Part shown: positions 1 through 64,000 of the stretch, one piece after another
How positions within the stretch are numbered: the stretch's first letter is position 1
Layout: every line of letters begins with the position of its first letter
Assembly (NCBI GenBank): GCA_050250255.1
Contig: JBFWOZ010000002.1
Coordinates: 6,116 to 70,115, forward strand
DNA: 64,000 bases
Origin: Bdellovibrionales bacterium
GTDB taxonomy: Bacteria; Bdellovibrionota; Bdellovibrionia; Bdellovibrionales; DASUEL01
Direction: 5' to 3'
Program-made: the position numbers and the translations under genes
The notes under the pieces: model-generated
The model's input: only the letters and a program-made list of their open reading frames with translations
What the model was told of the DNA's origin: nothing
The model's database searches: none

Positions 1-7
1 AGTATCG

Positions 8-1516
8 TTAATTTAAAGCTTGGCCCGTCATTTCGACGGGCTGAGGCCAACCATAGATTTTCAAAATGGTCGGCGCAAGGTCAGCAAGAATTCCGTTCTT
101 TAATTTTTTTCCTTTAGAATTGTTACCAATCCAGATGAGCGGAACGGGATTTGTTGTGTGTTGGGTCATGGGTTCACCGGTTTGGTGATTCACCATCTCT
201 TCGCAGTTTCCATGATCGGCCGTAATCAACACGTCGTAATTTTTTTCAAGTGCAGTCTTCACAAGTTTCCCAATACATTCATCTAACACATCCACCGCAT
301 GAATGGCGGCATTTACAATCCCCGTATGTCCGACCATATCTCCATTGGCGTAATTCACTACAACAAGCGCGTAATCTGTTTGCTCAATCTGCGCGATGAG
401 TTTTTCGGTAATGGTGTAAGCCCCCATCTCTGGTTTTAAATCGTAAGTAGGAACTTCTTTTGCGGAAGGGACAAGGATTCGCTCTTCACCTGGATTGGGA
501 GCTTCTTCTCCCCCGTTGAAAAAATAAGTCACGTGTGCGTACTTTTCGGTTTCCGCAATTCTTAATTGTTTAAGACCTTTTTCCGCCACCAATTCGCCCA
601 GTAGTCTCGTGTGTTTTTGCGGGTGAAACAGATAAGGAAACGGAAAGCTCTCTTGGTAACGGGTAAAGGTCACCCAGTTTCTGGCGGCGACCTTCACCGG
701 AGCCGAAAACTCTTTAAAATCTAAAAAACCAAACGCTTGGGAGATTTCTCGCGCACGGTCCGCACGGAAGTTAAAGAAAATCACTTGATCATCTTGAGCG
801 ATTCTTTTCCCACCACGCACTTGTCGAGGTTTGATGAACTCATCATTCTCGGATTTTTTATAAGCGTCGAGAACACAATCTTTTGCAGTGACAAAAATTT
901 CTCCTGGCACGGTCAGCGCGCGATAGGCGGTTTCGACCCGATCCCACCTCTTGTCACGATCCATGGCATAGAAACGCCCAATCACCGTTGCGATTTTTAC
1001 GTTAGGAAAACGAGCACATTCTCGCTCTAAGGTTTCCATATAACCCGCGCCACTTTGCGGAGGCGTATCTCGTCCATCGGTGATTGCGTGAATGTACACC
1101 GGCTTCTTTGGGTTCACTCGTGCGACGGCCTCTAACATTTTTGGAATGTGAGCGATATCGGAATGAACCCCACCGTCAGAACAAAGTCCAATCAAGTGGA
1201 GGGCCCCATTGGGATCCGCTGCGACTCTTTTAAAGTCCTGTAAACTTTCAAAACCTTCTGTTTCTGCAAACTGGCTAATACGAGTCATCTCTTGATAAAT
1301 CACTCGACCACTTCCAATACTTAAATGCCCAACTTCAGAGTTTCCCATAATTCCTGGTGGAAGCCCTACGGCTAAACCCGAAGTTTCAATGAGGCTATGT
1401 GGATAAGTTTGTAGAAATCGGGAATAATTCGGAGTTTTTGCTAGGGCAATGGCATTGTGTTCTTTAATGTCCGAATGACCGAAACCATCCAAGATCACAA
1501 GAATCACTTTTTTCAT
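8..1516 (-). CDS. gpmI: 2,3-bisphosphoglycerate-independent phosphoglycerate mutase
   Basis: LVILDGFG, MGNSEVGH (phospho-Ser), TDGRDT, GRFYAMDRD, AETEKYAHVT, NGDMVGHTG, TADHGN motifs; 502 aa. Confidence 0.97.
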   Translation of the reverse strand: MKKVILVILDGFGHSDIKEHNAIALAKTPNYSRFLQTYPHSLIETSGLAVGLPPGIMGNSEVGHLSIGSGRVIYQEMTRISQFAETEGFESLQDFKRVAADPNGALHLIGLCSDGGVHSDIAHIPKMLEAVARVNPKKPVYIHAITDGRDTPPQSGAGYMETLERECARFPNVKIATVIGRFYAMDRDKRWDRVETAYRALTVPGEIFVTAKDCVLDAYKKSENDEFIKPRQVRGGKRIAQDDQVIFFNFRADRAREISQAFGFLDFKEFSAPVKVAARNWVTFTRYQESFPFPYLFHPQKHTRLLGELVAEKGLKQLRIAETEKYAHVTYFFNGGEEAPNPGEERILVPSAKEVPTYDLKPEMGAYTITEKLIAQIEQTDYALVVVNYANGDMVGHTGIVNAAIHAVDVLDECIGKLVKTALEKNYDVLITADHGNCEEMVNHQTGEPMTQHTTNPVPLIWIGNNSKGKKLKNGILADLAPTILKIYGWPQPVEMTGQALN

Positions 1517-1532
1517 CTGCTATCCCCGTTGT

Positions 1533-2003
1533 TCAATCATTATGGTACGGAATGTTCTTCCAAATTGTCAGTGACCTAAAAATTTGCTCCATTAGGACAG
1601 TTTGTGCAACTAAATGATTAAGCGTGAAGGGTGCGAGCTGCATCGTGTAGTCGGCCCGCTTTTTTATAGCCTCACTGACACCATAGGCCCCACCCACTAA
1701 AAACACGCAGCGTTTCTTTCCGCCCGAAAGCACACCCTGCATTTTGTCAGAAAATGCTCGGGAGGTCACTGTCTTACCCCTCTCGTCGCAAAGAACAACA
1801 AAGTCACCAGGCAGAATTTTTTCGATGAGGAGCTCGGACTCGGCTTTGATTTTTTCTGAGGCTTCTTTGCGGTCTCGGGCTGGGCTTTTGAGCGTGATCC
1901 GCTCAAAAGGAAGTAGAGGATTAATTTTTTTTGTGTATGTTTGAAAAGCCTCTTCCGACCAAGTCTCTCGTGAAGATTCCATGGTCAGAAGAACAAGCTT
2001 CAT
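1533..2003 (-). CDS. rlmH: 23S rRNA m3Psi1915 methyltransferase RlmH
   Basis: 156 aa SPOUT fold: DERGK, FLVGGAYG, EQIFR, IPYHND C-terminus; follows rsfS as usual. Confidence 0.93.
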   Translation of the reverse strand: MKLVLLTMESSRETWSEEAFQTYTKKINPLLPFERITLKSPARDRKEASEKIKAESELLIEKILPGDFVVLCDERGKTVTSRAFSDKMQGVLSGGKKRCVFLVGGAYGVSEAIKKRADYTMQLAPFTLNHLVAQTVLMEQIFRSLTIWKNIPYHND

Positions 2004-3232
2004 GATTGGCTAGTCACCGAAGGACTACGATAGGCCCCACCAGACATAGCTGAATCTTTTAATTCCATTTCGACTTTTCGAGCCCAGAGCTCTTCAAGGC
2101 GATATTCATTACGAACAAAGTCGTAGAACACATGAACGATCAAACCACCGAAGTCCACAAGACCCCAGCGTCCTTCATGTAATCCCTCAGAACTCAACGG
2201 ATTGATTCCAAATTTTTTCTTCACTTCTTCTACCACCGCAGACGCAAGGCCTGCAACGTGACGTGTACTTGTACCAGAAGCAATAATGGCAAATTCACTC
2301 GGCGCAGAAGATTGACTGAGATCATACCCTTTTACGTTAAATCCTTTTTTATCAAAAAGGACATCTGCACAAAATTTTGAAAGCTCACGAAAGTTAAACG
2401 GCTCTGATTCTGAACGAACATAGAGTTTTTTTTCTGTAATATACTTTTCAACAGGAATAGAAATGTATTTGTCGACCTTAAGACCAGAGCGAACACACTT
2501 TCTAATTTCTGTTCCTGAAATATCGCGATCTTCTAATTGTACGAACTGAATCGTCTTGCCGGTCTTTAGAGTGACCTTCAATCGATCCATTTTTTTCACC
2601 CATGGTTGGATGTCTTGCGGAAGATCTTCTGCACGAAACGGCAGAAGGGAGCCCGGGCGAGTCGTAACCACCAAGTTCGCAAGCTCCAAGATTTTTTCAT
2701 AGTCTTTCCACTGTGAAAATCCAGGAAGCAAATCGGCACCTAAAATCACATGCCACTCCGCCATCGGTTGTTCGGCAATGAGCGACTCTAGTGTATCTAC
2801 AGTGTAGCTGACACCTTTGCGCTGAACTTCGCGATCGTCCACAACAAGTTTGTCGGAATAATCTTCAAGGCCGAGCCGGGTCATCTCAAGGCGCTCTGCC
2901 GGAGTTGGCGACGAAATCGAAGATTTGCCAGGCGTCTGGTACGAGGGGATCACAAAAATCTTTTTGAGTTTGCAGGTTTCAGCAATGGTCTCAAGACTGT
3001 TCAGATGACCCATATGAAACGGATTAAAACTTCCCCCGAACATTCCAAGCCGAAGAGATTTTTTCGTTGCTTTAGGGGTCAACGTTTTTTTCGACTCTAC
3101 CTGCTTCACAGCCATTTTTTTAGCGGTTGTCTTAGGGGCTGCCGCTTTCTTTGTTGTCTTCTTCGTTGAAGTTTTCTTTACAGATTTTTTTGCTGTAACT
3201 TTTTTAGTGGTTTTTGTTTTCTTTGCTTTCAA
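2000..3232 (-). CDS. nadD: Nicotinate-nucleotide adenylyltransferase fused to ribosome silencing factor RsfS, with Lys-rich N-terminal tail
   Basis: FGGSFNPFHMGH, SYTVDTL, ILGAD, ISGTEIR (NadD); C-terminal DKKG, IIASGTSTRHV, WGLVDFGGLIVHVF, RNEYRLEELW (RsfS). Start uncertain: TTG 3232 has GGGAG 8 nt upstream; ORF track gives 3247. Confidence 0.92.
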   Translation of the reverse strand: MKAKKTKTTKKVTAKKSVKKTSTKKTTKKAAAPKTTAKKMAVKQVESKKTLTPKATKKSLRLGMFGGSFNPFHMGHLNSLETIAETCKLKKIFVIPSYQTPGKSSISSPTPAERLEMTRLGLEDYSDKLVVDDREVQRKGVSYTVDTLESLIAEQPMAEWHVILGADLLPGFSQWKDYEKILELANLVVTTRPGSLLPFRAEDLPQDIQPWVKKMDRLKVTLKTGKTIQFVQLEDRDISGTEIRKCVRSGLKVDKYISIPVEKYITEKKLYVRSESEPFNFRELSKFCADVLFDKKGFNVKGYDLSQSSAPSEFAIIASGTSTRHVAGLASAVVEEVKKKFGINPLSSEGLHEGRWGLVDFGGLIVHVFYDFVRNEYRLEELWARKVEMELKDSAMSGGAYRSPSVTSQS

Positions 3233-4250
3233 GAGCGAGTCTCCCAATTTGATGAATGAGTTCTTTCATACCGTGACCACAGTAGGCCGATACGGTGAGG
3301 ACTTCACGAACGCCCTCTTTTTTTAAAAATTTTCTTCTTAGGTTTTCAACGCGAATCGAATCTGCCGCATCAATTTTGTTAAAGACAATCACCTGTTGTT
3401 TGTTCATGAGCGGAGTGTAGCGAGGAGTCTCTTTGTGTTGCTCATCATACATTTCTAACTCGTAGTTGATGTCTTCGTAATCTTTGAGTGGGTCGCGCTC
3501 TGATAAATCAGAAACGTCAATCAAGTGCACAAATCCACGAGTTTTCTCAATGTGTTTTAAAAATCGAATTCCTAAACCCGCACCTTGATGAGCGCCAGGA
3601 ATTAATCCAGGGATATCGGCGACGACCACATTCTGGCCCTCACCTACCGCAACCACTCCAAGATTTGGAACGAGGGTCGTGAATTCGTAATCCGCAGCTT
3701 TTGGTCTCGCGGCAGAAATGCGAGAGATGAGTGTCGACTTTCCAACGTTGGGATAACCAATGATTCCCACATCTGCGAGAAGCTTGAGCTCAAGTTTTAA
3801 TTCGCCCGATTCTCCGGGCTCTCCCGGCTGGGCATATTGTGGCGCTTGGTTAACGCTCGTTTTGAAAAAAGCATTTCCTTTTCCGCCGCGACCACCTTTG
3901 AAAAGCAGGAACTCTTCGCTCTCCGTATTGAGCTCGCCTAAAACTTCACCCTGATCGTTAATGACTCGTGTTCCAGGAGGAACATCGATCACAAGATTGA
4001 GTCCGTCTTTTCCCTGCTTGTTACTGGAAGTTCCCGGAGCTCCGTCTTGGGCCATATATTTCTTTTTGAATTTGAGTTCGAGAAGAGAGCTCATCTGTGG
4101 ATTTACTTTGAAAATAAGATCGCCGCCTCGACCGCCATCACCACCGTCAGGTCCGCCACGAGGTTTTCCTTTTTCTCGCAAAAAAGTAACGGCACCCGGT
4201 CCACCATGGCCTGAGCCCGCAAAGATCGTCACTTCATCAATAAATTTCAT
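3204..4250 (-). CDS. obgE: GTPase ObgE/CgtA
   Basis: MKFIDE, Gly-rich Obg fold, GYPNVGKST, YEFTTLVPNLG, DIPGLI, NKID. Confidence 0.98.
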   Translation of the reverse strand: MKFIDEVTIFAGSGHGGPGAVTFLREKGKPRGGPDGGDGGRGGDLIFKVNPQMSSLLELKFKKKYMAQDGAPGTSSNKQGKDGLNLVIDVPPGTRVINDQGEVLGELNTESEEFLLFKGGRGGKGNAFFKTSVNQAPQYAQPGEPGESGELKLELKLLADVGIIGYPNVGKSTLISRISAARPKAADYEFTTLVPNLGVVAVGEGQNVVVADIPGLIPGAHQGAGLGIRFLKHIEKTRGFVHLIDVSDLSERDPLKDYEDINYELEMYDEQHKETPRYTPLMNKQQVIVFNKIDAADSIRVENLRRKFLKKEGVREVLTVSAYCGHGMKELIHQIGRLALESKENKNH

Positions 4251-4320
4251 ATGTTTAAACCTAGCGTTTTTGCAGAAAAATCAGAGACGTAGCAACCTAC
4301 CACTCTGCAGCAAATACGAC

Positions 4321-4347
4321 AAAAGAATGCCGGAGTTTTTCCGGCAT
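4321..4347 (-). terminator. Putative intrinsic terminator downstream of rpmA
   Basis: Minus strand ATGCCGGA-aaaac-TCCGGCAT followed by TCTTTT. Confidence 0.55.
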
Positions 4348-4372
4348 ACGTCTTTCCTTGGAAAAAATTTCA

Positions 4373-4474
4373 ATCGCCAATTTGTAAAACCATCATCTGC
4401 TTGGTTGCAGGAGGACCGTTTCAGGTCCGACCCACTTGCACGCCTTGCATCTGATACTTTTACAAATTGGCTAT
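4373..4474 (-). repeat. Palindromic repeat element, copy 1 (diverged)
   Basis: 23-bp terminal inverted repeat ATCGCCAATTTGTAAAACCATCA / TGATACTTTTACAAATTGGCTAT, central GGACC-gtttca-GGTCC hairpin; minus-strand GATGCAAGGCG...GCAACCAAGCA resembles GAAGACGAGGCG...GCAACGAAGTA of copy 3. Confidence 0.65.
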
Positions 4475-4485
4475 GGGGTTCGCGA

Positions 4486-4734
4486 TTAAGCGACGCTGAC
4501 TTTCAATCTTTGCTTCGTATGACGTTCGAAGGAAACTTTACCTTCGACAACCGCGTAGATTGTAAAATCACGACCCAATCGAACGTTACGACCTGGGTGA
4601 TATTGAGTTCCGCGCTGACGTACGATGATGGTACCTGGCTTCACTAACTCACCTGCATGGGCTTTCACACCCAATCGCTTCGAGTGACTATCTCTTCCGT
4701 TTCTTGTACTACCACCGGCTTTTTTCGATGCCAT
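4486..4734 (-). CDS. rpmA: 50S ribosomal protein L27
   Basis: [24 protein letters not shown]. Confidence 0.99.
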
Positions 4735-4751
4735 GATTCACCTCTTAAAAT

Positions 4752-5297
4752 TTACTTTGCGCTTTTGCCCGTACGTTTTTTTGCAGCAGTTTTACCTTTA
4801 GCTGCGCCTGCTTTTTTCTTACCAGTTTTCTTTTTTGCTGGAGTCGCGCCTTTTTTAGGTGCCGCTTTTTTTGCTCCATCTTCAGATTTTGGCTTTGCTT
4901 TTAAATTCTCACGGATTTCCACTTTTTTAGCAGCAATTTTCTCTCGGTCGATCACGTGCGGCTTTGAATCTGCCTTTGCTGTTTTTCCATCAGCAGAAAT
5001 GTACGATACGAACAATTCTGTGTAAGGCTGACGGTGACCTTTTAAGCGGCGGTAGCCTTTACGACGTTTCTTTTTAAACACGAGAATTTTTCCGGCTTTG
5101 TTGTGTTGAGTAACAACCACACCAACCGTTGCACCAGAAACAAGAGGGCTGCCAAATTGTGGTTTGTCGCCACCAACATACAACACTTCGTTAAGTTCAA
5201 ACTCTGATCCAAGTTTTGAGTCGAGTTTTTCAACTCGTACTAAGTCACCTGGCTTCACGCTATATTGTTTCCCACCAGTTCGAATAATGGCGTACAT
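4752..5297 (-). CDS. rplU: 50S ribosomal protein L21 with Lys/Ala-rich C-terminal extension
   Basis: MYAIIRTGGKQY...KGHRQPYT; extra ~75 aa basic tail. Confidence 0.98.
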   Translation of the reverse strand: MYAIIRTGGKQYSVKPGDLVRVEKLDSKLGSEFELNEVLYVGGDKPQFGSPLVSGATVGVVVTQHNKAGKILVFKKKRRKGYRRLKGHRQPYTELFVSYISADGKTAKADSKPHVIDREKIAAKKVEIRENLKAKPKSEDGAKKAAPKKGATPAKKKTGKKKAGAAKGKTAAKKRTGKSAK

Positions 5298-5386
5298 CTC
5301 GGGCCTCCGTCTTTAAAAGGTAGATTTATTTGCCACGGGGGGCAAAACCTGTCAACCCCTATAGACTTTTGGGTTTGAGAAATCTT

Positions 5387-5524
5387 CCAAACTCTCCATA
5401 AAAGTCGCAGACGAGGCGACCAAGGGAAGCGCGGGGACCTACTTCCTGTAGGCCAATGGAAGTGCCAGTGGCACTTTCGAAGCGACCCGATCGAGCCACA
5501 AAGTATCCAACGTTTATGGTTTGG
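5387..5524 (+). repeat. Palindromic repeat element, copy 2, with nested mini-palindrome at 5458-5478
   Basis: Core AGACGAGGCGACCAAGGGAAGCGCGGGGACCTACTTCCTGTAGGCC...AAGCGACCCGATCGAGCCACAAAGTATCCAA closely matches 31581-31663; imperfect terminal IR CCAAAC..CCATAAA / TTTATGGTTTGG; abuts the rng stop codon. Confidence 0.85.
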
Positions 5525-7045
5525 TTATGAACTTGTGATCTCGTACTGCTCAACATGGAAATCTGGTTCCACCTTAAAAACGAGTCGGCGGTTAAGGCGG
5601 TGCTCCAAATACTCCAACATTTCGCCCTCCTCCGCGTAAATCCAATCTGCCACGTCGGCATGGCAGTGAATCACGTCTGAACGCTTATCATTGGTAGGCC
5701 CCGCCTGCTCTATTTCGCGGAAAATGTCATGAGCGACGGTCTCTTTGCGTTTTGTAAAACCTTTCCCGTCACAATAGTAGCAAGGTTCGCATAAAGACTT
5801 CATAAGGCTTGGACGAACACGTTTTCGAGTCATTTCGACAAGTCCTAGCGAGGACATTCCAAGAACATTCGTTTTCGCACGATCTTTGGCTAACTCTTCT
5901 TTGAGTTGATTGAGAACTTTTTCGCGGCTGGTTTCCCGCTCCATATCAATAAAGTCGACAATAATGATCCCACCACAATTTCTGATACGAAGTTGGTGAG
6001 CGATTTCGCGAACGGCTTCAAGATTGGTTTTGAGAATTGTATCTTCTAAATCTTTTTTTCCCACGAAGCGACCGGTGTTGATATCAATCACCACAAGAGC
6101 TTCCGCCTCATCCACAACAATGTAGCCGCCGGACTTGAGCCACACACGGCGCTCGAGAGCACGGCTGATCTCAAGATCAATTTCGTAGAGGTCAAAAAGG
6201 GGGCGTTGTTTATTGTAATAACTGATTTTGTCTTTCAGCGAAGGCATGAATTGAGCAACAAAGTTGGTGATTTTTTGGTAGGCCTCGTGATTGTCGACAA
6301 CGACTTGAGCAATATCTTCGGTGAAAAGATCTCGCACCGCTCGAAGCTCAACATCAAGTTCCGCATGCACCAAACCTGGCTTGGTGCTCTTGCCGTAAGC
6401 TTCAAAAATTTGCTCTGAAAGTCTCACGAGATACTCGATATCCTCACGTATGCTTTCCTCTGAAGCTCCTTCGCCCGCAGTTCTAACAATCAATCCACCC
6501 TCTGCAGGTTTGAGTTTTTCCACAAGAAGTCGAAGTCGTTCTTTTTCAACTTCATCTTCGATACGACGAGAAACCCCAATGTGATTGAGAGTTGGCATGT
6601 AAACCACGTTACGACCCGGTAGAGAAATATGTGTTGTGATACGCGCCCCCTTAGTACCAAGGGGATCTTTTGCAACCTGTACTAAAAGTGATTGTCCTTC
6701 TTTGAGAAGATCTTGAATGAGTGGTTTTTCACTGCCGCGCTCTTCTCGAGGAACCTTTCCCGCACCTTGATCTTCATAGGCTTCATCGAGAAGAAGAACT
6801 TCTTCGCCCGGACTGACATCGGTACGCACATCGCCTACGTAAAGAAATGCGGCTCGATCGAGTCCAATATCCACAAATGCGGCCTGCATTCCTGGCAATA
6901 CCCGCACCACCTGTCCGCGATAAATAGAGCCTGCTAAACCTTTTTGATGGTTTCGTTCTGTCATGAACTCGATCAAAGCCCCGTGTTCCACGTGAGCGAC
7001 TCGAGTTTCTACAGGACGGACGTTGATGAGAATCTCTGCTGCCAT
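5525..7045 (-). CDS. rng: Rne/Rng family ribonuclease (RNase G-like)
   Basis: S1 domain GSIYRG..VLPGMQAAFVDIG, KDPLGTKGARIT, IDINTG, GGIIIVDFIDM, CxxC; 506 aa. Confidence 0.95.
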   Translation of the reverse strand: MAAEILINVRPVETRVAHVEHGALIEFMTERNHQKGLAGSIYRGQVVRVLPGMQAAFVDIGLDRAAFLYVGDVRTDVSPGEEVLLLDEAYEDQGAGKVPREERGSEKPLIQDLLKEGQSLLVQVAKDPLGTKGARITTHISLPGRNVVYMPTLNHIGVSRRIEDEVEKERLRLLVEKLKPAEGGLIVRTAGEGASEESIREDIEYLVRLSEQIFEAYGKSTKPGLVHAELDVELRAVRDLFTEDIAQVVVDNHEAYQKITNFVAQFMPSLKDKISYYNKQRPLFDLYEIDLEISRALERRVWLKSGGYIVVDEAEALVVIDINTGRFVGKKDLEDTILKTNLEAVREIAHQLRIRNCGGIIIVDFIDMERETSREKVLNQLKEELAKDRAKTNVLGMSSLGLVEMTRKRVRPSLMKSLCEPCYYCDGKGFTKRKETVAHDIFREIEQAGPTNDKRSDVIHCHADVADWIYAEEGEMLEYLEHRLNRRLVFKVEPDFHVEQYEITSS

Positions 7046-7118
7046 GGAGGGATCCTAGACTAAAAGCCCCAAGAACACAACCGGTGGAACAAAGCCAAGA
7101 GGCATCAAGAATTCGGCA

Positions 7119-7146
7119 TCAAGAATAGGCCTCGTCGAGCCGATAA
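7119..7146 (+). promoter_or_regulatory. Sigma28 (FliA)-type promoter of pilT
   Basis: TCAAG-N15-GCCGATAA; ATG only 6 nt after the -10 box. Confidence 0.75.
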
Positions 7147-7152
7147 AAAGAC

Positions 7153-8331
7153 ATGGCAAAGCTCGATGAATTTTTCAAATTCATGAAGGAAAAAGGCGGT
7201 TCCGACCTCCATCTTTCTTCTTGCGAACCCCCCATGATCCGACTTCATGGAGAAATCGTTCGTTTAGAATACCAAACTTTGTCGCCCGCAGACGTACAAG
7301 CTCTCGTCTTTGAAATTCTCACCGAAAAACAAAAAAAGTTATTTATTGAAAACTGGGAACTCGATTGCAGCTATGCTGTTGAAGGCGTTGGACGTTTTCG
7401 TTGCAACGTGCTGATGCAGCGTCGTGGGCTCTCGGCGGTGTTCCGTATCATTCCTGAAATAGTTCCTTCATGCCAAGATCTCAATTTGCCTTCATCGCTT
7501 CTCGATATGATCAATGTGCACCGTGGGTTGATTCTTGTCACAGGTCCAACCGGTTCAGGGAAGTCGACCACATTGGCCGCTCTTATTGACCACATTAATG
7601 CCAACGAAGCTTGCCATATTTTAACGATCGAAGATCCGATTGAGTTTGTTCATCCGAACAAAAAATCTCTTGTGACTCAGCGGGAAGTTTCGAGCCATAC
7701 AAAATCTTTTGCAAACGCCCTGAAAGCCTCTCTTCGCGAAGACCCAGATATTATTTTAGTGGGTGAGCTTCGTGATTTAGAAACGATTCAGCTCGCCATG
7801 ACCGCCGCCGAAACAGGTCACGTGGTGTTTGGAACGCTTCACACGAACAGCGCTGCTAAAACCGTAGATCGTATCATTGATGTGTTTCCGCAAGAACAAC
7901 AAGAGCAGGTGCGGGTGATGCTTTCTGAAAGCTTACGTGGAGTGATTGCTCAAACGCTTCTTCCTCGCGCCGACAAAAAAGGTCGCGTCGCGGGCCTTGA
8001 AGTTCTAGTAAACACCGGCGCCGTGGCAAATTTGATTCGTGAGGGAAAGACTTTCCAAATCGGATCAGCAATGCAAATCGGTCGCGGAACAGGAATGTTC
8101 ACTTTTGAAACTCATCTGATGGAGCTCGTACAAAAAGGTCTCATCAGTAATGAAACAGCGCTTTCTTTCCTCGGAAAAAGTGTCGCCACAAAGCCGAGTG
8201 GCGGACCTGTTTCTGGTACGGGGATGACTGGCGGTGGGCCCCCAGCTCCTAAACCCATGATGCCACCACCGGCTGCAGTACCAAAGCCTGCTGGCATTCC
8301 ACCAATTCCGGGAATTAAAAAACCCGCCTAA
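7153..8331 (+). CDS. pilT: Type IV pilus retraction ATPase PilT/PilU family, with Pro/Gly-rich tail
   Basis: SDLHL, GPTGSGKSTT, TIEDPIE, LREDPDIILVGE, AETGH, GTLHT, NLIREGK. Confidence 0.93.
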   Translation: MAKLDEFFKFMKEKGGSDLHLSSCEPPMIRLHGEIVRLEYQTLSPADVQALVFEILTEKQKKLFIENWELDCSYAVEGVGRFRCNVLMQRRGLSAVFRIIPEIVPSCQDLNLPSSLLDMINVHRGLILVTGPTGSGKSTTLAALIDHINANEACHILTIEDPIEFVHPNKKSLVTQREVSSHTKSFANALKASLREDPDIILVGELRDLETIQLAMTAAETGHVVFGTLHTNSAAKTVDRIIDVFPQEQQEQVRVMLSESLRGVIAQTLLPRADKKGRVAGLEVLVNTGAVANLIREGKTFQIGSAMQIGRGTGMFTFETHLMELVQKGLISNETALSFLGKSVATKPSGGPVSGTGMTGGGPPAPKPMMPPPAAVPKPAGIPPIPGIKKPA

Positions 8332-8390
8332 TCTGGTTTTTCTGTTATTTTCACTGCAGATTATACTCTTTTAGAGTCCAACCTTGAACG

Positions 8391-8759
8391 TTAGTCGTAC
8401 GGGCTGCAGGCTACGTGTTTTGCGCGAAGAGCTGTGCTGCTTTTTATAACTGTAACCGAGCACCAGTCAGGTACTCCGCTATCCTGATCACGCACATAGC
8501 TTGTTGCTACTCCAAAGTCGAACTCGGTCACGGTCGACTTGTTGCCATTTCTATCTGTGAGCTGTCTTTCTCTCACAGTTTCCAACGTATGATCATACAG
8601 ACCTACAGATTTACGCACATTATTTTTTTTATAATCCGCTCTAATTGCCAAATCTACGGCTCGAGTGAGATCTCTCAACTTCACCTCTAAAGCAAGCGAA
8701 CTTGCAAAGCTCTGAGATGTGGACAAAAACGCGACAAGAATAAGAATTGAATTTTTCAT
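8391..8759 (-). CDS. Hypothetical secreted protein
   Basis: AGGGGAG RBS before ATG 8759; signal-peptide-like MKNSILILVAFLSTSQSFA; Cys pair near the C-terminus. Confidence 0.7.
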   Translation of the reverse strand: MKNSILILVAFLSTSQSFASSLALEVKLRDLTRAVDLAIRADYKKNNVRKSVGLYDHTLETVRERQLTDRNGNKSTVTEFDFGVATSYVRDQDSGVPDWCSVTVIKSSTALRAKHVACSPYD

Positions 8760-9052
8760 AGGACTCCCCTTTAAAATAGAAGCTAATTTGTAGCTAAGAA
8801 TTCCCCCTTGCTCTATAACTTGCACCTACTTATGTAAATTTTTTACACAATAAATCGGTCACCTTTGGATCTTAAGACCTATAATGACAAATTAATCACA
8901 CCTGATTCAGTGAGCCGCTACCGTTGGCCTTTCATTTGCTCTTTGTTTTCAGATAAGCCCTAAGTGTACTTGAGACGTGATGAAATGAACGTGAGTGTAA
9001 ATCTTTCGCCTCCCCCTAAGTCATCGACACCATTACGGCCATTGGAGTTGAT

Positions 9053-10066
9053 ATGTTTTTTGCTTTAGCTCTCGCCCTCTTTCTTCCCTTTGTCGAAGCC
9101 GACAGTCTCACTGTTGCCAACCTCAACGTGTGGGCCGTACCCGCACCGGGTGTTTCTAAGAAAATCAGAGAGCGCTTTGACCTTATCCCCGACGCCATCG
9201 CCGCCACCCATGCCGATGTCATCTTTCTCCAAGAGGCCTGGAGAGACTCGAGCAAACACTACTTAGCTGCAGGTCTTCGTCGAGTCGGCTACCCCTACAT
9301 CGTGTTTGGCGAAGCTTCTTCTGTGTGGTCAGAACGCTTGGGACTTCGAGGTCTCTTTGGAAATGGTCTTATGATCGCTTCGAAATATCCGCTCAGCCCC
9401 GTGAAGGTCATGAAGTTTTCAAATTACACACGAGCTGACGAATATCCGACTTTTAAAGGTGCTCTCTACACTCGGATTCATAAGCCAGGCTTTGAACCTA
9501 TCGATCTCTTTACGGCTCACCTGGGCGCATTTACAACTGAAACTATCGAACGTGACGGAAAACAAATTCCTGATCATATCAACCCGAGGCATACGACCGT
9601 AAAGCTCTCTCAAGCCTATGAGCTTATCAATTTCATTAAAGCTGAACGAAAAAGTAGAAGTTTGATTTTTGCAGGAGATTTGAACACTCATTACTTTGAA
9701 TTTCTTAATGGAAAATACGATGTTTCTAAAGTAACGGGAGTTTACAGCGCATTCACCTGTCTTGATCGCGCCGACAACCTTTGCCTTGGACTCACCGATT
9801 CTTTTGTAGCTCTCAACGGACTCTATGGACGCAACTCCAATGTCACGCGCCCCTTCACTTACGACACCGAAACCAACACCTACGCAAAAGGAGGAGAATT
9901 TGCGACAGAACCTCCCGGGGCCATCGATTACATTTATGTAAATCGCAACGGACAACTTAAACCCGTCTCTTCTCAAGTTATTTTTAATGAAATGGGTTCG
10001 CCTGGAGAGCCTGACTTTCTCTCTGACCACTATGGACTTCTCAGTGTATTTGAGGTCATAAGATAG
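9053..10066 (+). CDS. Secreted endonuclease/exonuclease/phosphatase family protein, sphingomyelinase-like
   Basis: NLNVW, LQEAW, GNGLMIASKYP, KGALYTRI, AHL, GDLN, IDYI, SDHYG; N-terminal signal peptide. Confidence 0.85.
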   Translation: MFFALALALFLPFVEADSLTVANLNVWAVPAPGVSKKIRERFDLIPDAIAATHADVIFLQEAWRDSSKHYLAAGLRRVGYPYIVFGEASSVWSERLGLRGLFGNGLMIASKYPLSPVKVMKFSNYTRADEYPTFKGALYTRIHKPGFEPIDLFTAHLGAFTTETIERDGKQIPDHINPRHTTVKLSQAYELINFIKAERKSRSLIFAGDLNTHYFEFLNGKYDVSKVTGVYSAFTCLDRADNLCLGLTDSFVALNGLYGRNSNVTRPFTYDTETNTYAKGGEFATEPPGAIDYIYVNRNGQLKPVSSQVIFNEMGSPGEPDFLSDHYGLLSVFEVIR

Positions 10067-10069
10067 CTT

Positions 10070-10561
10070 ATGAAAAAAGTAAGAAATTATCTCTCGCAGA
10101 CAGAAGCTTTTATGGCCGGAGAATTTTTGAAAGCGCATGGAATCACCGCAGAAGTCTATGGAGCTAAGGAGTACGCCTCCTATATCAGCGGCAAAGACCT
10201 CGGCGCCTATAATTTGTTTGTTGAAGAGGCTAGCCTTGCTCAGGCGACGGAACTTTTAAAAGAGATCGACAGCGCTCCTCTCGATGCTCCCACACCCACC
10301 GAAGCCATTGTCTATTTTAAAAAGTCGGTGATCTCCGCTCTCCTCGCAATTTTCTTTGTACCCGTGATTTGTAACATTCTCTCGATAAAGAATTTGATTC
10401 TCTACCGCCAAGCCGAAAAAAATCCTGCGAAAAGGGCTTCTTCGACTTTGCTGGTTACACTTTTGCAACTCCCCTCAATGATTACACTTTATTTCTGGCT
10501 CGAGACCGTCCCGGGCATCACAAATAAGTTTCTTTCGTGGATCGAACAAATCGGGAAATAA
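10070..10561 (+). CDS. Hypothetical membrane protein (N-terminal DUF2007-like domain, two C-terminal TM helices)
   Basis: EAFMAGEFLKAHGI...LFVEE..AQATELL pattern; 3 nt downstream of the previous gene. Confidence 0.65.
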   Translation: MKKVRNYLSQTEAFMAGEFLKAHGITAEVYGAKEYASYISGKDLGAYNLFVEEASLAQATELLKEIDSAPLDAPTPTEAIVYFKKSVISALLAIFFVPVICNILSIKNLILYRQAEKNPAKRASSTLLVTLLQLPSMITLYFWLETVPGITNKFLSWIEQIGK

Positions 10562-10724
10562 CTGTCCGTCACACCATCTAGGTTGTTCAAAGAACTCTAA
10601 CGCAACGGACTGCCAATGCACTCCCGTGTTCCCAAAGATAGAAACACTATTTATTGAACTCACTTGCTTGTGTAGTCTCCAAGTACTAATCTTTTCTGAA
10701 AGAGGTTTCTATAAGGGGGGTTTT

Positions 10725-11009
10725 ATGCGTTTTTTGATTTATGGAATGATGCTGTTCGCATCGTTGAATGTCTCTCTGGCCCAAGCTCAACAATGTAAGG
10801 GTGTTTGTACACTTCAAACATTTATTATTGCGGGTAATGGTGAATTTATTAACTTAAATCTCAATCAAGCCACTGTGAAACAGTACAAATACCGAATCGA
10901 TAGTGCTGGTAAACCTGCCGACCCTAGAGAATATGAGGCTGTGTTAATGGCAGCTAAAGATGCGGCCCGCAAGCTTGAGACCAATAACATCTGTGTATTC
11001 ATAGACTAA
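10725..11009 (+). CDS. Small hypothetical secreted protein
   Basis: AAGGGGGG RBS, signal-peptide-like MRFLIYGMMLFASLNVSLAQA. Confidence 0.6.
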   Translation: MRFLIYGMMLFASLNVSLAQAQQCKGVCTLQTFIIAGNGEFINLNLNQATVKQYKYRIDSAGKPADPREYEAVLMAAKDAARKLETNNICVFID

Positions 11010-11157
11010 TTAAGCAGGATAATAGAGATTCGATGCAGGCCCTCTCGCTACTAGGTCCGCAAGGTCACATGTTTTTTTCTTCAGGCAACACCCCCCACCC
11101 TAAAAATTACAGATTTTCACGAGCTCGTCGTGCGACGAGCCCTCAATAGGTCACCTT

Positions 11158-11523
11158 TTAGCGACAGATAAGCTGAACGGTATCTTGCTGATGCTGAGCG
11201 TAGATGTAAGTCAAATCGCCAACTGTTTTATCGGCGTACTGAGTGAGATAGAATCTTCCATCGTCAAAGCTCGAGTAAGTCGTGATCCCACCAACACGAT
11301 CAAGCTTTCTGAGAAAGTTTGCTTTAATAAAAGACTCGGAACCATTGCGAGGAAAATCTTTTTTGATCGTGCCCGTGATATAGCCTTTGCTATCTTGAGT
11401 GACTTCAACCGTAAGTCCTTCTGAAGAATACTTTTCTGAGCAAGAAACCAAAACCTGTGAAGGCGCTCCAAGCGCTACTGAAGCAGAAAGTGTGAACATA
11501 ATTGTGAATACGAATGTTTTCAT
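11158..11523 (-). CDS. Small hypothetical secreted protein
   Basis: AGAGGA RBS, MKTFVFTIMFTLSASVALG signal peptide, Cys near each end of the mature chain. Confidence 0.7.
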   Translation of the reverse strand: MKTFVFTIMFTLSASVALGAPSQVLVSCSEKYSSEGLTVEVTQDSKGYITGTIKKDFPRNGSESFIKANFLRKLDRVGGITTYSSFDDGRFYLTQYADKTVGDLTYIYAQHQQDTVQLICR

Positions 11524-11677
11524 GAAAATCCTCTTTATTTAAAAAACTAAGGTTCTACCGGAGGGAGTATCGGAAAAAGCGAAGCTTAGAAAGTTGAAAC
11601 TGGGGGCGTATAAAAAGTCGTCGCGTGATTTTACATAGTAGCGATGCAAATCTGACTAAAAAGTCGACAGTCGCTTT

Positions 11678-12088
11678 TTAGAAATCGAAGGAGTAGCTGA
11701 CGACGGAGTCGCGAGCCGTTAGATTCGCCTGGAATTGATTCGACGGTTCGTTCGGGAAAGTGCTTCCGTAAAATTCGGTGGGTGTTGTTGCCGCTTTATA
11801 CACGGTGTAACTCACCCCAACGATCACGCCCACCGCCGCACCGATGGCGATGTTGGAAAGTTTGTCTTGGGGTCTTCCGTAAAAACTGAGCGTGCTTAAT
11901 CCTAAAACTGCGCCTCCAAGACCTGCAAAAATGACGATGGCGGCTTGACGACGAGGACCTGATTTGGGAACGCCTGGAAGTTGGCTTTGATTCTGCGCAA
12001 AAGCCGGCAAAGAAAGACTCATGATCATCATCACCACAAGAGTGGCGCGACTGAAATAACCTCTTTGATTCCCTTGCTTTTTGATCAC
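11678..12088 (-). CDS. Hypothetical membrane/exported protein with glycine-zipper helices
   Basis: GGAGG RBS, signal peptide, GLGGAVLG and GAAVGVIVG hydrophobic helices, terminal YSFDF. Confidence 0.7.
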   Translation of the reverse strand: MIKKQGNQRGYFSRATLVVMMIMSLSLPAFAQNQSQLPGVPKSGPRRQAAIVIFAGLGGAVLGLSTLSFYGRPQDKLSNIAIGAAVGVIVGVSYTVYKAATTPTEFYGSTFPNEPSNQFQANLTARDSVVSYSFDF

Positions 12089-12257
12089 CGTAGCCTCCAG
12101 ACCTTGTACACTTCTGAACCTTCTTCCATGCTAAGGGGGTTTCGGGAGAAATCCAAATATTTTGTTCCACATTGGGTCTAAGAAATGGTACCCCATAAGG
12201 TCTATGACAGGTTCCAGATGGTTATCACCTTACGCGAACAAATTAGCGGGAGAAGCC

Positions 12258-13082
12258 GTGAAATTTCAATCAGGTAGCTCTTCTTCGACATCCGATTCCC
12301 AGGTCGAAGGGCTTGTCGAACATCTCGCAAAAGAAGTCATGAAAAAGTTGGGTGGCAGCACCCCGGCCGTCGAAGAAAAATCCACAGCTCCCGAAGGCGC
12401 AATTAATCTTCAGCCTTCTCAGCTTGCGGGTTACATCGATCACACCTTACTCAAACCAGATGCAACAGCCGATCAGATTCGCACACTTTGCGAAGAAGCC
12501 GCTCAATACCACTTTGCCACTGTCTGTGTGAATTCCAGTAACGTACGGTTAGCCGCGGAACTTTTAAAAAATTCTACGGTGAAGCCGATCGCGGTTGTGG
12601 GCTTTCCTCTTGGTGCCTCTACACCGAAAGCCAAAGCCTTCGAAACGCTTGAGGCCATTCGTAACGGCGCTCAAGAAATTGATACTGTGGTGAACATTGG
12701 CGCGCTTAAAAGCAAAGACTACAAAACGGTCGGTGACGACATTCGTGCGGTGGTTGAGGCTGCGGGATCTATTCCTGTAAAAGTGATTCTCGAAACTAGC
12801 CAATTGAATGACGAAGAAAAAATCATCGCCTGCGCTCTTTCTGTCGCAGGTGGAGCAGCCTTTGTGAAAACTTCTACGGGCTTTGCCGGTGGCGGTGCCA
12901 CCGAGGAAGACATTCGCCTTATGCGACGAGTGGTTGGACCAAACGTCGGTGTTAAAGCCAGCGGTGGGGTTCGAGATCTCGAAACGGCCAAGAAAATGCT
13001 CGCGGCCGGAGCTAATCGTCTTGGCACCAGCAGCAGCGTCGCGATCGTGACAGGTGCCGCTCCCTCTCAAAAAGGATATTGA
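12258..13082 (+). CDS. deoC: Deoxyribose-phosphate aldolase with N-terminal extension
   Basis: IDHTLLKP, VVGFPLG, EIDTV, VKVILET, FVKTSTGF, VKASGGVR, RLGTSS; likely GTG start at 12258 (GGGAG RBS); ORF track starts at 12162. Confidence 0.96.
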   Translation: MKFQSGSSSSTSDSQVEGLVEHLAKEVMKKLGGSTPAVEEKSTAPEGAINLQPSQLAGYIDHTLLKPDATADQIRTLCEEAAQYHFATVCVNSSNVRLAAELLKNSTVKPIAVVGFPLGASTPKAKAFETLEAIRNGAQEIDTVVNIGALKSKDYKTVGDDIRAVVEAAGSIPVKVILETSQLNDEEKIIACALSVAGGAAFVKTSTGFAGGGATEEDIRLMRRVVGPNVGVKASGGVRDLETAKKMLAAGANRLGTSSSVAIVTGAAPSQKGY

Positions 13083-14384
13083 TTGGCCTTTCTCGCAACC
13101 GAGATCATCAAAAAAAAGCGAGACAAAAAAGAAAACTCTGATGAAGAGATTCAATTTTTTATTAGCGGATATTTAAAAAACGAGATTGCCGACTATCAAT
13201 TGTCTGCTTGGCTCATGGCCGTTGTTCTCAACGGAATGACCGAAAAAGAAACCGTTACTCTTATGAGAGTGATGCTCGACTCAGGCATCACGATGGACTT
13301 TTCCCATCTCAATGCCCCTGCGGTCGACAAACATAGCAGCGGTGGTGTCGGAGACAAAACCAGTCTCATCCTCGCACCGATTGTGGCAGCCCTTGATCTC
13401 TACGTTCCAATGATTTCGGGCCGAGGGCTTGGTCACACGGGCGGCACTCTGGATAAACTCGAGAGCATTCCGGGCCTCACCACCACACTTCCTCTCGAGA
13501 AATTTAAAAAATTGGTTGAGAAACATGGCCTCTGCTTTATGGGGCAAACGAAAGACATCTGTCCTTCAGATAAAAAAATCTACGCGCTTCGAGACGTCAC
13601 CGGCACTGTTGAGTCTTTGCCCCTGATCTGCGCAAGCATCATGTCGAAAAAAGTGGCCGAAGGAATTGATGCCCTTGTTCTCGATATCAAATGTGGCTCC
13701 GGCGCTTTTATGAAAACGAGAAAAGACGCGAGAGAGCTAGCAAAAAATCTGGTGAGGGTCGGTCGACGGTACGGAAAAAAAGTCACTGCGCTCGTCACTC
13801 AGATGGAACAGCCACTTGGAAGATTTGTCGGCAACTCGCTTGAGATTGAAGAATGTGTTTCCATTTTAAAAAACGAAAATGGTTTTGAGTTTTATGACGA
13901 GACTCGTGAGCTCAGCCTTCTTCTTGCGGGACACATGGCTTTGTTGGCGGGGAAGTATAAAACTCTCCAGAAAGCGATTGCGGCCTGTGAAGAAGTCATC
14001 GCCAACGGCAAGGCTTTTGAAAAATTTGAGCTCATTGTCAAAGCCCAGGGCGGAAATCTTTCGAAGCTTCCTCGCGCAACAAAAAACCGCCAAGTTTTAG
14101 CTCCTCGCTCAGGTTACATGACCAAAATGAATAGCGAAGAAATCGGACAAGCGGCGATCGAACTGGGGGCTGGTCGAAAAAAAGCCAATGACGTGATTGA
14201 TCCTTCCGCAGGCATTGAGGTTTTTAAAAAAATTGGTTCTCCGATAAAAAAAGGCGACGTCCTTTTTACGATTTTTGGCTCAACTGACGAGTCGCTTGCG
14301 ACAGCTGCTAAAAGACTTCAGAGCGCCTTCGTTCTCGGTACTAAAAAAGTTAAAAAATTAAATTTGCATTTGGAAACTATTTAA
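13083..14384 (+). CDS. pdp: Thymidine/pyrimidine-nucleoside phosphorylase
   Basis: DKHSSGGVGDK, SGRGLGHTGGTLDKLESIPG, YALRDVTGT, SIMSKK, LGAGR. Confidence 0.95.
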   Translation: MAFLATEIIKKKRDKKENSDEEIQFFISGYLKNEIADYQLSAWLMAVVLNGMTEKETVTLMRVMLDSGITMDFSHLNAPAVDKHSSGGVGDKTSLILAPIVAALDLYVPMISGRGLGHTGGTLDKLESIPGLTTTLPLEKFKKLVEKHGLCFMGQTKDICPSDKKIYALRDVTGTVESLPLICASIMSKKVAEGIDALVLDIKCGSGAFMKTRKDARELAKNLVRVGRRYGKKVTALVTQMEQPLGRFVGNSLEIEECVSILKNENGFEFYDETRELSLLLAGHMALLAGKYKTLQKAIAACEEVIANGKAFEKFELIVKAQGGNLSKLPRATKNRQVLAPRSGYMTKMNSEEIGQAAIELGAGRKKANDVIDPSAGIEVFKKIGSPIKKGDVLFTIFGSTDESLATAAKRLQSAFVLGTKKVKKLNLHLETI

Positions 14385-14479
14385 AACAGGCGCCGCAGCC
14401 CCAGAGCACCATCCTTGTTAAATGCTTTAAAAGCCACCCACAATTTAGGTCTTAACTAACGGAACAAAGTCCAGATAAA

Positions 14480-14581
14480 CTAAAAAAGTTTCAGCCAGGA
14501 TAAAATCACAGACGTTCTGCGAACCCAAGCCTTAAGTTTTCTTCGGTCTTTTACGATATAAACAATGGTTTGGTTGTTCAT
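14480..14581 (-). CDS. Possible 33-aa small ORF MNNQTIVYIVKDRRKLKAWVRRTSVILSWLKLF
   Basis: AGGAGG SD 5 nt before ATG, sequestered in the hairpin CCTCCTA-ctggta-TAGGAGG; below the ORF-track length cutoff. Confidence 0.3.
   Translation of the reverse strand: MNNQTIVYIVKDRRKLKAWVRRTSVILSWLKLF
14533..14559 (+). promoter_or_regulatory. Sigma28-type promoter with no downstream plus-strand ORF
   Basis: TAAG-N15-TACGATAT, same spacing as the pilT promoter. Confidence 0.5.
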
Positions 14582-14675
14582 ACCTTCCTCCTATACCAGT
14601 AGGAGGTTCTATTCCCTGAATCCCAGTTTGCACTCTGCAGACTGCGGCATTCGGAGAGAATGCAAAATGTATTTT
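14565..14675 (+). ncRNA. Candidate structured small RNA
   Basis: Downstream of the sigma28-like promoter; three consecutive hairpins (CCTCCTA/TAGGAGG, CAGTTTGCA/TGCAGACTG, GCATTC-ggaga-GAATGC); 5' part TTCATACCTTCCTCC is complementary to an SD+ATG. Confidence 0.35.
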
Positions 14676-14734
14676 AGATTTATATAAGAATACGATGGTT
14701 CCTGATTCGTTGATCGTTTCGAGAGTCGGAGATT

Positions 14735-14978
14735 CTAGTCTTTGAGAAGGCGGAAGATTTTATTCGGGCGTGGCGTTGTGTCATTGAGGTCAAGCCCATG
14801 TTTATCAATCACGGTGGCCGGCTTTCCTGCGCTTAAGTGCGATTTCTTCTTCTGAATACAATGTTTTCGGACATGCGGTAGCTGTTTTCTTTCCTGATAA
14901 TATCTGTTGAATTAAATTTTCTCCAATGCCGTTATGTTCAGGCCAGACGAACTGAGATTTATTTTCATAAATTTCCAT
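14735..14978 (-). pseudogene. Frameshifted, truncated ASCH-domain gene remnant
   Basis: MEIYENKSQFVWPEHNGIGENLIQQILSGKKTATACPK (ASCH GxKTAT signature) stops after 57 codons at 14805; shifted frame continues AGKPATVIDKHG then degenerates. Confidence 0.65.
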
Positions 14979-15222
14979 GTTGGCTTTTTACCAAATTTTA
15001 AATTTGTTTGTCCTTAAGCTAATCCAAACAGACCACTATTAAGAAATTTCGTCTTCAGAAATTAGTTACTGTATAACTTAATTAAACATTGTTTACCCGC
15101 CTGTCTTGCGACAGGCTTTGGTTAAGATAAAACCACTCTCTTGTGCGGCGCACAAAAAACCTTGGAAGCCCCGAAAAAGAGATGTTTTGCAATTTTCGCC
15201 TTTTTATGAACTAAATAGCCCC

Positions 15223-16050
15223 ATGGTTCACGAACGGCTCCAAGAGAGCGCTGCCTACATTAAATCTCAAACCAATCTCAAGCCTCGAGTTGGAATTATT
15301 TTGGGATCTGGATTTATTAATTTCGCTTCGCAGATTAAAGAAGAGGCGCGGATTCTTTTTGATGAAATTCCAAATTTCTTGCCTACTTCTAGCGACAGCA
15401 ATAATCCAGGTATGTTGATTTTGGGACGCGTGAATGATGTACCCGTAGCGGCACTCATTGGGCGGCTTCATTTTTATGAAGGTCACTCCATGGAGCGCGT
15501 GGTATTTCCCACTCGAGTACTTGCGATGCTTGGAATTGAAACTTTGATTCTGACCAACGCAGCCGGGGGCCTTGATACCGATATGGTTCCTGGCGATTTT
15601 ATGATTATCAAAGATCACATCAACATGATGGGTGATAATCCGCTCAAGGGTCCTAACTTAAAAAATCTTGGGCCGCGGTTTCCTGAAATGTCTCAGCCCT
15701 ATGATCTCCACTTGGTGGAACGTATGTCGGCGATTATGAAAATGCGAAATATGCGTCATCATATTGGAATATTCTGTGGTGTGAGCGGTCCTACCTTTGA
15801 AACCCCAGCCGAAGTGAACTACTTACGCTTGGTCGGTGCAAATGCGGTAGGAATGAGTACCGTTCCTGAGTCCATCGCAGCCAATCACCTAGGGCTTCGA
15901 GTGGCGGCATTTTGCTGCATCACCAATGAAGCCGGAGGCGGAAGAAATCATAAAATGCGACATAACGATGTCACCGAGATGGCTAAAAAGTCAGAAGAAC
16001 CGGTGAAAGAGTTTCTCACGGAGTTCATTCAGTTCCTCGGCCGCTCCTAA
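15223..16050 (+). CDS. punA: Purine-nucleoside phosphorylase (trimeric PNP-I family)
   Basis: GIILGSG, GRLHFYEG, TNAAGG, KDHIN, GPRFP, GPTFETPAE, VGMSTVPE, ITN; ATG 15223 is the likely start. Confidence 0.93.
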   Translation: MVHERLQESAAYIKSQTNLKPRVGIILGSGFINFASQIKEEARILFDEIPNFLPTSSDSNNPGMLILGRVNDVPVAALIGRLHFYEGHSMERVVFPTRVLAMLGIETLILTNAAGGLDTDMVPGDFMIIKDHINMMGDNPLKGPNLKNLGPRFPEMSQPYDLHLVERMSAIMKMRNMRHHIGIFCGVSGPTFETPAEVNYLRLVGANAVGMSTVPESIAANHLGLRVAAFCCITNEAGGGRNHKMRHNDVTEMAKKSEEPVKEFLTEFIQFLGRS

Positions 16051-16102
16051 TTTTATCCCATGACATTTCTATTTCTTTGATGTCTCATCATTAGCTGCTG
16101 CT

Positions 16103-17425
16103 ATGAAAACGACAACAAAAATACTGATACAAAATGGCTTAATCGTCACAAACAACAAGGAAGACGACGTGTTTGTTGGAGATCTTCTGATCTCCGATAC
16201 CAAGATCCGAAAAGTTTCTAAAAAAACTTTGAAGGGTGAGTCGGGAATTGATCAAGTGATCGATGCGACTGACAAGTTTGTGATCCCAGGGTTCGTACAA
16301 GCCCATACCCATTTATGCCAAACACTTTTTCGTGGTGAAGCTGATGATCTTGCGTTGATCGATTGGCTCAGAGAAAAAATTTGGCCCTTCGAAGCGGCTC
16401 ACAATGCCACCTCGATGCGCGCCTCCGCCCTTTACGGAACTTACGAAATGCAGATGAACGGAACCACATCAATTCTCGACATGGGCTCCGTTCATCACAC
16501 GCAATCTCTTCTCGAAGCTGTTGCAGAAACCGGGCTTCGTTATTGGGGTGGGAAATGTCTGATGGATCGAAAAGGCAGTGTTCTTTCTCAATCGACCGAG
16601 GACGCGCTTAAAGAAACTGAAGACCTTTCGGTAGAGTGGGCCGAAAAAAATCCTCTGATCAATTACGCGCTTTGTCCGCGCTTTGTTGTCTCGTGTACCG
16701 AAGGTTTGCTGAAGGACGTAAGAGAGTTGCAAGCTCAGCATGGCCAAGTGGTCCACACCCATGCCTCAGAGAATAAAGACGAAGTGAAGCTTGTCCGTAA
16801 GTTGACAAAAATGGATAACGTTTCCTACTTAGATAAATTGAAACTTTTGAATCCCAAAACTGCGATCGTGCATGCCATTCATCTCACCGAAAAAGAGATT
16901 GGCCGACTCGCAAAAACAAAAACACCGATCGTTCATTGTCCAAGCTCGAATATGAAGTTGGGGAGCGGACTTGCCCCCATTACGAAATATTTAAAAAAGG
17001 GAATTACGGTGGGCTTAGGGGGCGACGGCGCTCCCTGCAATAACAGCATGGATCCGTTTAAAGAAATGCATCTCGCGGCAATCTTACAGAAACCCGTATT
17101 TGGTCCGGCGGCTCTTGATGCCCGCACCGCCTTTCGCCTGGCCACTCTCGGTGGGGCAAAAGTGTTGGGGGTTGCGGATAAAATTGGTTCTTTAGAAGCC
17201 GGTAAGCTTGCAGATGTTGTTCTTGTTGATCGCTCGCATCCATCGGTTTACACGGTAGCGGATCCTTATTCAGCTCTTGTGTATTCTTGTACCGGTAGGG
17301 ATGTCACCGATGTGGTGATTCATGGAAAAACCATTATCCGTCACCGTGTACATCAGCTTCTTGACCGCGATTTGGTATACTCTCAAGCCCTTTCGGAAAA
17401 AAAGAAACTTCTCCAAAGAATCTAA
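16103..17425 (+). CDS. Metal-dependent amidohydrolase, 5'-deoxyadenosine/MTA-SAH deaminase-like
   Basis: PGFVQAHTHLCQTLFRG, HTHASE, HCPSSNMKLGSG, GDGAPCNN, GSLEAGKLAD; nucleoside cluster context. Confidence 0.88.
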   Translation: MKTTTKILIQNGLIVTNNKEDDVFVGDLLISDTKIRKVSKKTLKGESGIDQVIDATDKFVIPGFVQAHTHLCQTLFRGEADDLALIDWLREKIWPFEAAHNATSMRASALYGTYEMQMNGTTSILDMGSVHHTQSLLEAVAETGLRYWGGKCLMDRKGSVLSQSTEDALKETEDLSVEWAEKNPLINYALCPRFVVSCTEGLLKDVRELQAQHGQVVHTHASENKDEVKLVRKLTKMDNVSYLDKLKLLNPKTAIVHAIHLTEKEIGRLAKTKTPIVHCPSSNMKLGSGLAPITKYLKKGITVGLGGDGAPCNNSMDPFKEMHLAAILQKPVFGPAALDARTAFRLATLGGAKVLGVADKIGSLEAGKLADVVLVDRSHPSVYTVADPYSALVYSCTGRDVTDVVIHGKTIIRHRVHQLLDRDLVYSQALSEKKKLLQRI

Positions 17426-17500
17426 TTCCCTCCTGGACTCGACTTTCGCCGAGCTTCAGGTGCTCTTCTTTTTAGTAGGCAAAAACTTCTCAGACTGGAC

Positions 17501-17528
17501 TCTAGTTGGAGCCGGCTTTGTTCGATAA
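17501..17528 (+). promoter_or_regulatory. Sigma28-type promoter of the S8 peptidase gene
   Basis: TCTAG-N15-TTCGATAA. Confidence 0.4.
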
Positions 17529-17564
17529 TGAGAAAGTATCTTCATCCAAAAAAGGAGTTTTGGA

Positions 17565-18803
17565 ATGTTGTCACGCAAACCTCTTATTATTTTTAGCCTC
17601 CTCTTTTGTCTGCTTTTAGTGAGTTGCTCACAGCAAGAGACAGAACAAGAAAGCTTTGTTCAACCCACCGCTCACTGCGCCTCGCAAGCCGTGTCGGGCC
17701 AGTTCATCGTCCAATGGACCGATGGTCGAGTCAGCGTGGAACACGCCTCCTCGCAAGAAGACTTTTTGGAGAATGTTTTAAAGAAAAATCAAAACCAAAT
17801 TGTGCTCGCAGAACATGATTACCAAATTCGTCTTCAAGATTTTTTGGTTTCTGATGTGGCGCCTATGACAGGTCGTGATCCAACGGATTGGGGTCAAACA
17901 TCTTCTCAAGTACAAACTCTTTGGAACGAGCTTGTGTATGGGCAAAACGTGCTTGTGGCCGTGATCGATACGGGGTCTGACATCACCCATCCGCAGCTCG
18001 CTCCGCAAGTTTACGTCAATAAAAACGAAATTCCTGGCAACGGCATTGACGACGATAACAATGGCTATGTGGATGACATCAGTGGATGGAATTATGTGAC
18101 CGGAACTCCGAATATGGAGGGAGAGCTGACTCACGGAACGCATGTCGCAGGCATTACCGTCGCAAAGCATGGAGCTGGTGAAGTAAAAGGTTTAGCTCCG
18201 AGCGCGAAATTGATTCCTCTAAAATTTATTGATGGGGACGGTGGTTATCTTGGTCATGCGGTCGAAGCGATTCAATACGCCGCCAAAATTGCTGAAAAAG
18301 CGAATCAACCCCTTGTCATTAACGCCAGTTGGGGTGGCTCCGATTGTTCTGCTGTCTTGAAAAGACAAATGGTCGCTCTCGAAGGAAAACGCATTCTCTT
18401 TTCTGTGGCCGCCGGGAACGAACGCCGCAATCTTGATATTTCTCCTGTTTTTCCAGCAGCATTTAATTTAGCGAACCAAATTACCGTGAGTGCCTATTCC
18501 GCTAGAAACGTGATGGCCGATTTTTCTAACTACGGACTTCTCGCCCATGTTGTGGCACCCGGAGTAGATATTTTTAGCACGGTACCAGGTGGATATCTGT
18601 ATTACCATGGCACGAGCATGGCAGCGCCCTTCGTTGCTGGAGCCGCCGCCCTCCTTTGGAGCAAGCACCCTCAAGCGACAACCACAGAAATTCGCCAAGC
18701 GCTTATGGATTCCGTGACCTCAGGAGCTTACGCGGTGAAATCTCGGGGCAGCCTCAACGTTCAACACGCAGCTCAGGTTCTTGCCCAGCGTCTTGGACTC
18801 TAA
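17565..18803 (+). CDS. Subtilisin-like S8 serine peptidase, lipoprotein
   Basis: LVSC lipobox; VIDTG, HGTHVAG, AAGN, GTSMAAP catalytic motifs. Confidence 0.93.
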   Translation: MLSRKPLIIFSLLFCLLLVSCSQQETEQESFVQPTAHCASQAVSGQFIVQWTDGRVSVEHASSQEDFLENVLKKNQNQIVLAEHDYQIRLQDFLVSDVAPMTGRDPTDWGQTSSQVQTLWNELVYGQNVLVAVIDTGSDITHPQLAPQVYVNKNEIPGNGIDDDNNGYVDDISGWNYVTGTPNMEGELTHGTHVAGITVAKHGAGEVKGLAPSAKLIPLKFIDGDGGYLGHAVEAIQYAAKIAEKANQPLVINASWGGSDCSAVLKRQMVALEGKRILFSVAAGNERRNLDISPVFPAAFNLANQITVSAYSARNVMADFSNYGLLAHVVAPGVDIFSTVPGGYLYYHGTSMAAPFVAGAAALLWSKHPQATTTEIRQALMDSVTSGAYAVKSRGSLNVQHAAQVLAQRLGL

Positions 18804-18900
18804 TATTTAAACTGTTGCATTGCGCAAAGCGGACCCTTATAGGCTTTGCCACTGGATCCATCTTCTTATAGTTTTAGGCTCTTTTTTAGAGAGAGTCTGA

Positions 18901-20190
18901 ATGCGATATTACATCGAAGAACTATCCAAATTTAATGGTCAAGAAGTCGAACTTAAGGGCTGGGTCTACAACGTTCGATCTTCTGGAAAAATCAAATTTC
19001 TTTTACTCCGCGATGGAACGGGACTTTGCCAGTGCGTTCTGTTTAAAGGCGATTGCTCCGAAGAATCCTGGAATGAGTTTGAAAAACTCACTCAAGAAAG
19101 CGTCGTAAAAATCACCGGCACCGTTCGTGAAGAAAAGCGAAGCCCTGGTGGCTATGAGTTGGGCGCAAAAAAAATGGAAATCATTTCTATCGCTCAAGAA
19201 TATCCCATTACACCAAAAGAACACGGCACAGAATTCCTCATGGAACACCGTCATCTTTGGGTTCGCTCCAAAAGACAACATGCGATTTTAAGAATTCGTG
19301 CAGAGATTATTAAATCGATTCGTGATTTTTTTGATGGACGTGGGTTTACTCTTTTCGACACTCCTATTTTTACTCCGAGTGCGTGCGAGGGAACATCGAA
19401 CCTTTTTGAAACTCAATACTTCGACCAAAAGTCTTATCTCAGCCAAAGTGGTCAGCTCTACGGCGAAGCGGGAGCCGCGGCGTTTGGAAAAATCTATTGT
19501 TTCGGCCCTACTTTCCGTGCTGAAAAATCAAAGACACGTCGTCACTTGATTGAGTTTTGGATGGTGGAACCAGAGGTTGCGTTCAACGATCTCAACGACA
19601 ACATGGAGCTGGCCGAACAGTTTGTGGAGTACATTGTTCAAAGAACGCTCACGAATCGTAAAGATGAGCTTGCGGCGATCGAAAGAGACATTGAGAAGTT
19701 GAAGCCTATCAAAGGCCCTTTCCCACGTCTTCACTACTCGGAAGCAGCTGCATTGATCAAAAAAGAAAATCCCGCCTTTGTTGTGGGAGATGACTTTGGT
19801 GGCACCGACGAAACCATTGTGAGTTCCAAGTTTGATAAACCTGTTTTTGTTCACCGCTATCCTGCTGCCGTAAAAGCTTTCTACATGAAACAAGATGAAA
19901 AAGAGCCCGGCTCAAGTCTGAGCTGTGATCTTCTGGCGACAGAAGGTTATGGTGAGATCATCGGTGGTGGCCAACGTGAAGACAATTTGGATTTTTTGGT
20001 TTCACGAATCAAAGAACACAATTTACAACAAAAAGATTTTGAATGGTTTTTGGATCTCCGTCGCTATGGAACATTTCCGCACTCTGGTTTTGGCTTAGGT
20101 GTAGAAAGAACCGTCTCTTGGATCTGTGGTCTTCCACATATTCGTGAAACTATTCCGTTTCCTCGACTGTACGGACGAAACTACCCTTAA
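18901..20190 (+). CDS. asnS: Asparagine--tRNA ligase
   Basis: OB fold, [45 protein letters not shown]. Confidence 0.97.
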
Positions 20191-20219
20191 TTTTAAGATA
20201 TAAACTTCGCATCGGAGTC

Positions 20220-21797
20220 ATGGTGGAAAAAGAAACATCAAAAACATCTCGTACGCAAAAGCTCATTGCTGAACTCGAAACGCGCAACGAAAAGGCGCTC
20301 GTTGGTGGTGGCAAAGAGCGAATCGAAAAACAAAAACAGGGTGGTCGGCTTACGGCTCGCGAACGCCTAGATGTTCTTCTCGATCCTTCTAGCTTTATTG
20401 AACTCGACCGCTTCGTCACTCACCGATGTATTAACTTCGGCATGGAACAAAACAAAATTCCTGGCGATGGTGTGATCACGGGTTACGGCCGCATTAACGG
20501 AAAACTCGTTTACGTTTACAGTCAAGATTTCACGGTCTTTGGTGGAAGTCTCTCGGCCACCCAAGCAAAAAAAATCTGTAAGGTTCTCGAACTCGCGATG
20601 AAGAATGGAGCTCCCGTTATTGGTCTCAATGACTCTGGTGGCGCCCGCATTCAAGAGGGCGTAGAAGCTCTCGGTGGATATGCCGATATCTTCTTAAAGA
20701 ACACAATGGCCTCCGGCGTGATTCCTCAGATCAGCGCCATTATGGGCCCCTGTGCAGGCGGCGCGGTTTATAGCCCGAGTATCACCGACTTTATTTTTAT
20801 GGTGAAAAACACAAGCTACATGTTCGTGACTGGCCCTGATGTGATCAAGGCCGTCACTCATGAAAACGTAACAAAAGAAGAGCTCGGTGGCGCAATCACT
20901 CACGCTCAAAAATCCGGCGTTTCTCACTTTGTGACCGAAGACGACAAGCATTGTCTTCTCATGATTCGCGAGCTTCTTAACTTTTTACCAAGCAACAATA
21001 TGGACGATGTTCCAGTGATTCCCACAAAAGATCGCCCGGATCGCGTGGAAAACGCTCTGAATTCGTTGATTCCTGATAATTCAAAAAAGCCCTATGACAT
21101 GCTCGAGCTCATTAAACTCATCGTGGATGAAGGTTATTTTTTGGAAGTGCATAAACACTACGCAAAGAACATCGTTGTCGGTTTTGCGCGATTCAATGGT
21201 CGTAGCGTCGGAATCGTCGCGAACCAGCCTCAAGTTCTTGCAGGCTGCTTAAACATTGAAGCCAGCGTGAAGGCCGCACGCTTTGTTCGGTTCTGTGATG
21301 CTTTTAACATTCCTCTCGTCACACTCGTAGACGTTCCAGGATTTTTGCCAGGTACAGATCAGGAGTGGAACGGTATCATCACACATGGAGCAAAATTGCT
21401 TTATGCCTATGCGGAAGCCACTGTTCCAAAAATCACAATCATTACTCGCAAAGCTTACGGCGGAGCGTACGACGTGATGGCCTCAAAACACATTCGTGCG
21501 GACGTCAACCTCGCTTATCCAACAGCAGAGATTGCTGTGATGGGTGCCGGCGGAGCGGTGAATATTATTTTCCGAGACCAGATCAAAAAAGCAAAAGATC
21601 CTGTCGCAGAGGCGAACAAACTCACAGAAGAGTATGAAAAGACATTCAACAATCCTTACAAGGCAGCTGAGCTTGGTTACATTGATGAAGTGATCGAGCC
21701 TGCTTACACACGCAAGAGAATTGTTGATGCTCTCGAAATGTTAAAAAACAAACGCGATTCGAACCCACCACGTAAGCACGGGAATATTCCTCTCTAG
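20220..21797 (+). CDS. pccB: Acyl-CoA (propionyl-CoA) carboxylase carboxyltransferase subunit
   Basis: [56 protein letters not shown]. Confidence 0.93.
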
Positions 21798-21806
21798 GAG
21801 ACAATT

Positions 21807-23294
21807 ATGTTTAAGAAAATTCTAATTGCAAATCGAGGAGAAATTGCGATTCGTGTGATTCGTGCCTGCCGTGATCTTGGAATCACTTCTTCTGTCGTGT
21901 ACAGCGATGCGGACCGGAATAGTCTGCACGTCGCTCTTGCCGACGAGGCTCATTACATTGGGCCTGCACCAAGCCGTGAGTCGTATTTAAATATTCCTCG
22001 TCTCATTGACGCCATTAAAGCCTCTCATGCGGACGCTGTTCATCCTGGTTACGGATTCCTCAGTGAAAAATCTTTTTTTGCCACTGAAGTTAAAAAGTTG
22101 GGCGTAGAGTTTATCGGCCCATCTCCTGAGTCTATGGATCTCATGGGAGACAAGCTGGAAGCACGTCGCGTGATGCAAGCCGCTGGCGTACCGATCGTTC
22201 CTGGCAGCAAAGGCTCCGTTCAAACCATGGAAGAAGTTTTAGACGTCGTTAAAGAGATCGGCTATCCCGTCATGATGAAAGCCGCCGCAGGTGGTGGCGG
22301 AAAAGGGATGCGCGTTGTTCGCAAAGCCGAGGAACTTGAGGGCGCTTTTCGTGCCGCTCGCTCCGAGGCTCTTAATTATTTTAGCGACGACACCGTTTAC
22401 ATTGAAAGATTCATTGGCAATCCGAAACACATCGAGATCCAAGTGTTCGGTGATAAGCATGGAAACGTTGTTCACTTGTTTGAGCGCGAATGTTCTCTGC
22501 AACGCCGTCACCAGAAGCTGGTTGAAGAGTCGCCAAGCCCGTCCGTTCCAGAAGAAGTTCGTAAAAAAATGGGCGATATTGCAGTAAAAGCGGCTAAGTC
22601 TATCAATTACGTAGGCGCCGGAACTTTTGAGTTTATTTTCGATGCCGAGAGAAAAGATTTTTACTTCATGGAGATGAACACTCGTCTTCAGGTAGAGCAC
22701 CCGGTCACGGAGATGGTGACCCAAACAGACCTCGTGCAAGAACAGATTTTTGTTGCAGCCGGAAGACCTTTGAGTTTCAAACAAGAAGAGATCATTCAGC
22801 GTGGCCATTCTATCGAAGTTCGAATTTGTGCCGAAGACCCGCTGACGTTTATTCCTTCACCTGGAAAAATTCGCAGATGTCGTCATCCGCAAGGGCCTTA
22901 CGTGCGTGTCGACTCCTGCGCTTATCCAGGTTACGAAGTGCCGATCCATTACGATCCGATGATTGCAAAGCTCATTGTGTGGGGACCTAACCGTCAGCAG
23001 GCGATTTCTCGAATGCAAAGAGCGCTTGCAGAGTTTTCGCTCACTGGAATCAAATCAAATATTAATTTGCACAAATTTATTTTAATGCACCCAAAGTTTG
23101 TAGACGGCTCCTATACAACTCAGTTTTTTGAAACAGAATTTAAGGCCAACCTCGATGATTTTTATCGATTTGTGGACGATCGCGTATTCCTCGTGAGTGC
23201 CGCTATCGAAGCCTACAGTCACCGAAAATCTCAAGGTGTTTGGGATATTAAGATGGCCAGTCGCTGGAAAAACTCTAACCGGGATTTAAGGTAA
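21807..23294 (+). CDS. accC: Biotin carboxylase subunit
   Basis: KILIANRGEIA, HPGYGFLSE, GGGGKGMR, ERECSLQRRHQK, EMNTRLQVEHPVTE. Confidence 0.95.
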   Translation: MFKKILIANRGEIAIRVIRACRDLGITSSVVYSDADRNSLHVALADEAHYIGPAPSRESYLNIPRLIDAIKASHADAVHPGYGFLSEKSFFATEVKKLGVEFIGPSPESMDLMGDKLEARRVMQAAGVPIVPGSKGSVQTMEEVLDVVKEIGYPVMMKAAAGGGGKGMRVVRKAEELEGAFRAARSEALNYFSDDTVYIERFIGNPKHIEIQVFGDKHGNVVHLFERECSLQRRHQKLVEESPSPSVPEEVRKKMGDIAVKAAKSINYVGAGTFEFIFDAERKDFYFMEMNTRLQVEHPVTEMVTQTDLVQEQIFVAAGRPLSFKQEEIIQRGHSIEVRICAEDPLTFIPSPGKIRRCRHPQGPYVRVDSCAYPGYEVPIHYDPMIAKLIVWGPNRQQAISRMQRALAEFSLTGIKSNINLHKFILMHPKFVDGSYTTQFFETEFKANLDDFYRFVDDRVFLVSAAIEAYSHRKSQGVWDIKMASRWKNSNRDLR

Positions 23295-23297
23295 GTT

Positions 23298-23831
23298 ATG
23301 TTTTTTGAAGCTGACCTCAAAAATAGAAAATATAAAATAGAAGTTTTTGAAACTCCCACGCACTGGAAGGTTACTCTCCAGCAAGAAGACAAAGACATCG
23401 AGTACCATCACATTTCAAAAATCGACTACCAAAAGATGGATGATGCCATCAGCTTCATCTTCCAAAATGTTTCATATATGGTTGATGTGGTTTCCAGTGG
23501 CGTTGAATCCATCGTGTATACACGTGGATCTTTTCGTCAAATTACACTCTATAACGATGAACTCTTACTTCATGAAAGCTTAAAGGGCGCAGGCGCACTC
23601 TCTGGTGAAGCGCAAATCACTTCCGGCATGCCAGGCAAGATTGTGAAAGTGAATGTACGCGCAGGTGACAAGGTCTCCGCCGGACAAACACTTGTCGTCA
23701 TGGAAGCCATGAAGATGGAAAATGACCTGAAGGCCCCTCGCGATGTGACCGTTAAAGAGGTCCTCATCAAAGAAGGACAGAGCATTGAATCGGGTACGAC
23801 CCTTGTGACTTTTGAACAGACTGAAAAATAA
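23298..23831 (+). CDS. Biotin carboxyl carrier protein
   Basis: [15 protein letters not shown] biotinylation motif. Confidence 0.92.
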
Positions 23832-23841
23832 GATAGTTTCC

Positions 23842-25428
23842 ATGAGTAATAAAAAAACAGACCGCAAAACGACATCGGATATCTCTCTGAAAGAGTTTTA
23901 CACTTCAGAAGATTGGTCTGCCGCGAAAGAGGCCACCGATCTCGGAAGACCTGGCGAAAAACCTTATACTCGTGGTGTGTATTCCAGCATGTATCGTGGT
24001 CGTCATTGGACGATGAGGCAGTACGCAGGATTTGGTTCTGCAAAAGAAAGCAATGAGCGCTACAAACACCTCCTCGCACATGGACAAACCGGCCTCAGCG
24101 TGGCCTTCGATCTCCCCACCCAGATGGGCTACGACTCTGATCATGTGATGGCTTCGGGAGAAGTGGGGAAAGTGGGCGTGGCGATCAGCTCCATTGAAGA
24201 TATGGAAACACTGCTTCGTGATCTTCCTTTAGATAAAATATCTACCAGTATGACCATCAATTCTACGGCTGGAATATTGCTAGCTTTCTATATCGTTGTT
24301 GCTCGCAGACGCGGCCTTGATCAAAAAATTCTTCAGGGCACAATTCAAAACGATATCTTAAAAGAATATATCGCTCGCGGAACTTACATTTACCCTCCCA
24401 AACCCTCTTTGAGAGTGATTACTAACATCTTTGCATACTGCGGGAAGAATGTTCCTAACTGGAATACCATCAGCATCTCGGGATATCACATTCGTGAGGC
24501 CGGAAGTACAGCCGCGCAAGAACTGGCGTTCACTTTGGCCAACGCGACCACTTACGTGCAAGCCGCGATCGAGAGCGGGTTGGACGTTGATTCCTTTGCC
24601 TCGCGGCTCAGTTTCTTTTTTAATGTGCACAATAATTTCTTTGAAGAGATCGCGAAGTATCGAGCCGCACGAAGAATGTGGTCGCGAATTATGTCAGAAC
24701 ACTTTCATGCCAAAAATCCCAACAGCTTCAAGCTTCGCTTTCATTCACAAACCGCCGGAAGCACGCTAACCGCACAGCAGCCCGAAAACAATATCGTTCG
24801 TGTGTCATTACAAGCCCTCGCTTCAGTTTTAGGTGGCACACAAAGTCTTCATACTAACTCTATGGATGAAGCCCTGGGGCTACCGACTGAAAAATCGGCG
24901 ACTATTGCGCTACGAACCCAACAAATTTTAGCTCACGAAACTGGAGTTACGGATGTGGCAGATCCCCTCGCAGGATCTTTCTATGTAGAAAGCCTCACCA
25001 ATGAACTTGAGAAGAAGGCAATTGAATATATGGAGCGCATTCAATCTTTGGGTGGAGTGATCTCTTGCATTGAGAGCGGTTGGATTCAAAACGAAATTCA
25101 CAAGGCGGCCTATGATTTTCAAATGGATCTTGATAAAAAAGATCGCATCGTTGTGGGAGTGAACGATTTTGTATCGAAAAATGAAAAGCCCCCGCAAGTT
25201 TTAAAAATCAACCAGTCGGTCCAAAAAGACCAGATAAATAGATTAAAAAAGTTCAAAGCAAAAAGAGATTCCAAAAGGGTTCAGAAAACCTTAGAGAAGA
25301 TTCGAAACGCCGCCGAAGGAGCTGACAACCTCATGCCACTCTTCATCGAAGCCGTTGATCAAAATGTGACTTTAGGTGAAATCGCAGACGAGCTTCGAGC
25401 TGTCTTTGGACTCTTTCGGCAAAAATAA
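23842..25428 (+). CDS. Methylmalonyl-CoA mutase, substrate-binding (large) subunit
   Basis: [14 protein letters not shown] (Tyr specificity residue typical of MCM), [28 protein letters not shown]; no DxHxxG B12 domain. Confidence 0.93.
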
Positions 25429-25535
25429 TTTAGTCCCTTCCTCCCTAAGTCTAGAAAACTGTTCATAGAAACACTCAGCACACTTGACCACACCACGGGA
25501 GGTATCTAAAAATAGATTTGTACACCGGAGGATTC

Positions 25536-26180
25536 ATGCGCTTACTCACACTCATCACCTGTCTTTCTACCCTGTTATTTTTAGCCTCTTGCGGAAAAGA
25601 TAAGAAAAAACCAGACGGTGACGATGGCGAGCTCACCCCCCAATCTCCTATTACGGGAAGCTGGACTTCTGAATGCACTCTGGCTCCCGCGCCTCACGGC
25701 GGAAATTATTATCAACTTCACGCCTTGAGGTTCTCTCAATCCACTTACACTTTAGAAACACAGATTTTTTCTGAAAACACTTGCAGCGACTTTCTTAAAA
25801 GAGAATATGTCGTGAAAAAAACGGGACGCCTTGTCACCAGCGAAGATCCCAACAAAGACGATCAACTCCTTCCCATCAACGATGAAGCTGCCGGATATGC
25901 TATTAAGACTTCCAACCCTCAAAATACGGAACTCTTTACACAAGCAAAAGTGTGCGGCGTAACTGATTGGAAGCTTGATACTTATAAATCTGTGTCCGGA
26001 AAAACCTGCTGGAACAAAAATATTTTTGACCTACAAATATTTTATACAACGACCAGAGCTATCAATACTCCAGAAAAAGCAACGCTGGAGTTTGCCGTAA
26101 CAAGCGCGGGTCAAGACGGAAGAAGCCCGGAGAAAAGAGCCACTCAGTTTACTTCATCGCTTATATTTACAAAAAAATGA
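25536..26180 (+). CDS. Hypothetical lipoprotein
   Basis: GGAGG RBS, MRLL...LASC lipobox, ITGSWTSEC beta-barrel-like start. Confidence 0.75.
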   Translation: MRLLTLITCLSTLLFLASCGKDKKKPDGDDGELTPQSPITGSWTSECTLAPAPHGGNYYQLHALRFSQSTYTLETQIFSENTCSDFLKREYVVKKTGRLVTSEDPNKDDQLLPINDEAAGYAIKTSNPQNTELFTQAKVCGVTDWKLDTYKSVSGKTCWNKNIFDLQIFYTTTRAINTPEKATLEFAVTSAGQDGRSPEKRATQFTSSLIFTKK

Positions 26181-26924
26181 TTACACGATTGGCTTAGGTT
26201 TCATAGCGCCCACGAGAATGATACTCATCTCATAAAGCAAAACGATTGGCACTAGCAGAAACAGCATGCTCATCAGATCTGGTGGTGTGATCACAGCGCT
26301 CACCACAGACAATAGTACAATGGCATACCGACGCTTCTCTCTTAAAAACTTTTGATCAATCACACCCATCATTCCCAAAAGAACAATGATCAAAGGAAGT
26401 TCAAAGGCTGCACCAAATATGAGTGTCGTTGAAATGAAAAAAGACAAATAACTATCAATCGTAATCATAGGTCGATCATCGGTGCCGCCAAACGTCAGGA
26501 GGTAATGAAACGCTGACGGGTACACAACAAAATACACAAAGCTTACACCAATGAGAAACATTACGGTTCCAAAACTCAAAAATCCAATCGCATATTTTTT
26601 TTCGTTGCGATAAAGACCCGGGGCTATGAACGCCCACACTTGGTAGAGCCAAAGAGGGCAAGTGAAAATCACTCCCGACAAAATGGCTATTTGAATGTAG
26701 GCCATAAACTTATCCATTACGCCGGTGTACACAAGCCCGCCATCGGGAAGATAAGCAAGAATAGGTTGTCGAATGATTCCAAAAATTTGATCGCTATAAA
26801 TCCAACCCACCGTCGAACCCAAAATAAGAATCCATAAAATTCTCACTACTCGATACCGAAGCTCCGTCAAATGATCTACAAGATGGCCTTCGCCGACAGA
26901 GAGCTTCTCTTGATTAGAAGTCAC
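26181..26924 (-). CDS. tatC: Twin-arginine translocase TatC
   Basis: HLTELR, YQVWAFIAPGLY, FELP, ITPPD, LYE; GTG 26924 has a GGAGG RBS. Confidence 0.96.
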   Translation of the reverse strand: MTSNQEKLSVGEGHLVDHLTELRYRVVRILWILILGSTVGWIYSDQIFGIIRQPILAYLPDGGLVYTGVMDKFMAYIQIAILSGVIFTCPLWLYQVWAFIAPGLYRNEKKYAIGFLSFGTVMFLIGVSFVYFVVYPSAFHYLLTFGGTDDRPMITIDSYLSFFISTTLIFGAAFELPLIIVLLGMMGVIDQKFLREKRRYAIVLLSVVSAVITPPDLMSMLFLLVPIVLLYEMSIILVGAMKPKPIV

Positions 26925-27234
26925 TGGAAGATCCTCCTGGTTTCGGTGTCTGGGAGGCAACGCCCTGTGGTTCTTCTTTTTTTGTTTTTTCCGCGGAGGC
27001 GGTGCTCTCTTCTTCCGTGATACGCTTTAAAAGATCTTCGCGCGTTTTCTGGAGGAATTCATCGGACTTCGTTGTGGCCTCTCGAAAAGATCCCAAGGCT
27101 TCATCGCTCGCTCGCTTCAGCTCATTGAGAAAGCGACCCATCGTCCTGGCAAGTTCTGGAAGCTGTTTGGGACCAATAAAAATAAGTGCGATAACTCCAA
27201 TAACCACGAGCTCGCTGAATCCGATATTAAACAT
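26914..27234 (-). CDS. tatB: Twin-arginine translocase TatB/TatA family
   Basis: MFNIGFSELVVIGVIALIFIGPKQLPELARTMG. Confidence 0.9.
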   Translation of the reverse strand: MFNIGFSELVVIGVIALIFIGPKQLPELARTMGRFLNELKRASDEALGSFREATTKSDEFLQKTREDLLKRITEEESTASAEKTKKEEPQGVASQTPKPGGSSSDF

Positions 27235-27292
27235 ACGAATAGACCCTATCTCACCTCAGACCTTCTGGCAAATGGGAGGGTGCGACCTTGCT

Positions 27293-27928
27293 TTATTGGT
27301 AAGTTTTTTTAACGGAATCCGAGGTAACAATGCCTTTTTCCAGCAATTGATCCCGAGCTAGGCTAGAGCCTGTTTTGACGTATCGCTCATAGAGGCGCAA
27401 AAGATTCTGGTTGTTGTTCATAAGTGATTTTGTACTGATATATGTGAGCACATCTACAAAACCTAGGAACTTCGTTGAGAGCTCTCCGAAGACGCATCGA
27501 TTGTTATCATCACGGACCACCTGAGCTAAGCTTTGGTAGGCCGTGCCGCCCATTTCTGCATAATAATCTATATCCACAACTTTACGATTTAAGGAGTCGC
27601 CAAAAAAGCCGCTGATGTAGAGGGATGTGTCGCCCAGTTTTTTAAAAAGTTCAATTTGAACTGTGGACTGACTGTTGATGGCCTTTAAGAACATTTCGGC
27701 CAAAGTCATTGTTTGTCTTTGTCCAGTTTCGGGCTCAATTTCAAAAAGCTTATCTGTACTGACAAAATTTTCTAAAAGTCCAATGAGGTAGGTTTCTGCA
27801 GGTGGGGTTGTTGTCAATTTTGTGCGAGCAAGGGCATCCCTCACGATTTCCGTGAAAAATTCCCGGGGTTGGATAAACAAACTATGCTTTGACGCTTGAT
27901 TCAGCTTCTTTGTTTTTCCCATAACCAC
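27293..27928 (-). CDS. Hypothetical all-alpha protein
   Basis: 211-aa ORF with KKLGDTSLYISGFF, VDIDYYAEMGG.AY and LLRLYERY segments; upstream of tatB on the same strand. Confidence 0.8.
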   Translation of the reverse strand: MVMGKTKKLNQASKHSLFIQPREFFTEIVRDALARTKLTTTPPAETYLIGLLENFVSTDKLFEIEPETGQRQTMTLAEMFLKAINSQSTVQIELFKKLGDTSLYISGFFGDSLNRKVVDIDYYAEMGGTAYQSLAQVVRDDNNRCVFGELSTKFLGFVDVLTYISTKSLMNNNQNLLRLYERYVKTGSSLARDQLLEKGIVTSDSVKKTYQ

Positions 27929-28055
27929 TCTTTAGTGAGAGCGCTTCCTTCCTCTATTATACTCGAAGTCCCAATTATCATGCGTAGTACCAATGAAATT
28001 AGGACTTTGGGAGAGATGTCCCCCTTTGAGACGGTCGGCCCTCCCCCATAGAAGA

Positions 28056-28082
28056 TTATCGGAATTTATGAAGCTTTTCTTA
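28056..28082 (-). promoter_or_regulatory. Sigma28-type promoter followed by a structured 5' leader
   Basis: Minus strand TAAG-N15-TCCGATAA. Confidence 0.6.
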
Positions 28083-28097
28083 ATTCGTGACAGCTCC

Positions 28098-30719
28098 TCA
28101 GAATCCTGATGGGGCCTGCTTCCCTACGACAATGGTGACTGCACTTTGCGAAAAAATCTCGCGGGCAAGCTTTTGAATGTCTCGAGATGAGATTTCTCGG
28201 ATGTGCTTTGCAAAAGCCGTATGCGAGCCAAATGGCAACCCGTACAACTCATCAAAAAGCATAGAGTGAGCAATCGAAGAGTTTCTTTGAAGTTCGATAT
28301 CATGACGCCCAATAATATAGTTTTTCGAACGTTCAACTTCTTCATCCGATACAAGTTTATTACAAACTTTATCAAATTCTTTTTGAAGCATCGAAAGCGC
28401 TTTATCCGCCTTCTCTGGAGAACAGGCTATGTACGCGCCGAAATAGCCGCCATCAATTCCTTCCATACGGATAGGTGCAACCGTGTATGCCAGAGACTCT
28501 TTATCCCGAAGTTCCAAAAACAATCGCCCACCTTGCCCAGAGAAGATCGATTGCAAAAGCTGGAGAGTGAACCGTCGATCATCGGTGAAAGTCAAACCCT
28601 TGTATCCGGTGAAAATATGAGTTTGCTCCTTTTCGAGCTTCTTAAAGAGTTTGATGTTTTCGCTAGGGCCTTCGTGGGGAACCAAATCCCATTTTTCACC
28701 CTTAAGGCGCCAGCTCTGCGTGGCCTTTTCGAAGTGCTCTGTCCAGAGATTGCGATCGAAATGACCAGAAATAGAAAAAATGAGGTTTTCTTTGATCGCC
28801 CATTTGCTCCAAAGTTTCAAAACCGACGGGGCATCGATTTTTGCTATGGATTCTTCTGTTCCACTCGGATCAATCGCATATGGATGATTTTTAAACATGT
28901 TCTCGAAAAAAAGCTGCTGGCCTATTTGCGCCGGACTATCGTTGCGTGATTTTAAATTCTCAAGCATGACGATTTTCTCACGCTCGATCACCTCATCCGA
29001 AAACCTTGGATTCGCCAGGACATCTCCAAAAAGCTCTGAGGCCTTTTCTTGAAATGGCGCCAGCACATCCATAGATACACCAACTGAATTCCGTCCGCCA
29101 AAAGCCGAAAGTCCCGCTGCCATTCCCTCCGTAAGAGTTTGAATTTCTTGCTCCGTGCGAGAATGAGTCCCACTCGTCCAAGTACTACCAAGAAGTTCGG
29201 TAATCCCATTTAACTCTCTGGGCTCTCTCCTCACGCCCCCCGGAAGTGCCGCACGAAGGCTAATGGCTGGAGTGTCATAAGAGGGATAGAGAAGGAGCGT
29301 TGCTCCTGAAGACAGTTTTATTTTTTCTGGCAAACCCTTTGAACGACTACCAAAACTCCAGTTGATTTTTTTCATCTTCGCGGAGGCCTTGGCTTTCGAA
29401 CTTAACTTCGATTTCATCCAAGCTTTTGAGTATTCCTTTTGCCATTTTGCGATGAGCTTCTTTTCGTCTATCTTCTTGGCGTCCCCCTTTTCCTTTTCAC
29501 TGCCCAGGCAGGTGATCGTCATTTGCGAAGGAGATAAGTATTTTTTAGCCATCCGACTCACATCAAGGGGCTTCACCTTACGAATTTCTTTCATAAACTT
29601 TGGAAAGTAATTTGGATCTCTCATGAGATCTTCAAAGTGTCCGTATTTGCGCGCGAGGCCATCCACCGTTTCGAGAGAATAATATTCTTCTGCCTCGAAG
29701 TTAATAAGAGCTTTTTCGAACTCCTTCGCAGAAGGCGGCTCGGACCACACTTTTTCAATTTCTGTTTGAAGAGCACCAAGAAGTTCTTCCATGTTTTTTT
29801 TCGCGAGTGTCGTAGCGATAATAAAAATTCCACCATCTTTTAAAGTATAGGCTCCGGAGCCAATGGAATTCGCAAGCGGCTTTCTGATTCGAGCAGCTTG
29901 CATAAGTCGTGAGCTTTCTCCTTGTCCCAATATCAGACTCATCATTTCAAGTGCCGGAATGTCTTTGTGGTCTGGCTTAGGGATTTTCCAAGCAATATTT
30001 AGAAACGTTTCTTCAAACGGACCTTTTTTTACTTCAATGCGTGGAGAGGCTTGCTTCTTCTCTTTCTTGCGTGTGACTTTTTTAAGTTTGAACGGACGGA
30101 AATCAGAAAAATGCTCAGAGACTTTTTCTTTGATGTTTTCATCAAAATCTCCCGCAACAATTAATGTCATGTTCGACGGCACATAGCGGGATTGAAAATA
30201 CGAAACAATTTTCTTTCGCGACACATTAGAAACCGTCTTAGGATATCCAATCACTGGAATCCCGTAAGGATGAGTTTTAAAAGAGCTTGAGAACATAAGC
30301 CTGCTGGCTTCGCGGCTAGGACTGTCGAGAGAGCGCTTAATCTCTTCGATAACCACTTCTCTTTCGTTATCGATTTCCTGCGCGTCGAAAGTGGGAAAAC
30401 CCATCATTCCACGAATCATTTCTAAACCAGAATTTATGTAGTTCTTTGAAAGAGTGATGTGAAAAACGGTTTGATCAAACGAAGTGTACGCATTGAGCTC
30501 ACCACCTGAGGCCTCCACCTTTGAAGCAATTTCGCCCACTTTGTATTTATCCGTCCCCTTAAAGACAAGATGTTCGATAAAATGGCTGATTCCCTCTTCG
30601 CCCTTCGCCTCATCGGCGCTACCGGTACGAACCCACATCTGCACTGAAACCACAGGAGATTTTTTAGAGTGTATAAGAATGACTGTGAGACCATTTCTTA
30701 ATTGATATTTTTTAATCAT
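28098..30719 (-). CDS. M16 family zinc peptidase (pitrilysin-like, double length)
   Basis: HFIEH (HxxEH), NAYTSFDQT, EREVVIEE; second M16 half lacks the zinc motif. Confidence 0.93.
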   Translation of the reverse strand: MIKKYQLRNGLTVILIHSKKSPVVSVQMWVRTGSADEAKGEEGISHFIEHLVFKGTDKYKVGEIASKVEASGGELNAYTSFDQTVFHITLSKNYINSGLEMIRGMMGFPTFDAQEIDNEREVVIEEIKRSLDSPSREASRLMFSSSFKTHPYGIPVIGYPKTVSNVSRKKIVSYFQSRYVPSNMTLIVAGDFDENIKEKVSEHFSDFRPFKLKKVTRKKEKKQASPRIEVKKGPFEETFLNIAWKIPKPDHKDIPALEMMSLILGQGESSRLMQAARIRKPLANSIGSGAYTLKDGGIFIIATTLAKKNMEELLGALQTEIEKVWSEPPSAKEFEKALINFEAEEYYSLETVDGLARKYGHFEDLMRDPNYFPKFMKEIRKVKPLDVSRMAKKYLSPSQMTITCLGSEKEKGDAKKIDEKKLIAKWQKEYSKAWMKSKLSSKAKASAKMKKINWSFGSRSKGLPEKIKLSSGATLLLYPSYDTPAISLRAALPGGVRREPRELNGITELLGSTWTSGTHSRTEQEIQTLTEGMAAGLSAFGGRNSVGVSMDVLAPFQEKASELFGDVLANPRFSDEVIEREKIVMLENLKSRNDSPAQIGQQLFFENMFKNHPYAIDPSGTEESIAKIDAPSVLKLWSKWAIKENLIFSISGHFDRNLWTEHFEKATQSWRLKGEKWDLVPHEGPSENIKLFKKLEKEQTHIFTGYKGLTFTDDRRFTLQLLQSIFSGQGGRLFLELRDKESLAYTVAPIRMEGIDGGYFGAYIACSPEKADKALSMLQKEFDKVCNKLVSDEEVERSKNYIIGRHDIELQRNSSIAHSMLFDELYGLPFGSHTAFAKHIREISSRDIQKLAREIFSQSAVTIVVGKQAPSGF

Positions 30720-30736
30720 TTTATAATGTGCTTTCC

Positions 30737-32053
30737 ATGTCGTTTGGTGTTTACGTCCATATTCCCTACTGCCTTCAGCGTTGCGTGTACTGCGACTTTG
30801 CCACGTTTGAAGTGGAACGTATCGGACATTCCGATGCGGCTTTGCGCGTGGACCCGCCAGAACAATACGTGAAACTCGTTTGTCAGGAGATTCGTCAACG
30901 ATCTGAAGAAATCTCGACTCGCAAAATCGACACGCTCTACTTCGGCGGAGGCACTCCTAGCCTCATCGAACCTCATCTGATCCTAGCAATTATTCAGGAA
31001 CTGAGGAACTCAGGATTTGAGTTGTGTCCTGATGCGGAAGCCACCATCGAAATCAATCCCGCCACCATCACGGAAGCCAAGCTCGACCAATATCTTAAAA
31101 TGGGTCTCAATCGGTTTAGCGTAGGAGTACAAAGCTTCACGGAAGCGCACCTTCAAAAGATGGGGCGCAAGCACTCTGCCCAAGACTCTCGCGAAACCCT
31201 CACGCTTCTCTCAAAATACAAAACGAATTTTAATTCCGATCTTCTATTTGCACTACCACACCAAACTTCCGAAGAGTTAAAGCGTGATATTGGGGAGATG
31301 CTTTCCTTTGGGCCTTCACATATTAGTCCCTACTGCCTCACGGTACCGGATAAAAATCCGATGGCGCACTCGAGACCTTCGGAAGAACACCAGGTAAAGA
31401 TGTTTGAAATCATCCATGAAGAGCTCACCAAAGCCGATTTCTTTCGATATGAGATCTCTAATTACGCGCTACCAGGTAAAGAGTCTCGACATAACCTTTT
31501 GTATTGGAAAGATGAGCCTTACTGGGGACTTGGATTAAGCAGTCACTCTTATTTACGTCCAGCTTGTCTCAAAGGATTGAAGACGAGGCGCGACCGAGGT
31601 GAGCGCGGAGGCCTACTTCCTGTAGGCCGCACAAGCGATCCGACCGAGCAACGAAGTATTCAATCCTTTGAGGCGAGCTGGGGTGTGAGGTTTTGGAATC
31701 CACCGACCTTTGAAGCTTATAAAAACCAGATTTTGCACCCTGATTTAAAAAGCGAGTTTTTAGGAATGCCTTCCCACCAGTTTGAGTTTTTAGAATTGCA
31801 TCAGGCCATTACAGATTATTGCCACACGGCGCTAAGAATGTCGGATGGTCTTTCTCAAAAGAACCTTAAGAATAAGTTTTCATCAGAAACTGTAGGCTCT
31901 ATTTCAGATCGTCTTAACCAAATTGATTCACGTCTTCTTACCAAAGAAGAACGTGGCTGGAAACTGACCGAAGAAGGTCTTGTTTTAAGTAACCTTGTCT
32001 TCGAAAAAATCACTTTTCTAAAGGAAGATCTGCCTTCAGGGGTGCTTTTTTAA
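30737..32053 (+). CDS. hemW: Radical SAM heme chaperone HemW with an in-frame palindromic insertion
   Basis: YVHIPYC..RC.YCDF, FGGGTPS, EINP, YEISNY, SRHNLLYW, GLG.SSHS; upstream of grpE. Confidence 0.92.
   Translation: MSFGVYVHIPYCLQRCVYCDFATFEVERIGHSDAALRVDPPEQYVKLVCQEIRQRSEEISTRKIDTLYFGGGTPSLIEPHLILAIIQELRNSGFELCPDAEATIEINPATITEAKLDQYLKMGLNRFSVGVQSFTEAHLQKMGRKHSAQDSRETLTLLSKYKTNFNSDLLFALPHQTSEELKRDIGEMLSFGPSHISPYCLTVPDKNPMAHSRPSEEHQVKMFEIIHEELTKADFFRYEISNYALPGKESRHNLLYWKDEPYWGLGLSSHSYLRPACLKGLKTRRDRGERGGLLPVGRTSDPTEQRSIQSFEASWGVRFWNPPTFEAYKNQILHPDLKSEFLGMPSHQFEFLELHQAITDYCHTALRMSDGLSQKNLKNKFSSETVGSISDRLNQIDSRLLTKEERGWKLTEEGLVLSNLVFEKITFLKEDLPSGVLF
31559..31681 (+). repeat. Palindromic repeat element, copy 3, inserted in frame in hemW
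   Basis: 123 bp (41 codons); 23-bp IR CCAGCTTGTCTCAAAGGATTGAA / TTCAATCCTTTGAGGCGAGCTGG (two G.U); central GGCCTAC-ttcct-GTAGGCC; homologous to 5409-5510. Confidence 0.88.
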
Positions 32054-32127
32054 TGCTCTCTTCTTTCGTGGATTGACTTAAGAGAAGGCGGGCTCATATT
32101 TAAAGTTCACTATCAGAGGAGCCTGGT

Positions 32128-32700
32128 TTGAAAAAGACAGAATCAGATAATGCAGAAACAACAACCGAAAACTCCACAAACGGTACGCCCGAAACCCCTG
32201 TGGTTTCGACTTCAGGAGGCGACCTAGAACAACGAGTTCAAGAGCTGGAAGCCGCTCTCGCAAAGGAGCGCAATGACGCTCTTTACGCCCGCGCCGAATT
32301 TGATAATTTTCGTAAACGCGCCGTCAAGGAGCGTTCTGAACTTGTGAAGTATGGGGGCGAACGTGCTCTCGCGGATATTCTTACTGTCATGGATAATTTT
32401 GAACGTGCCATTCGTGCGAGTGAAACGGCCAATATTGAAGATTTGAAAAAAGGCGTCGTTATGATTGCGGAGGATCTTCGCAACACACTCAAGCGCTACG
32501 GTATTACGGAAGTATTACCCGAAAACGGAAAGTTTGACCCCACCATCTTTGAGGCCATCAGCACCGAAGAAACGGATGAGGTCGAGCCGGGACAAATTTC
32601 GAGAATTTTTCGAAACGCCTATAAGTTCCACGATAAAATCATTCGACCAGGTCAAGTGATCATTGCGAAAGCAAAAGCGACTGATGGAGAAAAAGGATAA
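32128..32700 (+). CDS. grpE: Nucleotide exchange factor GrpE
   Basis: AEFDNFRKR, DNFERA, FDP..FEA, IRPGQV. Confidence 0.96.
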   Translation: MKKTESDNAETTTENSTNGTPETPVVSTSGGDLEQRVQELEAALAKERNDALYARAEFDNFRKRAVKERSELVKYGGERALADILTVMDNFERAIRASETANIEDLKKGVVMIAEDLRNTLKRYGITEVLPENGKFDPTIFEAISTEETDEVEPGQISRIFRNAYKFHDKIIRPGQVIIAKAKATDGEKG

Positions 32701-32703
32701 TTC

Positions 32704-33864
32704 TTGGCGGCAAAAGATTACTACAACCTTTTGGGTGTAGATAAAAATGCGAGCGACGATGATTTAAAAAAGGCCTATCGCAAGTTGGCCATGAAGTATC
32801 ATCCTGACCGCAACCCTGACGATAAAGCCGCCGAAGAAAAATTCAAAGAGGTGAGCGAAGCTTACGATATTCTCCGCGATTCTAAAAAACGTGAAATGTA
32901 TGACCGCTTTGGAAGCGCGGGGCCTGGGTTTGCTCGTGGTGGTGATCCACGACATCAAGGTTTTGAAAATTACCAAAATCCTTTCGGCTCACCGAAAGAT
33001 ACAGGTTATTTTGAAGATCTGTTTAGCGATATTTTTGGTGATCCTTTTCAATCGGGAAGAGAAGCTTCACCGCGGAACCAAAAAGGTTCTAATTTAAAAT
33101 ACACCCTACTCATTGACCTTGAAGATTCCGCCCTGGGCACGGAGAAGGTGATTAGTTTTATGCGCCTTAACCCTTGCGGAACGTGTAAGGGTACACGTGC
33201 CGCGCCTGGAGAGACGCCCCAGGCTTGCTCTCAATGTAAAGGCAGCGGCACAATTCAAGTTGGACAAGGCTTTTTTGTTTCTAGGCAAGCTTGCAACCAA
33301 TGCTCTGGTACTGGACAAATCATTCGTAAGCTCTGCAACACGTGTCAGGGTTCTGGACGCACGCAAGGACCAGTGAAGCTTTCCGTCTCCATTCCTGCGG
33401 GGGTGGCTGAGGGGCAAAAGTTAAAACTTCGCGGCGAGGGTGATGTCGGCGCAAACTCTTCTCAGCGTGGAGACCTTTTTGTCGTCGTTAACATTCGAGA
33501 ACACACGCTCTTCCGTCGCGAGTCACAAAACATTGTGCTCGACCTACCTATTTCTTTTTTTGACGCAACCCTGGGAGCCAATGTTCAAGTACCTACCCTC
33601 ACGGGAATGGTATCCCTTAAAATTCCACCAGGATCTGCTTCAGGAAAAATCTTTCGCCTTAAGGGAAAAGGGCTTCCTCATCTCAATACCAGTGAGGTCG
33701 GGGACATGCTCGTGCGCCTTGTGATTGACGCTCCAGAGAAACTGACAAAAGAGCAGGAAACGCTGCTCAAGCAATTACGCGAGATCACACCGGAGCCACC
33801 TCAAACACGCACCTTTCAAAAGAAGCTGGAGCAACTTATAGCGCAACGGAAAACAAAAGGTTGA
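32704..33864 (+). CDS. dnaJ: Chaperone DnaJ
   Basis: J domain with HPD, four CxxCxGxG-type repeats, C-terminal domain. Confidence 0.96.
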
Positions 33865-33894
33865 TGGGTGAAAAGTGCCGTGTAGAATAAATCC

Positions 33895-35835
33895 ATGGTG
33901 AAAAATATCCTTTATTCCCTCACATTTTTGGTCCTATCTTCGTTTCTTTTAAGCTGTAGTTCTTCACAGCCAAAACCTCAGCCCGTGACTCCTGCACAAA
34001 AACAACTCCTTCAAAAAACTAAAAAACTTTTAGCTACGAATAAAAAAGAAACGGCTCTTAAATCTCTAGAGAAACTCGCACTTACACCGCCTGAATCCGC
34101 CGCTTCTCACGAGGCCAACATGACCTTAGGTCTGCATTACTCTCACAAGCGCGAGTACGCAGCGGCGGCTCCGTTTTTTCAAAGAGTGTTCCAATCAAGA
34201 AACGATTTTGGCTACAAAGCGCAAGCAGGGATGCATTGGGCGCAAACCCAACTCGATCTCAAACAGTATCCAGAGGCACTTCAAACCGCCAATGCCGTTT
34301 TGAAAACAAATGGCCTCGATGTTGAGAGCGCCATTGGTGCGCAAAAAGTCTTAGCTCAGGTGTATTTACAAAATGGATCTACACTTGAAGCTTTAAATGC
34401 CACCATTGCCGTGAGCGAGGCTTCCACAAATGCCGCCGAAAAAGAATCGTACCGATTAAAAGCTCTCGACATCGTGGATGCAAAGCTGACCGACAAACAA
34501 GTCGAGCAAGTGGCCAGCCGCTACTCTCAGGATTACATCCGAGGAGGCGCGTACTATCGTCTCGGTACAGCTCTCTTTGAACAGGGTTTTTATGATGAAG
34601 CTCGTTCGAAGCTTTCTTCTGTTCGATCTTATTTAAAAGAAGGACAAATGATTGAGCGTGCTAATGAAATCATTGAGCAGATCGACTCTCGTCGTACCGT
34701 TGACGCCGACGTTGTCGGGGCGGTTCTTCCTTTGACGGGGAAAAATGCGAAAATCGGCTATAAAACTTTAAAGGGCCTTCAGTTAGGGCTTGGTATTTTT
34801 GGTCCCAACAAGTCGAGATACAAACTTTCTGTCGTGGACAGCGAGGGAAATCCTGAAGTTGCTCGTCGTGCTTTCCGCCAGATGATTTTAAGTGATCATC
34901 CCATTGCTGTGGTTGGTAGCCTCTTAAGCAAAACGGCCATACCTATCGCGAACAAAGGGCAGGAGTTTGGTGTTCCAACCATTGGACTTTCGCAAAAATC
35001 TGGTATCACAGAAACAGGTGAATATGTTTTCAGAAACGCTCTCACCAGCGAGATGCAAGTTCAACAGCTCGTGCACACGGCGATGACCGTTAAAAAGATG
35101 AGTCGTTTTGCCATCATTTATCCTAACGACGCCTATGGGGTCGAGTTTGCAAATCTATTTTGGGATGAAGTCCTTGCGCGCGGAGGTCATATTGTTGGAG
35201 CCCAGACTTATGATCCGAAAGAAACAGATTTTCGTGGTCCTGTAAAAAGATTGGTCGGAACTTATTTTGTCGAAGCTCGCACCGAGGAATACAACTCACG
35301 CCTTCAAGCATGGAAATCAAAACAGAAAAATATTTCTGCTCAGAGAGATTTACCAAAAGATATTCTTCCACCGATCATCGACTTTGATGGAGTTTTTATT
35401 CCTGACAGTACGAAGGCGGTCGGACAAATTGCAGGAATGCTCGTCTATAATGATATTGTGGGCGTTCCGCTTTTAGGTACAAATCTGTGGAATGCAGGTG
35501 GACTGATCGAACGTGCAGGTAAGGCCGCAGAAGGCGCTCTCTTCGTGGACAGTACTAAACCTCAGGCCCAGAGCGATGGTTTCTTTACTTCTCATTTCCA
35601 AAAAACTTTTGGCTACGCCCCCGAATATTTTGAACTTCAAGGTTATGACACCGGGCTTTTAGTTCGCATGGTGTTAGACTCTGGCGTTTCATCACGCAGC
35701 TCCTTTAAAGAGAGACTTGAGAAAGTTTCAAATTTTCGCGGCGCCACAGGAAACCTGAACGTTTCAGAACGTCGAGAGGTTTTACGCCCCCTCTCTTTAT
35801 ATACCGTTGAAAAGGGCCAAATACGGGCATTTTAA
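33895..35835 (+). CDS. LpoA-like lipoprotein (TPR plus periplasmic-binding-protein fold)
   Basis: LLSC lipobox, TPR-like helices, VGAVLPLTG, AVVGSLLS, FDGVFIPD, LLGTNLWN, GYD, GATG. Confidence 0.8.
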   Translation: MVKNILYSLTFLVLSSFLLSCSSSQPKPQPVTPAQKQLLQKTKKLLATNKKETALKSLEKLALTPPESAASHEANMTLGLHYSHKREYAAAAPFFQRVFQSRNDFGYKAQAGMHWAQTQLDLKQYPEALQTANAVLKTNGLDVESAIGAQKVLAQVYLQNGSTLEALNATIAVSEASTNAAEKESYRLKALDIVDAKLTDKQVEQVASRYSQDYIRGGAYYRLGTALFEQGFYDEARSKLSSVRSYLKEGQMIERANEIIEQIDSRRTVDADVVGAVLPLTGKNAKIGYKTLKGLQLGLGIFGPNKSRYKLSVVDSEGNPEVARRAFRQMILSDHPIAVVGSLLSKTAIPIANKGQEFGVPTIGLSQKSGITETGEYVFRNALTSEMQVQQLVHTAMTVKKMSRFAIIYPNDAYGVEFANLFWDEVLARGGHIVGAQTYDPKETDFRGPVKRLVGTYFVEARTEEYNSRLQAWKSKQKNISAQRDLPKDILPPIIDFDGVFIPDSTKAVGQIAGMLVYNDIVGVPLLGTNLWNAGGLIERAGKAAEGALFVDSTKPQAQSDGFFTSHFQKTFGYAPEYFELQGYDTGLLVRMVLDSGVSSRSSFKERLEKVSNFRGATGNLNVSERREVLRPLSLYTVEKGQIRAF

Positions 35836-36073
35836 GCCCCCTCCATTCTTCTCGATTTCTTTTTAGATTTTTTTAACCTTGTCTAGTTGCGCTTTAGTCT
35901 ATTGTTCAACCCGGCGCATTGGCTGTGGAAGGAGCCTCTGAAGAATGCTGGCACATGGCAAATTTTACAATTTTTTCGTGACAACTAATTTCAGAGATTA
36001 CATAAATCTTAAACTTCCTGTCTGAAGACCATCGTTTTCAGAGGAAGACCATGTTCTTAAGGAGGGTTGAGAC

Positions 36074-36439
36074 ATGAAAACAAGAGATTTGGAAAGATTT
36101 AAAAAAATTCTTCTGCATCAGAAGTCGAGTCTTCTCAATAAATCTGTTTGGTTTAAGGAAGAGAACCAAAAGGCGAAAGAGCAGTCGGGTGATGAAATCG
36201 ATCACGCTACTAGCGAAATCCATTTGAATTTAGACATTCGATTACACGAGCGTGAAAGAGTTCTAATTCAAAAGATCGAAACTGCTCTGGCAAAGATGTC
36301 AGTCGGAAGATACGGACGCTGTGAAGACTGTGAGGAGCCTCTAGATCTAAAAAGACTTGAAGCTCGACCAGTAGCCACTCTTTGTATTGCCTGTAAGGAA
36401 GACCAGGAAGATCGCGAAAAATTTTACGCGTTTTCATAA
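36074..36439 (+). CDS. dksA: DksA/TraR family transcription factor
   Basis: Coiled coil with DEIDHA tip, CEDC...RLEARP...CIAC zinc finger. Confidence 0.88.
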   Translation: MKTRDLERFKKILLHQKSSLLNKSVWFKEENQKAKEQSGDEIDHATSEIHLNLDIRLHERERVLIQKIETALAKMSVGRYGRCEDCEEPLDLKRLEARPVATLCIACKEDQEDREKFYAFS

Positions 36440-36506
36440 AAAAAATTAATGCTCTATTGAGTCATTTGACGAAAAAGCATTCTCATCCAAACTCTGTTCT
36501 CATGAG

Positions 36507-36533
36507 AGCCCGATTTTTCGGGCTTTTTGTTTT
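36507..36533 (+). terminator. Intrinsic terminator after dksA
   Basis: AGCCCGA-tttt-TCGGGCT followed by a T-tract. Confidence 0.7.
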
Positions 36534-36606
36534 TAAATGTCTTTATCTCTGACAGTACTTTGTACCGATACCTTCACTTCTCGACTTTTGTACCCAAACA
36601 ATTTCT

Positions 36607-36634
36607 TAAAGCCACTCGTGCCCACGACCGAAAA
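36607..36634 (+). promoter_or_regulatory. Sigma28-type promoter of lon
   Basis: TAAAG-N15-ACCGAAAA. Confidence 0.45.
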
Positions 36635-36670
36635 GTTTTATGAAGCTACCCTGACTTGAAGGAGAGGCAC

Positions 36671-39100
36671 ATGAGCTTTGATGATAAAGCATTAGATATT
36701 CCAGCGACACTTCCCATGCTCCCCGTGCGAGATATAGTGGTTTTCCCCTATATGATCTTGCCACTTTTTGTAGGAAGAGATTCTTCCATTAAGGCAGTTG
36801 AAGAAGCGCTCGCGAAGAATCGATTGATCTTTTTGGCCTCACAGATCGATCTTCATGAAGAAAACCCGTCACCTGAAACCATCTATAAAACAGGTACGAT
36901 TGCGATGATCATGCGCATGCGAAAGCTTGCAGATGGTCGCGTAAAAATCTTGATTCAAGGTGTAGCAAAGGGACGCGTAAAAAATTATGTGAAGTCGAAT
37001 CCCTACCTCGAAGTAGAGGTTGAAAAAATCACCGAACAGAAACCAGCGCCGGGTTCCATTGAAACAGAAGCACTTATCCGTAACGCCAAAGAGCATCTTG
37101 AAAAAATCATCGCTCACGGAAAAATGCTTTCTCCAGACATTCTCTTGGTTCTTGATGATGTCAGTGATCCAGGAAGACTCGCTGATTTGATCGCGAGCAA
37201 CTTAGGCCTCAAGGTCGCAGATGCACAAAAAGTATTAGACACCTTTGATTATCGCGAGAGACTAAAACTCGTAAATGAACTTCTTGCTAACGAACTCGAA
37301 CTCCTCGCTATGCAAGCTCGCATCCGTAACTCTGCAAAAGATGAGATGACGAAGAGCCAGAAGGAATACTTCTTAAGAGAGCAGATGCGTGCTATAAAGT
37401 CAGAGCTTGGTGAAAACGATTCCAAGACTGAAGAGATCGAAGAGTTAAGAGAAAAAGTTCAATCTGCTTCTATGACTCCAGAAGTCGAGACAGAAGCTCT
37501 CAAACAGCTTGGTCGTCTCGAGCGCATGCACCCGGACGCTAGCGAAGCCTCGATGGTTCGTACTTATCTTGATTGGTTGATTGATCTTCCTTGGAACAAA
37601 AAATCTGAAGACAATTTAGACCTAGATCATGCTCGAAATGTTCTTGAAGAAGATCACCATGATCTTGAAAAAATCAAAGAACGTATCTTAGAGTTCCTTG
37701 CTGTAAGAAAATTAAAAGGCAAAGAAATGCTCAAAGGTCCAATTCTTTGTTTCGTAGGGCCTCCTGGTGTTGGTAAAACATCTCTTGGTCGCAGCATCGC
37801 ACGCGCCATGGGCCGTAAGTACTGCCGTATTTCTCTCGGTGGCGTGAAGGACGAAGCAGAAATCCGCGGTCATCGTCGTACTTATGTAGGTGCGATGCCA
37901 GGAAAAATCATTCACGCATTGAAGCAGTCAAAAACAAACAATCCTGTCTTTATCTTGGATGAAATTGATAAATTAGGAAGCGATTTCCGTGGAGATCCAA
38001 GTGCAGCGATGCTTGAGGTGTTAGATCCTGAGCAAAACTCCACTTTTAGAGATCACTATCTGAACGTCGACTTTGACTTGAGTAACGTCATGTTCCTCGC
38101 AACAGCGAACGTTCTTGAGAATATTCCTCAAGCTCTCCGCGATCGTATGGAAGTGATTCAGCTTTCTGGTTATACAGAGGAAGACAAACTCATAATTGCG
38201 AAAAAGCATCTTGTACAACGCCAAATGGAAAACAATGGTGTAGATGCAGAAGATATCACATTCACAGATGCTGGTCTTCGCCAAGTTATCACAGGATACA
38301 CTCGCGAAGCTGGTCTCCGTAACCTTGAAAGAGAGATTGGTAGCCTTTGCCGTAAAGTCGCTAAAGACGTAGTTCTTGGTAAGACAACAAAGCAAACGAT
38401 CACTGCAGACGTTGTTGAAAAACTTCTTGGCCCCGTGCGCTTCCAAAAAGAGGAAGAGATGGGAGATAGCCAAGTCGGTGTTGCAACAGGTCTGGCTTGG
38501 ACTCAGTTCGGTGGGGAAGTTCTCTACATCGAAACACTCAAAATGCGTGGTAAAGGTGAGCTCGTTCTTACGGGCCAATTGGGTGACGTCATGAAGGAGT
38601 CAGCAAGAGCCGCCATGTCTTACGCTAAGGCACACTACAAAGAGCTCGGAATCGATGACGAATGGATTGGTAGCCACGAAGTACACGTACACATCCCTGC
38701 AGGAGCGATCCCTAAGGACGGTCCATCTGCCGGTATCACAATGGCGACATCACTCATCAGCTTGATGACGGATACGCCAGTGAGAAAAGATGTTGCGATG
38801 ACGGGTGAGTTGACTCTTACGGGTCGCGTTCTCCCAATCGGTGGCTTAAAAGAGAAAGCTCTTGCGGCACTCCGACATGGAGTCAAAGATGTGATCATTC
38901 CTGAGCAAAACGTGAAGGACTTGGCCGACATACCAGAAGAGTTTAGAAAGAAGCTCAACTTCATCCCTGTGAAACACTTGGAAGAAGTTTTGGAAGTGGC
39001 GTTCGAAAAAGGTCACAAGTTCAAAAAAGCTTCTGGCAGTAGCACCCCATCGGGCGGACGCTCAAGCCGCAAGCCAAAAGTGGCTTCACCAGCAGCATAA
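36671..39100 (+). CDS. lon: ATP-dependent protease La
   Basis: GPPGVGKT, RGHRRTYVGAMPG, LDEIDK, PKDGPSAG, GGLKEK; GAAGGAG RBS before ATG 36671. Confidence 0.98.
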   Translation: MSFDDKALDIPATLPMLPVRDIVVFPYMILPLFVGRDSSIKAVEEALAKNRLIFLASQIDLHEENPSPETIYKTGTIAMIMRMRKLADGRVKILIQGVAKGRVKNYVKSNPYLEVEVEKITEQKPAPGSIETEALIRNAKEHLEKIIAHGKMLSPDILLVLDDVSDPGRLADLIASNLGLKVADAQKVLDTFDYRERLKLVNELLANELELLAMQARIRNSAKDEMTKSQKEYFLREQMRAIKSELGENDSKTEEIEELREKVQSASMTPEVETEALKQLGRLERMHPDASEASMVRTYLDWLIDLPWNKKSEDNLDLDHARNVLEEDHHDLEKIKERILEFLAVRKLKGKEMLKGPILCFVGPPGVGKTSLGRSIARAMGRKYCRISLGGVKDEAEIRGHRRTYVGAMPGKIIHALKQSKTNNPVFILDEIDKLGSDFRGDPSAAMLEVLDPEQNSTFRDHYLNVDFDLSNVMFLATANVLENIPQALRDRMEVIQLSGYTEEDKLIIAKKHLVQRQMENNGVDAEDITFTDAGLRQVITGYTREAGLRNLEREIGSLCRKVAKDVVLGKTTKQTITADVVEKLLGPVRFQKEEEMGDSQVGVATGLAWTQFGGEVLYIETLKMRGKGELVLTGQLGDVMKESARAAMSYAKAHYKELGIDDEWIGSHEVHVHIPAGAIPKDGPSAGITMATSLISLMTDTPVRKDVAMTGELTLTGRVLPIGGLKEKALAALRHGVKDVIIPEQNVKDLADIPEEFRKKLNFIPVKHLEEVLEVAFEKGHKFKKASGSSTPSGGRSSRKPKVASPAA

Positions 39101-39127
39101 GTTTTAATTAAAATTCAAAGAATTCAC

Positions 39128-39157
39128 AAAAGGCGCGGTAAAAGCGCCTTTTATTTT
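39128..39157 (+). terminator. Intrinsic terminator after lon
   Basis: AAAAGGCGC-ggtaaaa-GCGCCTTTT followed by ATTTT. Confidence 0.75.
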
Positions 39158-39275
39158 CTTTATGCGGAAATATTGACGTAGATTGGCACCCTCGAGCGCC
39201 TTACTTTCTCTAAAACCTTAATAAGCTTCACGCGTACGGCCCCCGCTTTGCTATTATTTCATTCCTGAGGTCGGC

Positions 39276-40247
39276 TTGGGACGAAACATTTTTTTATTCT
39301 TATGTGCTTGTTGGGTTTCTAATGTGAGGGCGTCTGAAGTGTCGCGCCTTTGTGGTTTTATAGGAACAAACTCTTATTCTCAGTCGTGGACTATTAGCGA
39401 TCCACAAACCCTTCATCTGACCCCTGAAAGCTTCTTGCCTCCCGAATTTCTACAGAGTATTCGTCAAAAGATCGGGCCTGTAAAACTTCATATTACCCAT
39501 CTGTCTTCTAACAAACTTTATATACGTCTGACGAGCCCAAGTTTATTTGACTCAGCTAGCGAAAGGGGGGTTCTCCAATTTCATGTACAAGTGAGCTCAA
39601 CGGACGCTACAGCCCTTATTATTAATCGCCTTCGCGCAGAAAACCCTTACTTTAAACCTGCAGAACATCGCTTGCGATTTGATGAGAATGAAAAGGGCTT
39701 AACAATGAATCAAATGAGATATTTTCTTAAAGGCCTTACCAACTTCGTTCTTGCAGGAGGTTATAAAAAGATCGCCGTTGAGGGCGTACCTAATTATCAA
39801 ACACTGATGCTTTATCTTAGAATGGGCGGGTTTAAAGGAGCGAATCCTCGTGATGAGAAGCTCATACAACTTATGGCTTACTATTGGAGGTATTCTCGCA
39901 AACATCTTCCGACATATCTCCGGCCTAAAGCTCTCGAAGATTTTACGGATTTACTCTACGCAGGGAGAGGGCCCGTTAATTCCTCTGGCCAATCAAAACT
40001 AGAAGAGGTGTGGATTAATTATCAAAAAACGGGCGTGCTTCCTGAGGAAGCCCGCTTATTACAAGATTTCGATGGTGAAATTACTGGTACCAGTGGCTCT
40101 CCCATCGGGCTTATTGTTGAAACTGAAAAGCCTAAGCACCAGGTTGGTTTTGTAAATTTCGCCGAGGCCGGCCTCCCTCTTTTCGGCAATGACTGGAAGC
40201 AAGCTGAGCTTACTGAGCTCAAGCTCGTAAAAGAACTCGTTCCTTAA
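39276..40247 (+). CDS. Hypothetical exported protein
   Basis: 323-aa ORF, GAGG RBS, signal-like N-terminus; weak GNAT-like segment. Confidence 0.65.
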   Translation: MGRNIFLFLCACWVSNVRASEVSRLCGFIGTNSYSQSWTISDPQTLHLTPESFLPPEFLQSIRQKIGPVKLHITHLSSNKLYIRLTSPSLFDSASERGVLQFHVQVSSTDATALIINRLRAENPYFKPAEHRLRFDENEKGLTMNQMRYFLKGLTNFVLAGGYKKIAVEGVPNYQTLMLYLRMGGFKGANPRDEKLIQLMAYYWRYSRKHLPTYLRPKALEDFTDLLYAGRGPVNSSGQSKLEEVWINYQKTGVLPEEARLLQDFDGEITGTSGSPIGLIVETEKPKHQVGFVNFAEAGLPLFGNDWKQAELTELKLVKELVP

Positions 40248-40260
40248 CTTTATAATCATT

Positions 40261-40707
40261 TTATTCGAAGTCGAGCGAAGACTTCTGTGACATCAGGCGA
40301 GTGTTTTCGTTTTCTAAAACACGCACCAGAGTTCGGAGGTCTGAGATCTCTTCTTTGAGCTGACGAACTTGCTCGTCTTTTTCTTGAAGAATGACGGTGT
40401 AGGCTCTTTTCAATTCATCGAGCAAACGATTCGCGGCACTCAAAATGTTGTAATCTTCGGACGGCGCAGAAGTTTTTGTGACAGTTTCGAAAGACTCTTC
40501 GCGCACAGGCATTTTTGGAGTTGGTTCAAACATAGGTTCTTCCTTCATCTGAATTTCGGTAGGCGGCTCATCCATGATGTAATACTTCCCGGTTTCTAAA
40601 CGAAAGCGAATATTCTCGAGTTTGATTCGTCGACGCAGCGTTGAAATGCTAATCTTATATTTATTTGAGTAGTCAACGAGCGAAAGCCAATGAGCATTCT
40701 GAGCCAT
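40261..40707 (-). CDS. Putative HTH DNA-binding protein with C-terminal coiled coil
   Basis: WLSLVDYSNKYKISISTLRRRIK (MerR/excisionase-like HTH); heptad-rich C-terminus; GGAGG RBS before ATG 40707. Confidence 0.7.
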   Translation of the reverse strand: MAQNAHWLSLVDYSNKYKISISTLRRRIKLENIRFRLETGKYYIMDEPPTEIQMKEEPMFEPTPKMPVREESFETVTKTSAPSEDYNILSAANRLLDELKRAYTVILQEKDEQVRQLKEEISDLRTLVRVLENENTRLMSQKSSLDFE

Positions 40708-40819
40708 AGTTCCTCCGAATAGGCACATCCTAACATCCAACCCTCGGCCTTTGTAAACATATTTGAATATCCTTTTGAATAACCTTGGCTAGGGTCTTCT
40801 CAAGACGTAATCTAAAGGG

Positions 40820-42028
40820 ATGCGCCTTGAAGGTAAGAAGAAAGTGGGCTTGGTTTTAAGCGGCGGTGGAATTAAGGCTGCGGCCTTTCACTGTGGTGTT
40901 TGCCTTGCTCTCCAGGAAAAAGGATTTGTGTTTGCGGGGGGAACCCACGATGAGGTCGCTCGTTACCCTAAAGATCCCATGACTATTCAAACCTATGTGG
41001 GTTCAAGTGCGGGAGCGATCATTAGTTCCTTTTTAGCTTCTGGATATTCAGTAGAAGCGATGATCGATGCCTTTGAAATGGGCGCGGGTGGATTAAAGCC
41101 TAAGAAGCACGGCGCCAAAAGACGCTCTTCTGCACAGCTGAAATCACTGAGTTATTTCGATCTTTTCTCCGTCAATGGAATCAATTTTTTACACATGATC
41201 CCCAAATTTTTGCAGAGCAAGTCCGTGGTTCTCAGCGGTGGAATCGAAGCCTTTTTAAAACATGGCTTTAAAATCAATGGCCTCTTCACCACCAAGGGGA
41301 TCGAAAGATACCTCAGACGTCACGTTTTACCGACCAATCATTTTCGTGAATTAGGCGTTGAGCTTTTCATCGTTGCAACCCAATTAAATCATAGTCGCAA
41401 AGTGGTGTTCGGGCCTTACACTGAAACAACAAAAGAAGCCGGCATTAAGCGCGCGGACTTCTCTACTATCAGCGATGCCGTCGCCGCCTCCGCAAGTCTT
41501 CCTCCCGTTTTTGCTCCTTATGGAATTCGTAACCAAAAAGGGAAAGAGCTTTTCTTTTTTGACGGAGAAATTCGCGACACGATGTCGTCTCACGTGGCCG
41601 TGGAAAACGGCTGTGATTTGGTGATTTCAAGCAACTCGATTCAGCCCTATCATTTTAATAAAGAGATGGGGAGCCTTCACAACTACGGAATCCCAATCAT
41701 TTTAAACCAAGCTCTCTATCAAGTGGTGGAACAAAAAGTATTTAAGGCGATTCAGTACAACCAAGATATCAAATCGTTATTGAACGTGGTTGATGGTTAC
41801 TTTCGTCAGGCGAATCTCCCTGAAGAGCATCGACTAAAAATTCTGGATATTATGGCCGAACGAGTGAACTTCCGCCGTGGAGTTGATCACATCTACATCC
41901 ATCCAAACCCACAAGATTACCAAATGTTCTTCGTCGATCACTTCAGCCTGAACCCAAAGATCTTAGGCGACATCGTTCGCATCGGCTTTCGAAGCGCCAT
42001 CCAAGCCCTCCGCAAACATCACGTTTAA
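40820..42028 (+). CDS. Patatin-like phospholipase
   Basis: LVLSGGG, GSSAG nucleophile elbow, AASASLP, FDG. Confidence 0.9.
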   Translation: MRLEGKKKVGLVLSGGGIKAAAFHCGVCLALQEKGFVFAGGTHDEVARYPKDPMTIQTYVGSSAGAIISSFLASGYSVEAMIDAFEMGAGGLKPKKHGAKRRSSAQLKSLSYFDLFSVNGINFLHMIPKFLQSKSVVLSGGIEAFLKHGFKINGLFTTKGIERYLRRHVLPTNHFRELGVELFIVATQLNHSRKVVFGPYTETTKEAGIKRADFSTISDAVAASASLPPVFAPYGIRNQKGKELFFFDGEIRDTMSSHVAVENGCDLVISSNSIQPYHFNKEMGSLHNYGIPIILNQALYQVVEQKVFKAIQYNQDIKSLLNVVDGYFRQANLPEEHRLKILDIMAERVNFRRGVDHIYIHPNPQDYQMFFVDHFSLNPKILGDIVRIGFRSAIQALRKHHV

Positions 42029-42065
42029 CAGCATCACGACTTCCGTGGGCAATGTATAAAAATGC

Positions 42066-43544
42066 TTACAGGAAGAGCTGATGCACAGATCGTTGGATCA
42101 GCTTGAAGAATGGGCTTGAGACGACACCGATCACGATCACCGCCACTGAAGCTGCGAGGATGATGGTCTTCGCGCTGATGTTGGATGTGATGGGACGAGG
42201 CTCGCCTTCGACCATGTACATCGTGACGATCGGTCTTAAGTAGTAATACACACTGACAACAGAACCAATCACACCCCATACCGCAAGCCAAACGTAGCCT
42301 TGAGCGATCGCTGTGGAGAAGAGATAGAGTTTCCCGAAGAAGCCAACGGTTGGTGGAATTCCCGCAAGACTTAATAAGAAAATTGTAAATCCAAGCGCAA
42401 GACCCGGATACTTATGTGCAAGTCCTTTAAGATCTTCAACGTGAAGGATGGTATCTTCATGTTTTTCAAAAAGCGAAATCATCGCAAAGGCACCAAGGTT
42501 CATGATCGCGTAAGCCACGAGGTAAAAAACGAGTGAGCTTACGGCTCCTTCGCCCCCACCGGTACCTGCTGTGATCACACCAATAAAAAGATATCCGCTA
42601 TGTGCAACGCTCGAGTAGGCAAGCATGCGTTTGAGATTTTCCTGCATGACCGCAGCGATATTCCCCACAAGAATGGTGAGAACCGCAAGCCACTGCATGA
42701 GGTCCACGATAACTTCGGATTTTCCAAAATTCATAAATAGCACAAACTTTAAGAAAGCCATAAAGCTTGCGGTCTTAACCGCAGTTGCCATGAAGGCCGT
42801 GACCGGAGTTGCGGCCCCCTGATACACATCGGGAGTCCAAACGTGAAACGGGAAGATCGCTGTTTTAAAACAAAAGCCCGCCATCATCAAAACCCAACCG
42901 ATAACAAACAATCGATTGCTGTCCATGAGTGAAGCGCTTACATTTTTTAATACAAGAAGCTCTGTCGTTCCGGAAACACCAAAAATAAACGCAAGGCCGT
43001 ATAATAAAATAGCCGCGGAGAATCCACCCAAAATAAAGTATTTAAACGCAGCTTCTTTAGAGAGCCGTTGCTCATGGCTCATGCCGATGAGGAGATAAAG
43101 AGAGATCGACATGATCTCAATCCCAATAAACATGACTAAAAGGTCATTCGCCCAAATAAGGGTCATCATTCCGATCACAGAATTCAAAATCAAAAACACG
43201 AACTCCGAGTAATGATCCCCACGCACATTAATATTTTCATGCGCCATGATGAGTGAGGCCGCTGCCGAAATAAGCACGATGATGATCGCGGGATAAGAAG
43301 AACCATCTATAATCAGGGCATCGCTAAACGCGCCGACGTTTCCGGCTTCCATGCTGAGAAAAACCCAGCCAATCGCTACACCAATTCCCGAAAGGCCCTG
43401 AAGAAGGGTTGCAATAGGCCTTTGTTCTTTTTGACGAATACTTTTAATAATGAGAGGTAAAAGGCTCGCGAAAAAAATAATCACCATTGGAAAAATGGTC
43501 AAAATATCAAAAACGTCTGTTTTAAATGTCGTAAGCAAGTTCAT
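42066..43544 (-). CDS. nuoN: NADH-quinone oxidoreductase subunit N
   Basis: FIGIE, EAAFKYF, FKTAIFPFHVWTPDVYQGA, KRMLAYSS, AGIPPTVGFFGK. Confidence 0.96.
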   Translation of the reverse strand: MNLLTTFKTDVFDILTIFPMVIIFFASLLPLIIKSIRQKEQRPIATLLQGLSGIGVAIGWVFLSMEAGNVGAFSDALIIDGSSYPAIIIVLISAAASLIMAHENINVRGDHYSEFVFLILNSVIGMMTLIWANDLLVMFIGIEIMSISLYLLIGMSHEQRLSKEAAFKYFILGGFSAAILLYGLAFIFGVSGTTELLVLKNVSASLMDSNRLFVIGWVLMMAGFCFKTAIFPFHVWTPDVYQGAATPVTAFMATAVKTASFMAFLKFVLFMNFGKSEVIVDLMQWLAVLTILVGNIAAVMQENLKRMLAYSSVAHSGYLFIGVITAGTGGGEGAVSSLVFYLVAYAIMNLGAFAMISLFEKHEDTILHVEDLKGLAHKYPGLALGFTIFLLSLAGIPPTVGFFGKLYLFSTAIAQGYVWLAVWGVIGSVVSVYYYLRPIVTMYMVEGEPRPITSNISAKTIILAASVAVIVIGVVSSPFFKLIQRSVHQLFL

Positions 43545-45071
43545 CTACTTCGCCTCTTCTTCATAAACCGTCAACTGATACTGGCCTTTGTTTGCCATGA
43601 GGTGATCAATGCTTGTCTGTGACCAACTTAAAAAACTTTGCGGGTAAACACCCATCCAGATCGCTAAGACAAGAAGGGGTGCAAGGACAAGCCCTTCACG
43701 CAAGGTAAGATCATGAAGATGCGATTTATGTTCTTTTACAATTGGGCCTTCTTCGCCAAAGAAAACTCGCTTAACCATCCACAGCATGTAAGCCGCACCA
43801 AAGATCACTCCCGTAACAGCCACATAAGCAAATTCTTTTTTGTACAGGTAAGTTCCAAAGAGAATGAGGAACTCACCGATAAATCCGTTTGTTCCTGGCA
43901 CGGCAATACTTGAAAGGGTCACGATCACAAACGCAATTGTATAAAGCGGCATCACCGACGCGAGGCCACCGTAGTCTTTGATTTCTCGCGAGTGAGTTCG
44001 CTCATAGATCATACCTACTAACAAGAACAGCGCGCCGGTGCTGACACCGTGATTAAGCATTTGGTAAAGAGCGCCGGTCACTCCGTAAGTGTTCAGCGCA
44101 AAAAGTCCGAGCACCACGTAACCCATGTGAGAAACAGAGGAGTAGGCCACAAGTTTTTTGATGTCCGGTTGAACCATCGCCACGAGAGCACCGTACACAA
44201 TTCCGATCAATGCGAGGATACAAATTAACGGGCCCCAGTAGGTCGTTGCCTCTGGAAAAAGAGGAATCACAAATCGCAAAAATCCATAGGTTCCAAGTTT
44301 GAGCATGACCCCAGCAAGAATGACGGAGCCTGGTGTCGGTGCTTCGACGTGAGCGTCTGGCAACCATGTGTGGAGTGGGAAGAGTGGCACCTTAATCGAG
44401 AATGCGAGCGTGAATGCAAAAAACATGAGTGTTTGAGGATTCATGATCTCCCCGCCCACAAAAGGAATTTGAAGCTTATAGAAGTCGAGAAGGCTGCTGC
44501 TCACATATCCTAGTTGGTCGAAGGTCATGTACATCATGGAGATCATCGCGATGAGCATCAACACCGAACCGAACATCGTATAAATGAAAAACTTGATCGT
44601 TGCGTATATGCGTCTCTTGCCACCCCAAATACCCACGATAAAATACATTGGGATCAGTGAGGCTTCGAAAAAGACGTAAAACAAAATTGCATCAATCGAG
44701 AGAAACGAGCCGATAAGGGCCGTTTCAAGAATCATCATGTGGATTGCAAAGTGCCGGAAGTTTTTCTCGATGGAAACCCACGAACCTAAAATAATAATGG
44801 GAGTCAGGACCGCTGTGAGAACGACAAGCCAAAGTGAAATTCCATCAATGCCTAAAAAGTATTGAATTCCAAAAGACTCCACCCACATGTGTTTTTCTAC
44901 TAATTGAAGTGCTGCGGAGTTTTTATCAAAGCGACAGAAGAGACAGAAGCTGACAGCAAGCTGCACGAGAGAAAAGATAAGGGCGGCTGGACGAACCCAC
45001 GACTCTTTTCTGACACAACAGAGAAGGCCAGCAAACACGAGAGGTAAAAAAGTAATAAGCGTTAATAACAT
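43545..45071 (-). CDS. nuoM: NADH-quinone oxidoreductase subunit M
   Basis: LGIDGIS, FYVFFE, IKVPLFPLHTWLPDAHVEAPT, KKLVAYSS, GFIGE. Confidence 0.97.
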   Translation of the reverse strand: MLLTLITFLPLVFAGLLCCVRKESWVRPAALIFSLVQLAVSFCLFCRFDKNSAALQLVEKHMWVESFGIQYFLGIDGISLWLVVLTAVLTPIIILGSWVSIEKNFRHFAIHMMILETALIGSFLSIDAILFYVFFEASLIPMYFIVGIWGGKRRIYATIKFFIYTMFGSVLMLIAMISMMYMTFDQLGYVSSSLLDFYKLQIPFVGGEIMNPQTLMFFAFTLAFSIKVPLFPLHTWLPDAHVEAPTPGSVILAGVMLKLGTYGFLRFVIPLFPEATTYWGPLICILALIGIVYGALVAMVQPDIKKLVAYSSVSHMGYVVLGLFALNTYGVTGALYQMLNHGVSTGALFLLVGMIYERTHSREIKDYGGLASVMPLYTIAFVIVTLSSIAVPGTNGFIGEFLILFGTYLYKKEFAYVAVTGVIFGAAYMLWMVKRVFFGEEGPIVKEHKSHLHDLTLREGLVLAPLLVLAIWMGVYPQSFLSWSQTSIDHLMANKGQYQLTVYEEEAK

Positions 45072-45072
45072 G

Positions 45073-46998
45073 TTACACCAACACCAAAAACACAACCAAA
45101 CCAATCACCATGTAGAACAGATACTGCTGGAGGTTACCATTTTGTAACTGTCGTAAACCCAAGCCGCATTGTTTTACATAGTCCGACAAAAGATAAGTCG
45201 CACGATCAATGATATTCACGTCAACACGGCCCCAGAGAAAACGGCTCGCTTTAATCAGGGGATTGATAATGGACGCAAAATACATTTCGTCGACGTAGTA
45301 TTTGTTTTCTACAAGAGTTTTTAAGCCACCCATAGAGCTTGTGAGCTTGCCCAATAACGCGTTCGGTTTTGCATAGAGAAAAAACGCAAACCACGCTGAG
45401 AGACCCGCAAGAGAAACCGAAATTCCCATAAAAATCCACTCGAGAATCACACTACCGTGCGCTCCTTCAGATGGAATTTTCACAATTCTTGGCTCGAGCC
45501 AATGTTCCAACATATTTGGAATGTGACCAGGGAGGACCGCAGAAATCACATGCGGAATTCCAATCCAACCACCGATCACCGAAAGAAGCGCGAGGACCGA
45601 GAGTGGAATCAACATGCTTGGAGGTGATTCATGGGGATGAACATCTTTAGAAACACGGCTTTTACCCCAGAAGGTCAGTGCCATAAGACGTGTCATATAG
45701 AAGGCCGTACAAACCGCGCCAACAACTCCCATAATCCAGAAAATAATATGTCCACGTGGGGAAGCGTAAGCTTGCCACAAAATTTCATCTTTACTAAAGA
45801 AGCCTGCAAAAGGCGGCATACCGATAATCGCAAGCCAACCCATTAAGAATGTGAAGTAAGTGATCGGCATCTTTTTCGAGAGGCCACCCATCTTCGTCAT
45901 ATCTTGTTCATGGTGCATTCCGTGAATCACTGAACCGGCACCCAAGAACATGAGAGCTTTAAAAAACGCATGCGTCATAAGGTGAAACATTCCTGCACCA
46001 AAAGCGCCAACGCCCACACCTAAGAACATGTAGCCCAACTGAGAAACCGTTGAGTACGCCAAAACTTTTTTGATGTCGTTCTGTGCAAGACCAATGGTCG
46101 CCGCAAAAACGGCCGTCAGCGCACCAACGAGAGCCACAACAAACATCGCTGTTGGGGCAACGACATAGAGGGCGTTCAGGCGAACAATCATGTACACGCC
46201 CGCGGTCACCATGGTCGCTGCGTGAATGAGAGCCGAAACTGGCGTTGGACCCGCCATCGCATCAGGAAGCCAAACGTAAAGTGGAATCTGTGCCGACTTT
46301 CCCATCGCGCCAACAAATAAAAAGAGACACGCAAGCGTGATTGGACCAAAAGTGGCTTCTGCAATCGTCGGCGCGTTCGCCGCGAGGGTTGCAAACTGCA
46401 AGGTGCCGAACTGTTGGAATAAAAGAAAAATCCCTAAAAGTAATCCTGCATCACCGATACGGTTTGTAATGAAGGCTTTCATGCCGGCAGCGGCCTTTTC
46501 ACCATCCGTGAACCAGTAACCGATAAGAAGATAAGAGCAGAGCCCCACGCCTTCCCATCCCACAAACATCACAAGAAGATTTTCTCCAAGAACGAGAAGA
46601 AGCATATTGAAAACGAAAAAGTTTAAATATGCAAAAAACTTAAACGGCGTGTGATCGTGAGACATGTAGCCCACGCTAAAAAGATGAATGAGAGAGCCTA
46701 CGCCCGTAATGATTAAAATCATGATGGCAGAAATCTGATCCACCACGAAACCCATTGGAATACGTAAAGCTCCAACATGGATCCAAGTAAAAAAGTCGAC
46801 GCGAATCTCACGAGACTCTACTGGCATGCCCGCAAGCTGAATCACAAGAGTCAGGGCAGATAAAAAAGAAATCACCATTGCACTGGTGGCAATTGTCCCG
46901 GCTATTTTTGCGTTGTGTCCGCGAAAACAAAAACCGTTGATGGTAAATCCAACCAGCGGACTTAACACTAATAAAGACATCAACAGAGCGTGGCTCAT
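45073..46998 (-). CDS. nuoL: NADH-quinone oxidoreductase subunit L
   Basis: GWEGVGLCSYLLI, GKSAQIPLYVWLPDAMAGPTPVSALIHAATMV, HAFFKAL, FFSKD. Confidence 0.97.
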   Translation of the reverse strand: MSHALLMSLLVLSPLVGFTINGFCFRGHNAKIAGTIATSAMVISFLSALTLVIQLAGMPVESREIRVDFFTWIHVGALRIPMGFVVDQISAIMILIITGVGSLIHLFSVGYMSHDHTPFKFFAYLNFFVFNMLLLVLGENLLVMFVGWEGVGLCSYLLIGYWFTDGEKAAAGMKAFITNRIGDAGLLLGIFLLFQQFGTLQFATLAANAPTIAEATFGPITLACLFLFVGAMGKSAQIPLYVWLPDAMAGPTPVSALIHAATMVTAGVYMIVRLNALYVVAPTAMFVVALVGALTAVFAATIGLAQNDIKKVLAYSTVSQLGYMFLGVGVGAFGAGMFHLMTHAFFKALMFLGAGSVIHGMHHEQDMTKMGGLSKKMPITYFTFLMGWLAIIGMPPFAGFFSKDEILWQAYASPRGHIIFWIMGVVGAVCTAFYMTRLMALTFWGKSRVSKDVHPHESPPSMLIPLSVLALLSVIGGWIGIPHVISAVLPGHIPNMLEHWLEPRIVKIPSEGAHGSVILEWIFMGISVSLAGLSAWFAFFLYAKPNALLGKLTSSMGGLKTLVENKYYVDEMYFASIINPLIKASRFLWGRVDVNIIDRATYLLSDYVKQCGLGLRQLQNGNLQQYLFYMVIGLVVFLVLV

Positions 46999-47000
46999 TC

Positions 47001-47309
47001 CTAACCCTTCAACAATTCAAAGTTCTTAATATCAATTTCTTTAAATCTTTTAAGTACCGCAACCGCAAGCGCAAGACCCACGGCCGCTTCACAGGCCGCA
47101 ATCGTCATTACAAAAAACACCACGATGCTTCCGGTCCCATTTGCATAGTATTTTCCAAATGCCACAAACGTGATGTTCACCGCATTGAGCATTAATTCGA
47201 TCGACATTAAAATCACAATCGCGTTTTTACGAGTGAGTACACCAATAAGGCCTACAGAGAATAAGAGCGCACCAAGAATGAGGTAATGCGTAAGTCCAAC
47301 CTCAAGCAT
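47001..47309 (-). CDS. nuoK: NADH-quinone oxidoreductase subunit K
   Basis: MSIELMLNA, AACEAAVGLA; AGGAGG RBS before ATG 47309. Confidence 0.96.
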   Translation of the reverse strand: MLEVGLTHYLILGALLFSVGLIGVLTRKNAIVILMSIELMLNAVNITFVAFGKYYANGTGSIVVFFVMTIAACEAAVGLALAVAVLKRFKEIDIKNFELLKG

Positions 47310-47823
47310 GTGTACCTCCTCGTGAGCGCGCCACGGCGACTGCTCCGACTGCAACCAGCAGCAGGAGAACGCTGACAATTTCGAAAGCAAAAATATATTT
47401 TGAAAACAATAACTGACCAATCTCACGCACACCAATGTGCGGAAGATTTTGGCTGTTGATTCCGGCATCAAGCGCCGCTCTTGTCACTTCAAAGCCGCCA
47501 AGCAGAAGACCTAAAATGGAACCGGCGCCCGCAGCCTTCAAGACCGTGCTTGCAAGACTACCCGACATAATTTGAATTTCTTTTTTTAAATCGAAGAGCA
47601 TCACCACCATGACAAAGAGAACCATCACGGCACCCGCATAAACAATCAGTTGTACGCCGGCAATGAAATACGCCTCTAACGTGAAGAAGAGTCCCGCCAC
47701 CGCAATCATGGTGACAGCGAGGAAGAGAGCAGAAAAAATAGGGTTCTGTACAATGACAACGCCAACCGCGCTCACAAAAGCTGTGAGAGCCAAGAGATAA
47801 AATAAGGCATCAAATAGTTTCAT
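47302..47823 (-). CDS. nuoJ: NADH-quinone oxidoreductase subunit J
   Basis: NPIFSAL, QLIVYAGAVMVLF, IGQLLF..Y..AFE. Confidence 0.95.
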   Translation of the reverse strand: MKLFDALFYLLALTAFVSAVGVVIVQNPIFSALFLAVTMIAVAGLFFTLEAYFIAGVQLIVYAGAVMVLFVMVVMLFDLKKEIQIMSGSLASTVLKAAGAGSILGLLLGGFEVTRAALDAGINSQNLPHIGVREIGQLLFSKYIFAFEIVSVLLLLVAVGAVAVARSRGGTHA

Positions 47824-47824
47824 T

Positions 47825-48979
47825 TTAAAATCCTCTCGCCAAAAGCATCGCAAAAGCCGTAACCACGATATTTCCGATAGCCCATGGGAGCATCGTTTTC
47901 CACCCTAAATCCATAAGATGGTCGTAACGGAACCTTGGAAGAGTCCAGCGAATCCAAATAAAAAACCAAAGAAAGAATGCAACCTTTAAGACAAAGGAAA
48001 GAAGATACGCAACCGATACGCCAATGCTAATTTGCGTGCTTCCAGAAACAAAACCAGAAATAAACTGGCGCATTTCCATTTCATTCACAAAAGGAATTCC
48101 GTAACCACCAAAATAAAAAATAGAAAGAAGACAGCTCGCCACCATCATGTGGCCGTATTCACCCATGAAGAAAAGGAGCATCTTGAATCCGCCGTACTCG
48201 GTATGAAAACCCGCCACAAGCTCCCCCTCAGATTCTGGAAGGTCAAACGGGAGACGATTGCTCTCCGCAAATACCGCCGTAAAGAAGAGAACAAAACCAA
48301 CGGGCTGAAAGAAAATTCCCCAGTTCGGTAGAAAATCAAGCTGATAAGATTGTCCGAGAAATCCAAATCGGAGCGGGCCCGCCTGAGCATGAATCATCTC
48401 TGTCAGATCAAAGGTTCCGTAGAGGAGAACTGTGGCCACAATCGCAATTCCCATCGCGAGCTCATAAGAAATCATTTGTGCACTCGCGCGAAGAGCGCCC
48501 ATCAGTGAATATTTATTGGCCGAGCCCCATCCCGCCATTAAAAGACTGTAGGCTCCTAAAGAGCTCACACCCAAAATGTAGATGATACCCACATGCATAT
48601 AAACACCCTGCATGTTAAATATGTAGGGGCCCCACATCTTTCCCGCCATTTCAAAAGGCTGTACTTCAATGGGTGTAGAGAGCGGAATGCTTGCTAACGC
48701 TAATGCCGCAGGGATTAGCGCCGCAACAGGTGCGCCGTAGTAGAGAAGAGCGTTCGCTTTCGCGGGCACAAACTCTTCTTTACAAATAAACTTTACGGCA
48801 TCTGCAAGAAGTTGGGTGAGTCCCAAGGGACCTACACGATTGGGACCAAAGCGGTGTTGAATAAAAGCTGATCCTCGTCGCTCCACCCACACGAGGAGAG
48901 GAACCATCTGCACCATCATCAAGAAGATGAGAAGAAGTTTTACAGCATTGACTGAAATCTCAAATACGTCCTGACCCAT
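47825..48979 (-). CDS. nuoH: NADH-quinone oxidoreductase subunit H
   Basis: ERR..A..Q.R.GPNRVG, AQMISYE, AESNRLPFDLPESEGELVAGFHTEY, PRFRYD. Confidence 0.97.
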   Translation of the reverse strand: MGQDVFEISVNAVKLLLIFLMMVQMVPLLVWVERRGSAFIQHRFGPNRVGPLGLTQLLADAVKFICKEEFVPAKANALLYYGAPVAALIPAALALASIPLSTPIEVQPFEMAGKMWGPYIFNMQGVYMHVGIIYILGVSSLGAYSLLMAGWGSANKYSLMGALRASAQMISYELAMGIAIVATVLLYGTFDLTEMIHAQAGPLRFGFLGQSYQLDFLPNWGIFFQPVGFVLFFTAVFAESNRLPFDLPESEGELVAGFHTEYGGFKMLLFFMGEYGHMMVASCLLSIFYFGGYGIPFVNEMEMRQFISGFVSGSTQISIGVSVAYLLSFVLKVAFFLWFFIWIRWTLPRFRYDHLMDLGWKTMLPWAIGNIVVTAFAMLLARGF

Positions 48980-48982
48980 CCG

Positions 48983-49357
48983 CTATTCCCACTGCAGTCC
49001 GCGGTTTCTCCAAACATAGAAGAGACCGAAAATTAAAATGGCCATAAAAACAATCATTTCTGTAAATAAAAAGATTCCCGCCGTCTTAATGCCTTCTGAA
49101 TAAATCAAGGCCCACGGATACATAAAGACCACTTCGATATCGAACAAAATAAAAATGATCGCTGTAAGATAGTATTTAATAGGAACTTGAGTTGTGCCTG
49201 AGTCTTCCCCAGAAATTCCACATTCGTAAGGCATGACTTGTCGTGGGTCTTTGATTTTTTTCTTCGGTCCAACAAGAGATGTTAAAAAGAGAAGGCCCGC
49301 TCCAAAAATGAAGACAAAAATGCCCAATAGCACGACTGGTAGTAGCTGTTCTGCCAA
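48983..49357 (-). CDS. nuoA: NADH-quinone oxidoreductase subunit A
   Basis: PYECG, FILFDIEVVFMYPWA; AAGGAG RBS before TTG. Confidence 0.96.
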   Translation of the reverse strand: MAEQLLPVVLLGIFVFIFGAGLLFLTSLVGPKKKIKDPRQVMPYECGISGEDSGTTQVPIKYYLTAIIFILFDIEVVFMYPWALIYSEGIKTAGIFLFTEMIVFMAILIFGLFYVWRNRGLQWE

Positions 49358-49404
49358 GATGCTGCTCCTTTAGATGTCCATACCAGATGATCTTATAAAA
49401 ACCG

Positions 49405-50853
49405 TCATGAGATCATCATGCGGCTTAAAATATAGCTTACATATTTATACAAAGGCGATGGATATATTCCAAGCGTAATAACAAAAATGAGCAGGGAATA
49501 GCCGATTATATTGTCTATATAAGATGTTTTGTTTTCTGCAGTGACCTTCGGCGAAAAATCATCGAAGAGTTCACCCAACACACTGATCAATGAAATCATA
49601 AGTGATGCGGCGCAAATCACCGGCATCAATTGCAGCCAGAGGATTTTTTGTGCCCCTTGTGCCGTCGATACAATTAGAGAAAAGCCCACAAATGTTCCGA
49701 GTGGACTGAAAATGATAAATAGAGCAAAGAGTTGGAGGCGTTGAAAAAAGCTCGCGGCCCTTAACGCAAGGCGTCCGCCATCTGTGCTTTCAAAAGGTTT
49801 CAAATCTAGGGCCATAAAGATTTTCAAAGTGAGTGGCACCGCGATTGTATAAAGAAAAAGTCCCGCCACTCCCTTTAAAAAGGATTCTTTTGTTCCCGAA
49901 GACAAACTCCATAAAGTGAGGAGGAGGGGCTGAATCGAATAAATTTGAAAAATCTGAGCCATGTTTTTTGCAAACAACGTTTGCACGAGCACAAAAGCGG
50001 CCATCAACCCGAAAGCGACAACCGGTAAAAGCGTTACGAGAAATCCTTTAAATGGGACGAAGGTGTCGGCCTCCCACGAACCTGCCATAGAAAGAATCCA
50101 TCGACAGATCATAATCGCCCCCAGCAACGGAAGCGTCTGGCGGAAAAGCCCAATGAGTGTCCAGCTGTCGGCCTTTTCGTAGTCTTTTGCAAAGAACGTA
50201 AAAACTGGAAAGCAAAGGAGACTGCAAAAAAGAACAAGCGGTGCGCCCCACCCCAAAAGCGAGGTTGTTGTGAACCCTTTTTCCGAAAGCGCTTTTTGAA
50301 TTTGATCAAATCGTAGAGTTTGGAGCTCTTGATAAATCAGACCACTTGAAAGCGCAAGAATCAGCAGAACAAGTGCTGCCCACGAAATTCCGTGGTTCAT
50401 AGAGATAGATGCTTTCGATTTATAGGCAAGCTGAGGAGCAAAGGCGACCGTCAGGATGAGAAGCGGAAGCGCGAGGGTTACCACAAGCATATGGTTTGAA
50501 AAAATCAAAACCAGCGAGAGAAAGGCGATGACCAACTGAATGGCCGCAAGCTCTCTTTCATAAGAAATACGATCTCGGTAAAGGTTGAGATGGTTCAACA
50601 GAAAATAGATGAGCGTCATCAAAGCGAAGACGAGCTCAGACCCATCAAATGAAAAATAATTTTTTTCAGTAAGAGGAATTTCTAATGGGGAAGCGAGGAG
50701 AACTATATGTCCTAGATTGAGTAGCAACAAAAGGAGCACAAAAAACTTTTCTCGTTTGCCGAGAGCAATTTCGTTTTGTCGCGAAACGGCCATATAGCAG
50801 AGCAGGCCTAAGAAAAACGCCATCATTCCAAATCCCTGAGGCCAAAGTGTCAT
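49405..50853 (-). CDS. Highly diverged NuoN-like membrane protein
   Basis: 482 aa, multi-TM; LIFSNHMLVV ~ LIWANDLLVM, FSPLGTFVGF ~ AGIPPTVGFF, LGIYPSPLY ~ IGVVSSPFF; 7th gene of the paralog array. Confidence 0.7.
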   Translation of the reverse strand: MTLWPQGFGMMAFFLGLLCYMAVSRQNEIALGKREKFFVLLLLLLNLGHIVLLASPLEIPLTEKNYFSFDGSELVFALMTLIYFLLNHLNLYRDRISYERELAAIQLVIAFLSLVLIFSNHMLVVTLALPLLILTVAFAPQLAYKSKASISMNHGISWAALVLLILALSSGLIYQELQTLRFDQIQKALSEKGFTTTSLLGWGAPLVLFCSLLCFPVFTFFAKDYEKADSWTLIGLFRQTLPLLGAIMICRWILSMAGSWEADTFVPFKGFLVTLLPVVAFGLMAAFVLVQTLFAKNMAQIFQIYSIQPLLLTLWSLSSGTKESFLKGVAGLFLYTIAVPLTLKIFMALDLKPFESTDGGRLALRAASFFQRLQLFALFIIFSPLGTFVGFSLIVSTAQGAQKILWLQLMPVICAASLMISLISVLGELFDDFSPKVTAENKTSYIDNIIGYSLLIFVITLGIYPSPLYKYVSYILSRMMIS

Positions 50854-50862
50854 ACTTTTCTC

Positions 50863-51867
50863 CTACACCATAAACCGCGCGGCGAGCGCAAAGAGGATGG
50901 ACATCAAGAGCTGAACCGACGCCCGAGAGCCCAAAGCGAATGTTTTTATTTGCACTCCTGAGGAAGACTCTGGCGCCGACGGAAGATATACGATCCAAGC
51001 CATAATACCCACCATGAATACCACCGACGTCCACAACAACGCGCCCACTGTAGATTGAGACGAAGCTAAATAAACGGCCATTAACATACTCCAGAAATAT
51101 CCGCCCCCAAGAGCACCCACTTCCCAACGGCGAATCAGGCCGCTAAGATTTTTAAATTTTTCTGGAACGATATGAGGAAACAGAGTGGTCATCGCGGCAA
51201 GATAAACCCAAAGAAGCAACACCTCAGGTTTATGCCCTTGGGTGTTGAGAGCCATGACCAGAATACATTGAGTAAAGATGGCCTGATGAACTAGCGCCCA
51301 CGAAATATATTTTTTCAAAAAAATGCTGAGAAGTATCGCCGCCATAGAAAAAAATGAAAATTCATAAGCAAATCGCTCAAAGAGTTCGTAGTGATAAATA
51401 TTTAACGACTGAGCGACCGTCCAGAAAATAAAACTTACTCGCAGCCAGGTCTGTTGGAAGACAATGACCTTCTCCAGGCTATCGTTATGCTGAGGAACTA
51501 TTGCAAAAAGCAACATTGGTAAAAAACTAAAGGCTAACGAAAGGTAAATTCGATGCTCAATTTGTACGAGCGTGTTGAGGCCAAGCGCCGGCTGCAACAA
51601 GCTCACCGTCACGAGCACCGCCATGACGATCGCGATAATCATTTTCTGTACTCGACCCCTTGTGTAGAAAGAGGTCGCGATAATAACCATGAGCGCTTGC
51701 ACAAGATAAAAAGCAAAATCAAGATAGGCACTATCCGCATACCAAAAAATACCAACACCAGCCCCGATGGCCGCCACCATGAGCAAGCTCACCCAAAAAT
51801 GAAGTCCTCTAGCTAGAGCCAATAACCAAATACTTCCAATTCCCAAAACCATCGCCTGAATTGTCAT
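50863..51867 (-). CDS. Highly diverged NuoM-like membrane protein
   Basis: CILVMALN ~ VVLGLFALN, FKNLSGL ~ IKDYGGL, LGGGYFWSM ~ PGTNGFIGE; ATGA overlap with the upstream gene. Confidence 0.55.
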   Translation of the reverse strand: MTIQAMVLGIGSIWLLALARGLHFWVSLLMVAAIGAGVGIFWYADSAYLDFAFYLVQALMVIIATSFYTRGRVQKMIIAIVMAVLVTVSLLQPALGLNTLVQIEHRIYLSLAFSFLPMLLFAIVPQHNDSLEKVIVFQQTWLRVSFIFWTVAQSLNIYHYELFERFAYEFSFFSMAAILLSIFLKKYISWALVHQAIFTQCILVMALNTQGHKPEVLLLWVYLAAMTTLFPHIVPEKFKNLSGLIRRWEVGALGGGYFWSMLMAVYLASSQSTVGALLWTSVVFMVGIMAWIVYLPSAPESSSGVQIKTFALGSRASVQLLMSILFALAARFMV

Positions 51868-53150
51868 ATAACTAAAAACACTCCCCAAATCCCTGCGATT
51901 ACGAAAAGCAGCCACATTGAAAGATTGAAATCTTCTCTCTCAAAAAAGCTGATTTTCTGCACAAGTTCCGAATTACTAAATTTGTATTGTGGGCGAGCTT
52001 CAGTTGATCTCACGGGCACGGTTGCGCGAACCCATGCTGTGGTTTTATCCCAAAGATTTTTAGCGACCTTCCACTGCCACGACCATTTTGGTTTCCAAAA
52101 ATAAAACAATGCTGCAGCCGCAACAAAAATAAGCGGTGGCACAATGAGCGTTGGCGACTGTGGATCTAGCTTTTCCAGAATCGCTTCGCCCTCAAGATAA
52201 AAAGGAAGAGAGAGTAAGCTAATGGTGATTAAAACTCCACCCCACTCCTTTTTAAGTTTTTCAAATGCGGCTTCTTCACTCATAAGCAAGTAACTCATTA
52301 AAATACTCAGCGGTATGCAGGCGCTCCAAAACAACGCCTCCTCATTATATTCTCCGTGAATGGCAAGAAGGAGCACAAGACCCACAAGGCCCGTGCGCAG
52401 CGCCCAGCCGCCGTAAAAAATAGAAAACACAATAAATCCAGAGAAGTTAATAAGTGTTGGGTTTAAATAGTTACAAAAAATAAACATTAAGATCGGAAGA
52501 GCCGCACGGTGACCCACAAAAGAAAGAAGGACCGTAAGGATCCCTAACGTAAAACCGCTCTCTAGGTTTTTTTCGACCGGAAATAGATGAAGAATGACCC
52601 CAAGGCAAACCACACAAAAGAAATATTCGAGGTGATGGTGGGTCACAGAGGCTCGAGCTTTTCCCGAATCAACGAGTTGTGTTTGTGCCCATAAAAAGGG
52701 GCGTACAAAAAAGTAACTAATGATCAAATAGTCCGATAGTATTTTATTCTCGGTTCGCAAATAATAAGAGAAGAAAAGGGCAAGCGTGATGATTGTTGGA
52801 AGCAAAAGACTTGTATCTTCGGCAGGAACTTCTTTTGTCCAATCAATGCGGTAGAAACACCATACGAGCATGAGGGCTTCTGCCATAGCAACTAGAACAA
52901 GCGCATAGAAAAGGTCCACCCTTAGGCTGACAAAACAGAGAGCGAGTCCTAAAAAATAAAAAAATGTAAAACTTTTGTTAAGTCCTTCTCGGCAAAAGAA
53001 AACGGTAAAGATCGTTCCCAAAACCCAAAATCGGTCCGAGTAGTCGGTCCACACCCCCACACCAATCACTGCCGAAAGTAGCAAAAGAACAAGGAGAGAT
53101 TCTTTCCAATCCCATGCCTTCATAGAGCTTGTGTTTTCACGTTGACTCAT
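51864..53150 (-). CDS. Highly diverged NuoL-like membrane protein
   Basis: Multi-TM body, then a hydrophilic/amphipathic stretch and a terminal TM (FFEREDFNLSMWLL..GVFLVI ~ LQNGNLQQYLFYM..VVFLVLV); 5th position in the array. Confidence 0.5.
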   Translation of the reverse strand: MSQRENTSSMKAWDWKESLLVLLLLSAVIGVGVWTDYSDRFWVLGTIFTVFFCREGLNKSFTFFYFLGLALCFVSLRVDLFYALVLVAMAEALMLVWCFYRIDWTKEVPAEDTSLLLPTIITLALFFSYYLRTENKILSDYLIISYFFVRPFLWAQTQLVDSGKARASVTHHHLEYFFCVVCLGVILHLFPVEKNLESGFTLGILTVLLSFVGHRAALPILMFIFCNYLNPTLINFSGFIVFSIFYGGWALRTGLVGLVLLLAIHGEYNEEALFWSACIPLSILMSYLLMSEEAAFEKLKKEWGGVLITISLLSLPFYLEGEAILEKLDPQSPTLIVPPLIFVAAAALFYFWKPKWSWQWKVAKNLWDKTTAWVRATVPVRSTEARPQYKFSNSELVQKISFFEREDFNLSMWLLFVIAGIWGVFLVI

Positions 53151-53392
53151 TTTTTTCCAAACTCTCTTTCGCTCACAATCGCCATCAGCATAACAAACGT
53201 TGTCATAAGCGAAATGATTGAAAGTGAGGTGAGACTAATGTCCGACACCTCTGACTTGTTATTAAAATTCAACATAAACACAGCAAGGGCATCACCACTC
53301 AGCTTGAGCCCTAGCATTCTATAGAGAAAATTAAAGCTACAGAGACACGTCACAACCCCAACAAAAAGCGGCATGAGAAAAATTATTTCCAT
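53147..53392 (-). CDS. Highly diverged NuoK-like membrane protein
   Basis: 81 aa, 3 TM; VGVVTCLCSFNFLYRMLGLKLSGDA ~ VGLIGVLTRKNAIVILMSIELMLNA. Confidence 0.6.
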   Translation of the reverse strand: MEIIFLMPLFVGVVTCLCSFNFLYRMLGLKLSGDALAVFMLNFNNKSEVSDISLTSLSIISLMTTFVMLMAIVSEREFGKK

Positions 53393-53778
53393 CGAGAGAC
53401 CCCTCGCCGTTGAATCAAAACCGCCATCACAAACAGGGCAGATAGGCAAAACCCCAATACGAGCAAACCCTCACGGCCATTTTTAAATAAATCATGTCCC
53501 GCCAAAAGCATCGATGGCGAGTGCTGACTTTGATTGGTCGCTATCGCAAACGGCATAACGAGAAGCGCCGCAAGAACGGCCATTATAAATTTTGATTGAC
53601 GTGTTATCGGTGTTTTCATTCGCACTTCATTACGAAAAACAAAAGGCTTTAGCAAAAAAATTACCGGCGCCTGAGAAAGTAAAATCAACTGAGCCAGGGC
53701 TATTTCTTCCCAAAGCCAAAGCTGCACAAACAGAATTATTTCACAGGCGACATACAGCACAAGTGGCCAAAATCTCAT
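53383..53778 (-). CDS. Highly diverged NuoJ-like membrane protein
   Basis: IALAQLILLSQAPVIFL ~ IAGVQLIVYAGAVMVLF; AGHDLF...AVLIQRRG ~ IGQLLF...AVAVARSRG. Confidence 0.65.
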   Translation of the reverse strand: MRFWPLVLYVACEIILFVQLWLWEEIALAQLILLSQAPVIFLLKPFVFRNEVRMKTPITRQSKFIMAVLAALLVMPFAIATNQSQHSPSMLLAGHDLFKNGREGLLVLGFCLSALFVMAVLIQRRGVSRWK

Positions 53779-53787
53779 TACTCACTC

Positions 53788-54657
53788 CTACGTCATAAGC
53801 TTCATCCACCACATTCCTGCGAAGCACAAAAATGTAATGGGGTAAATGGTGGCAAGCATGATTTTTTCGAGCTGGTCCCGGCGCAGAACCGGGAAGTGTT
53901 TCCAAAAAATGTCTGTCAAAACATAAAGCAAGAGAACTTTCGAGATTAAAAATATAAAGTGGCTAAGGCCAGGCAGTGCATTGGAGTTACAAAAAATCAT
54001 GACAACTAGTGTGAGCCACGTCAGAGAAAATAGATGGTCCACAAACACATCGAGACTAATGAGTTTTTCATTTTTCGAAGAGGAGCTTTTAAAAAACGTA
54101 GCGACAAAAATTCCCAGTAAAAACGCGACAAAATGAAATGGACTCGACAGAAAAAGCCATTCTCTTCCTAAAAAATCATTTAATTCACCAGGTGTTTGAC
54201 CTAAGGCGGCTCCTAAAAACAAAATCAGCACAATCAACGCCCGAGTTGTGAAATAAGTGATGTGATCAATCGATGTCTCAGAGAATTGTGGTCCCGTTGC
54301 TTTCCAAGAGGCAATAATGTGAATGGCACATGAGATGAGCGTTAAAATCATTAAAACGAGATGTGGGTTCTCAACTTGTAAGCCCCGCTCTCCATTGATC
54401 GGGAAAAGTGCTAAACATGTCACCTGCAGCGAAAGCACCACCAAAAACGGCAGATCCCTTTTTATATTCACCCGCAGGCGAGACAAAAGCAGAAGCCATC
54501 TCAAGGGAAGCTGCTGCACTCTGTGAAGACCCGTTTTGGAAAAGCTAAGACGTGGCAAAATAGAAAGACTGAAAAGACTTCTTAGAAGGGTCATGACCAC
54601 TAAAAAGAGCACGGCCCAGAGAGTTGGAAAAATGGCAGACAGGGCTGATGACATCAT
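53788..54657 (-). CDS. Highly diverged NuoH-like membrane protein
   Basis: WLFLSSPFHFVAF ~ WGIFFQPVGFVLF; SKVLLL...FPVLRRDQL...IYP ~ LKVAFF...LPRFRYDHL...MLP. Confidence 0.72.
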   Translation of the reverse strand: MMSSALSAIFPTLWAVLFLVVMTLLRSLFSLSILPRLSFSKTGLHRVQQLPLRWLLLLSRLRVNIKRDLPFLVVLSLQVTCLALFPINGERGLQVENPHLVLMILTLISCAIHIIASWKATGPQFSETSIDHITYFTTRALIVLILFLGAALGQTPGELNDFLGREWLFLSSPFHFVAFLLGIFVATFFKSSSSKNEKLISLDVFVDHLFSLTWLTLVVMIFCNSNALPGLSHFIFLISKVLLLYVLTDIFWKHFPVLRRDQLEKIMLATIYPITFLCFAGMWWMKLMT

Positions 54658-54974
54658 CTCCTTACTCCCAACTCACGGATGAAGTAAAAAAATGACATAA
54701 TTGCGGTAATTAAGAAGAGTGTAAAATAGAGCATATCCGTAAAGGCCAACGGCTCCTTTTCCACAATCAACATCAGAAAGGTTGGAAAAATAAAAAAACT
54801 CATCATTCCAACAGCCATAATGAGAAGCGGTGAGTGAAAGGTGCGCTCCCCGCGACTTTCTCGTGATTTTTTTTCGACAATGGCCGTCGTCCTTTCTGAA
54901 AGAAAACGTAAGCTCAGGCTGAAAAGGAGCCAAAAACCCATCGCAATGAAAAAACTAGTAATTATCGAAAACAA
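54654..54974 (-). CDS. Highly diverged NuoA-like membrane protein
   Basis: 106 aa, 3 TM; FTDMLYFTLFLITAIMSFFYFIRELGV ~ FTEMIVFMAILIFGLFYVWRNRGL. Confidence 0.68.
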   Translation of the reverse strand: MFSIITSFFIAMGFWLLFSLSLRFLSERTTAIVEKKSRESRGERTFHSPLLIMAVGMMSFFIFPTFLMLIVEKEPLAFTDMLYFTLFLITAIMSFFYFIRELGVRR

Positions 54975-55030
54975 TTTGATTATCCCGTGTTAGACTTGCA
55001 ATAACTGACATCTCAAAATTAACTCAGGAA

Positions 55031-64000: not shown

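What the first reader, a model, noticed from the sequence alone, without database searches (positions are those of the whole stretch)
31559..31681. 123-bp palindromic repeat inserted in frame inside hemW, adding a ~41-aa peptide
After GLGLSSHSYL the protein carries RPACLKGLKTRRDRGERGGLLPVGRTSDPTEQRSIQSFEASWG before VRFWN, where HemW normally has only a few residues. The DNA is a long hairpin: a 23-bp terminal IR with both mismatches G.U-compatible on the mRNA strand, and a central GGCCTAC-ttcct-GTAGGCC. Its length is an exact multiple of 3, and its core recurs in non-coding DNA at 5409-5510. This resembles the Rickettsia palindromic elements (selfish repeats that donate peptide segments to proteins), here in a different lineage.
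Basis: seen in the sequence. Interest (0 to 1): 0.72.

Follow-up and report, generated by a model that had tools for sequence, protein, structure and literature searches.

The report
Hairpin repeat lodged inside hemW gene
One copy of a hairpin-forming DNA repeat, which is common across many bacteria and nearly always lies between genes, sits in reading frame inside the hemW gene of this bacterium and adds 37 amino acids at a predicted surface loop, most likely as a tolerated accident of a mobile repeat rather than a gene-invading strategy.

Summary
The 123-bp hairpin (23-bp stem, two G·T pairs, z = -8.4) lies in frame in hemW, and public contigs cover both junctions. The net gain over orthologs is 37 aa (111 bp), not 41, because the hairpin's right end overlaps a conserved Trp codon. 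The insert is a predicted flexible loop at a site that takes 4-16 residues, and once 46, in orthologs.

The repeat is not lineage-specific. It has 19 copies in this genome, occurs in 60 of 151 genomes of the order and in several other phyla, and shows strong covariation. It has no Rfam match and appears, by eye, to be the intergenic family Gmet_R1001-24 noted in Geobacter in 2009. Unlike Rickettsia RPEs, only 1 of 261 copies examined lies inside a recognisable gene, and lengths are not biased to multiples of 3. Copies are polymorphic between related genomes and often sit, in one orientation, just past stop codons. No mobilising enzyme was found. The scan has reported RPE-like inserts on other DNA, and a probable short doublet form of this family elsewhere in this genome.

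The parts
30728..32053 (+). hemW (radical-SAM-family heme chaperone) ORF. The database protein P0001 (438 aa) starts at the ATG at 30737. The CxxxCxxC motif is intact; no frameshift or stop.
31559..31681 (+). Whole 123-nt hairpin, read in frame. The loop between Tyr272 and Trp315 (P0001 numbering) is 42 aa against 5 in most orthologs: net gain 37 aa (111 bp).
31559..31581 (+). Left arm of the 23-bp outer stem. Its outer 12 nt (31559-31570) share only 17-42% identity with the same stretch of 15 other copies in the genome.
31582..31658 (+). Conserved core (77 nt) with internal-loop boxes and inner stems; 91-96% identical to the intergenic copies on C1, C3, C19 and C29.
31610..31628 (+). Central hairpin GGCCTAC-TTCCT-GTAGGCC. 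All cells are paired across 16 copies, and 6 of 7 pairs show two-sided changes.
31659..31681 (+). Right arm of the outer stem. Its outer 12 nt (31670-31681) are the Glu-Ala-Ser-Trp codons; the Trp codon is host sequence under constraint.
5384..5532 (+). Second, decayed intergenic copy between the stop of an rng/cafA-like ORF (named from its sequence by recall) and an rplU-like gene (same), with a small extra hairpin inserted near 5455-5476.
4370..4476 (-).

Best explanation
The segment is one copy of a widespread, gene-free hairpin repeat of about 125 bp that sits in frame in hemW and adds 37 residues at a predicted surface loop, most likely after a rare chance insertion that survived because the frame stayed open and the loop tolerates extra length.

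Shown: family membership, the intact frame, the net length, and the near-exclusive intergenic location of other copies. Predicted: the loop position.

Inferred mechanism: the family is non-autonomous and is moved in trans by an unidentified enzyme through a strand-specific, probably single-stranded step that places the element's right end next to a short target, usually a stop codon of a gene on the opposite strand. Copies that land in genes are mostly purged. After insertion, arm-to-arm copying (template switching) likely keeps the two arms paired and in this genome extends the stem into neighbouring host bases. That would explain why the hairpin (123 bp) is 12 bp longer than the net insert (111 bp) and includes the host Trp codon. 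Gene conversion between copies likely swaps cores. The peptide is probably translated and neutral; this is untested.
For: Family: 19 hits at E<=1e-3 (26 at E<=1) in G000; 60 of 151 genomes of the order; at least 123 pattern matches in genome contigs (80 loci listed) titled Desulfobacterota, Myxococcales, Bryobacterales/Terriglobia, Methylomirabilia/Rokubacteria, Syntrophomonadaceae, Ruminococcus and Bdellovibrionales.

Structure: 23 of 28 pairs show two-sided changes; 92% of cells pair, against 28-39% when partners are slid. Stem mismatches are 172 G·T against 53 A·C on one strand.

Mobility: orthologous sites in genus g31 are full, partly deleted or empty. One site just past a stop codon is filled in 13 of 30 genomes, with remnants in 2 more, by at least four sequence types (judged by eye), all in the same orientation.

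Polarity: the right end lies within 20 nt of a convergent stop in 141 of 261 copies; the left end lies near a same-sense stop in 30 of 261. Orientation follows the replichore in 23 of 25 (G058) and 30 of 31 (G046) copies.

Tolerance: AlphaFold mean pLDDT 91; the insert is low-confidence (about 45-53 per 10-residue block over 281-310) between strands 270-273 and 317-320; best fold match is HemN 1olt, TM 0.74. Ortholog loops are 4-16 aa, once 46.

Arm copying: 10 of 11 copies tested pair all 11 outermost bases with their own partner (the exception, 3 of 11, had hand-set ends), against a mean of 4.7 for swapped partners. A second hairpin family in G000 pairs a mean of 6.0 bases beyond my anchor, against 2.6 for swapped flanks (max 4.1 in 2000 shuffles), often across host stop and sense codons. 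In pdxJ and coaE the arm overlaps codons of a Leu conserved in relatives.
Against: No mobilising enzyme was found. Y1/RAYT genes do not track copy number: G020 has 91 copies and 0 Y1 hits, G006 has 0 copies and 17. DDE_Tnp_1_6 occurs in 1 of 24 genomes. Small GIY-YIG proteins occur in 3 of 24 (open frames 87, 93 and 154 aa) and none is next to an element. Reverse transcriptase is absent from G000 and from 5 of 5 g31 genomes. No neighbour gene recurs in 82 loci.

G000 itself shows little polarity (8 right-end against 10 left-end stops of 18) and no replichore bias (12 of 25), and the hemW copy lies sense to its gene.

The strand favoured by G·T pairs in g31 is the C-rich strand, opposite to the lagging-strand template used by IS200/IS605 elements (recalled), so the active strand is unresolved.

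In g31 and G020 the arms are element-encoded, with little or no extension (0.45 against 0.31, and 0.91 against 0.48 with null max 0.93). Arm extension is therefore not a family-wide rule. The 261 copies include orthologous, non-independent ones. No empty allele of this hemW from a close relative is available.
Confidence: 0.7

Rival explanations
1. RPE-type family: an element adapted to insert in frame into genes and donate peptides, of which the hemW copy is the first of many.
For: Size, hairpin form and an in-frame insert in a predicted surface loop match RPE descriptions (PMC10969869, PMC2229807). Arms overlap the last codons of pdxJ and coaE.
Against: 1 of 261 copies inside a recognisable gene. 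None found among the G020 copies inspected (68 near-full). No length or frame bias. A profile search with another reading frame gave 298 hits; of the best 150 most are short ORFs, and of the 83 scanned against Pfam none has the insert inside a domain. The hemW frame retrieved only hemW itself.
Confidence: 0.08
2. Domesticated structured-RNA element (terminator, mRNA-stability signal or small RNA) spread by recombination. Its structure is kept by selection on RNA, and the hemW copy may act on the mRNA as well as the protein.
For: Strong covariation including internal-loop pairs; G·U-type bias; position at gene ends; annotated as 'predicted short RNA elements' in Geobacter (PMC2700814).
Against: In most copies the G·T-favoured strand is antisense to the adjacent gene's mRNA. 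Sites are gained, lost and replaced by other subtypes among close relatives. Presence is patchy: 60 of 151 genomes, and 91 copies against 0 within genus g10.
Confidence: 0.12
3. Insertion itself creates an inverted copy of about 12 bp of target: a 99-bp core (31571-31669) plus an inverted duplicate (31559-31570) of the host codons at 31670-31681.
For: The arithmetic fits: removing 31559-31669 restores a 5-residue loop with Glu at position 3, found there in 10 of the 80 five-residue ortholog loops, where Pro (the alternative cut) occurs in 0. Outer 12 nt are 25-33% identical among copies whose cores are 91-96% identical. Arms include tRNA 3' ends or stop codons in several copies.
Against: In g31 and G020 arms are conserved element sequence with no such duplication. 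At one g31 site the empty allele shows the element ending at the stem ends. Three G000 copies share the same outer 5 nt. At orthologous g31 sites the arms stay while the cores are swapped, which alone can produce conserved cores in unrelated arms.
Confidence: 0.2
4. Assembly artefact, or a dead gene carrying a disruptive insertion.
For: The genome is a metagenome assembly, no listed contig spans the whole gene, and no RNA holder was listed.
Against: Both junctions are covered by zero-difference contigs, the right one also in a second run. The frame and motifs are intact and the protein is 65% identical to P0002 across both halves. No other close hemW copy was listed in G000: the next listed match is 28% identical.
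Confidence: 0.04

Closest known systems
Gmet_R1001-R1024, '24 predicted short RNA elements' of Geobacter metallireducens (Aklujkar et al. 2009, PMC2700814; passages and Supplementary Figure S1 read)
   Same: Read as the reverse complement, those 111-116-nt sequences show the same boxes around a central hairpin as our core (compared by eye). Multi-copy and intergenic; similar sequences were noted in other Geobacter and Desulfotalea, and my pattern scan hits Geobacteraceae and Desulfocapsaceae.
   Different: Described there only as an intergenic predicted RNA. In the passages I read there is no structure model, mobility evidence, stop-codon polarity, cross-phylum range or in-gene copy. I did not score those sequences with my model.
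Rickettsia palindromic elements (RPE-1 and others; seen through PMC10969869, PMC2229807 and PMC3733652 passages; the Ogata 2002 paper was not held)
   Same: About 105-150 bp, long stem-loop, multi-copy, in-frame insertion in a conserved gene, no known mobilising enzyme.
   Different: RPEs are often in ORFs and encode a conserved peptide; here 1 of 261 copies, with no frame or length bias. No match to TIGR01045 over its cut-off in 24 genomes, and no RPE family hit on HemW in NCBIfam at E<=1e-3.
REP doublets / REPINs with RAYT (Y1) transposases (PMC3733652 passages; REPIN details recalled)
   Same: Short extragenic hairpins, mostly downstream of coding regions and between convergent genes, with occasional in-frame copies.
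   Different: No RAYT gene is flanked by this element; the Y1 genes of G000 carry other inverted repeats. Y1 presence does not track copy number. The unit is one rod with a conserved structured core.
Classical MITEs (ERIC, RUP, Correia/NEMIS, YPAL; PMC2229807 and PMC3184786 passages)
   Same: 100-170 bp, terminal inverted arms, filled and empty alleles, rare in-frame fusions.
   Different: No consistent target-site duplication in the filled/empty comparisons. The core is conserved across phyla while the arms vary, insertion is polar, and no cognate DDE transposase was found (one family tested).
Ssn (GIY-YIG) nucleases with NTS/SRM hairpins (Chenal et al. 2025, PMC11893778 passages)
   Same: Hairpin repeats possibly handled as single-stranded DNA.
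   Different: SRMs are 20-50 nt and flank ssn genes. No small GIY-YIG gene in G000, and none next to an element.

Membership tests
Rickettsia palindromic elements (RPE) | About 100-150-bp multi-copy palindrome forming a long stem-loop | tested here: met
   (median 125 nt)
Rickettsia palindromic elements (RPE) | In-frame insertion in a conserved gene at a surface position | tested here: met
   (one case; position predicted, not solved)
Rickettsia palindromic elements (RPE) | A large share of copies inside ORFs, with a conserved encoded peptide | tested here: not met
   1 of 261; 22-45 of 101 open per frame and no mod-3 bias
Rickettsia palindromic elements (RPE) | Sequence similarity to RPE families | tested here: not met
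   TIGR01045: 0 of 24 genomes over cut-off; no RPE model hit on HemW. No DNA-level comparison with RPE sequences was made.
Rickettsia palindromic elements (RPE) | Host protein is made with the insert and stays active | not testable with these tools
   no RNA holder listed; needs proteomics and an assay
Gmet_R1001-24 family of Geobacter | Same central hairpin and flanking boxes | tested here: inconclusive
   motifs agree by eye in reverse complement; not scored with model R1
REP/REPIN-RAYT | Cognate Y1 (HUH) transposase gene flanked by the repeat and co-occurring with it | tested here: not met
Classical MITE | Terminal inverted repeats, no coding capacity | tested here: met
Classical MITE | Direct target-site duplication | tested here: inconclusive
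   a 4-nt direct repeat at one site (L104), none at the others compared; junctions variable
Classical MITE | Autonomous IS with matching ends | tested here: inconclusive
   none by half-element search in G000; DDE_Tnp_1_6 in 1 of 24 genomes; other DDE families not searched
Ssn-SRM | Small GIY-YIG gene flanked by the repeat | tested here: not met
Rfam RNA families | Match to a curated covariance model | tested here: not met
   0 matches at E<=1 for the window copy; no match over the element in 10 other loci

The most novel reading that the evidence does not exclude
The hemW insert exposes an uncharacterised, cross-phylum class of small mobile hairpins that is neither a classical MITE nor a RAYT- or Ssn-dependent REP. 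It inserts in a fixed orientation just past stop codons through a single-stranded DNA or RNA intermediate, using a mobiliser not among the families tested, and in some hosts rewrites its outer arm as an inverted copy of the target, here copying hemW codons into its own stem.
Probability: 0.22. Interest if true: 0.75.

Novelty: new member of a known kind. Interest (0 to 1): 0.4.

Why it matters
The in-frame insert is a clean extra example of a known route to new protein sequence, in an order where my searches found no report of it. On its own it is a rare accident rather than a new system. The family behind it matters more. It is a strongly covarying rod found across several phyla, has no Rfam model, and seems to have been noted only once as an intergenic predicted RNA. 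It generates hundreds of likely spurious database proteins (298 clusters in one frame) and re-inserts at the same post-stop site. Genus g31, with many complete genomes, offers filled, empty and replaced alleles with which its mobility can be tested.

Tried and rejected
Mobiliser searches, all negative: Y1_Tnp, GIY-YIG (53, 101), DDE_Tnp_1_6 (100), RVT_1 (113), recurrent neighbour ORFs in 82 loci (58), separated half-elements in G000 (85), model R1 over 59 sources including all fetched transposase, nuclease and RT loci (119). DUF559, IS110, IS630, IS91 and other DDE families were not searched.

An RT in G020 with elements nearby is part of a diversity-generating retroelement, and I rejected it as the general mobiliser because most element-rich genomes lack RT.

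Plasmid and phage BLAST: no match. Viral contigs: 2 pattern hits, one a real element.

Close hemW relatives: none above 65% identity, so no empty allele. No RNA holder listed; this says nothing on expression. The single-sequence fold (pLDDT 45) was not used.

Universal inverted target duplication: rejected as a family rule and kept as a rival for this genome.

Rows dropped: 8 of 120 proteins not matched by the loop pattern; 101 of 181 hits passed the anchoring filters; 3 false hits from another family were removed; 8 of 16 orthologous pairs failed the pattern; caught too few copies (74) and was not used; the G020 pattern found nothing and was redone. Of the best 150 hits, 83 were scanned against Pfam. 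In one search the L412 match lies away from the site and was not counted as a full copy.

Literature: eight searches found no description of this family in Bdellovibrionales or of its mechanism. Ogata 2002 and Chen and Shapiro 2003 were not held, so a relation to CIR or RPE at DNA level is untested. The Geobacter bemidjiensis supplements (PMC2996986) were not opened and may hold more members, including the in-gene family that paper mentions.

Full report
Observation. Window 31559-31681 folds into one rod with a 23-bp terminal stem (two G·T pairs on the + strand), a 77-nt interior and a central hairpin at 31610-31628. Folding z-scores are -8.41 as RNA and -6.86 as DNA, with 0 of 200 shuffles as stable. 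It lies in frame in a 441-codon ORF that passes the HemW cut-off narrowly, upstream of grpE and dnaJ. The window is C2:6116-70115 of a 3.09-Mb, 99% complete assembly. Homolog names point to Bdellovibrionales. Public contigs cover both junctions without differences and list no joint that skips the element; the best run may be the source of the assembly.

Size of the insert. Between SHS[YF] and WG the loop is 42 residues here. It is 5 in 80 of 111 other homologs matched (range 4-16; 8 of 120 not matched) and in 17 of 29 loci from relatives. The closest ortholog, P0002 at 65% identity, has 5. The net gain is therefore 37 residues (111 bp), 12 bp less than the hairpin. The hairpin ends in the codon of Trp315, which is nearly invariant, so its outer right arm is at least partly host sequence. 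One relative, G012, has a 46-residue loop at the same place that neither matches the repeat nor folds better than shuffles. The AlphaFold model built on 99 sequences has mean pLDDT 91, with the insert as a low-confidence loop between two strands. The model matches HemN 1olt (TM 0.74), where the site aligns to a short turn. The site is permissive.

The family. BLAST and iterated nhmmer found about 15 copies in the genome. A covariance model built from 16 copies found 19 at E<=1e-3 and 26 at E<=1, three of them in the window. Shorter members with a 50-60-nt interior also occur. The model hits 60 of 151 genomes of the order, including all 17 of genus g31, and 91 copies in the 1.9-Mb G020 against none in its congener G009. 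A pattern from the alignment matched at least 123 stretches in genome contigs. The 80 listed are titled as Desulfobacterota, Myxococcales, Acidobacteriota, Methylomirabilia/Rokubacteria, Bacillota and Bdellovibrionota, and most of those displayed fold into the same rod; part of that output was cut, and at least one hit is a chance match. Of 28 pairs, 23 show two-sided changes, and 92% of cells pair against 28-39% for slid partners. The copies are related, so this is not a probability. Stem mismatches are 172 G·T against 53 A·C on one strand. Rfam has no match. Supplementary Figure S1 of PMC2700814 aligns 24 intergenic 'predicted short RNA elements' of Geobacter metallireducens whose reverse complements show the same boxes and central hairpin (compared by eye).

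Where copies sit. Of 261 distinct near-full copies with enough flank, 12 are spanned by an ORF. Only hemW has recognisable conserved protein on both sides; the rest are ORFs without a Pfam match, or the element lies upstream of the domain. Genes without Pfam domains could be missed. Element length is not biased to multiples of 3 (35/32/34), and each frame is open in only 22-45 of 101 copies. Protein searches with the hemW frame returned only hemW. A profile of a second frame returned 298 clusters; the best 150 are mostly short ORFs, and none of 83 scanned has the insert inside a domain. The remaining four frames were not searched. By contrast, the right end lies within 20 nt of the stop of a convergent gene in 141 of 261 copies, against 30 for the left end and a same-sense stop (orthologous copies included). 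G000 itself is balanced (8 against 10 of 18). In two complete g31 genomes 23 of 25 and 30 of 31 copies have the G·T-favoured strand on the C-rich strand, while G000 shows 12 of 25.

Mobility. Among g31 genomes, orthologous sites are full, internally deleted, replaced by another core, or empty. One site just past a stop codon holds a full copy in 13 of 30 genomes and a remnant in 2, of at least four sequence types by eye and always in the same orientation. Junctions are variable, and no consistent target duplication was seen. In G020 copies often form head-to-tail runs in which the rightmost copy is intact. No enzyme could be tied to the family: Y1/RAYT, small GIY-YIG (101), DDE_Tnp_1_6 (100), reverse transcriptase (113) and neighbour-gene clustering (58) all failed.

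The arms. In G000 the outer 12 nt are 25-33% identical between copies whose cores are 91-96% identical, yet each copy pairs with itself. Two readings fit. In one, cores are swapped by gene conversion between old arms, as seen at orthologous g31 sites (129 of 143 arm pairs unchanged while cores differ). In the other, arms take up host sequence. For the second reading: the hemW stem includes the Trp codon; other stems include stop codons, tRNA 3' ends or the last codons of pdxJ and coaE; and an unrelated hairpin family in G000 pairs a mean of 6.0 bases beyond the anchor against 2.6 for swapped flanks. In g31 and G020 such extension is weak or absent. I take it to be a host process in this genome, probably template switching (established knowledge of quasi-palindromes, recalled), acting after or during insertion. 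Without an empty allele the true boundary is uncertain by up to 12 bp.

How it most likely works. A non-autonomous hairpin is moved in trans by an unknown enzyme through a strand-specific step (inferred from polarity and variable junctions). Insertions in genes are mostly removed by selection (inferred from 1 of 261). This copy persisted because the net change is a multiple of 3, the frame has no stop (both shown) and the loop is permissive (predicted, and supported by orthologs). Translation of the insert and normal HemW activity are untested. The rivals are an RPE-like gene-invading family (contradicted by the counts), a domesticated RNA element, inverted target duplication at insertion, and an artefact.

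Comparison and verdict. The hemW copy works like an RPE insertion but is not an RPE: the frequency criterion and the sequence test fail. In-frame copies of palindromic repeats are already reported for RPE, ERIC, REP families and Geobacter repeats (passages of PMC10969869, PMC2229807, PMC3733652, PMC2996986), so the phenomenon is known. The scan has noted similar cases on other DNA, and a two-hairpin repeat in this genome that probably is the short doublet form at C7:68547-68751. What remains unexplained is the family itself: its range, covariation, stop-codon polarity and missing mobiliser. Interest 0.4. Papers were seen as search listings, or as passages where cited; supplements S4 and S15 of PMC2700814 were read.

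Noticed in passing
G000 C1:110538-110655, C9:74818-74939, C11:76257-76404, C12:1997-2132, C16:43735-43862, C29:21292-21442, C33:15666-15789 and 15904-16029: A second hairpin family with a shared core and 26-40-bp arms that differ wholly between copies yet pair almost perfectly; none seen inside a convincing gene.
   Followed up: partly
G000 C4:65841, C20:29936, C53:12082 and 12411, C60:2493: A third family with a shared core and copy-specific paired arms.
   Followed up: partly
G000, 26 sites, e.g. C18:18018-18111, C28:18452-18545, C30:5085-5181: Doublets of about 85 bp made of the inverted repeats that flank the genome's RAYT-like genes. Pairing runs on into host codons; at C18 and C30 the two convergent ORFs end in the same 7-8 bases.
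   Followed up: partly
G000 C7:68547-68751, C41:2499-2702, C1:about 36050-36290, C15:8711, C28:38438, C92:135: Short members of the studied family (50-60-nt interior), some as inverted doublets inside a larger palindrome.
   Followed up: partly
L335:8-2400 (G020:C3): A diversity-generating retroelement (FGE-sulfatase target, RT, template-like repeat) with a decayed copy of the hairpin directly after the target's stop codon, where such systems use a cis hairpin (recalled).
   Followed up: partly
L321:1730-1866 (G020:C8:433729): In G020 a copy of the family sits directly after the stop codon of hemW; likely chance at 91 copies per genome.
   Followed up: no
L013 (G012 hemW): A 46-residue insertion of unknown origin at the same loop, not derived from this repeat.
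   Followed up: partly
window 5455-5476: A small extra hairpin inserted in the intergenic copy, resembling the RAYT-associated repeats of this genome.
   Followed up: no
L127-L129 (G102, G058, G066): The same outer arms as the G046 copy at this site, but an unrelated inner core.
   Followed up: no
L058, L064, L066, L072, L322: Copies abut tRNA genes; in L058 and L064 the stem includes 5-6 bases of the tRNA 3' end (tRNAs recognised by eye).
   Followed up: partly
P0121-P0270: The repeat gives rise to many short, probably spurious database proteins (298 clusters at E<=0.001 in one frame).
   Followed up: partly
window about 30812-30840 (hemW residues about 26-35): HemW of G000 and P0002 share a 9-residue insertion after the CxxxCxxC motif that other relatives lack.
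   Followed up: no
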